Source: a virus
Taxonomy: Duplodnaviria; Heunggongvirae; Uroviricota; Caudoviricetes
Virus record (IMG/VR): IMGVR_UViG_2541047960_000003
DNA: 26,163 nucleotides
Strand: one strand, 5' to 3'
Part shown: piece by piece, positions 1-26,163 of the stretch
Layout of the letters: the number at the start of each line of letters is the position of its first letter
Numbering within the stretch: the stretch's first letter is position 1
Program-made: the position numbers and the translations under genes
The notes under the pieces: generated by a model
The model's database searches: none
The model's input: the letters and a program-made list of their open reading frames with translations, nothing else
What the model was told of the DNA's origin: nothing

Positions 1-452
1 GCCTTCGGCGTGGCAGCCTCAGTTTCTGATTGACTGTCCGTGGCGCTGCTCAGTTGTACGGTGCCTTTTGCCGTCAGTGAAGCCGCAGGCACTCCCGTTA
101 TCTGACTCCACGGGTGAGTGTGGCTGGCAGGCGCCTTGCCGGCTGCCAGGTCGTATGCAGCCTTGACCGCTTTTGGTGTGGCGGCCAGCGTTTCAGAGGT
201 GCTGTTGGTGGCACTGCTCAGTTGGGTGAACCCCTTAGCTGTCAGTGTCGCGTCCGGGTGGTTACGGGAACGTACGTGTTCAGCCAGTGACTGTGCGGCT
301 TCCTCCGTTTTCTTCTTCAGCCATTTCGTCCTGTTTGCCAGTTGCCGGGGGGCTCGATTTGATATCCCGTCTGCACCACCCAGAACCGGATCTGATGTCT
401 CCAGTTGATAGATATTTTCTTCCCACTTTTCTGTTTCATTCAGGTTTCCCAT
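1..452 (-). CDS. tail fiber protein, N-terminal part (P2 gpH-like); partial, runs off the window start
   Basis: Manual minus-strand translation from ATG at 450-452 gives MGNLNETEKWEENIYQLETSDPVLGGADGISNRAPRQL... followed by two copies of a fiber motif (TAKGFTQLSSATNSTSETLAATPKAVKAAYDLAA ... TAKGTVQLSSATDSQSETEAATPKA). Frame appeared open to position 1 in my read. Sits directly downstream of the I-like gene in P2 order V-W-J-I-H. Confidence 0.6.
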   Translation of the reverse strand, partial: MGNLNETEKWEENIYQLETSDPVLGGADGISNRAPRQLANRTKWLKKKTEEAAQSLAEHVRSRNHPDATLTAKGFTQLSSATNSTSETLAATPKAVKAAYDLAAGKAPASHTHPWSQITGVPAASLTAKGTVQLSSATDSQSETEAATPK

Positions 453-454
453 AA

Positions 455-1033
455 TCAACTGCTCCCGTGGTTATAACTGCCATCATGGATGGCAGTATTG
501 TTATAGCGAATGGCCACAGACTGATACTCCAGGCTGGCCAGATGGCAGCGGGCCGGTGCAAATGCAGCCAGCGTCTGACGCAGCATCGCGGCCTGATCGT
601 TAGTAATGGGCTGTTTCAGAATAACGCGATAAACTGCCCAGGCGGCTGCATCTCCATGAACAAACAGTCCGTTATAGCTGCGATTGCCGTCGTAACTGAG
701 ACGACCTGTGCCTTCAATCAGATCCACTTCACCAAAGCCAAAACGGCGGATAACTTCCCGGATTGACCACGGCGTCCCTTTATACCGGTGCAGTTCGATG
801 GCTGCTTTTATAAGCATGCGGCGAACATCGTCCGATTCCGCCAGCTCCCAGCCATCGCCAGACAGTGAGAACTGCTCGCCCAGCCATGGCAGCGCGGAAC
901 TGTCGACGATATCGACGAGAAAGACCATCAGTACGCTCAGGTCGATGTTATCCAGCCGTCCTGCCAGTCTTCCCAGCGTCCTGAGACTGATATCACCCTC
1001 AAGCGGTGGCGGGAGTTGTAATGGCTCAGTCAT
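455..1033 (-). CDS. tail/baseplate protein, P2 gpI-like
   Basis: 192-aa ORF; start overlaps the J-like gene end; position between baseplate J and tail fiber matches P2 synteny. Confidence 0.55.
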   Translation of the reverse strand: MTEPLQLPPPLEGDISLRTLGRLAGRLDNIDLSVLMVFLVDIVDSSALPWLGEQFSLSGDGWELAESDDVRRMLIKAAIELHRYKGTPWSIREVIRRFGFGEVDLIEGTGRLSYDGNRSYNGLFVHGDAAAWAVYRVILKQPITNDQAAMLRQTLAAFAPARCHLASLEYQSVAIRYNNTAIHDGSYNHGSS

Positions 1034-2129
1034 CAGACACTCCAGTCATGTTAAGAGTGATTGCCGTACAGTTTGCCCATTCGTTTTCTGCCACCACCCG
1101 CAGTGCCGGTGTCACCAGTTCAACCTGGTACACCCCGGAAACGGACAATGCACTGATAATCTGGCTGGGGACAATATCGCGCCCCAGCGTGGCGGCACGT
1201 GATGCCACCCAGTTCTGTATGGCGCTGTTAGCGGCATCTTTTACAGACCTGGCATCCTGATCACGATAGATCGTAATCCTGGCTTCAATGGTGTAATCCA
1301 CCTTCACTGGTGTTTTAGCCCGCACTGTATCAGTGAGTGGCCTGACTTTCTCATCAGAGCAGAAACTCTCTACCAGCGTGAGAACACCGCCGTCCGGCAG
1401 ACCGGTACTGAGCAGCGGATACAGATCTACGGTCCCGGGAACCGGGGAAAGCACAGCAACATCGACAATGTTGGGATGGGCCTGCATGGCATGAAAGCGG
1501 TATGCGCCACGGCTTCCGGCATTGGTGAATGACTCCGGGGCCAGCCTGATACGCTCCCGGAGCCTGTCATCGTCTTCCTGTTCTGAACCGCCGGAACTGG
1601 CCGTCAGATTGCTCACCAGCAGGTCGACGTTATCAATCTCATCGAGTAACTGACTGACCTGCGCAGGTTGCCAGCCGTTACCAGCGGTACCGGGTTCGGT
1701 ACAGGTGGACGTGACATTGACCAGCAGCAATCCGGCCTTCAGTACCACATCTGTATCGGTGGCAAAAATAACGCTGTCGGAAGCGCTGACGCGGGTGCCT
1801 GCCGGGATCAGCACATCAATGGCCAGCGCCTCATCTACGGAGAACTGGAGCGTGGTGGTGGCAGGCTGCGCGGCAAGACGGTATACACCAACCAGTTCAC
1901 CGAGGTAATCAATCATCGGCTCACGGGCAAAGGCGACCAGATTCTGCTTTGCTGCCTCCTGTACCGCAACCCTGACCAGCATTTCGCGATAGGCCCACAG
2001 ATCAATCAGCAGACGTTCTGCCTGTGCCGGGTACAGCGTTTTGCCGGTATCCGCTTCATACTTCGCAATCATTTCTGCCGTGATTTTGTCGGCATCGCGT
2101 TCAATAAAATCGGGTTCTGTCAGCGCCAT
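1026..2129 (-). CDS. baseplate protein J-like
   Basis: 367-aa ORF following the W-like gene with overlapping boundaries; size and position typical of the baseplate J family. Confidence 0.7.
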   Translation of the reverse strand: MALTEPDFIERDADKITAEMIAKYEADTGKTLYPAQAERLLIDLWAYREMLVRVAVQEAAKQNLVAFAREPMIDYLGELVGVYRLAAQPATTTLQFSVDEALAIDVLIPAGTRVSASDSVIFATDTDVVLKAGLLLVNVTSTCTEPGTAGNGWQPAQVSQLLDEIDNVDLLVSNLTASSGGSEQEDDDRLRERIRLAPESFTNAGSRGAYRFHAMQAHPNIVDVAVLSPVPGTVDLYPLLSTGLPDGGVLTLVESFCSDEKVRPLTDTVRAKTPVKVDYTIEARITIYRDQDARSVKDAANSAIQNWVASRAATLGRDIVPSQIISALSVSGVYQVELVTPALRVVAENEWANCTAITLNMTGVSDD

Positions 2130-2467
2130 AGCAGCTCCTGAGTCCGGGTCTGTCCGTCTGAGCCTTTCCAGCTCACCCGGAGCGTAAGATGTTCGCCGTC
2201 GACGGCGGGTTTAACTGACATAAGCTGGCAGCGGGGCTCCCAGCGCCGGATGGCATCGACGGATTCGCGCACCACATGCGGAATGGCCCGGTCTACAGGC
2301 CAGTCGATATAAAGATGCAGATTGCTGCCGAACTCCGGGCGATGCGGGTCGCTGCCGCGGGGAGTCCGCAGGATAATTTGAATCGCCTGCCGGATATCAT
2401 CCAGCCCCCGGACAATTTCGCCGGGAGCCTGCAGGGCTGGTTGCCAGAATACTGAGGTTGTTTTCAT
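2120..2467 (-). CDS. baseplate protein W (GPW/gp25-like)
   Basis: 115-aa ORF between the V-like and J-like genes; size and position match P2 gpW. Confidence 0.65.
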   Translation of the reverse strand: MKTTSVFWQPALQAPGEIVRGLDDIRQAIQIILRTPRGSDPHRPEFGSNLHLYIDWPVDRAIPHVVRESVDAIRRWEPRCQLMSVKPAVDGEHLTLRVSWKGSDGQTRTQELLWR

Positions 2468-2502
2468 GGGGGCAGTATTGCCCCCGTGCGGGAACGCTGA
2501 TA

Positions 2503-2949
2503 TTAAAGGCGTTTAAAAAGCTCAGTGGGAGTGGTGGCTGGAGTTTTCGCCATCAGACAACATTTCAATACCACATCAGCACCACACTCAATGACAATAT
2601 GCTCAATGCCGCCCCGGATGATCAGAGTGTGCGTCTTCCGGTTGTAGCTGTACTCTGCACCATCAGCAAACCGGGTTCCCCGGATATTTTTGTCACTGAA
2701 CGGTGGTTTATCGACGTCTGAATACACCGCGCCCAGAATAACACCATCCTCGCCGTTGGCATCGAGCAGCACCTCAACCTGCTCCCCCACGTCAGGGAGC
2801 CAGTAATCTTTGTTATCCTGGGTATTGCGCTGCAGCACGTTAAGCCAGTTTGTGCGCAGGTTATCGCATTCAGGCAGACGAACGCGGGCCTGAACCCTGT
2901 CGGCATCAACGGCACTGACCGTACCGACCTGACGAGTGACACCAGTCAT
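2503..2949 (-). CDS. baseplate spike/assembly protein V-like
   Basis: 148-aa ORF immediately after the D-like gene (ATGA-type overlap at 2946-2949); P2 order D-V-W. Confidence 0.55.
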   Translation of the reverse strand: MTGVTRQVGTVSAVDADRVQARVRLPECDNLRTNWLNVLQRNTQDNKDYWLPDVGEQVEVLLDANGEDGVILGAVYSDVDKPPFSDKNIRGTRFADGAEYSYNRKTHTLIIRGGIEHIVIECGADVVLKCCLMAKTPATTPTELFKRL

Positions 2950-4100
2950 TTTTTCTTCTCCTTAATCACCGTCGATGTACTGCCATCCGGGTGATAAACC
3001 GTGAGTTTCTGAGTTTTTTGTTTTTTCCCTCTTGTGACTGGCCCCCGTGCCACTTCCAGCTCTGTGGTGTAGCCGCTGTTACGGTCAAACGCATGGCGGG
3101 CAGTGGTTATGAGCCATGGCCCGGATAACTGCCCAAAACCCACCAGTTCAATTTTGTTGCCTGCTGTCAGTTGAGGTGTTCCCGTCAGCGTCAGGGAGCC
3201 GTTCTGCTGGTATTCGTTATGTCTGGCCAGTGCTGAATCCGCTTTAATCCGGGCACTGTCCGGGTCGTTGACGCGGCTGTTAACTTTAAGTGAGTCAGCG
3301 CTGGTAACCTTACCACCTTTGAGCTTTTTGTCGCTTTCACGGGTACCACCATCAGCTTCGTAGACGATCAGTTTTTTACTGCTGCTTTTCTGGTGTTTTA
3401 CCTTTGCAGATTTATAGACCCGGTTGATGGTGTCACGCAGGGAAAAGCGGGCCACATCCTGCAGTTTTAACTGCCTGACCGGCTCCTGACTGCGCAGTGT
3501 GGCCAGATGAGAAAAAATCAGCTGGTCACTGACCACTTTCACTGCATAACCATACTCGCTGGCCAGCCGGCGCAGAAAACCCACGTCGGTTTCAGCATAC
3601 TGGGTCACCCGGTCGATTCTGATGGACTCAATGCTGCCCACCAGTTTCAGCCGGTGCTTTCTGGCAATCCGCCCCGCAACAGCTGCCAGCGTGGTGTTCT
3701 CAAAACCACGACTGGTTTTAGTCCGCAGGGCACTGTTAACCGAGGTGGCCACCCCACGGATAGAAACAACGGAAGCGGGCGAACTCACTTCGATCTCGTC
3801 TATAGAGAACGTACCGCAGGACAGCAGCTTCTCGCCCTGATAGCCCATTTTCAGCGTCAGCGTGTCACCCTTGCCCGGATACCATTTATCCAGCCAGCGG
3901 CCATCGGTGTCGTCCAGCTCCACCTCAATGGTATCGGACTCATTTTTGATGTTATCGCTCCAGGTCACACGGGTGACATAAGGCGCGATATCAGAGGTGA
4001 TGTTTTTCTGCAGATACCACAGAGTGAACACCGGTGTCAGCACATCGCTGACGCCGGTTAACGCTGATGTGACTTGCGCAGTGCTGTTTATCTCAGCCAT
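2946..4100 (-). CDS. tail protein D-like (P2 late control D family)
   Basis: 384-aa ORF with Lys-rich C-terminus, downstream of X- and U-like genes; P2 order T-U-X-D. Confidence 0.7.
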   Translation of the reverse strand: MAEINSTAQVTSALTGVSDVLTPVFTLWYLQKNITSDIAPYVTRVTWSDNIKNESDTIEVELDDTDGRWLDKWYPGKGDTLTLKMGYQGEKLLSCGTFSIDEIEVSSPASVVSIRGVATSVNSALRTKTSRGFENTTLAAVAGRIARKHRLKLVGSIESIRIDRVTQYAETDVGFLRRLASEYGYAVKVVSDQLIFSHLATLRSQEPVRQLKLQDVARFSLRDTINRVYKSAKVKHQKSSSKKLIVYEADGGTRESDKKLKGGKVTSADSLKVNSRVNDPDSARIKADSALARHNEYQQNGSLTLTGTPQLTAGNKIELVGFGQLSGPWLITTARHAFDRNSGYTTELEVARGPVTRGKKQKTQKLTVYHPDGSTSTVIKEKKK

Positions 4101-4303
4101 GGGGCAATATCCTCTTCTGTACGGGCTTCTTCAGCCTCAATCACCGGGATCAGTAACAACAGCCCGGAGGGCAGCACCGGCGTGATGGTCACGTGCGGAT
4201 TGGCGGCAATAATCCGGGGATAGCCCAGCGGGTCACCGTAGTACTGCCATGCCAGCGAATCCCAGCGCTCTCCGTCACGGGTAACATGTTCAAGAAACAT
4301 CAC
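4088..4303 (-). CDS. tail protein X-like (small LysM-like tail protein)
   Basis: 71-aa ORF with W..YYG...ANP motif typical of P2 gpX-like proteins; overlaps both neighbours. Confidence 0.55.
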   Translation of the reverse strand: MMFLEHVTRDGERWDSLAWQYYGDPLGYPRIIAANPHVTITPVLPSGLLLLIPVIEAEEARTEEDIAPWLR

Positions 4304-5184
4304 ACACTCCTCGTCAGTATTCTGGCGGCCATTGCACTTAATCCCGGAGACATGCGGTTGAATGCTGTGCCGGCGGCGTTAAGCTGCCCGGAAACGGTAT
4401 CCAGAGCACCTGCAATATTTCTTTTGTCCACACCACTCAGCGCAGACTGTGCCTGCTGTACATACGTGGCTGCTTCGCTGGCTGTTCTGGCCAGACTGAT
4501 GGCATCGGGCATGGATTCAGAGAGTGCGTTAAACGCCGGAACACTTTTCCCCAGAGCCCCGGAGATATTACCCAGTCCGCTCATCAGCCCCGGCACACGG
4601 GTCAGTGCGACAACGGGGTTATCCTTCATTTTCTGTGTCACCCGAACGGCGCTGATAGTGGTCTGGAGTACAGACTGCGCCTGTTTCGCATAGTTGACGC
4701 CGTTGCGGATGAACTGCGCCACCCCTGAAGGTGAAGGAATGGCACCGGAGACCGCCCCGACACCCGGGAGCTTCGTGCGTATTGCCGGTGGTTGCAGAGG
4801 ATTTTTCGGGTCACCGGTGTATTCCCGGAGAGACACGGTGGCACTGACAGCCAGCACGTTGCCGGTACTGTCAGTCTGCTCGCTGGTTGCAGTCACATCG
4901 GTAATCACGAACCAGCCGCGATAGTCACCGTTGCCGAAGACCAGCGCCAGTGCCTGATGGGCTTTCATGGCTGTTCGCAGTCTCGCCAGCTCCACATCGG
5001 GTACACAATAATGCTGATGGAAAACCAGAGTTATCTGGATTTCGTCCAGCCTGTCGCCGACGAACTGCAGGCCAGGCTTACCCCCGATGCGGGCATGCTC
5101 CGCATAATCGACGCCGAACGTGGCCTCGAAGCCGTCCCAGTAGGTAATCAGCTCAAACTCAATATCACCCAGTACGGCAAACAT
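4300..5184 (-). CDS. tail protein U-like, with long Ser/Ala-rich C-terminal extension
   Basis: 294-aa ORF directly after the tape measure gene (1-nt overlap at 5184); assigned by synteny and N-terminal domain feel. Confidence 0.5.
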   Translation of the reverse strand: MFAVLGDIEFELITYWDGFEATFGVDYAEHARIGGKPGLQFVGDRLDEIQITLVFHQHYCVPDVELARLRTAMKAHQALALVFGNGDYRGWFVITDVTATSEQTDSTGNVLAVSATVSLREYTGDPKNPLQPPAIRTKLPGVGAVSGAIPSPSGVAQFIRNGVNYAKQAQSVLQTTISAVRVTQKMKDNPVVALTRVPGLMSGLGNISGALGKSVPAFNALSESMPDAISLARTASEAATYVQQAQSALSGVDKRNIAGALDTVSGQLNAAGTAFNRMSPGLSAMAARILTRSV

Positions 5185-8135
5185 CAGCGGTACTCCTTAC
5201 GTTGTTTCTGAGCCAGCAGACGCTCCAGCATTTTTTCCAGCTCATGCAGACTCATATTCAGGGCACCAGTCAGTCCTGCAGGCGCTGTGGTTTCCCTGCC
5301 ATTGAGGAAAAACTGAGGATTAAAGCTGACCTGGATACCACCAGACGTTCCACCGCCGGTTGCAGCTGCACCACGGCCTGAATATCCGGCAGCCAGGATT
5401 TCAGGCGAGGGGATACGGGGAACATCCGGTGTCATCTCATTTGCCAGACGTTGCCCTGGTAAAATCGATGCCCGGGTGGAGAGCGGAATAGCGGGCATGG
5501 AAGACAAACTATTGATTACGGCTCCGATCGCATTTTTAGCAGACGACATAAACCCATTGATATCGGGCAACGGCATACTGAAGCGAACACCTGAAGTGTT
5601 ATCTCGTATTTCTGGCCCCTGAATGCTCACGGGCATTCTGGGGAGCAGTTCACTGGCCATTCGCTGCCCGGCCAGAGCTGCAAGCGGAGTGGTCCGCTGC
5701 AGGCCAATGGCGGCCCCCTGCGCGATATTGTCACCAAAGCCCATAAACACGCGGCTCGGCGAATGAATGCCCAGCTTTTCGCTGAACCAGCCACTGATGC
5801 TGTCACCCATTCCGGTTACACTGGATTTGAGCGACTCCCATTTGTTTTTGATACCGTTAATCAGACCATCGACAAGATGGCCACCGAAGTCGGTAAACTT
5901 TGCCGGCAGATCAACACCAAGATATTTCAGCGCAACTGCAAAGGCTTTATAGAGCAGACCTGCCGGCGACCAGTTAATCAGCAGCTTACCAGTTCCCGCG
6001 ATACCGCCGTTAAAGGCTTCCTGAATGTCAGCCCAGCACTGTTTAAACCAGCTACTGATGCTGTCACCCATTCCGGTTACACTGGATTTGAGCGACCCCC
6101 ATTTGTTTTTGATACCGTTAATCAGACCGTCGATAAGATGGCCACCGAAGTCGGTGAACTTTGCCGGCAGAGCAACGCCGAAATATTTCAGCGCAGCCGC
6201 AAAGGCTTTATAGAGCAGGCCTGCCGGCGACCAGTTAATCAGCAACTTACCAATTCCCACAATGCCGCCGTTAAAGGCTTCCTGAATGTCTGCCCAGCGC
6301 TGTTTAAACCAGCCACTGACTGCCCCCCAGTTGCGGTAGATAAGGTAAGCTGCTGCCGCGACAGCGGTGATAACGAGACCGATGGGATTCATCATCAGCG
6401 CACGTCCAATCCAGAGAACAGCACGTCCGGCGAGCATAATTCCGCGAACCAGCCCCCCGGAGAGCACGCCACTCAGTGTTCTGGCTCCTCTGGCGACGGC
6501 GCTAAATCCGGTCACCAGCCAGCGGAGCTTACCGCCTTGCCCCAGTGCGAGCGACAGACGAAGCCAGTTGGCCCGAAGTAAAACAGCATTTTTCCAGACA
6601 CTTACAAAGGGGGAAATAAGGAGATTCAGCCCCAGTTTGAGACCAACAGTCGCTATCTTAATCGCAAGGAGCGCACTGATGAGCTTAAAAGCCCCACTGA
6701 CAAATTGCGGGTGAGTCGCTACCCAGTGTTTTGCCCCCTGAATGAGTGGAAGCAGTTCCTGAGTCAAAGAAATAAAAGATGGAGCTAATTGATCGCCCAG
6801 CGTAATTGCCAGATCGCGACTGCTGACCATAAGTGTTTTAGTGGCTTCAAGGGGAGATTTCAGCCGCTGATCATAAGCACTGGCAAGCAAATCGTTATCC
6901 GCAGCCCTGAGAGCACCGGCACGGATCTCTCGATATCTGTCCATGTTGGCCAGCATCGGGCGGATAAATGCCATGACCTGCATATCCGCGAACATATCGC
7001 CCAGACCAAAGTTTTTCGCCAGAGCCTGAAGTGCCTCATCTCTTGCCGTATCATTCTTTATTTTCATGGCTGATTTGAAGCCGGCCAGCGCTTCGGGGCT
7101 TTTGGTATTGAGGTAACGTTCTATAACACTCAACATCCCTTCAATCGGAGAGATCCCCGCAGCTTTATAACTCGCAATAGATCCCTGCAAATCAATACCC
7201 AGATCAGCAAACTGTTTCTGAGTATCGCGGGCAAAAATTTTGGTAAGAAAGTTTTTAAAATTATTGGCTGCTTCGTCGGTGGAACCTGCACCGATTTTTG
7301 CTATCTGGAGACTGGCCCCGATTTCAGCAACAGCCTCTTTTCCACTGGCAATACCCGCCATCATTGGGGCCAGGGACTGCATCCACTTGACCTGATCCGG
7401 GATTTCAAATGACCCCTGGTCACCGGCATAAGCCATAATATTCTGAACGGCACCAAAATCTCTGGCCGCACCTTTCAGGGAGTTTTGCCAGACTGCGGCC
7501 ACTTTTGCCCAGTCCTGAGCAGACGTGCGTGTTGCCGTTGCCGCGCGGGCAATATCCGGCATCAGAAAACCGATATCTGACACATTATCAATATTGTCGC
7601 TGATGAGTGAACCCACCGCCTCCTGCAGCTCATCCTGATACTGATTGTATTTAAGCGCCCAGCCTTTTATCTGTCCGGCAAGTGCATCCCGCGTTTTATT
7701 GTCATATTTTGCGGTGATCGACATATCAATCATTTTGTCCTGAAAAAACATGGACTGCTGAACGGCAGGGGAAACCGTATGATAAACAGTCTGAGCCATG
7801 CCATACGCTTCAATCCCCTGACCATACAGCGCCATGCGGTTAGCTTTCAGCGCATCACTGGTAGCGGATGCCGCTGACAGACGGCGCTGCTGGCGCTCAA
7901 TTTGCTCCATGGTGCGGCTTACCCGCAGCAGCTCGCTGTTGAGATGCTGCATCCGGGAAGAACCCAGTTGACCATAACGTTCTGTTGCACGGGTTAAAGC
8001 GTTCTGACGTTCCTGCAGGCGGCGTGAGGTATCGCTCAGGGAATCAAGCGCACGGCGGGTACCGCTCATTGCAGAACGGAATGTGCTGCCAATCATCCCG
8101 CCGATAACAACGCCGACTGAAAACTGTCCCGACAT
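5184..8135 (-). CDS. tail tape measure protein
   Basis: 983-aa ORF downstream of the tail chaperone pair; coiled-coil N-terminus, Gly/Ala-rich hydrophobic central region, internal tandem repeat; canonical position. Confidence 0.85.
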   Translation of the reverse strand: MSGQFSVGVVIGGMIGSTFRSAMSGTRRALDSLSDTSRRLQERQNALTRATERYGQLGSSRMQHLNSELLRVSRTMEQIERQQRRLSAASATSDALKANRMALYGQGIEAYGMAQTVYHTVSPAVQQSMFFQDKMIDMSITAKYDNKTRDALAGQIKGWALKYNQYQDELQEAVGSLISDNIDNVSDIGFLMPDIARAATATRTSAQDWAKVAAVWQNSLKGAARDFGAVQNIMAYAGDQGSFEIPDQVKWMQSLAPMMAGIASGKEAVAEIGASLQIAKIGAGSTDEAANNFKNFLTKIFARDTQKQFADLGIDLQGSIASYKAAGISPIEGMLSVIERYLNTKSPEALAGFKSAMKIKNDTARDEALQALAKNFGLGDMFADMQVMAFIRPMLANMDRYREIRAGALRAADNDLLASAYDQRLKSPLEATKTLMVSSRDLAITLGDQLAPSFISLTQELLPLIQGAKHWVATHPQFVSGAFKLISALLAIKIATVGLKLGLNLLISPFVSVWKNAVLLRANWLRLSLALGQGGKLRWLVTGFSAVARGARTLSGVLSGGLVRGIMLAGRAVLWIGRALMMNPIGLVITAVAAAAYLIYRNWGAVSGWFKQRWADIQEAFNGGIVGIGKLLINWSPAGLLYKAFAAALKYFGVALPAKFTDFGGHLIDGLINGIKNKWGSLKSSVTGMGDSISSWFKQCWADIQEAFNGGIAGTGKLLINWSPAGLLYKAFAVALKYLGVDLPAKFTDFGGHLVDGLINGIKNKWESLKSSVTGMGDSISGWFSEKLGIHSPSRVFMGFGDNIAQGAAIGLQRTTPLAALAGQRMASELLPRMPVSIQGPEIRDNTSGVRFSMPLPDINGFMSSAKNAIGAVINSLSSMPAIPLSTRASILPGQRLANEMTPDVPRIPSPEILAAGYSGRGAAATGGGTSGGIQVSFNPQFFLNGRETTAPAGLTGALNMSLHELEKMLERLLAQKQRKEYR
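5779..6322. repeat. in-frame tandem duplication (2 x 261 bp plus ~22 bp of a third unit) inside the tape measure gene
   Basis: Unit starts at ~5779 and ~6040 (aaccagcYactgatgctgtcacccattccggttacactggatttgagcga...), begins again at ~6301 then diverges. Encodes two ~87-aa protein repeats (SWFKQRWADIQEAFNGG... / SWFKQCWADIQEAFNGG...). Also explains the near-identical antisense ORFs 5767..5952 and 6025..6213. Confidence 0.85.
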
Positions 8136-8210
8136 AGTGGTTAACCTCCGGGGAAGGTGAAAAGACGTGAGGGGATAACGCAGAACAGCCGCTACTGGCG
8201 GCTGTCTGTA

Positions 8211-8628
8211 CTATGATTTGTCGCCGTACTCGCTTTTGATTTGCTCTTCAGCCTGCTCCAGCCACATCTCCAGATCGTCAGTATCGAGGGCATCAATCTC
8301 CCCCGGCTGAAACCGGAACCATCTCGCCAGCAGCCCCTGCGCCTGCGTCAGCGCCCTGGTTGCTCTCACCCATCCCCGTGATGAGCTGAAATCGTTTCTG
8401 TAACTGCAGGTAATCAGCCAGATCCATATTGTCGAGATCTTCCGGGAGAAGACCAGTACTGCGGGCAATCAGCGGTTCGTCCCAGTCTGCCGGGTTTTTG
8501 TTGATTTTGCGCACCTGCTTCAGGTCTTTTACCGTCAGGCGTTTCAGTTCAACCAGCTCAATTCTGGTACCTGCAGCAGTGGTGAAGGGATAAGACAATT
8601 TAAAAGTATCGGATGGGGTCTGTGACAT
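8211..8628 (-). CDS. candidate frameshift-extended chaperone (E+E'-like fusion); shift site proposed at G-run 8299-8307
   Basis: Second-frame ORF 8211..8468 gives a protein-like acidic tail (...PGEIDALDTDDLEMWLEQAEEQIKSEYGDKS) ending just before the tape measure start. mRNA ...GCC GGG GGA GAU UGA has a 5-G run beside the 0-frame stop. Exact site and direction are inferred. Confidence 0.4.
8293..8628 (-). CDS. tail assembly chaperone (P2 gpE-like)
   Basis: 111-aa ORF between tail tube and tape measure; SD ACAGGAGCACAATC before ATG at 8626-8628; overlaps a second-frame ORF as expected for the frameshifted chaperone pair. Confidence 0.6.
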   Translation of the reverse strand: MSQTPSDTFKLSYPFTTAAGTRIELVELKRLTVKDLKQVRKINKNPADWDEPLIARSTGLLPEDLDNMDLADYLQLQKRFQLITGMGESNQGADAGAGAAGEMVPVSAGGD

Positions 8629-8704
8629 GATTGTGCTCCTGTGTAAGTTCAGGGCAGTATGTCGGGAGAAGCGCGTGACGGATATTAAAGGAGATTAAGA
8701 AGAA

Positions 8705-8718
8705 GGGGCCGGAGCCCC
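8705..8718 (-). terminator. candidate attenuator/intrinsic terminator hairpin between tail tube and chaperone genes
   Basis: GGGGC-CGGA-GCCCC inverted repeat at 8705-8718; on the minus-strand transcript it is followed by UUCUUCUUAAUCUCCUUU. Confidence 0.3.
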
Positions 8719-9009
8719 TGTGATGTCAGCAAGTGCGAAACCCCTTGCAGTTACGCAGGAAAGCGATGAGAAGCGTCTTTCCCTCAGATTTGTCGGTGCC
8801 GGAGAACCAGTGGTCGGGAGGCTCCTATGCTTCAATCAAATCCGCCAGTTTGCGGGCCTTTGAACGTGTGCAGTCAATCGGGTCATTGGTTTTACGGGTA
8901 TTAAAAAGGGTTTCCACCCCCGGAATATCAAGGAGGGTAAACCACGTACCATTTGACATGCCCAGTGCCGCACATCGTCCTCCTTTATCCGTCAGTTCAA
9001 CACTCACCG

Positions 9010-9531
9010 TCAGCCCCCGATATTGATACGGTAGTCAGTCAGTTGATCAACACCTCCGACCCGGAAGATGTTGGCCAGATAGTCCAGTTGCAGCAGCTCT
9101 TCACCATCCAGTACCTGTCTGATATACGTGCAGGTGAAGCTACTGGAGAACTCGGCGTTCTCGTGCTGTTTGAACGTCCCCAGCGGGTTCTTCTTGAACA
9201 TAATCGTCAGGAAGGTGACCAGCGGGATTTCGTCAATCAGCCCCTGCGAGCTGTAGCGCTGGACGCTGGAACGACACTGCAGTGCCAGCGACCTGTACGG
9301 GTTCGCGGCAGACAGCATCGCATCGCGGTAAAAGCTGTTCCATTTGATTTCGCCTTCCAGTTTGTCAAAACCAGCCGGGAGTTCCACCTTACCCACCATC
9401 CCCAGCGCCTTGTGTTCCTGCATAATCATGGAGACATCGGGGAGTTTAACTTCCTCAGCCCGTCCCAGCAGGTTAGTACCATCCAGATAGATGTTGGCAT
9501 TCGTGATGCGGTTTATCTCAATCTTTGACAT
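9010..9531 (-). CDS. tail tube protein (P2 FII-like)
   Basis: 173-aa ORF immediately after the sheath gene (start overlaps sheath stop at 9531); size and position typical. Confidence 0.75.
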   Translation of the reverse strand: MSKIEINRITNANIYLDGTNLLGRAEEVKLPDVSMIMQEHKALGMVGKVELPAGFDKLEGEIKWNSFYRDAMLSAANPYRSLALQCRSSVQRYSSQGLIDEIPLVTFLTIMFKKNPLGTFKQHENAEFSSSFTCTYIRQVLDGEELLQLDYLANIFRVGGVDQLTDYRINIGG

Positions 9532-10958
9532 CAGTTGCCCCCTTTCAGGGTTAACAGGTATTCCGAGGTGATCTCAGTCTCAAACGTCAGTCGCTCCAGC
9601 GGCGGTGGTGGCGTATATTTGTAGCTCAGCAACAGGTGCCCGGCGGCCAGCTCCGTCTCCGGATTGCGGGCCGGATCAAACCAGCAACGGAAGCCCAGTA
9701 CCGCACCATCACCAGTCATTTTGCGACCGTAGGCGTTGACCGACTCCGTCAGTGCATCAATCAGCGCCTGAGTAATCGGCATGTCGATGTACTGCTGGCT
9801 GAAATAACGAATGGACTCGTTGATCACATCACCGGTGCGGCGAACGTTCTCAAAGTTACGCATATGGGTGACCGTTGGCCATGCTGCCGTCCGGTTACCC
9901 CACAGACGAAGGCCGCTGCCGTAACTGCTGAATACCGTGGTGATCCCCTGTTCGTTAAGCAGGTTCACCTCACTCTGCGGGTCATCAATCATCGCGGACA
10001 GCTGGCGCTCCACGCCGGTGATCCCCAGAATCTCCTGATTGGAGGATGACCACCAGTAGCCCTTGTCCAGATCGACTCTGGCACGCAGACCTGCTGCACG
10101 CTGGCTGAGCGGCTCCAGACGCTCTGTGTTTGTCACCGGGTCATATACCTTCACATGCGGATAGCACAGACGGACGCGGTCGGAGCTGGTATTGAAGTTG
10201 ATGGTGCCTTCCGGGCCACGACCTGCCAGAGCCTGTGCAAAGGTGGTACCGACAGGCGCATCAATGTAGGTTACCGCGCCCAGCTTCTCTGCCATGGCGA
10301 TAAGCTCAACTGCGACACTCTTCTGGGTGCAGAACACCGGCGCAATCAGAATTTTGGCGAAATAGCCGTACAGGTTGAAGCTGTCGTTAAGCAGCTTCAT
10401 GCCGGTTCGGTTTCCGGCGCTGTTCACCCCGCCGATGATGTCCGCCGCAGTCACCTTCGACGGGTCCGCGTACTCATAGCTCACCTTCACGCTGCCACCG
10501 GCCTCAATAGCCTTGCCCAGGTTCGTGAGCACACCCGCCTGCGCATCAACACGGTAGTCCGTGTTCGCCGTGTGGGTGGTGCTGCCTTCACTGTTTTTCA
10601 CCACCACATTAGCGACAACCGGATGCGCCAGTCTGGCCTGCCCTGTCGATTTGTCAAAGGTAACCACCTCATCCTCGATCGCCGTTTTATGTTTCGCCGG
10701 GTCGAGGACGTTAATGACCAGAACGGTACCTGCACCATGGTCATAAATCGCATCCAGCGCCTGCGGAATGGTAAAGCCGGTGAACTGGCTGCCAAATGCC
10801 GCTGCGTCTTTCTCAGACAGGCACTGTACCAGCGTATTGACATCCCCCATCGGGGCGGTACCAATCAGGCCAATAACGGCAGATTTCACCGTTTTAACCG
10901 GGCGGGCACCGTTTTCCACCTCAATGGTTTCGGGACCATGCAGATAGTTAGCTGCCAT
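9531..10958 (-). CDS. contractile tail sheath protein
   Basis: 475-aa ORF upstream of the tube gene; length and position match a myovirus sheath. Confidence 0.8.
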   Translation of the reverse strand: MAANYLHGPETIEVENGARPVKTVKSAVIGLIGTAPMGDVNTLVQCLSEKDAAAFGSQFTGFTIPQALDAIYDHGAGTVLVINVLDPAKHKTAIEDEVVTFDKSTGQARLAHPVVANVVVKNSEGSTTHTANTDYRVDAQAGVLTNLGKAIEAGGSVKVSYEYADPSKVTAADIIGGVNSAGNRTGMKLLNDSFNLYGYFAKILIAPVFCTQKSVAVELIAMAEKLGAVTYIDAPVGTTFAQALAGRGPEGTINFNTSSDRVRLCYPHVKVYDPVTNTERLEPLSQRAAGLRARVDLDKGYWWSSSNQEILGITGVERQLSAMIDDPQSEVNLLNEQGITTVFSSYGSGLRLWGNRTAAWPTVTHMRNFENVRRTGDVINESIRYFSQQYIDMPITQALIDALTESVNAYGRKMTGDGAVLGFRCWFDPARNPETELAAGHLLLSYKYTPPPPLERLTFETEITSEYLLTLKGGN

Positions 10959-11199
10959 GGGTGTCCTCCGTTTTCACTTCGCTGTCACTGCTGCTTCTGC
11001 GCTTTGGTGACTGCACAGCCGGTGTGCCGGCGGGTTTAGTCTCTTCAGGTACCGGCGTCAGATGTTTCAGCGCCACCAGTACCTTCACGTAGTCATGCTC
11101 CTCCGGCAGGGAAACCGTCTTCCCCGGCCAGAGCAGGATTTCGGTTCCGTCCGACAGCGTGACGCCGCTGGCCGGGCCGGAATAGCGGTATTCTTTCAT
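10948..11199 (-). CDS. small hypothetical protein
   Basis: 83-aa ORF; ATG at 11197-11199 overlaps the upstream TGA by 1 nt and its stop overlaps the sheath start, so translational coupling supports it. Confidence 0.4.
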   Translation of the reverse strand: MKEYRYSGPASGVTLSDGTEILLWPGKTVSLPEEHDYVKVLVALKHLTPVPEETKPAGTPAVQSPKRRSSSDSEVKTEDTHGS

Positions 11200-11663
11200 C
11201 ACTCGCTTTCCTCATAGTTCACTTCGGTTAACAGCGGGCCGGACGGTAAATCGCTGTCTTCGATAAAGACGCTTTCAGTCGCGAAGTCGAGGGCGTACTG
11301 CCACAGCCCCCTGACTTCACCGATAAACACCTCGCGGGTCAGCCAGATACGGCGGCGGCAGCCGGGCGGGGTGTGGCCACCGAGAATGCGGCGGACAGCA
11401 TCCAGGACATTAATCGCCCCTTTTTTACCGTTGAGCTGGCGGAAGACCACCGTGACGCAGAGCTGGATAGTCTGAGACTGGATCACTGCACCGGTATCAT
11501 CCGGCCTGTCAAAGCGCGAACCGGCATAGCTCAACAGCAACGCGCCAACCGGATGGTTCAGGCGATATTCAGCCGGTTTCTCCGGGAAGTACTCCACCTG
11601 CAGTTGCGGCAGCTTCTCGCGTAACCGGGCCAGTACCGCATCAAGGACGGGCAGAACGTTCAT
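11199..11663 (-). CDS. Mu gp37-like head-tail joining/virion protein
   Basis: 154-aa ORF, ATGA overlap with upstream gene at 11661-11665; assigned by synteny (Mu J/K position between head genes and sheath). Confidence 0.55.
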   Translation of the reverse strand: MNVLPVLDAVLARLREKLPQLQVEYFPEKPAEYRLNHPVGALLLSYAGSRFDRPDDTGAVIQSQTIQLCVTVVFRQLNGKKGAINVLDAVRRILGGHTPPGCRRRIWLTREVFIGEVRGLWQYALDFATESVFIEDSDLPSGPLLTEVNYEESE

Positions 11664-12109
11664 CAGTATTTCTCCAGTAAACCGTCACGACCGCCGAAAG
11701 TAGCCGGGCGACTGCGTACACGAAACTCGCCAGGCTCAGGCACATCTTTCTGAGTGGACGGCAGCCCCAGCGTGAGCCTGTTATCACGTAACTCCCTGAG
11801 TTGCCGCAGCGCTTCTTTGTGGTCATCCTTCACCGTATCCGGGAGGTCACCTTCCGGGCGGCGGGCGTAGAGCCGGTAACGGACCAGCGTGATGGCAATG
11901 TCCCGCAGAACAGTCGGTATCTCTGCCAGTGGCAGGATATAGCGTCCGCGCAGATGGGCATCAATCAGCTCGTCGGCATAGCGGATACAGCTGTCCACCA
12001 CACGGGTATTCACTGTTGCAGGTGAGTCGAAGTCCATCTCTTCACTGGTGAGCTCGATAAGCGTCCGCTCCGGCACCTGCGCAAGCAAATCCTCCAGGGT
12101 GCAGTACAT
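11663..12109 (-). CDS. Mu gp36-like protein
   Basis: Start reassigned to internal ATG at 12107-12109 (MYCTLEDLLAQ...), abutting the stop of the upstream gene at 12111; the longer track ORF (to 12271) would overlap that gene. Confidence 0.55.
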   Translation of the reverse strand: MYCTLEDLLAQVPERTLIELTSEEMDFDSPATVNTRVVDSCIRYADELIDAHLRGRYILPLAEIPTVLRDIAITLVRYRLYARRPEGDLPDTVKDDHKEALRQLRELRDNRLTLGLPSTQKDVPEPGEFRVRSRPATFGGRDGLLEKY

Positions 12110-12110
12110 G

Positions 12111-12449
12111 TCACACCCCGCGCAGGATACGAATGACGTCGCCTTCACCCCCGGCTTCATCAAGTGCAATACCACAGGATTTACCGTCGCCGGACTGCGG
12201 CACGGCTCTGGCCTGAGCATCTGACTGAACAGCCACACCACGGCTGACAGCGGCCCCGGCCTCGACAGCAATAATGCCCAGAACGCTCACCGGCGTGCTG
12301 TCGCCGGTAACAGCATCCACTTCGGCAACCCCGAGCGCTGCGGCACCGGCTTTACAGGGGGTATTATCTGCCCCGACAAAACGCTGCTGTGCCAGTGCTG
12401 CCCCTGCCGTTACGGTTGTGATCAGAATGACCTGCTGAGTGGTTCCCAT
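12111..12449 (-). CDS. small Ala/Gly-rich head-associated protein
   Basis: 112-aa ORF directly after the major head gene; possible capsid decoration protein by position only. Confidence 0.4.
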   Translation of the reverse strand: MGTTQQVILITTVTAGAALAQQRFVGADNTPCKAGAAALGVAEVDAVTGDSTPVSVLGIIAVEAGAAVSRGVAVQSDAQARAVPQSGDGKSCGIALDEAGGEGDVIRILRGV

Positions 12450-12458
12450 AACGCCTCC

Positions 12459-13412
12459 TTATTTACTGATACCGGTAATGAGATACCCGGCATCGCCACC
12501 AACCACGGCGACTTTGTAGATATCGGTATAACGGCAGTACTTCACCTTGCCACCGGCTCCGTCGTATTTGTCGGCAACAGGCATCCCCTTACGACGCAGG
12601 GTGTAGCCGAAGGACGGCTCGTTCTCGTCCGCGCTGTCCGCCCCCGGCTGCGGTTTGCCGACATAGTGCAGCATCAGATTGTCTCCCCAGATATCCGCCG
12701 GCACGCTGTTCTTATCCATTGCCGCTTTCATGGACGGCAGGGAGACTGGGGCACCGATGACGATCTCTTCGATCTGAAAGAGGTCCTGCAGGATTTCTGT
12801 GGTGATGCGCTTGCGTTCGTTGGCTCCGATGGCGGCCTGAATCGCCGGGTGGAACTTCAGCAGCGCCATCACGCCGGCCCCCATGGTCATCAGGTTAGGA
12901 CGCAGCCCCGTGGCCGTACGGACCGCTTCCATACCGGCTTCAATCACCCCGATGGGGTCCCCCTTACCACCGGCCCAGCGATCACTGGCTGTCAGTTTTT
13001 TGACGTGCCCGGTACGGTAGACCTTTTCATCCTGAGCCAGACGGGCAGCGATAAGTTCACGGCGCAGGTTCACGCCATTCGTGGCGCGACGGATGGCCTT
13101 GCTCTCTTCGTTAAACATGGACTCCGCCTGCTCGCGATAGTCCACCGGCGCAGCCAGATCGTGTTCACCCAGCACCAGGTCCAGCGTGCCTGTTTTTTCA
13201 CGGACCAGAACATTGCTGTCCGCCCCGACGGCACGCTCGGTGTCATATTCCACAAAGGCGGTTTTCCCGAAGGTCGGTACACGCACGCCTTCCTTGTCCG
13301 TCAGCACGACGGGGAAAATACGTTCGCCGATGAATGCGGCATTTTTATAGCCACGGGCGATACTGGTCAGTACCGGATCAACGACACGTTTACCTTTTAA
13401 GTAATCAGACAT
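12459..13412 (-). CDS. major head (capsid) protein, Mu T-like
   Basis: 317-aa ORF after the protease/scaffold gene; size and order (F-G-I-T) match the Mu head module. Confidence 0.75.
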   Translation of the reverse strand: MSDYLKGKRVVDPVLTSIARGYKNAAFIGERIFPVVLTDKEGVRVPTFGKTAFVEYDTERAVGADSNVLVREKTGTLDLVLGEHDLAAPVDYREQAESMFNEESKAIRRATNGVNLRRELIAARLAQDEKVYRTGHVKKLTASDRWAGGKGDPIGVIEAGMEAVRTATGLRPNLMTMGAGVMALLKFHPAIQAAIGANERKRITTEILQDLFQIEEIVIGAPVSLPSMKAAMDKNSVPADIWGDNLMLHYVGKPQPGADSADENEPSFGYTLRRKGMPVADKYDGAGGKVKYCRYTDIYKVAVVGGDAGYLITGISK

Positions 13413-13426
13413 GCTCTCTCCTTAAA

Positions 13427-13894
13427 TTACAGGCAGCGTGCGACAGCAGCCTCATAGCTGATGCCTTCTTTTTTGGACAGGGCCACTGCTTTCTGATGCA
13501 GGGCCAGACGCTCAGGATCGGCTTCCGCAAACTCTGCCACATCCACCTTCACCGTGTCGCCGACACGCTCTTTTGTGGCCTGTTCGGCGAAATTCATCAC
13601 CGGCTCCCCGTCGGAGAGCAATGAACGAAAGGCGGTGGCCAGCGGTGTGCGGCTTTCCCCCTCAGCAAACTCCACCGGCTTGTCGCCACCGGCGACGGCA
13701 TCCAGCAGGGCAACCACCACGGAGGAGGCGCGGGGAGCCAGACGGCCCTCTGCGACCAGTTTTTCTGCAAAGGCCACATTGTCCTTATGCAGTTGCTCCT
13801 GTCTGACCTGTGCATCACGCGCATCGCGATCAGCAGCCTGCTGCTTCAGGCGGCGGTTCTCCTCCTGAAGGGCTTCAATCTCTTCTTTTGTCAT
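13427..13894 (-). CDS. candidate nested scaffold protein (Mu Z-like) from internal in-frame start
   Basis: Internal ATG at 13892-13894 preceded by GAGGAA + 6 nt; would give a 155-aa coiled-coil product co-terminal with the I-like protein. Confidence 0.3.
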   Translation of the reverse strand: MTKEEIEALQEENRRLKQQAADRDARDAQVRQEQLHKDNVAFAEKLVAEGRLAPRASSVVVALLDAVAGGDKPVEFAEGESRTPLATAFRSLLSDGEPVMNFAEQATKERVGDTVKVDVAEFAEADPERLALHQKAVALSKKEGISYEAAVARCL

Positions 13895-14542
13895 CGATGA
13901 TTCCTCGTTACTTGCGGAAGACGGCCCCGGGCCTGTCTCACTGAATTGTGCACCTGCTGCATCCTGCGACAGTGTGTCGCGGTACGCCTCTTCGCGCAGA
14001 CTGTTGAGCTGCCATTCCGGCAGGACTTTTTCTGCCTCGTCCAGACTGAAGCGGGCGATCAGAAAATCGCGCAGCTTTCCCCACAGGGAGGCATTCGTGA
14101 TGGCCTGCCAGTCGGCGAACTCCACCACACCTTCTTCCTGCTCACTGAAGGACACCTGTTTCAGCCCCTTGATGGAAGGTGGCTGTGCCCCGAGAAAGCC
14201 CACATGGCGAAGGTAGAGCACGCCGGGCTTCGGATTGGACGGTGAATCCGGGAGGTAGAAAGAGGCGGACACTTTTTTGAATCGTCCGTCGGTGACCATC
14301 TCAGCAAACTGCGGGTCCAGCTGGGCAGGCTCTGCCATCAGATCGACGCCGCTGAGCGACAGGGCTTTCACCCAGCCCCACGCCGGGTCTTCCGTTCTGG
14401 GATGACCAATCACGAGTGGTGCTTCATGGACGGACGGGTCATAGGCTTTCACGCAGGCGGCAAGATCGTCTGGCGTGAACGGCAGTTTTTTGCCGTGCAT
14501 ATCGGTATGAGTACCGGCTTTAAAAATGTGAATGGCTGACAT
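13427..14542 (-). CDS. head maturation protease/scaffold, Mu I-like
   Basis: 371-aa ORF; globular N-terminal half, coiled-coil charged C-terminal half (EEIEALQEENRRLKQQAADRDARDAQVRQEQL); position upstream of major head gene. Confidence 0.75.
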   Translation of the reverse strand: MSAIHIFKAGTHTDMHGKKLPFTPDDLAACVKAYDPSVHEAPLVIGHPRTEDPAWGWVKALSLSGVDLMAEPAQLDPQFAEMVTDGRFKKVSASFYLPDSPSNPKPGVLYLRHVGFLGAQPPSIKGLKQVSFSEQEEGVVEFADWQAITNASLWGKLRDFLIARFSLDEAEKVLPEWQLNSLREEAYRDTLSQDAAGAQFSETGPGPSSASNEESSMTKEEIEALQEENRRLKQQAADRDARDAQVRQEQLHKDNVAFAEKLVAEGRLAPRASSVVVALLDAVAGGDKPVEFAEGESRTPLATAFRSLLSDGEPVMNFAEQATKERVGDTVKVDVAEFAEADPERLALHQKAVALSKKEGISYEAAVARCL

Positions 14543-14678
14543 TTTGCTGTCCCGCGTTATGTTGTCGGAGACAGTTTGTGAGAAATGCAGGCCCGGCGAT
14601 TTTAATCTGCTTTAGAAAACATCAGGGGAGAAGGACAGGGAAAGCAATGCGGTGAACCGGAGGCGGTTATAAAACAGA

Positions 14679-14710
14679 GGCTGTAAAGCCTTTATAAAGG
14701 TAATACAGCC
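14679..14710. promoter_or_regulatory. 32-bp near-palindrome in the G/I intergenic region; candidate internal late promoter or regulator site
   Basis: GGCTGTAaagCCTTTA|TAAAGGtaaTACAGCC: perfect 12-bp palindrome CCTTTATAAAGG nested within outer arms GGCTGTA/TACAGCC sharing one centre; lies in the only sizeable gap (14543-14756) of the head module. Confidence 0.3.
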
Positions 14711-14756
14711 CCTCATTCTCTGGCAATGATAAATCACCCGCCTGAAGAGAGAAAAC

Positions 14757-15215
14757 TCAGCGACGGGCCGCTGATTCAAGATGGCGGACAATGGTATCGA
14801 GGATGGGGATTACCACTTCAGGCTGTAGTTCTCCATCCCCCGTCACCGACAGGAACGGGCGGGCCGGAAGTTCAACAGACTCATTACGCCCCGTTTTACC
14901 CCCGAACTGGTGAATGGCACCGTAAACAACGTTGGTCCCCACAACAGCCTGCCGGTCGTCATGGTCGGTTGATACTGACCCCATCAGACGCCCGGTATCC
15001 TGCAGTGTCTGCCCGTCACGTTCTTCCGCTGCCAGCGAGGGCATCCACCCCGGACGCCCCTCATCAAGAAAGTTAAACTGTGTTTCCGCCAGCAGGGTTC
15101 CGGCGATTTTGTGCATCGCGGGCTCCAGGTCTGTGGCAGCAAGATCCAGCGCACGGAGGCTCCGGCGCAGGGATTTATCGTTAATGGTGATACTGACCAG
15201 GTTATCGGAAGCCAT
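14757..15215 (-). CDS. virion morphogenesis protein, Mu G-like
   Basis: 152-aa ORF immediately downstream of the F-like gene; size and position match Mu G. Confidence 0.65.
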   Translation of the reverse strand: MASDNLVSITINDKSLRRSLRALDLAATDLEPAMHKIAGTLLAETQFNFLDEGRPGWMPSLAAEERDGQTLQDTGRLMGSVSTDHDDRQAVVGTNVVYGAIHQFGGKTGRNESVELPARPFLSVTGDGELQPEVVIPILDTIVRHLESAARR

Positions 15216-15217
15216 TG

Positions 15218-16039
15218 TTATCCTCTCAGTTCCTGTTGTGCCAGTGGCTGAAGCGTACCCTGATAGCGGGCCAGGTCGGGACGGTATGCTGCCCCCGGTG
15301 CATAAGACCAGCCGACGTCGGTGGTCACCTTCGTGGTGCCGGTATTAAAGGTGGCCACGTTCCGCATTTCGCCGGTTTTCTCTGAGACCAGTTTCAGTTC
15401 CTGGCCCATGGCAGAGCCGGAGCTGATAACCTTCAGGCCACGGGCACGTACATCCGCCGCACTCAGGGCAATCACACTACAGCGGCAGCGCCAGCCGTTC
15501 GGCGGGTAAAATGCCTGCCAGAACGGGTCATCCCAGCGCAGCACCAGACCATGCAGCGCCAGATGGCTCCTGCGGGTATGGCTGTCGTTGATGCCGGTAT
15601 ACATCCAGTACGGCCTGTCGTCGACGTTTTCCATCTGTTCCGCCCAACGACCGGCGCTGTAGAGTACGGACATATTGGTGCGAAAGATGGTATCGAGCCG
15701 CCACGGACTGCCCTGCTGAATGGTGACCGGCTCACCCGTTACCGGGTCAGTCGTGTCACGTGGTCCCCACCATCCCTTACGCTTCAGCACCGGCTCCAGC
15801 TCCTGCCGGAACCAGCGATCGGTTTTTCCTTCATCGACAGCCTGCTGCAGTGCCCCGCGAATATCTTCCAGGATATCCAGGCGGGTCACTTTAGCAACGG
15901 TAAAGGCGCGGGCATGGGCCTCCTGCCACATTTCTTCCCAGTCCCAGGTAATCTGATACCCTTTGGACTTCAGGTAGTTGATTGCCCGCTTCGGGGGAAG
16001 CGTCATGCAGTACGCCAGTTCAGCCGTTGTCACGCTCAT
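15218..16039 (-). CDS. minor head protein, Mu F-like
   Basis: 273-aa ORF directly after the portal gene; conserved terminase-portal-F triad. Confidence 0.75.
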   Translation of the reverse strand: MSVTTAELAYCMTLPPKRAINYLKSKGYQITWDWEEMWQEAHARAFTVAKVTRLDILEDIRGALQQAVDEGKTDRWFRQELEPVLKRKGWWGPRDTTDPVTGEPVTIQQGSPWRLDTIFRTNMSVLYSAGRWAEQMENVDDRPYWMYTGINDSHTRRSHLALHGLVLRWDDPFWQAFYPPNGWRCRCSVIALSAADVRARGLKVISSGSAMGQELKLVSEKTGEMRNVATFNTGTTKVTTDVGWSYAPGAAYRPDLARYQGTLQPLAQQELRG

Positions 16040-17516
16040 GCAGACGCCCCCAGATATTTGTCACAAAGAGAATGCGGGCCAGCCGCTCCTGCAGATCGTC
16101 CGTGTTCATCTGAGGGTAGAGCTCCGCCAGTTCGCCCAGCAGCTCAGACGGGTTAACCCCATTTTCGACCCGCCTGAACAGAGGTGCCAGGACGGGTTCC
16201 AGCGTGCCATTTAACGCGCCTCCGTTCATCAGAATGTCCAGCGCGTCGTCAAGCTGCTGCTGAGCCTGAATATCAGCATCAATCGCCTCGGCAAATGACA
16301 GCGGCAGCATGTTATTCTGGCGTTCCGACGGTGGTGTCTCGTCAATATCGCCGTCCTGCAGTTGGTACTCACGCTTGAAGTACTGCGGGGTCAGACGCAG
16401 ACCCGCCCGGGTGAGTTTTTCGTCGCGGGTGGCACGGGTGTCATCAATGGCCTCCTGTTCCCACATGGCCCAGACCGGACACGGCACATCGCCGAAGTTC
16501 AGGGTGACCACCGTTCTGATGACCTGATTCACTGCCGCCTGAATGATGTCCGCATCCGCATCGCGGATATCAGCCGTTACCTCCAGCCCGGCCTGTGCAG
16601 AGGCCTTGTTACTGTTCGCTTCCGTGGTCTGATTCTGACCGAGTAATGCAATGGAGATCTCACTGCGTGACAGTGTGATCAGCTCGCGAAATACCTCGCT
16701 GCTGTCTGCCTTGCCATCCGCTGCCCTGAGCTCAATACTGCTGTCATCGGGGATGGCGGCCACCGCGTCCTCCACCATCTGCTCCATGGAGTCCAGCAGT
16801 TTTTCAATCTCTGCATCATTTGCGCCCCTCGGGTGCTTACCGATCACCCACGGGGAGCCAAACTTTTCGGCAAAGCGGAGCCAGAATTTCATCCCGCCTT
16901 TCTTGAAGGCGACCGGCCAGAAGCACATGGACAGGTCCGGGAAACCGTAAGGATTGTCATACGAGGCATCCTGTGCCGGCACCACGAATTTTGACGGTGA
17001 CAGCAGCTCACCCTCCACACCCGCATCACGCGCCCGGAAGCGCAGGCAGTTGTCCGTATCAAACTGAAACCACTCAGGCGGTTTGCCGACAATATCCGTC
17101 ACCGCCCACGACCTGACCGAACGGCCCCACATGATTTCACAGGGCTGATACCCGTAGAGCACGGCATCGCTCATTTCACCGATGATGCGGGACAGATCCA
17201 GATCGTCGAGCATGTCGCGGATGAAACGGAAGACCCGGGCAGAGGCGTGACCACGCTCCAGTCCACGCTCCAGCGATTTGAGCGCTGCTTTACGTCTGCG
17301 GATACAGCCCCCGACCAGCGGGTCGGTGCGCAGTTCGCGGTAGATACGGATATCCCGTCCCTGAGCCTTGAGAATGGGATCAGGATTGGGCAGATACATG
17401 CCCAGTCCGTAAAAGTCGATCGCGCGGCTGCGGGAGGCAATCTGCGCGGTCAGTGATTTCTGAGGCTCAGAAAAAGCAACAAATTCATCGGGTGAAACCC
17501 AGATACCCCTCGCCAT
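16020..17516 (-). CDS. portal protein (Mu gp29-like)
   Basis: 498-aa ORF; ATGA overlap with terminase stop at 17514-17518; size and position. Confidence 0.8.
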   Translation of the reverse strand: MARGIWVSPDEFVAFSEPQKSLTAQIASRSRAIDFYGLGMYLPNPDPILKAQGRDIRIYRELRTDPLVGGCIRRRKAALKSLERGLERGHASARVFRFIRDMLDDLDLSRIIGEMSDAVLYGYQPCEIMWGRSVRSWAVTDIVGKPPEWFQFDTDNCLRFRARDAGVEGELLSPSKFVVPAQDASYDNPYGFPDLSMCFWPVAFKKGGMKFWLRFAEKFGSPWVIGKHPRGANDAEIEKLLDSMEQMVEDAVAAIPDDSSIELRAADGKADSSEVFRELITLSRSEISIALLGQNQTTEANSNKASAQAGLEVTADIRDADADIIQAAVNQVIRTVVTLNFGDVPCPVWAMWEQEAIDDTRATRDEKLTRAGLRLTPQYFKREYQLQDGDIDETPPSERQNNMLPLSFAEAIDADIQAQQQLDDALDILMNGGALNGTLEPVLAPLFRRVENGVNPSELLGELAELYPQMNTDDLQERLARILFVTNIWGRLHERDNG

Positions 17517-19111
17517 CAGAATCCCTCCAGCATACGGGCCGCCTGACGACGACGGCGTGAGCTTGCCTTCACCGGCCCTTTGTTAATTTCACGGCTGGCG
17601 AAATACGCCAGCGCCAGTGCGATGGCTGAATCCCCGTGGCGTTTACCACCGTCAGCCTTTGCTTTTGAGCGTTGCTCCGGTACGCGGGGGACACCGTTCA
17701 CCACCTGAACGGCCCGCAGGTCATCCAGTGTGTCTTCATCCTTTGGTAAGTCCACCAGGTTACCGTCTTCCAGTGCAGCTTTGACCGGAGGCATATGCTC
17801 CCGGTACCAGCCTTCGGTTGGCATCACCTGCTGAACCCGGCTGGAGCCGTAGCGCTGCATGGCGTATTCAGCCAGATAGGCACCATTACCACGGGCATCA
17901 AACGCTGCACCCAGCAGACCGGGCAGGCCATCCATCAGATACCAGGTGATTTGCTCCTGCTGTCTGAACGGCACGTTACGCAGCTCCAGTACGAATGGCA
18001 CGCGTCGTACCAGGTTCTTCTCCTGCAGCAGGGGATAGTCCACCGACAAATCACCGCTACGGCCAAAGTCGCGCCCCAGGAAAGAGCGGGCATCAGTGGG
18101 GAGTGCCTCCAGCAAGGGTTTCAGATACTCATCAAGCCAGTCCTGCGTCTCGCGGAAGCGAACCTCATCAGACAGCAGTTCATAACCTTCCTTGCAGGTC
18201 AGACGCAATACCGGCGTATCAGCGGACATGCGGGACTCTATCAGGGCACGGGACAGCCAGGCACCGCCACCGTTGGCCGGAATACAGTCAAGCTCTTCGG
18301 ATGCGCCGGCACCGTAGAATTTGTACACCGATGCCATCCAGGCCTGCTCGGATGCCTCCGACCATTCCTTCCCGGTGCGCAGACAGACGCGCCGGAACAG
18401 CCCCTCAGATACGGCTTCCCGGAAAGTGATGCGATGTATGCTGCCTCCCTGACGTCCGGCACGGATATCCCCGATAAGCGTATTGAACGGATTGTCGTCA
18501 CCGTCATGGGTGGAGATAACGCGTACCTTTCCCCCCCAGATAAGCATCGCCAGCGCCGCTTTCAGCAGTTCGTCCAGTTGCTCATGGAACGCCGCTTCGT
18601 CGATAACAATAATACCCTGACGGCCACGCAGGTTAGACGGGCGGCTGGAGAGCGCAACAATACGAAAGCCGGAGTCAGGAAATTTGATGGTGTAAGTCTT
18701 GATGTGTTTGTCGTCGTCGTCCTCTTCCCAGAATCCTTCTTCAATTTCACTGGCCGCATAGTTGAATGCCCGTGCCCACATCGCACACGCCTGAATGTAT
18801 TCGACGGTCATGTCCTGGTTATAAGCGATGTAATACACATTCATCCCGCCTGCTGGCGCAGAAGAGGCGGCGGTCAGTACGTTATCGGATGCCTCAGCCC
18901 ATGTAATACCGGTACGACGGCTCTTTTCTATCACCTTAAGCGGAGAGGTGTCTGCCACCCAGCGCTGCTGGTAAGGCAACAGAACGGGAGGGGCATCCAG
19001 CGCCGAGGTATCAGGCAAAACGGGAGCAAGGTTATTCCTCCCGTCCATGGGACTCATCCCTTCGGGGCCGCCGCCAGCGGCGTTTAAAATCACTCCGGAT
19101 GATTTTGTCAT
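17516..19111 (-). CDS. terminase large subunit (Mu gp28-like)
   Basis: 531-aa ORF preceding the portal gene; acidic EEDDDDK patch and overall size typical of a large terminase. Confidence 0.8.
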   Translation of the reverse strand: MTKSSGVILNAAGGGPEGMSPMDGRNNLAPVLPDTSALDAPPVLLPYQQRWVADTSPLKVIEKSRRTGITWAEASDNVLTAASSAPAGGMNVYYIAYNQDMTVEYIQACAMWARAFNYAASEIEEGFWEEDDDDKHIKTYTIKFPDSGFRIVALSSRPSNLRGRQGIIVIDEAAFHEQLDELLKAALAMLIWGGKVRVISTHDGDDNPFNTLIGDIRAGRQGGSIHRITFREAVSEGLFRRVCLRTGKEWSEASEQAWMASVYKFYGAGASEELDCIPANGGGAWLSRALIESRMSADTPVLRLTCKEGYELLSDEVRFRETQDWLDEYLKPLLEALPTDARSFLGRDFGRSGDLSVDYPLLQEKNLVRRVPFVLELRNVPFRQQEQITWYLMDGLPGLLGAAFDARGNGAYLAEYAMQRYGSSRVQQVMPTEGWYREHMPPVKAALEDGNLVDLPKDEDTLDDLRAVQVVNGVPRVPEQRSKAKADGGKRHGDSAIALALAYFASREINKGPVKASSRRRRQAARMLEGF

Positions 19112-19203
19112 GTGGCAATCCCCAGAATCTCGCGACGAAGCGCCTGTACTGCGTCGCTTGACAGTCCCCCCTTACGGGCAATTTTCTCGGCGTTGCTGGC
19201 TGC

Positions 19204-19653
19204 CTACTGCGCTCTGGCCCGTACTTCAGACTGGAACTTTTTGAGGTTGACGGACGCGCGGGACAGCGTAGCCACATTCTTCGCCACCTTCGACAGCAGG
19301 GCCACGCGTTCTTTAGGATCGACTTCGCCTTCTTCCGCCTCCTGCAACTGGACAATACTCTCGAACAGCTCGGTCTGAATAAGGGCTATCACAGCCTCCG
19401 AACGCGCATCCTGATCGTCTGCTGCGCCTTCGGTCAGCATGCGGGCCGCTTCTGTTGCCGCACGGATAGCACCATAGCGGCGCTCAATCTTCTGTCCATA
19501 GCGATGGATAGCGGATTTGCTGATGACGTACCCCCGCTCACGCAGCAGGGACTCCAGCTCGTTATACCCGCTGAAGCCGGATTCAGTCAGCGCCCGTTCA
19601 AGCCAGCGGCGCACGTCTTCCGGCAGCTTTTCTATTGTGCTGCGTCTGGCCAT
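19204..19653 (-). CDS. Mu gp27-like protein (putative small terminase / DNA-binding)
   Basis: 149-aa ORF upstream of the large terminase with an N-terminal HTH-like segment (SGYNELESLLRERGYVISKSAIHRYG). Confidence 0.5.
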   Translation of the reverse strand: MARRSTIEKLPEDVRRWLERALTESGFSGYNELESLLRERGYVISKSAIHRYGQKIERRYGAIRAATEAARMLTEGAADDQDARSEAVIALIQTELFESIVQLQEAEEGEVDPKERVALLSKVAKNVATLSRASVNLKKFQSEVRARAQ

Positions 19654-19964
19654 TATTCACTCCAGTACTTTTCCGGGCGGGCAATACCCGGACCACATTC
19701 CACGGTGTATTCCACCAGGTCTACGCCGAGGCGGGTCAGGTCAGCAAACCAGTCGCCAGAAGGTTTTTTCTCCAGATCAACCATTTTACGGTCAGCCAGA
19801 TAATCCAGTTCGCGGCGCAGTTCCAGCGGTGTGGTGTCCGGGTAGATGGCACGGGACACATCCAGCAGCAGCGTCTCGCTGGCGGTGTAAGGGCGGGTCT
19901 TGTTCAGGGCAACCAGCAGACTCCAGCGCAGGGATTCGCGGCGTACCCGGGTAATATCGACCAT
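19653..19964 (-). CDS. hypothetical protein
   Basis: 103-aa ORF tightly packed between neighbours, codon usage consistent with operon. Confidence 0.4.
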   Translation of the reverse strand: MVDITRVRRESLRWSLLVALNKTRPYTASETLLLDVSRAIYPDTTPLELRRELDYLADRKMVDLEKKPSGDWFADLTRLGVDLVEYTVECGPGIARPEKYWSE

Positions 19965-20290
19965 TATTGACCTCCGGTATTGCGGTACTGCTGTACCACT
20001 TCCAGTTTGTTATAAAGCGCGTCCAGTTTGGCCTCAATGACTGTCTGGCCACGGATATAATCCTCTCGACGGACATAATTCAGCGGTAAATCCGCTTTAA
20101 ATCGCATAAATTCTTTTTCCAGCTCGCCCCAGTTGGAGGCGGATTGTTGCAGGGCCTGTTCAAGGGAGGCGAATCGTGCCGCCTGGCGTTCTTCTGTTTT
20201 ACTGAACAACCATTTGGCGAGCCCTCCCACAAACCCCATGAAGGTGAGCAGAAAACTCACCACCGTCCAGAATTCAACCTGCAGTGTCAT
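19964..20290 (-). CDS. membrane-anchored coiled-coil protein
   Basis: 108-aa ORF, N-terminal TM (FWTVVSFLLTFMGFVGGLAKWLF) then charged helical region; ATGA-type overlap with Rz stop. Confidence 0.45.
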   Translation of the reverse strand: MTLQVEFWTVVSFLLTFMGFVGGLAKWLFSKTEERQAARFASLEQALQQSASNWGELEKEFMRFKADLPLNYVRREDYIRGQTVIEAKLDALYNKLEVVQQYRNTGGQ

Positions 20291-20937
20291 TTCTGTAATC
20301 CTTCCCGTTCATCCAGTAACGCGTTTATCTGGTTCCGCCAGCGACGACATTGTCCTGCGTTGTCGATGATGTTGGCGAGAACGTCACGCTGGGAGACACC
20401 CGAATCGCGTAACCGGGTGTCAGTGGTTTCAGGTTGCCCGGTCGCTGTGCCAGAGCGGGTGCCAGCGGCGGCAACTGAGTCTGAATGACCGGTGTCGACG
20501 GATGCGTTGTCATATCCGAGTGCGGTGTTGTACTGGCGCACGAAACCGCGAGTAAACACGCACTCAATGGGATGGCTCTTACCTTTTTCATCAATCCAGC
20601 GCTGTGTGACATCGTTAATTTGCCCCTGTAGTTGTTTATTCCGGCTCTCCAGTTGAGCAATCTGCTCAAGATAACCGGCTTCAGCCCGCTGCCCGGCGGC
20701 CACCTGCTCCTGATACCGTCTGGCCCAGGCCCGCAGCGCAGCATTCTCAAGCGTTGCCTGCTCCGTTTTGTACGCGTCAAATGCTGACTGCAACTGACTG
20801 AGCGCGGTATCACCGTCACGCTTTGCAGAGTCATGACCACTTCTGTATCCCATGGCATACAGGCCGACCAGAAAGGCATTGATAAGAATGGCCAGCAGAA
20901 TGCCGCGCCACGGCAGCTTTTTAATCAGATGCCACAC
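20287..20937 (-). CDS. Rz-like i-spanin
   Basis: N-terminal TM (GILLAILINAFLVGLYAMGY) followed by long coiled-coil region; proposed GTG start at 20935-20937 preceded by GGGGAGG + 8 nt; alternative ATG at 21039 would overlap the endolysin by 119 nt. Confidence 0.55.
   Translation of the reverse strand: MWHLIKKLPWRGILLAILINAFLVGLYAMGYRSGHDSAKRDGDTALSQLQSAFDAYKTEQATLENAALRAWARRYQEQVAAGQRAEAGYLEQIAQLESRNKQLQGQINDVTQRWIDEKGKSHPIECVFTRGFVRQYNTALGYDNASVDTGHSDSVAAAGTRSGTATGQPETTDTRLRDSGVSQRDVLANIIDNAGQCRRWRNQINALLDEREGLQK
20325..20591 (-). CDS. Rz1-like o-spanin lipoprotein, embedded in +1 frame within Rz
   Basis: ATG at 20589-20591; MKKVRAIPLSACLLAVSCAS has signal peptide and lipobox-like Cys; Pro-rich mature part (PSTPVIQTQLPPLAPALAQRPGNLKPLTPG). 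Confidence 0.5.
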   Translation of the reverse strand: MKKVRAIPLSACLLAVSCASTTPHSDMTTHPSTPVIQTQLPPLAPALAQRPGNLKPLTPGYAIRVSPSVTFSPTSSTTQDNVVAGGTR

Positions 20938-21661
20938 AACTGCTGCCTCCCCATGTGAGATATCGCGGTGCCAGTTCGCGCAGGATGCGCTGCGGATAAT
21001 GGCGGTTCTCCCGCCAGCTGGCCGCATTGCGTCCGGCATTCACCGTGGCGACATGTCCGAACCAGCGGGTGCTGTCCAGACCTTTCTGTGATGCAAGCCG
21101 CCTGTCCCGTTGTACCCAGCCCAGACCACCGTTATAGCCCGACAGTGTCATGGCCATACGCTCGCAGTCACTGGCGGCGCTGACACGCTGCCACAGCCAG
21201 CGGTCATAGCTGACCAGCGCCCGGATAGCCCATGCCGGATTAAACGGCTCACGACTGCTCAGCATCGGTATCAACTGGCTTATCCAGTCGGCAGTGGCAG
21301 GCATGAACTGCGCCAGTCCCTGAGCGCCAGCCGGCGAGATCGCATCAGGTCGCCAGCCGCTTTCCTGATGCAGTTGCGCGGCGAAATCGGCCACCGGCGC
21401 AGACAGTCCCCATTCAAGCCGGGCATTACGGATCACATCATCGCGATACTGCAGCGCAGCCTGCGGAGGTTGTGCTGCGCATGCCTGGCTGAAAAAGCCG
21501 CCACACCAGAGCAACATTGCGACAAAGAATACCCATGCCATATGAACCAGAAAGGTCCCGGCGCGGACTGACAGGCGTTCGGTTCTGATGAAGACCCGAA
21601 AGGCTTCGAAAGCCAGTTTCAGGGACATGCATACAATCCAGGTGATCTGCGGCCAGTTCAT
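20921..21661 (-). CDS. endolysin, lytic transglycosylase (SLT domain) with N-terminal hydrophobic segment
   Basis: 246-aa ORF with E-S-x-W...AQGLAQFMPATA catalytic-region pattern; N-terminal MAWVFFVAMLLWCGGFFSQACAAQ looks like a signal or SAR segment; start ATG 3 nt after the holin-like stop. Confidence 0.75.
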   Translation of the reverse strand: MNWPQITWIVCMSLKLAFEAFRVFIRTERLSVRAGTFLVHMAWVFFVAMLLWCGGFFSQACAAQPPQAALQYRDDVIRNARLEWGLSAPVADFAAQLHQESGWRPDAISPAGAQGLAQFMPATADWISQLIPMLSSREPFNPAWAIRALVSYDRWLWQRVSAASDCERMAMTLSGYNGGLGWVQRDRRLASQKGLDSTRWFGHVATVNAGRNAASWRENRHYPQRILRELAPRYLTWGGSSCVASD

Positions 21662-21663
21662 GA

Positions 21664-22014
21664 TTAAAGCCCCATCGCAACAGCCAGGCAGACCGCTGCA
21701 ACAATCAGTGCACGGCGGATTAACGCAGCAGAAAACACCAGGTGAAGGCCGGTCTGTACCGGGAAACGCCCTTCAGCCATCAGCCTGTCGTCATGTTTCA
21801 GGTACTGACCGGGACGGGCTTTGGGGAAGAGCGAACGGTCAAGCCAGTAACCCAGCACTGCTGCCAGCGTGATGAGTGCCAGCTTGTAGATCACAACAGG
21901 CAGCTGCTGTGGTGAGACCAGAGCGATGGTGCCCAGCAACAGCACTGAGGTCAGCAGCCAGCCGCTGAGGCGAGGTTTTTTAACAGGGGGAATGAATTTT
22001 TTCAGGTTTTTCAT
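21664..22014 (-). CDS. putative holin (small multi-TM membrane protein)
   Basis: ATG at 22012-22014 with GAGGAGA SD; about three hydrophobic segments; first gene of the late operon, immediately upstream of endolysin. Confidence 0.45.
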   Translation of the reverse strand: MKNLKKFIPPVKKPRLSGWLLTSVLLLGTIALVSPQQLPVVIYKLALITLAAVLGYWLDRSLFPKARPGQYLKHDDRLMAEGRFPVQTGLHLVFSAALIRRALIVAAVCLAVAMGL

Positions 22015-22144
22015 GTGTGTCTCCTCGTTTGGTGGAGACAGCATCACAAATACAGGGCGCAAAGGATTTTAAAGCGCGTTAAGAGAGCCGGGGATACGGG
22101 ATGTGCAGGATAAACGATGAATTATTCACAGAGGAGAATACGAT
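22015..22144. promoter_or_regulatory. divergent promoter region (late lysis/structural operon leftward; P-loop gene rightward)
   Basis: 130-bp non-coding gap between the first late gene start (22014) and the plus-strand gene start (22145); no specific promoter boxes confirmed. Confidence 0.3.
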
Positions 22145-22621
22145 ATGACGCACACACTGAATCCGGTCATCACTGTCACTGTGTCCGGTCCTGTGGGCAG
22201 CGGTAAAAGTTACGTACTGGCGCGGATAGAAGAGATGGTGAAACAGGAACTCGGAAACAGCGTCATTGTCGATGCTGCTGACGTGGAGAATGAGCGCCGT
22301 ATGAATGGCGAAGATCTGACGACCTGGCAGAAGCCACGGGGTGGCACAGTGATCAGGCTAGAGGAATACACGGGACAGGGCCTGTTGTCATACGGCGAGG
22401 AGCGTATCTGTCGGACGAATGAGCTGCTGGATGTTATATGCCCCACGGGCCGGCAACCCTGGATACTGCCCGATGCACTGCATGCCACCATTGCGGCACT
22501 GATGACAGTTTACGATCAGGAGCTGCTCATGAAGGAGTTACGTAAACTCACCGGTCAGCCAACAGAATGTTGTTCGTCTCCGAAGTACGGCAAACAGGAA
22601 AACGCCCCGGATAATCCTTAA
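22145..22621 (+). CDS. small P-loop (Walker A) protein, possible small kinase-fold protein
   Basis: 158-aa ORF; SD GAGGAG 8 nt before ATG; VITVTVSGPVGSGKSYV Walker A at residues 15-22, then VIVDAAD acidic motif about 20 residues later. Confidence 0.5.
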   Translation: MTHTLNPVITVTVSGPVGSGKSYVLARIEEMVKQELGNSVIVDAADVENERRMNGEDLTTWQKPRGGTVIRLEEYTGQGLLSYGEERICRTNELLDVICPTGRQPWILPDALHATIAALMTVYDQELLMKELRKLTGQPTECCSSPKYGKQENAPDNP

Positions 22622-22640
22622 GATACCTCCTGAACAGAAA

Positions 22641-22656
22641 CAGCCCTGAAGGGCTG
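22641..22656 (-). terminator. candidate intrinsic terminator ending the repressor-operon transcript
   Basis: CAGCCC-TGAA-GGGCTG hairpin 2 nt after the stop of the 196-aa gene; on minus-strand RNA it is followed by UUUCUGUU; on plus-strand RNA it is followed by A-rich sequence, so it is unidirectional. Confidence 0.4.
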
Positions 22657-22658
22657 CA

Positions 22659-23249
22659 CTAAAAAAAGAAGTGTATTATTGCCCAAACAGCTATAACGAT
22701 GATTCCCAGCCCAAGAGCCGATTCTAACTTATCTTTGGCAGTCATTTTTACTGTTGTAGCGGGCGCAGGTAAGTCTTGCTGCTGTGGATTTTCTGTTAGT
22801 TGTTTACGAGAAGAAACATCGCCCCTATTAGTTTGCTTCATGTTGATTACAGATGCGTTATGGGCATTATCAGCAGCAATTGACTGAAGTTTTACAAAAG
22901 TTTTTGAATCTGTTTTAGCCAGAAGTAACCTATTTCCCGTAAACATTGCCTTAAAAGTGATAGTTTTTTTCGTCTTGTCCGCCGCACCAAGCAAACCTCC
23001 AATGACCAACCCTGCACCACCAAAGATTAATCCACCAAGCAAACCTGCGCCTGCCGCCTTACCTATACGGCTTTCCTCTTCACTATCCGCAAGTTCAATC
23101 GATAAAAGCTCTTCTTTCAGATTTAATACAATATTTTCAGGAAAGCCTTGTTTTGGTTTTTTGGCAAACACGATGGTACCGAACCCCATGCTTGCCCACC
23201 CTTTAGGAAAACTTCCTGCGATAACCTGAATCCCTGCCATGTTCATCAC
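22659..23249 (-). CDS. glycine-zipper membrane protein of unknown function
   Basis: ~193-196-aa ORF (GTG/ATG start cluster at 23238-23249 after AAAGGTG); GxxxG-rich segment AAGAGLLGGLIFGGAGLVIGGLLGAA and C-terminal TM LGLGIIVIAVWAIIHFFF; AT-rich codon usage. Confidence 0.5.
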   Translation of the reverse strand: MMNMAGIQVIAGSFPKGWASMGFGTIVFAKKPKQGFPENIVLNLKEELLSIELADSEEESRIGKAAGAGLLGGLIFGGAGLVIGGLLGAADKTKKTITFKAMFTGNRLLLAKTDSKTFVKLQSIAADNAHNASVINMKQTNRGDVSSRKQLTENPQQQDLPAPATTVKMTAKDKLESALGLGIIVIAVWAIIHFFF

Positions 23250-23330
23250 CTTTTACATTAAAATTTCAGAACGCAGCATGATGCCGCCTTTGTCTTTTTT
23301 CTGATCCCATGGTAATTCAGCTGTTATTTT

Positions 23331-24317
23331 CTATTTAAGAATAAAACGGTATTTACTGTCAGGAGTGCTTTGCTGATCAAGTAGCAGTGAACGACATGGA
23401 GCAGTCAAAACCCGAGCATAACTACCATCAGGGCTTATGTTAATGTAACAAACCTTGCCCTTAACACTATAATTTTCGGGGACGGATGCCTTTGCTGATA
23501 CAGTAAATTTAAGGGTATGCCAGCCCGTTTTTTGCTTGTAGCTTGAAACCGAATGGAAATCATCTGAGTACTTATTTAACCCTGGAAACATGCTGCGCAG
23601 TGCGGGGATGGAATCTTCTATTATTTTATCGTTGGTTTTAATGTTAAAAACGCTGGTTTCAGTAGAAGCTACTGCTTTGGCATTTCCCCATTTACCAGCG
23701 AACACAATCATTCCCACGAAAAATATTGCTACAAGAACTAACACTCCCCCCAACACTACTACATGAGGCTTCCGGCTTCTGGTTGGTACAGTTGCGACTG
23801 ATTTTGCACCGCTTTCCGATGGAGGTGATAGAGTTTTACTCTCATCACGAATATTCAGCAGATCATCAAAATAACCAAACACAGCCTGCAACTGCTCTTT
23901 GTCTAGGCCTTTAAGATGGGTTGTACCGAAATGCTTCAGACAGTATCTGTCACGGTCAAGACGATACCCAGGGTCAGTAAGCGCCATTATTTTGCTGACC
24001 AGAAGATTACAGTCCTTCATATTCTGGATCTGTTGTGCATATCTCTGAAGGATCTCAACCGCACCATGATAATCAGCCGCAGTCATTTCATTAACTGTTT
24101 TGGTATTAAGTTTCGTGTGGATCGTCATCCATAGCTCGCGCTTACTTTCCCCCAGATCAACCAATTCATCCATCAATCTGTGTAAATCGCGTTTTTGCAG
24201 CAACGAAATTGGTTGCTGGGCCGAAGGAAGTATGTCAGCAGAATAGTTATGAATGGTAACATCACCGCTGACAACGTTACCCACATCCCCGTTAACTGTT
24301 TGCTTCTCTTTACTCAT
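23331..24317 (-). CDS. single-pass membrane protein of unknown function, translationally coupled to the repressor
   Basis: 328-aa ORF; ATG at 24315-24317 overlaps repressor stop (ATGA); ~190-aa N-terminal domain, one TM (HVVVLGGVLVLVAIFFVGMIVFAG), ~115-aa C-terminal domain. Confidence 0.55.
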   Translation of the reverse strand: MSKEKQTVNGDVGNVVSGDVTIHNYSADILPSAQQPISLLQKRDLHRLMDELVDLGESKRELWMTIHTKLNTKTVNEMTAADYHGAVEILQRYAQQIQNMKDCNLLVSKIMALTDPGYRLDRDRYCLKHFGTTHLKGLDKEQLQAVFGYFDDLLNIRDESKTLSPPSESGAKSVATVPTRSRKPHVVVLGGVLVLVAIFFVGMIVFAGKWGNAKAVASTETSVFNIKTNDKIIEDSIPALRSMFPGLNKYSDDFHSVSSYKQKTGWHTLKFTVSAKASVPENYSVKGKVCYINISPDGSYARVLTAPCRSLLLDQQSTPDSKYRFILK

Positions 24318-24775
24318 CTTCTCTTGGTATTTTTGTTCATTATTCCACCTGTTCCTATGGTTACGTTACCTTTGATAACATTCCCCAGAACATCTCCATG
24401 AATAACCTGTTCCGCCCGTTCTCTGGAGGAGCCAGTAGTCAAGGCCGACAAAACTGAACCTTTGACCTGTAATGGTGCCTGCCGGTAGTGCTGCAGTAAC
24501 TCCATTTCATCACGTGATAAAGTTATACCTGATGACTCCCCGGTAAGAATGAACTGTACATTGGCCCCAATTCTTGCAAAGGCTGCAAGTAACTCACCTC
24601 CGGGAACAGCAACCCCTCGTTCATATTTCCCCCACATTTCTCTTGAAACGCCACAAAGGGCTGCTACTTCAGCCTGCTTGAGTGATAACCGCGAACGCTC
24701 AGCTTTGAACCGCGACGCGCAAAGAGAATCAAAATTCACATAAACCTCATTGGCAATGAGAACAATAGTTCTCAT
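24314..24775 (-). CDS. XRE-family HTH transcriptional repressor (putative immunity repressor)
   Basis: 153-aa ORF with classic HTH_XRE segment (LSLKQAEVAALCGVSREMWGKYERG); divergent from the early operon across a 50-bp gap. Confidence 0.65.
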   Translation of the reverse strand: MRTIVLIANEVYVNFDSLCASRFKAERSRLSLKQAEVAALCGVSREMWGKYERGVAVPGGELLAAFARIGANVQFILTGESSGITLSRDEMELLQHYRQAPLQVKGSVLSALTTGSSRERAEQVIHGDVLGNVIKGNVTIGTGGIMNKNTKRR

Positions 24776-24825
24776 AATCTATCACATATAAAACAAACAT
24801 CATTGCATCAACAAAGGAGACAACA
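24776..24825. promoter_or_regulatory. divergent promoter/operator region between repressor and early operon
   Basis: 50-bp AT-rich gap containing TCACATATA, ATTGCA and the SD AAAGGAGA for the Ner-like gene. Confidence 0.4.
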
Positions 24826-25014
24826 ATGACTTCCGAACAAGTTAAAAATCTCTTCCGTCAGCGTGGTATCACGTTTACCCGCTGGGCCGAAGAACACGGC
24901 TACAGCCGCAATGAGGTCTATCGTGTTCTCAATGGACAGACCAAAGCTCGTTACGGCAAAGCCCATGAAATTGCCGTAAAACTGGGATTAAAACCCACGT
25001 CAAATGCGGCATAA
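24826..25014 (+). CDS. Ner-like small DNA-binding regulator
   Basis: 62-aa ORF with SD AAAGGAGA; HTH-like TRWAEEHGYSRNEVYRVLNG and C-terminal KAHEIAVKLGLKP resembling the Ner/Nlp pattern. Confidence 0.6.
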   Translation: MTSEQVKNLFRQRGITFTRWAEEHGYSRNEVYRVLNGQTKARYGKAHEIAVKLGLKPTSNAA

Positions 25015-25020
25015 ATTTTC

Positions 25021-25051
25021 CACATATGCAACAGGTTATCACATATTGCAA
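25021..25051. promoter_or_regulatory. direct repeats CACATATGCAA / CACATATTGCAA, candidate operator sites
   Basis: Copies at 25021-25031 and 25040-25051 (19-bp spacing) upstream of the winged-helix gene; related CACATAT at 24783-24789 in the divergent promoter gap. Confidence 0.35.
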
Positions 25052-25066
25052 AAATGGAAATGTGAC

Positions 25067-25375
25067 ATGAGTAAAGTAAATATTTCCAGTTCTGGGACCC
25101 GCATCCTACGTGTACTCAAAGCTCTACGCGGTCATGCTCTGAACGGTGTTTCTAACGGTGAACTGGCATCAGCCCTGGGGGAGTCCCCGGCGAATATCAA
25201 TCGAGCACTTAATACCCTTATTGAAGAGGGACTGGCCATGAAATTAGAGAACGGACGTTTCGCACCGGGAATCCAGTTACTACAGATCGCCATGGCTCAC
25301 AGTCACGAGATGGCGCGTGCACAGGATCGTATTAACGAAATCAACCAACGAGTTATTTCAGGTAGTCGTTTGTAA
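25067..25375 (+). CDS. winged-helix (IclR/MarR-like HTH) transcriptional regulator
   Basis: ILRVLKAL...GVSNGELASALGESPANINRALNTLIEEGLA HTH pattern; start set at ATG 25067 (MSKVN...), since the track start at 25004 overlaps the Ner-like gene and the repeats; start uncertain. Confidence 0.5.
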   Translation: MSKVNISSSGTRILRVLKALRGHALNGVSNGELASALGESPANINRALNTLIEEGLAMKLENGRFAPGIQLLQIAMAHSHEMARAQDRINEINQRVISGSRL

Positions 25376-25385
25376 GGAGTAATCA

Positions 25386-26075
25386 ATGGGACGCACCAAA
25401 TCACCCGTTAACACTGAACTGAATGTTGAGGTTCCGCTGTCAGATAACATCAATGTCAATTTGAACGCTATGACACAGCATCGCATGGAAATTATGCAGC
25501 AGTTTGGTGATGGACTGCCTTATGAACGTGATCGCATTGTTCACGAAGCACGTTTTTATATGGCGCAGAGTGCTGAATCTATGCTGGAAGCGGGTAAGCG
25601 GCTGATCATCTTAAAAGAAAATGAGCCACACGGTGATTTTACAAACATTTTAGAAAATGAACTCGGACTTGCACCACAAGTTGCTCGCCGCATGATGCAA
25701 GCCAGTATGAAGTTTTTGGGAGAAGGTGATGAGCCAACAAAACGCTCAACGTTGAGCGTTTTGGGGAAAGCCAAACTGTACGACCTGATGGTTCTGGATA
25801 ATGAAGAACTTGATGAATTGGCCGACGGCGGCACAGTTGCCGGCCTGACGCTTGACGACGTTGATCGCATGTCAGTACGTGAATTGCGTCAGGCCCTGCG
25901 CGAAGCGCGCGAAACCAACGCAGCACAACAGCGCGTACTCGCTGACAAAAATGAAAAAATAGACTCACTCTCCACCAGACTGGAGAAGAAATCCCGTATT
26001 CAGCCGCCTGAGCCTGATGAAGAGGTTAAGAAGCTGCGGGCGGAAGTGACAGCATTAGCGGTTGAGGCGGAATGA
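25386..26075 (+). CDS. conserved early-region protein of transposable prophages (DUF3102-like by recall)
   Basis: 229-aa ORF with strong SD TAAGGAGTAATCA before ATG; charged helical C-terminus; stop overlaps a following ATG (ATGA at 26072-26075). Confidence 0.5.
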   Translation: MGRTKSPVNTELNVEVPLSDNINVNLNAMTQHRMEIMQQFGDGLPYERDRIVHEARFYMAQSAESMLEAGKRLIILKENEPHGDFTNILENELGLAPQVARRMMQASMKFLGEGDEPTKRSTLSVLGKAKLYDLMVLDNEELDELADGGTVAGLTLDDVDRMSVRELRQALREARETNAAQQRVLADKNEKIDSLSTRLEKKSRIQPPEPDEEVKKLRAEVTALAVEAE

Positions 26076-26163
26076 ACCGCCCCGGGTTTCCTGGAGAGTG
26101 TTTTATCTGTGAACTCAGGCTGCCAGATCATCGTTTCCGATGGAAGCATAATAAGCTTTTTCT

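Follow-up and report, generated by a model that had tools for sequence, protein, structure and literature searches.

What is a membrane protein for when its gene overlaps the end of a prophage repressor gene? The question is raised by a gene for a 328-aa single-pass membrane protein (23331..24317, minus strand, ATG start, stop codon at 23331-23333 included) in a 26,163-nt viral sequence (IMG/VR record IMGVR_UViG_2541047960_000003), the whole of which we call the window. The neighbouring gene (24314..24775, minus strand) encodes an XRE-family prophage repressor (HTH_31/HTH_3) of 153 aa as annotated; since its homologues begin MNFDSL, the GTG at 24739 may be the true start. Reading the letters directly places the repressor TGA at 24314-24316 and the ATG of the membrane protein at 24315-24317, so the ATGA overlap described in the first-pass annotation of this DNA is real, and so is the open reading frame, which is no spurious one: full-length homologues of 44-82% identity occur in Salmonella, Morganella, Yersinia and Serratia, phrog_10002 covers the whole protein in the PHROGs comparison, and the two genes have the same annotation in the RefSeq record of E. 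coli IAI39 (WP_000031883.1 and WP_001259268.1). The 2.8-kb immunity region is found at 99% identity or more in 98 of 5426 complete E. coli genomes, with at least 80% of it covered in 97. The gene belongs to a Mu-like E. coli prophage, and its product is a genuine and conserved protein of the inner membrane.

The earlier claim that both proteins are made from one mRNA is consistent with the data, as nothing resembling a terminator lies between the two genes. The only terminator-like hairpin on this strand (22640..22657, minus) stands directly 3' of a third gene of the apparent operon (22659..23249, minus strand; phrog_12025), whose 193-196-aa product has a glycine-zipper hydrophobic segment and a C-terminal transmembrane (TM) segment and which relatives do not conserve at this position. 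On the opposite side of the repressor, the promoter-like site of a divergent ner-like early gene (24750..24778, plus strand) contains a candidate operator, the perfect 6-4-6 palindrome GAGAACAATAGTTCTC (24758-24773). Relatives differ in what follows the repressor gene: the slot may hold a methyltransferase, lipoproteins or other small genes.

The membrane protein is composed of four modules: a disordered N-terminal motif, a helical cytoplasmic domain resembling the Flk N-domain, a TM helix and a periplasmic module. Hydropathy places the single TM helix at residues 186-208 (VVVLGGVLVLVAIFFVGMIVFAG; 23694..23762, minus strand), with a Kyte-Doolittle 19-residue maximum of 3.05. An orientation with the N-terminus in the cytoplasm is favoured by hydropathy, the positive-inside rule and the homologues, because four K/R residues fall within the 15 residues preceding the helix against two after it, and the protein has no N-terminal signal sequence. 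The topology proposed from the first reading is thus borne out by hydropathy and the homologues, which place an N-domain of ~185 aa in the cytoplasm and, beyond the single TM helix, a C-domain of ~120 aa with conserved cysteines in the periplasm. The C-terminal ~108 residues (~221-328; 23334..23657, minus strand) form an alpha/beta module in which C290 and C308 are unchanged in 18 homologues. The same module also stands alone in widespread small lipoproteins and signal-anchored proteins, which supports its periplasmic location.

[quoted passage not shown] A search for remote homologues, which had been suggested earlier, matched residues 19-147 to the NCBIfam Flk model NF007987 (E=2.9e-12, 46.6 bits), below the 353-bit cut-off of this equivalog, which applies to the whole protein. 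The Flk_N family PF27202 is a precomputed assignment on homologues, and Flk-like proteins were retrieved at the far end of the match list when the family profile was searched; PDB and BFVD gave no informative fold match for the domain. Flk is a tail-anchored inhibitor that binds FlhA-C at the membrane, as detected by two-hybrid (PMC13344023). Its architecture, with nothing past the anchor, is shared by the shorter phage relatives of our protein; Flk, itself tethered to the membrane, keeps hold of a protein that it binds. The 328-aa protein differs in its location in a prophage immunity operon, in its extra N-terminal motif and in the ~120 residues that follow the TM helix as a periplasmic domain. 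One could argue that it mimics Flk, acting on the host flagellar type III export gate and altering motility or flagellin export of the lysogen, and the significant similarity to the Flk model, together with the retrieval of true Flk-like proteins by the profile, would fit such a role. However, 46.6 bits fall far short of the 353 required, members of the family accompany the repressor genes of transposable prophages and not flagellar loci, and partner proteins without a Flk_N domain use the same slot and motif. We regard this explanation as highly improbable.

Beyond the Flk_N similarity and PHROGs of unknown function, no name for the function of the protein came from Pfam, PHROGs, PADLOC or NCBIfam. 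No anti-sigma domain (RseA_N/ZAS) was matched in Pfam, NCBIfam or by fold, and no similarity to a toxin or defence family was found in Pfam, NCBIfam or PADLOC; the best PADLOC match was PDC-M19B at E=0.014, with no stretch passing on its own, which does not amount to a defence-model match. An anti-repressor protease of the ImmA/IrrE type (COG2856) was also considered and rejected, as the sequence has no HEXXH and no corresponding Pfam match.

The best-conserved segment of the family is the N-terminal motif: mean identity reaches 93% over residues 6-23, compared to 75% in the helical domain and 64% in the periplasmic domain, and G10, G13, N14, V15, V16, S17, G18, V20 and I22 are invariant in the homologue alignment. 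This motif, at residues 2-22 (SKEKQTVNGDVGNVVSGDVTI; 24252..24314, minus strand) with the core GDVGNVVSGDVTI (24252-24290, minus strand), copies a motif of the disordered C-terminal tail of the repressor, at residues 117-140 (SRERAEQVIHGDVLGNVIKGNVTI; 24356..24427, minus strand), where the core GDVLGNVIKGNVTI (24356-24397, minus strand) is followed by the basic end GTGGIMNKNTKRR. Both copies are predicted to be disordered: residues 1-30 of the membrane protein have pLDDT below 50 in the AF2 model, and in the repressor an HTH domain (residues 15-78) and helices 88-114 precede a tail (115-153) with pLDDT mostly below 50. The aligned stretch spans 22-24 residues and is built in the window of three [DN]-V-x-x-G pentapeptide-like units; the corresponding motif peptides are SRERAEQVIHGDVLGNVIKGNVTIGTGG and SKEKQTVNGDVGNVVSGDVTIHNY. 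When the last 40 aa of the repressor are aligned locally with the first 45 aa of the membrane protein the score is 59, whereas shuffled sequences average 19.9 (sd 4.1; z=9.5) and none of 20,000 shuffles reaches the observed value. The match is also the top local alignment between the two full-length proteins, and the tail motif is kept among repressors that are only 51-56% identical overall.

The likeness is not confined to one prophage. Related transposable prophages of Proteobacteria carry ~15 types of tail motif, and for each of them a matching motif is found at the start of the downstream protein, which is usually membrane-anchored. Examples, given as repressor / partner, are NRVAGHDYHE / NRVAGRDYHE, HRFALGDYHE / HRIALGDYYE, VHGGQF..INNY / IHGGQF..INNY, IGKVGQIVQADNI / IGKVGQLIQTENI, FNGN.DGQVSAENIYNI / FNHTVGQVAANNIYNI and GAIQIG / GAVQMG. 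Among 60 non-redundant pairs the mean score is 38.3 for cognate and 21.7 for non-cognate combinations (permutation p<=1e-5), and the AGRD type taken alone gives p~8e-5 for cognate pairing. An unbiased scan, in which the repressor tail was compared with every ORF N-terminus in each ~5-kb locus and scores of at least 35 were counted, returned the immediate downstream gene as the best match in 32 of the 43 loci with any such score, and in 3 further loci the best match was the downstream gene read from an alternative start. Some tail-bearing repressors have no matching neighbour (L029, L032/33), and in L026 the match is displaced. The composition-preserving shuffles and the permutation of cognate against non-cognate pairs rule out a low-complexity artefact. 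Identical motif residues share the same codon in only 4 of 10, 6 of 12 and 3 of 9 cases; therefore selection acts on the peptides, and a direct repeat or gene conversion at the DNA level is rejected as the source of the motif. A programmed frameshift fusing both reading frames is rejected as well, as gene spacing differs between loci with the motif pair, from -4 to +35 nt.

The partners that carry these motifs are of several architectures: Flk_N with a tail anchor, a Zn-ribbon with two TM segments, 2-TM proteins and the bitopic form of the window. Many of them are small proteins with one or two TM segments, and some without Flk_N use the same slot and motif. Judging from hydropathy, all of these architectures should leave the N-terminus with its motif on the cytoplasmic side. 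Not every partner is anchored in the membrane, since the matching one in Acidovorax (L039) lacks a TM segment. In repressor paralogues that combine the same HTH with a LexA-like S24 domain there is neither a tail nor a motif in the downstream gene, and genes downstream of tail-less repressors are unrelated. The tail together with its partner thus occupies the place of the inactivation module of these paralogues.

On balance we lean towards the interpretation that the 328-aa protein is the cognate membrane partner of the prophage repressor, the two being connected through their paired motifs. The first-pass annotation had offered modulation of the repressor, in the manner of anti-sigma or anti-repressor sensors, only as an alternative; the motif shared by tail and N-terminus, co-varying across many prophages, now lends that alternative specific support, while the anti-sigma likeness applies to arrangement and not to fold. 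The main idea of that annotation, which mentions neither the motif nor Flk nor the modules, was a trans-membrane sensor or exclusion protein, and this still stands as a candidate role. It also speaks for the partner interpretation that Flk, to which the cytoplasmic domain is related, is an inhibitor with a binding partner at the membrane. The co-variation points to a physical interaction, which we infer would consist of direct homotypic beta-strand pairing between the two disordered segments. Such pairing would bring repressor molecules to the membrane protein, and the most likely consequence is that the partner would set the amount of free repressor that holds the early promoter. In this way the condition of the membrane or periplasm could, independently of RecA, bear on the maintenance of lysogeny, on induction or on immunity. 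The periplasmic module, apparently recruited from a lipoprotein family, would provide the sensing input or serve a separate exclusion function; it is an independent lipoprotein module and may be unrelated to sensing. Several points count against the model. Co-translation supplies partner and repressor together, and lysogeny would be defeated if the partner were a constitutive anti-repressor, so a gating signal has to be assumed. The tail-bearing repressors whose matching neighbour is absent or displaced, and the Acidovorax partner that lacks a TM segment, also weigh against it. As for the direction of control, from partner to repressor or from repressor to partner, the sequences favour neither.

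RseA, a co-transcribed anti-sigma factor, holds sigma-E at the membrane. In the rpoE-rseA type of locus, as here, a single-pass, N-in membrane protein is encoded right after the transcription factor that it would bind; its N-terminal part would serve for binding in the cytoplasm, and its C-terminal domain could receive a signal in the periplasm. However, anti-sigma domains have no similarity in sequence or fold to the 328-aa protein, they bind through a folded domain where our protein would use a duplicated linear motif, and the target here is a repressor, so that its sequestration would derepress. Membrane sequestration of a regulator is also known from Mlc and PtsG, with which the proposed capture of the repressor can be compared. 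Second genes on the repressor mRNA of a lysogen are found in phage 434 (Hex; PMC3564112), lambda (RexA/RexB) and ICEBs1 (ImmR-ImmA), and Hex and ImmA act on inactivation of the repressor; none of these proteins is homologous to the 328-aa protein or shares a linear motif with its repressor.

The same pairing could be read in the opposite sense. The membrane protein would then be an effector, damaging the membrane in abortive infection or timing lysis, which the repressor tail holds inactive until loss or titration of the repressor releases it, much as antitoxins of the XRE type use a disordered C-terminal tail to neutralise the toxin of the next gene downstream. In type II toxin-antitoxin operons of this kind (HipBA, MqsRA, PezAT) the HTH gene likewise comes first with a 4-bp overlap, as with the ATGA here, and contact with the downstream product would again be made by the HTH protein through its disordered C-terminal tail. 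The repressor HTH weakly matches antitoxin models of the HipB/MqsA/PezA type, many partners are small 1-2-TM proteins, the executioner of the Bab/Agp system is a membrane-active protein, and the co-variation of tail and head supports physical pairing in this case too. On the other hand, the downstream product resembles none of the toxin or defence families in Pfam, NCBIfam and PADLOC, its conserved cytoplasmic domain resembles the binding and inhibitory protein Flk and not a pore former, and the implied contact is homotypic, with the same motif on both sides. Additionally, known amyloid pairs carry the motif at the C-terminus of the effector and the N-terminus of the sensor, whereas our membrane protein has the N-terminal copy, and an addiction module is of no obvious use to an integrated transposable prophage. 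It is unlikely, then, that the protein is an effector of this kind.

A different suggestion is that both motifs are a common tag through which some third factor, be it a protease (FtsH, ClpXP, Lon), a chaperone or another phage protein, would handle or degrade the two proteins together. Both copies are terminal and disordered, which is the usual form of degrons; ClpXP controls the stability of the Mu repressor through its C-terminal tail, and degradation by FtsH begins at disordered ends on the cytoplasmic side of membrane proteins. But host proteases are conserved, and yet many differing motif types occur within one host group: repressors of E. coli and Enterobacterales, for instance, include both the GDVLGNVIKGNVTI and the GNRVAGRDY tail types. 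The two copies track each other within a type, which is expected of a specific pair and not of a shared host tag, and the window holds no third copy of the motif. A common tag is accordingly very improbable.

The protein might also be a lysogenic-conversion or superinfection-exclusion moron whose periplasmic module does the work, perhaps keeping DNA from entering or hiding a receptor. Like lambda rexAB or P22 sieA, it would simply share the operon of the repressor for its expression, and the motif would have no role in repressor control. The variability of the gene slot 3' of the repressor and the wide occurrence of the module in small lipoproteins agree with this, and in a heteroimmune, KP12-like phage, whose repressor is unrelated and has no tail, the same slot is occupied by a lipoprotein homologue of the module, as one might expect if the module came from an exclusion gene or moron. 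However, the top conservation of the N-terminal 22 residues would be left unexplained, as would the tail match and its co-variation in ~35 loci, where the partner architectures differ and mostly lack a periplasmic domain. As an account of the whole protein we find it quite improbable; for the C-terminal module only, a moron role may exist in addition.

Returning to the pairing of repressor and partner, its closest formal counterparts are amyloid-signalling pairs: fungal HET-s/NWD2, the bacterial Bell/NLR pairs of the BASS type, and Bab/Agp (BASS11), which is a precedent for paired-motif signalling in an E. coli prophage (bioRxiv 10.1101/2024.11.07.622273). In these systems, as here, the motif lies at the C-terminus of one protein and at the N-terminus of the adjacent gene product, comprises ~20-25 aa, and is disordered and outside the globular domains (pLDDT is below 50 on both sides of our pair); the motifs are likewise rich in G, N, Q and V/I and exist in many specificities. 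HET-s has two pseudo-repeats, as do some of the partners. The phi-Q-phi-G tetrad of the RHIM/BASS3 signature G-phi-Q-phi-G is found in L039 (GAIQIG/GAVQMG) and L123 (TIQVG/VVQVG), but not in the window pair. The actors differ: the receiver in the known pairs is a pore-forming death domain (an effector of the Bell/HeLo type) and here a DNA-binding XRE repressor, while the emitter is an NLR/STAND or TPR sensor and here a small membrane-anchored, Flk_N-like protein. By analogy, the membrane protein, which has its motif at the N-terminus, would act as emitter, and the repressor, with the C-terminal copy, as receiver. That tail and N-terminus form a functional amyloid or prion-like signalling pair, in which repressor tails are templated into an inactive polymer, is a possibility that we hold only tentatively. 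Clustering of the membrane protein could then nucleate a cooperative, beta-solenoid-like assembly that captures the repressor tails.

If this were true, Mu-like transposable prophages would possess an all-or-none, RecA-independent, membrane-triggered switch for induction (or immunity), orthogonal motif "alleles" would keep co-resident prophages from cross-talk, and the repressor would be the first transcription factor, and its circuit the first lysis-lysogeny switch, under paired amyloid-signalling motifs. In the open-access papers searched we found no description of a motif shared by a repressor and a membrane protein, and our findings suggest that a phage repressor is here connected to the membrane in a manner not described before and possibly akin to amyloid signalling. 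Exit from lysogeny is poorly understood in Mu-like transposable prophages, which as a rule the SOS response does not induce. Linking the repressor to a membrane protein through a private peptide code would supply them with a concrete input route, and would carry the paired-motif logic of NLR and cell-death systems into gene regulation. The ~15 natural, apparently orthogonal pairs of ~20-residue peptides are on offer for synthetic biology, and the enigmatic flagellar regulator Flk gains a large family of phage relatives. The module is common, being present in ~2% of complete E. coli genomes, the ExPEC strains IAI39 and CE10 among them, and its variants are found in Salmonella, Klebsiella, Serratia, Yersinia, Dickeya/Pectobacterium, Pseudomonas, Actinobacillus/Mannheimia-like, Francisella-like and Acidovorax sequences.

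Reading of the open reading frames confirmed the 328-aa ORF at 23331..24317 (-), and the overlap proposed in the first-pass annotation is there: the ATG of this gene (24315-24317) runs over the TGA (24314-24316) of the XRE-family repressor gene (24314..24775 (-)), the two codons together reading ATGA. The claim of a single transmembrane segment was also borne out, and its predicted orientation is supported. Residues 186-208 form one strong hydropathy segment (Kyte-Doolittle 19-residue maximum of 3.05), the protein has no N-terminal signal sequence, and four K/R residues in the preceding 15 residues against two after the segment favour the N-in orientation. Salmonella, Morganella, Yersinia and Serratia encode full-length homologues (44-82% identity) whose reading frames are all intact; in loci from Serratia, Yersinia and Salmonella, too, the gene lies behind the repressor with the 4-nt overlap seen in the window. 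The gene is genuine. Since no terminator-like site separates the genes and the sole such site on this strand (22640-22657) is directly 3' of the third gene, the repressor gene, the 328-aa gene and a gene for a 193-196-aa protein look like one operon. The Serratia, Yersinia and Salmonella relatives do not keep the third gene (22659-23249 (-), phrog_12025) at this position; its product has no Pfam, NCBIfam or PADLOC match, carries a hydrophobic stretch of the glycine-zipper type (GAGLLGGLIFGGAGLVIGGLLGAA) and a transmembrane segment at the C-terminus, and begins from the RefSeq start with MAGIQVIAG (phi-Q-phi).

The repressor and its membrane partner share a linear motif. The repressor ends in …SRERAEQVIHGDVLGNVIKGNVTIGTGGIMNKNTKRR and the membrane protein starts with MSKEKQTVNGDVGNVVSGDVTIHNY…; local alignment of repressor residues 117-140 with partner residues 2-22 scores 59, which none of 20,000 composition-preserving shuffles reached (mean 19.9, sd 4.1, z=9.5). 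No local alignment of the two full sequences scores higher, and six-frame translation of the window holds only these two copies. The repressor model consists of an HTH (residues 15-78), two helices (88-114) and the motif-bearing tail (115-153), whose pLDDT is mostly below 50. In the partner family the motif stretch is the best-conserved part, with a mean identity of 93% over residues 6-23 (G10, G13, N14, V15, V16, S17, G18, V20 and I22 being invariant) compared with 75% in the helical domain, 64% in the periplasmic domain and 21-34% in the linkers and the transmembrane segment. The window motif contains three [DN]-V-x-x-G pentapeptide-like units, which we infer to be compatible with a beta-solenoid rung. 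The same codon is used at 4 of 10 identical residues in the window, and at 6 of 12 and 3 of 9 in the related loci L020 and L008, so the similarity is maintained at the protein level. A DNA repeat as the source of the likeness was dismissed, because codons at identical residues differ.

Genomic neighbourhoods were fetched for many repressor homologues and the product of the next gene was compared with the tail. The homologues have the HTH in common and G/N-rich tails that differ, and at the following loci the next-gene product begins with a motif matching the tail of its repressor (tail, then partner N-terminus): Klebsiella (VRVSGRNNRVAGHDYHE, IQVKGKGNRVAGRDYHE), Izhakiella (GNRVAGRDFNENK, QNRVAGRDFNENK), Dickeya (FHGNVSGQFAGNQIVN, FNGTASGQFSARDIIN), Pseudomonas (FKDVGQYIHGSVNQSGVTFNV, FHGGVGQVAEGDINNYGININL), Acidovorax (L039; NSGMGAIQIG, NSGSGAVQMG) and the loci L078 (FNGNIDGQVSAENIYNI, FNHTVGQVAANNIYNI), L090 (HRFALGDYHE, HRIALGDYYE), L105 (VHGGQFSTGTINNY, IHGGQFGQVINNY), L115 (IGKVGQIVQADNIET, IGKVGQLIQTENIGT) and L123 (TIQVGASVTGGAV, VVQVGGSVHGNV). 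Over 60 non-redundant pairs, tail and head from one locus score 38.3 on average and non-cognate combinations 21.7 (permutation p<=1e-5); the 16 'AGRD'-type pairs alone give 56.6 versus 47.8 (p~8e-5). Independent drift of a paralogous tail and head would give no cognate excess; the excess means co-evolution beyond shared ancestry. In an unbiased scan, every ORF N-terminus in six frames of each ~5-kb locus was compared with the repressor tail. Any score of at least 35 was reached in 43 loci. In 32 of these the gene directly after the repressor gave the best match, and in a further 3 it was the same gene from another start; partner start codons in metagenomic loci were set by rule. The tail-bearing repressors of L029 and L032/33 have no matching neighbour. 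At the Microbulbifer locus L026 the candidate partner, an ORF with a matching N-terminal motif (4078-4302 (+); IRGNHNRVAGRDIVYE, repressor tail GEGNRVSAQGDYYE), is displaced to ~1.1 kb downstream, and a 178-aa gene in the opposite orientation is inserted between it and the repressor gene.

A co-evolving linear motif is thus shared by a conserved membrane protein and the repressor made from the same mRNA, and the two disordered segments probably bind each other. That the copies are a shared tag for some third factor is, in our judgement, very unlikely. In layout and composition the arrangement fits amyloid-signalling pairs, of which Bab/Agp is an example from an E. coli prophage (10.1101/2024.11.07.622273): the first gene's product carries the motif at its C-terminus and the second's at its N-terminus, and the motif is ~22 residues long, lies in disordered segments, is rich in G, N, Q, V and I and has basic 'gatekeeper' ends. 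Some partners have two motif pseudo-repeats, and two of our pair types have a phi-Q-phi-G core. However, NLR-type and Bell-type proteins are absent from both sides of the pair, and an amyloid-signalling pair is a possible but doubtful reading.

The motif is at the extreme N-terminus of every partner. The partners are of several architectures: Flk_N-like proteins with a tail anchor, a Zn-ribbon protein of 120 aa that has two transmembrane segments, two-TM proteins of 140-170 aa, the bitopic protein of the window and, in one case, a soluble form. In the membrane forms the motif end should be on the cytoplasmic side, where the repressor is. Repressors without the G/N tail are followed by unrelated genes. 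Paralogues in which this HTH (CGVSREMWGKYERG…) is followed by a LexA-like S24 autopeptidase domain (L126 4001-4690, L127 3759-4475) have no tail, and their downstream genes lack the motif. Tail and partner thus take the place of the known inactivation module of these paralogues, and one DNA-binding module is joined to alternative C-terminal modules in related transposable prophages. In Lonsdalea and Pseudomonas variants (L014-L018, L024, L025, L027, L030, L076, L087, L089, L096) the C-terminal end of the repressor is helical (…VLKLVINR/H) and lacks a G/N tail, and the downstream 2-TM protein has a helix first (…ELVAKLS.RLTEE…) and a G/N motif (IKIKGDHGNINLG) only behind it; no tail/head similarity was detected in them, and they may represent a different pairing mode.

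An AF2 model built on 18 homologues divides the 328-aa protein into a disordered segment (residues 1-30, pLDDT<50), an all-helical domain (~31-160, pLDDT>90), a low-confidence stretch holding the TM helix (161-220) and an alpha/beta domain (221-328, pLDDT>90). No informative structural likeness for either domain was found among solved and viral predicted structures. In an exhaustive profile search the protein proved to be two separable modules fused together. About 65 representative proteins, 165-290 aa in length, contain the N-module; the majority end in a hydrophobic anchor and so are tail-anchored. Its farthest matches are Flk-like proteins: the NCBIfam Flk model matches residues 19-147 with E=2.9e-12 (46.6 bits, the cut-off being 353), and precomputed Pfam matches name the domain Flk_N. 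The most distant members of the phage-family profile, P0222-P0230, are bona fide Flk-like proteins (MQPISNPGN…, 250-430 aa, tail-anchored). Chromosomal Flk and these prophage proteins may have a common origin. Flk keeps the gate for flagellar export in an early state, and two-hybrid assays show that it interacts with FlhA-C (PMC13344023). That the 328-aa protein acts on flagella as a mimic of Flk is highly improbable.

The C-module alone forms 120-200-aa proteins, mostly with a lipobox or signal anchor and with a conserved 'LPxIRxxxPGLDKY' stretch; C290 and C308 are invariant among homologues. A KP12-like transposable phage has it in this slot as a lipoprotein of 177 aa, and the repressor in front of it is unrelated and without the tail motif. 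An exclusion-moron reading may suit the C-module by itself, and for the whole 328-aa protein a plain exclusion moron is distinctly unlikely. The KP12 locus (L048, Klebsiella phage KP12 clone KP12_2, 3540-4519), filed under Vequintavirinae, carries a transposase, a DUF3102-like gene and an IclR-type HTH in the layout of this prophage, and its unrelated repressor has a coiled-coil end.

Modulation of the repressor had been offered as an alternative in the first-pass annotation; the shared motif speaks for the association, and control of the repressor itself is our inference. We favour, with less confidence than the binding of the segments, the view that the membrane partner would set how much repressor is available. 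This preference comes from the tail sitting where paralogues carry inactivation modules, from Flk, the only characterised relative, being a membrane-tethered holder of another protein, from the bitopic architecture and operon position, which parallel rpoE-rseA, and from the protein with the C-terminal copy being the receiver in all known paired-motif systems. If the co-translated partner is an anti-repressor, some signal has to gate it; the periplasmic module is a candidate input for this signal, and it may equally be an independent exclusion function gained by fusion. The reverse relation, with the repressor as an antitoxin-like guard of a membrane effector, we consider unlikely.

In the open-access library searched, no description turned up of a motif shared by a repressor and a membrane protein, and phage repressors are not mentioned in the Bab/Agp preprint, the BASS paper or the 2026 amyloid-switch review. 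The XRE repressor, the Flk_N-like domain, the paired-motif logic and membrane anti-regulators are each already known; their combination appears to be new.

A promoter-like site facing the ner-like gene (24750-24778 (+)) contains, between its -35 and -10 hexamers, a perfect 6-4-6 palindrome at 24758-24773 (GAGAACAATAGTTCTC), a candidate operator of which the window has no second perfect copy. The palindrome falls within the annotated first 12 codons of the repressor; since many homologues start at MNFDSL, the true start may be the GTG at 24739 (141 aa).

The window is part of a transposable (Mu-like) E. coli prophage. Chromosomes of E. coli IAI39, CE10 and other strains match the 2.8-kb stretch around the partner gene with 100% identity; the stretch is found at >=99% identity in 98 of 5426 complete E. 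coli genomes, 97 of which hold >=80% of it. In IAI39 the immunity operon is placed between leftward late genes (holin, SLT lysin, head and tail genes) and rightward early genes (ner-like, IclR-type HTH, DUF3102, transposase, ExeA-type B protein, Gam and Mor); the counterpart of the 328-aa ORF is WP_000031883.1, 'hypothetical protein', and the gene upstream encodes WP_001259268.1, 'helix-turn-helix domain-containing protein'. The DUF3486 (Mu gp27-like) gene at ~19108-19653 (-) (L001, 8509-9054) is a RefSeq pseudogene with an internal stop and reads in the window as two ORFs, 19204-19653 and 19032-19355; packaging may be defective, though the immunity operon is undamaged and conserved widely. 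Between the lysis genes and the repressor operon, and convergent to the latter, a gene at 22145-22621 (+) encodes a P-loop protein of 158 aa (GPVGSGKS; phrog_3787, annotated as 'ABC transporter ATPase') with AAA/KAP/zeta-toxin-like matches, all weak, and may be another moron or defence gene.

What the first reader, a model, noticed from the sequence alone, without database searches (positions are those of the whole stretch)
24776..25066. Repeated CACATAT(T)GCAA elements around the early regulatory genes
Two direct copies spaced 19 bp apart lie immediately upstream of the winged-helix regulator gene, and a related CACATAT plus ATTGCA occur in the 50-bp divergent gap between repressor and Ner-like gene. 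This looks like an operator set for a switch involving three DNA-binding proteins (XRE repressor, Ner-like, winged-helix).
Basis: seen in the sequence. Interest (0 to 1): 0.5.

Follow-up and report, generated by a model that had tools for sequence, protein, structure and literature searches.

The report
Control sequences flanking a prophage Cro-like gene
The repeated CACATAT/GCAA words are real and lie in the lysis-lysogeny control region of a Mu-like (BcepMu-type) E. coli prophage, but they are pieces of several separate conserved control sequences that travel with one small Cro-like gene, not a shared operator set for three regulators; this is ordinary phage regulatory DNA that nobody has yet characterised.

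Summary
CACATATGCAA is at 25021-31, CACATATTGCAA at 25040-51, CACATAT at 24783-89 and ATTGCA at 24802-07. The pair is non-random in the window (0.03 expected).

Comparison with about 130 related prophages splits the motif into unequal parts:
- **Proximal copy.** It is the core of a very strongly conserved junction element, GTGTAACAGRTTATCACATAT. Its entropy is 0.22 bits, against 1.17 at third codon positions.
- **Distal copy.** It evolves at the neutral rate.
- **Gap CACATAT.** It sits at +1 of a strong early promoter, TTGGCA-17-CATAAT.
- **Gap ATTGCA.** It lies inside a leader dyad, RCAA-N6-TTGC, conserved from enterobacteria to Pseudomonas and Betaproteobacteria.

All of these travel with the first early gene, a BcepMu-gp16-family Cro-type helix-turn-helix protein that is not a Ner homologue. 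They do not travel with the repressor, whose likely operator is an immunity-specific palindrome in the promoter spacer. They do not travel with the winged-helix gene either.

No RNA structure is supported. The most likely model is Cro/Ner-like feedback by gp16 on the promoter and leader, plus a junction element that sets expression of the downstream transposition genes. What binds the junction element is unresolved. The finding is a new member of a known kind, of modest interest.

The parts
24314..24775 (-). XRE-type repressor gene (153 aa). Its ATG is embedded in the -10 hexamer of the divergent early promoter (CATAAT read as ATTATG on the other strand).
   Evidence: ORF. Pfam HTH_31/HTH_3. 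RefSeq relatives annotate the same ORF. It is an immunity module: homology to other prophages ends at 24773/4.
24750..24778 (+). Predicted early promoter Pe: TTGGCA, 17-bp spacer, CATAAT.
   Evidence: It is the only sigma-70 match in 24300-25500 (10 of 12). The same -35/17/-10 architecture recurs in enterobacterial, Pseudomonas and betaproteobacterial loci. Function is inferred, not shown.
24756..24775 (.). Perfect 8+4+8 palindrome ATGAGAAC-AATA-GTTCTCAT in the Pe spacer. It is the likely operator of this immunity type's repressor. A second palindrome, CTCATTG-G-CAATGAG (24746-60), overlaps the -35.
   Evidence: I10; unique in the window. Other immunity types carry their own palindromes at the same place: CTCATAATTATGAG, ATACACGTTTGTGTAT, GTCCCATTTATGGGAC and others. 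This is the most variable stretch of the cassette (1.5 bits).
24779..24789 (+). It spans the predicted transcription start of Pe.
   Evidence: It is moderately conserved in Enterobacterales (0.76 bits; variants TATCACACAT, TAACACACAT, TATCACGTAT). It is absent in Lonsdalea and Pseudomonas.
24793..24811 (+). Leader element ACAAACATCATTGCATCAA. It is the candidate operator of gp16.
   Evidence: Entropy 0.47 bits. ATC(A/T)TTGCATCAC is kept in Pseudomonas, Xanthomonadales and Betaproteobacteria. It changes in lineages whose gp16 recognition helix differs: SRYE, RPSD, TPTD, xRNA, xVNK. It is unique in the window.
24826..25014 (+). It is a Cro/Ner analogue by position.
   Evidence: TIGR04111 E=2.8e-27. 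phrog_925. No PF13693 hit. hhalign against Mu Ner gives probability 1.6%. AlphaFold model pLDDT 88; best fold matches are 434 repressor, 434 Cro and HigA, TM 0.55-0.62.
25016..25031 (+). Distal copy TTTTCCACATATGCAA. It is lineage-specific. At the same position other genera carry a half-box, TTATCA.
   Evidence: Entropy 1.12 bits, close to third codon positions. Alignment A3 shows TTATCAC (Photorhabdus, Xenorhabdus), TTATCAA (Lonsdalea, Brenneria), CTATCAG (Pectobacterium) and TTTTAGC (most E. coli).
25027..25046 (+). Conserved core of the junction element, TGCAACAGGTTATCACATAT (family consensus GTGTAACAGRTTATCACATAT). Box 2, TTATCACATAT, is at 25036-46.
   Evidence: Box 2 has 0.22 bits and GTAACAG 0.45 bits, against 0.27, 0.41 and 1.17 bits for codon positions 2, 1 and 3. 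It is present in 46 of 46 IMG/VR loci with an adjacent gp16 and 0 of 32 without.
25039..25065 (+). Inverted repeat TCACAT (25039-44) and ATGTGA (25060-65), bracketing the A-rich tract and the GGAA Shine-Dalgarno (25056-59) of the next gene.
   Evidence: Seen directly in the sequence. 87% of cells are paired in A3, but there is no compensatory change and the value is not above shuffles. No consensus RNA fold. Fold z-scores run from -1.1 to +1.45.
25067..25375 (+). 102-aa IclR-type winged-helix protein.
   Evidence: PF09339 E=1e-6. phrog_1368. It is conserved in nearly all related phages, but is translationally coupled, without any box, wherever gp16 is not the adjacent gene.
25386..26075 (+). 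DUF3102 gene, truncated by an IS629 end that starts at about 26073.
   Evidence: Pfam. Intact relatives are 303-306 aa. IS629 matches. Homology to intact relatives ends at 26073.

Best explanation
The window's right end is the lysis-lysogeny switch of a BcepMu/B3-type transposable (Mu-like) prophage. The repeated words are not one operator. They are parts of three cis-elements that belong to an exchangeable cassette (about 24774-25066) built around the first early gene, gp16, a Cro-type helix-turn-helix protein.

(1) Box 1 (24779-89) is the start site and initially transcribed region of the early promoter Pe. The immunity-specific palindrome in the Pe spacer is the repressor's operator.

(2) The ATTGCA word is part of a leader dyad (24793-24806). 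This is the most probable gp16 operator. Once the repressor leaves, gp16 is made first and then throttles Pe and the divergent repressor transcription, as Cro and Ner do.

(3) Box 2, with its flank GTGTAACAG, is a sequence-specific protein-binding site at the junction with the next gene. It sets how much of the early transcript or its translation reaches the winged-helix, DUF3102 and transposase genes. The most likely form is a second gp16 site acting as a roadblock.

The distal copy is at best a weak auxiliary half-site.

Shown: positions, conservation and cassette linkage. Inferred: promoter activity, who binds, and the direction of regulation.
For: Architecture and gene content. Pe is the only sigma-70 match in the region, and the same layout recurs across about 80 loci.

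Immunity swapping: homology breakpoints fall exactly at 24773/4 and 25066/7, and the palindromes differ between immunity types.

Footprint on 56 unique cassettes: box 2 0.22 bits, GTAACAG 0.45, leader 0.47, box 1 0.76, against third codon positions 1.17.

Linkage to gp16: 46 of 46 loci against 0 of 32. Phages with the same winged-helix protein but another first gene lack all boxes. The element also follows gp16 when a different gene comes next, in L019, L034 and L039.

Leader and gp16: the leader motif tracks the gp16 recognition-helix class better than it tracks overall identity. The gp16 model resembles 434 Cro and 434 repressor, and the leader dyad has the ACAA-N6-TTGT-like layout of 434 operators (the operator layout is from my own knowledge).

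The motif is confined to this region of the window. No RNA structure is detected.
Against: Box 2 does not covary with gp16. Lonsdalea has a changed recognition helix, a changed leader and no box 1, yet keeps an unchanged box 2. L079 keeps box 1 but has a different box 2.

Pseudomonas gp16 proteins have the same recognition helix but no TATCACATAT anywhere nearby.

Box 1 and box 2 are not dyads, which is unusual for a Cro-type dimer.

The box1-box2 spacing is not phase-conserved. By my own count from the alignments, not from a tool measurement, it is 257 bp in the window, about 259 bp where the junction is 2 nt longer (L002/L003), and about 271 bp where it is 14 nt longer (Photorhabdus).

A similar double box lies near the right end of intact relatives, including phages that lack gp16. 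This points to another binder.

The covariation between leader and recognition helix could be phylogenetic inertia.

No experimental data exist for this phage group in the searched literature.
Confidence: 0.4

Rival explanations
1. Box 2 is the autoregulatory operator of the winged-helix protein encoded immediately downstream. The same protein also binds the similar double box just inside the phage's right end. gp16-type phages have the internal site only because they alone have an intergenic gap there.
For: The site lies 20-30 bp upstream of the protein's own start codon. The window's junction element resembles the sub-terminal right-end sequence GATTTTCACATACTGTAAGGTTATTGCATATT (score 28 against 15.2 +/- 2.1, 0 of 2000 shuffles). 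The 16-mer TTTTCAYATACTGTAA is kept in three diverged right-end types, including phages without gp16. The winged-helix protein is present in all of these phages.
Against: Phages with a 92%-identical winged-helix protein have no internal site. The recognition helix (SPANINRALNTL) is unchanged in L014 and L015, where box 2 differs, and is changed in Lonsdalea, where box 2 is unchanged. For the commoner L004-type junction the right-end similarity is marginal (p about 0.05). In L019, L034 and L039 another gene lies between the element and the winged-helix gene.
Confidence: 0.15
2. The junction element acts in the mRNA. The TCACAT/ATGTGA stem presents or masks the Shine-Dalgarno of the gene after gp16. 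A protein or sRNA may recognise the conserved single-stranded UUAUCACAUAU. The element replaces the translational coupling used in phages with another first gene.
For: The inverted repeat brackets the ribosome-binding site and is kept in 87% of cells. All nine one-sided changes are wobble-compatible. Lineages with a different 3' arm (L002, L106, L110) form a 6-bp stem in a shifted register. Phages without gp16 use overlapping stop and start codons instead.
Against: RNAalifold finds no consensus structure. Single-sequence folds are no more stable than shuffles (z from -1.1 to +1.45). There is no double-sided compensatory change, and pairing is not above the shuffle control. The stem is lost in L034, L038 and L054. 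No Rfam family matches. A hairpin alone does not explain invariance of the 5' part, GTAACAGRTTA.
Confidence: 0.15
3. The boxes bind a host nucleoid or architectural protein specific to Enterobacterales. It shapes the early region and the right end, as IHF does in the Mu operator and enhancer region.
For: Box 2 is invariant across genera while both neighbouring phage regulators change. It is found only in enterobacterial phages. A related sequence sits next to the transposase-binding repeats at the right end. The window's distal copy, TTTTCCACA, fits the DnaA-box consensus TTWTNCACA (my own knowledge, not tested).
Against: By eye, the conserved core fits none of the IHF, CRP, LexA, Fur, Fis or DnaA consensus sequences. 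These were comparisons from memory, not tool tests. Phages of the same hosts with the other first gene lack the internal site.
Confidence: 0.1
4. One reading: the copies are one operator set read by all three DNA-binding proteins (XRE repressor, the 'Ner-like' protein and the winged-helix protein), as lambda OR1-3 are read by both CI and Cro.
For: Three to four (T/C)CACATA words cluster in 310 bp around the three regulator genes and nowhere else in 26 kb. The pair before the winged-helix gene is non-random.
Against: The boxes are identical in prophages whose repressors are unrelated, and each repressor type has its own palindrome in the Pe spacer. The boxes are absent from phages with the same winged-helix protein. 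The distal copy is not conserved. Box 1 and box 2 vary independently.
Confidence: 0.05
5. Box 2, read on the minus strand (TGTGATAAY), is an extended -10 promoter that drives a distal antisense transcript through gp16 into the repressor gene. This would resemble pC1 of the B3-like Pseudomonas phage Fc02.
For: Fc02 RNA-seq shows that in lysogens the repressor is transcribed from a distal promoter antisense to the ner-like gene (PMC9936078). In this immunity type only 50 bp separate the repressor ATG from gp16. About half of the lineages read TGTGATAAT.
Against: The only variable position in the invariant block is the one that would be the critical last T of the -10. The window itself reads GATAAC. 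No -35 is present, and the promoter scan finds nothing on the minus strand.
Confidence: 0.07

Closest known systems
Phage Mu early control region (c repressor, Pe/Pc, Ner)
   Same: A divergent repressor gene faces an early operon. The first product of that operon is a small DNA-binding protein, followed by the transposition genes. A transposase, a MuB-like ATPase, Gam, GemA and Mor follow in intact relatives.
   Different: The first gene is not a Ner homologue: no PF13693 hit and hhalign probability 1.6%. The repressor is XRE-type, not Mu c-type. The late genes lie on the repressor side in the opposite orientation, as in BcepMu. No site downstream of ner is known in Mu (my own knowledge).
Lambda/434 OR region (CI and Cro sharing operators)
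   Same: A Cro-type fold is predicted for gp16. The operator sits in or next to the early promoter. The leader dyad RCAA-N6-TTGC has the layout of 434 operators. TATCAC is also the lambda operator half-site (my own knowledge).
   Different: Here the repressor's palindrome is immunity-specific, while the boxes and the leader are shared between immunity types. Repressor and Cro analogue therefore do not appear to share operators. The boxes are not dyads.
B3-like Pseudomonas phages (Fc02): pE, pC2, pC1
   Same: The first early gene belongs to the same family: one search hits the gp16-region homologues of phages Ps59 and Fc22, relatives of Fc02. The pE layout and the leader motif are also shared. 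RNA-seq shows that pE fires on induction, with the ner-like gene first (PMC9936078).
   Different: Pseudomonas phages lack TATCACATAT and the junction element. Their winged-helix gene lies 0.8-1.7 kb further downstream and is translationally coupled.
BcepMu gp16 family (TIGR04111)
   Same: The 62-aa protein is a clear member (94 bits against a cutoff of 34).
   Different: The family is a 'hypothetical equivalog' with no tested function. The cis-elements described here are not part of any family definition.

Membership tests
Mu Ner / Nlp family (Pfam PF13693, HTH_35) | Sequence membership in the family profile | tested here: not met
   There is no PF13693 hit at E<=0.01, while Mu Ner scores 1.5e-27. 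hhalign of the gp16 alignment against Mu Ner gives probability 1.6%, E=0.03.
Mu Ner / Nlp family (Pfam PF13693, HTH_35) | First gene of the early operon, divergent from the repressor | tested here: met
   A 74-aa gene with weak HTH_35 similarity (E=0.007) occupies the same slot in sister phages. This is a non-orthologous replacement.
Mu Ner / Nlp family (Pfam PF13693, HTH_35) | Binds between Pe and Pc and represses both | not testable with these tools
   Needs EMSA or footprinting and reporter assays.
BcepMu gp16 family (TIGR04111) | Score above the curated cutoff over the full length | tested here: met
   94.4 bits against a cutoff of 34, residues 2-56 of 62.
Cro/CI-type (XRE) helix-turn-helix fold | Four- or five-helix bundle with the HTH at helices 2-3 | tested here: inconclusive
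   The AlphaFold model (pLDDT 88) has four helices. The best PDB matches are 434 repressor, 434 Cro, HigA and HipB at TM 0.55-0.62, but Foldseek E>=0.09. HTH_31 scores 24 bits, below its cutoff of 27.
Lambda-type shared operator set (same sites read by repressor and Cro) | Operator sequence co-varies with repressor specificity (immunity) | tested here: not met
   The boxes are unchanged across at least four repressor types. Only the spacer palindrome changes.
Lambda-type shared operator set (same sites read by repressor and Cro) | Several copies of one dyad-symmetric site | tested here: not met
   The boxes are direct and non-palindromic. The distal copy is not conserved. Box 1 and box 2 vary independently.
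Structured cis-regulatory RNA | Conserved secondary structure with covariation or above-background stability | tested here: not met
   There is no RNAalifold consensus. Fold z-scores run from -1.1 to +1.45. There is no double-sided change in the named stem. No Rfam family matches.
Sigma-70 promoter (Pe) | -35 and -10 hexamers with a 16-18 bp spacer, conserved in relatives | tested here: met
   TTGGCA-17-CATAAT scores 10 of 12. The same layout recurs in about 80 loci. Promoter activity itself was not tested.

The most novel reading that the evidence does not exclude
The invariant 20-bp junction element GTGTAACAGRTTATCACATAT and its look-alike just inside the right-end transposase sites are bound by one factor that is neither the repressor nor gp16. 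This factor physically links the early control region to a phage end. It would be an internal accessory site for transposition, or for silencing of the early operon, functionally comparable to the Mu enhancer but built from different parts.
Probability: 0.1. Interest if true: 0.55.

Novelty: new member of a known kind. Interest (0 to 1): 0.3.

Why it matters
BcepMu-type prophages are common. 628 of 5426 complete E. coli genomes have a match to this region. Relatives occur across Gamma- and Betaproteobacteria. Even so, I found no experimental work on their switch.

The comparison gives a concrete map that can be tested directly:
- a repressor operator inside the promoter spacer;
- a Cro-type protein that has replaced Ner;
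- a deeply conserved leader dyad;
- an unusually invariant junction element that controls entry into the transposition genes.

If the map is confirmed, it would explain how immunity modules and 'Cro' modules are swapped independently in these phages. It is useful groundwork rather than a surprise.

Tried and rejected
- **RNA hairpin or riboswitch-like element.** No consensus fold, no stability signal, no covariation and no Rfam hit. Kept only as a weak rival, because shifted stems appear in some lineages.
- **Anti-Shine-Dalgarno pairing.** By eye, the 5' flank of the junction can pair with the ribosome-binding site in several lineages. The register is not consistent and the folds differ between lineages.
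- **Second promoter on either strand of the junction.** TCCACA-17-CATATT on the plus strand scores only 8 of 12 and its -35 is not conserved. On the minus strand, TGTGATAAY fails at the key T in the window.
- **Coding constraint.** An in-frame ATG at 25004 would extend the winged-helix ORF. The frame is open in the window and in L004-type sequences but closed and shifted in L002.
- **Host-factor consensus sequences** (IHF, CRP, LexA, Fur, Fis, TyrR, GalR/LacI type, OmpR/PhoB/ArcA repeats, DnaA). These were compared from memory only. None fits the conserved core. Only the non-conserved distal copy fits TTWTNCACA.
- **DNA looping between box 1 and box 2.** The spacing is not phase-conserved. This is my own count from the alignments.
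- **Box 2 as a transposition enhancer needed by all phages.** Rejected because phages without gp16 lack it.
- **Covariation of box 2 with gp16 or with the winged-helix recognition helix.** None found.
- **Phage ends.** The left end (L173 about 450-525: TGATGCGCCGCGCGATAAATGCA...) carries GCGATAAATG repeats and no box. The window itself contains neither end.

Full report
**What the window is.** Most of the 26-kb window is the late (tail, head, lysis) arm of a Mu-like transposable prophage, on the minus strand. The early control region is at the right end.

The genes there are, in order:
- an XRE repressor (24314-24775, minus strand);
- a 62-aa helix-turn-helix gene (24826-25014, plus strand);
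- a 102-aa IclR-type winged-helix gene (25067-25375);
- a DUF3102 gene (25386-26075), cut by an IS629 end at about 26073.

Intact relatives continue with a DDE transposase, a MuB-like ATPase, Gam, GemA and Mor, and then the phage end. The nearest named phages are Escherichia phage PhiKM (Bcepmuvirus), Phi06_2974 B and Klebsiella KP12. 628 of 5426 complete E. coli genomes have a match to the region.

**The observation.** The pair CACATATGCAA / CACATATTGCAA is non-random (0.03 expected). The 7-mer alone is at background frequency.

The gap copy and the proximal copy share a longer exact 10-mer, TATCACATAT. The three best matches to TTATCACATAT in the whole window are the three copies. All TCACATA words in the window cluster in 310 bp on one strand.

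**What surrounds the gap copy.** The only sigma-70-type match in the region is TTGGCA-17-CATAAT at 24750-78. Box 1 therefore spans the predicted start site, and the repressor's ATG is the complement of the -10.

The spacer holds a perfect 20-bp palindrome, which is unique in the window. I collected 80 loci encoding relatives of the 62-aa protein from GTDB genomes. They show the same layout from Enterobacterales to Pseudomonas, Xanthomonadales and Betaproteobacteria: TTGACA, a 17-bp spacer with a palindrome that differs between repressor types, a -10, a variable stretch, and then a conserved leader ATC(A/T)TTGCATCAC before the ribosome-binding site. In the window the leader forms a 14-bp dyad, ACAA-ACATCA-TTGC.

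**Modularity.** Homology to prophages with other repressors starts exactly at 24773/4. Homology to a second group starts exactly at 25066/7. The stretch between these points is a cassette made of box 1, the leader, the 62-aa gene and the junction element.

In IMG/VR loci found with the winged-helix protein, 46 of 46 with this gene adjacent have box 2, and 32 of 32 without it have none. Sister phages (L005, L006, KP12, Phi06_2974B) carry a 74-aa gene with weak Ner-family similarity in that slot. In them the winged-helix gene overlaps the upstream stop codon, and no box occurs anywhere in the region. Where another gene is inserted after the element (L019, L034, L039), the element still follows the 62-aa gene.

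**Conservation.** The 56 unique cassettes give these mean entropies:

| Region | Entropy (bits) |
|---|---|
| Codon position 1 | 0.41 |
| Codon position 2 | 0.27 |
| Codon position 3 | 1.17 |
| Pe spacer | 1.51 |
| Pe -10 | 0.61 |
| Box 1 | 0.76 |
| Leader | 0.47 |
| Distal copy | 1.12 |
| GCAACAGG | 0.45 |
| Box 2 | 0.22 |
| A-tract and ribosome-binding site | 0.62-0.77 |

The proximal copy is therefore among the most constrained sequences of the locus, and the distal copy is not constrained as a sequence. In other genera the distal position often carries TTATCA, about 20 bp upstream of box 2. A weak auxiliary half-site is possible.

**Who might bind.** The 62-aa protein is a clear BcepMu gp16-family member. 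It is not a Ner homologue. Its model has a four-helix Cro/434-like fold, with non-significant E-values.

The leader motif changes in the lineages whose recognition-helix start differs from (S/T)RNE or SREA:
- SRYE lineages have ATAGTTGTAT.
- RPSD lineages have CTTTCTTCGTAG.
- TPTD lineages have TTTATTCGAC.
- xRNA lineages have ATCATTCAGCAAC.
- xVNK lineages have AACTTTCNCAC.

Pseudomonas proteins with the same helix keep TTGCATCAC at about 70% overall identity. This is suggestive, not tree-corrected, evidence that the leader dyad is the gp16 operator.

Box 2 covaries with neither gp16 nor the winged-helix recognition helix.

**RNA tests.** RNAalifold gives no consensus structure. Twelve representative junctions fold no better than shuffles. 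The TCACAT/ATGTGA stem is 87% paired, but without compensatory change and not above shuffles. Some lineages have a shifted 6-bp stem and three have lost it. No Rfam family matches.

**An unexpected relative of the element.** In intact relatives the 160 bp between mor and the right end carry GATTTTCACATACTGTAAGGTTATTGCATATTCC. The right end itself reads ...TCAAGTCTAATCA and is defined by where three phages diverge. This sequence follows a hairpin plus T-run and lies just inside three TTCCCAT-type end repeats.

The window's junction aligns to it far better than shuffles do (28 against 15.2 +/- 2.1, 0 of 2000). It is the best non-self match in 22 kb. The commoner L004-type junction gives only p of about 0.05. 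The 16-mer TTTTCAYATACTGTAA survives in three diverged right-end types, including phages without gp16. I could not explain this. It is the main reason to keep a binder other than gp16 in play.

**Literature.** The only relevant experimental work found is RNA-seq of the B3-like phage Fc02. There, pE drives the ner-like gene first, and a distal pC1 transcribes the repressor antisense to it (PMC9936078). Nothing was found on operators of Bcepmuvirus-type E. coli prophages.

**Verdict.** The best reading is a Cro/Ner-analogue cassette with its own cis-elements: a promoter start region, a leader operator and a junction control element. The repressor has a separate, immunity-specific operator in the promoter spacer. 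The three-protein shared-operator idea is not supported. The binder and mode of action of the invariant box 2 remain open: gp16 is favoured over the winged-helix protein and an RNA-level role, and those over a host factor. The finding is a new member of a known kind, of modest interest.

Noticed in passing
window 26073-26163: An IS629 (IS3 family) end, TGAACCGCCCCGGGTTTCCTGG..., truncates the DUF3102 gene to 229 aa with a changed C-terminus and cuts off the rest of the early operon (transposase, MuB-like gene, mor). This prophage copy is therefore probably defective for transposition and induction.
   Followed up: partly
L169 21938-21980 (E. coli 504838, NZ_CP025856.1), not in the window: A second double box, GATTTTCACATACTGTAAGGTTATTGCATATT, lies between mor and the right-end transposase-type repeats (TTCCCAT x3). 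It follows a hairpin plus T-run. It is conserved as TTTTCAYATACTGTAA in three diverged right-end types, including phages that lack gp16. Its function is unknown.
   Followed up: partly
window 24773-24778: The repressor start codon is the reverse complement of the Pe -10 (CATAAT read as ATTATG). Only 50 bp separate the two start codons, so the repressor promoter must overlap the leader or gp16, or the repressor mRNA is nearly leaderless. A weak candidate on the minus strand is TTGATG-17-TATGTG, which would start at the ATG.
   Followed up: no
L005 1281-1505; L294 981-1205 (KP12); L295: In sister phages the slot of the first early gene holds an unrelated 74-aa protein with weak Ner-family (HTH_35, E=0.007) similarity. 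It has CAATAGA direct repeats at its own promoter start. This is a non-orthologous replacement of the Cro/Ner function within one phage group.
   Followed up: partly
window 24908-24934: Inside gp16, CAATGAGGTCTATCGTGTTCTCAATG repeats the half-sites of the repressor palindrome (CAATGAG ... TTCTCA). It is complementary to 24740-64 (inverted repeats I2 and I5). It encodes the conserved NEVYRVLNG segment, so it may be coincidence or a third weak repressor site.
   Followed up: no
window 25016-25024: The non-conserved distal copy reads TTTTCCACA, a perfect fit to the relaxed DnaA-box consensus TTWTNCACA (from memory). Other lineages do not share it.
   Followed up: no
window 25004-25066: An in-frame ATG inside the end of gp16 would extend the winged-helix ORF by 21 codons across the junction element. 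The frame is open in the window and in L004-type phages, but closed in L002 and L003.
   Followed up: partly
window 23331-24317 (minus strand) and 22145-22621 (plus strand): Directly downstream of the repressor is a 328-aa protein with a partial match to the flagellar regulator Flk (E=3e-12, well below its cutoff) and a C-terminal membrane segment. A 158-aa P-loop-like ORF lies on the opposite strand. These may be lysogen-expressed accessory genes.
   Followed up: no
window 24951-24979: A perfect 9-bp inverted repeat, TTACGGCAA / TTGCCGTAA, with an 11-nt loop lies inside the 3' third of gp16. It was not examined in relatives.
   Followed up: no
L173 449-527 (E. coli 504838): The left end of the intact relative starts TGATGCGCCGCGCGATAAATGCA... 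It carries two GCGATAAATG repeats 24 bp apart, directly followed by a Gin/Cin-type invertase gene. The prophage is inserted in csiE, and ISCro1 copies lie at or near both ends.
   Followed up: partly
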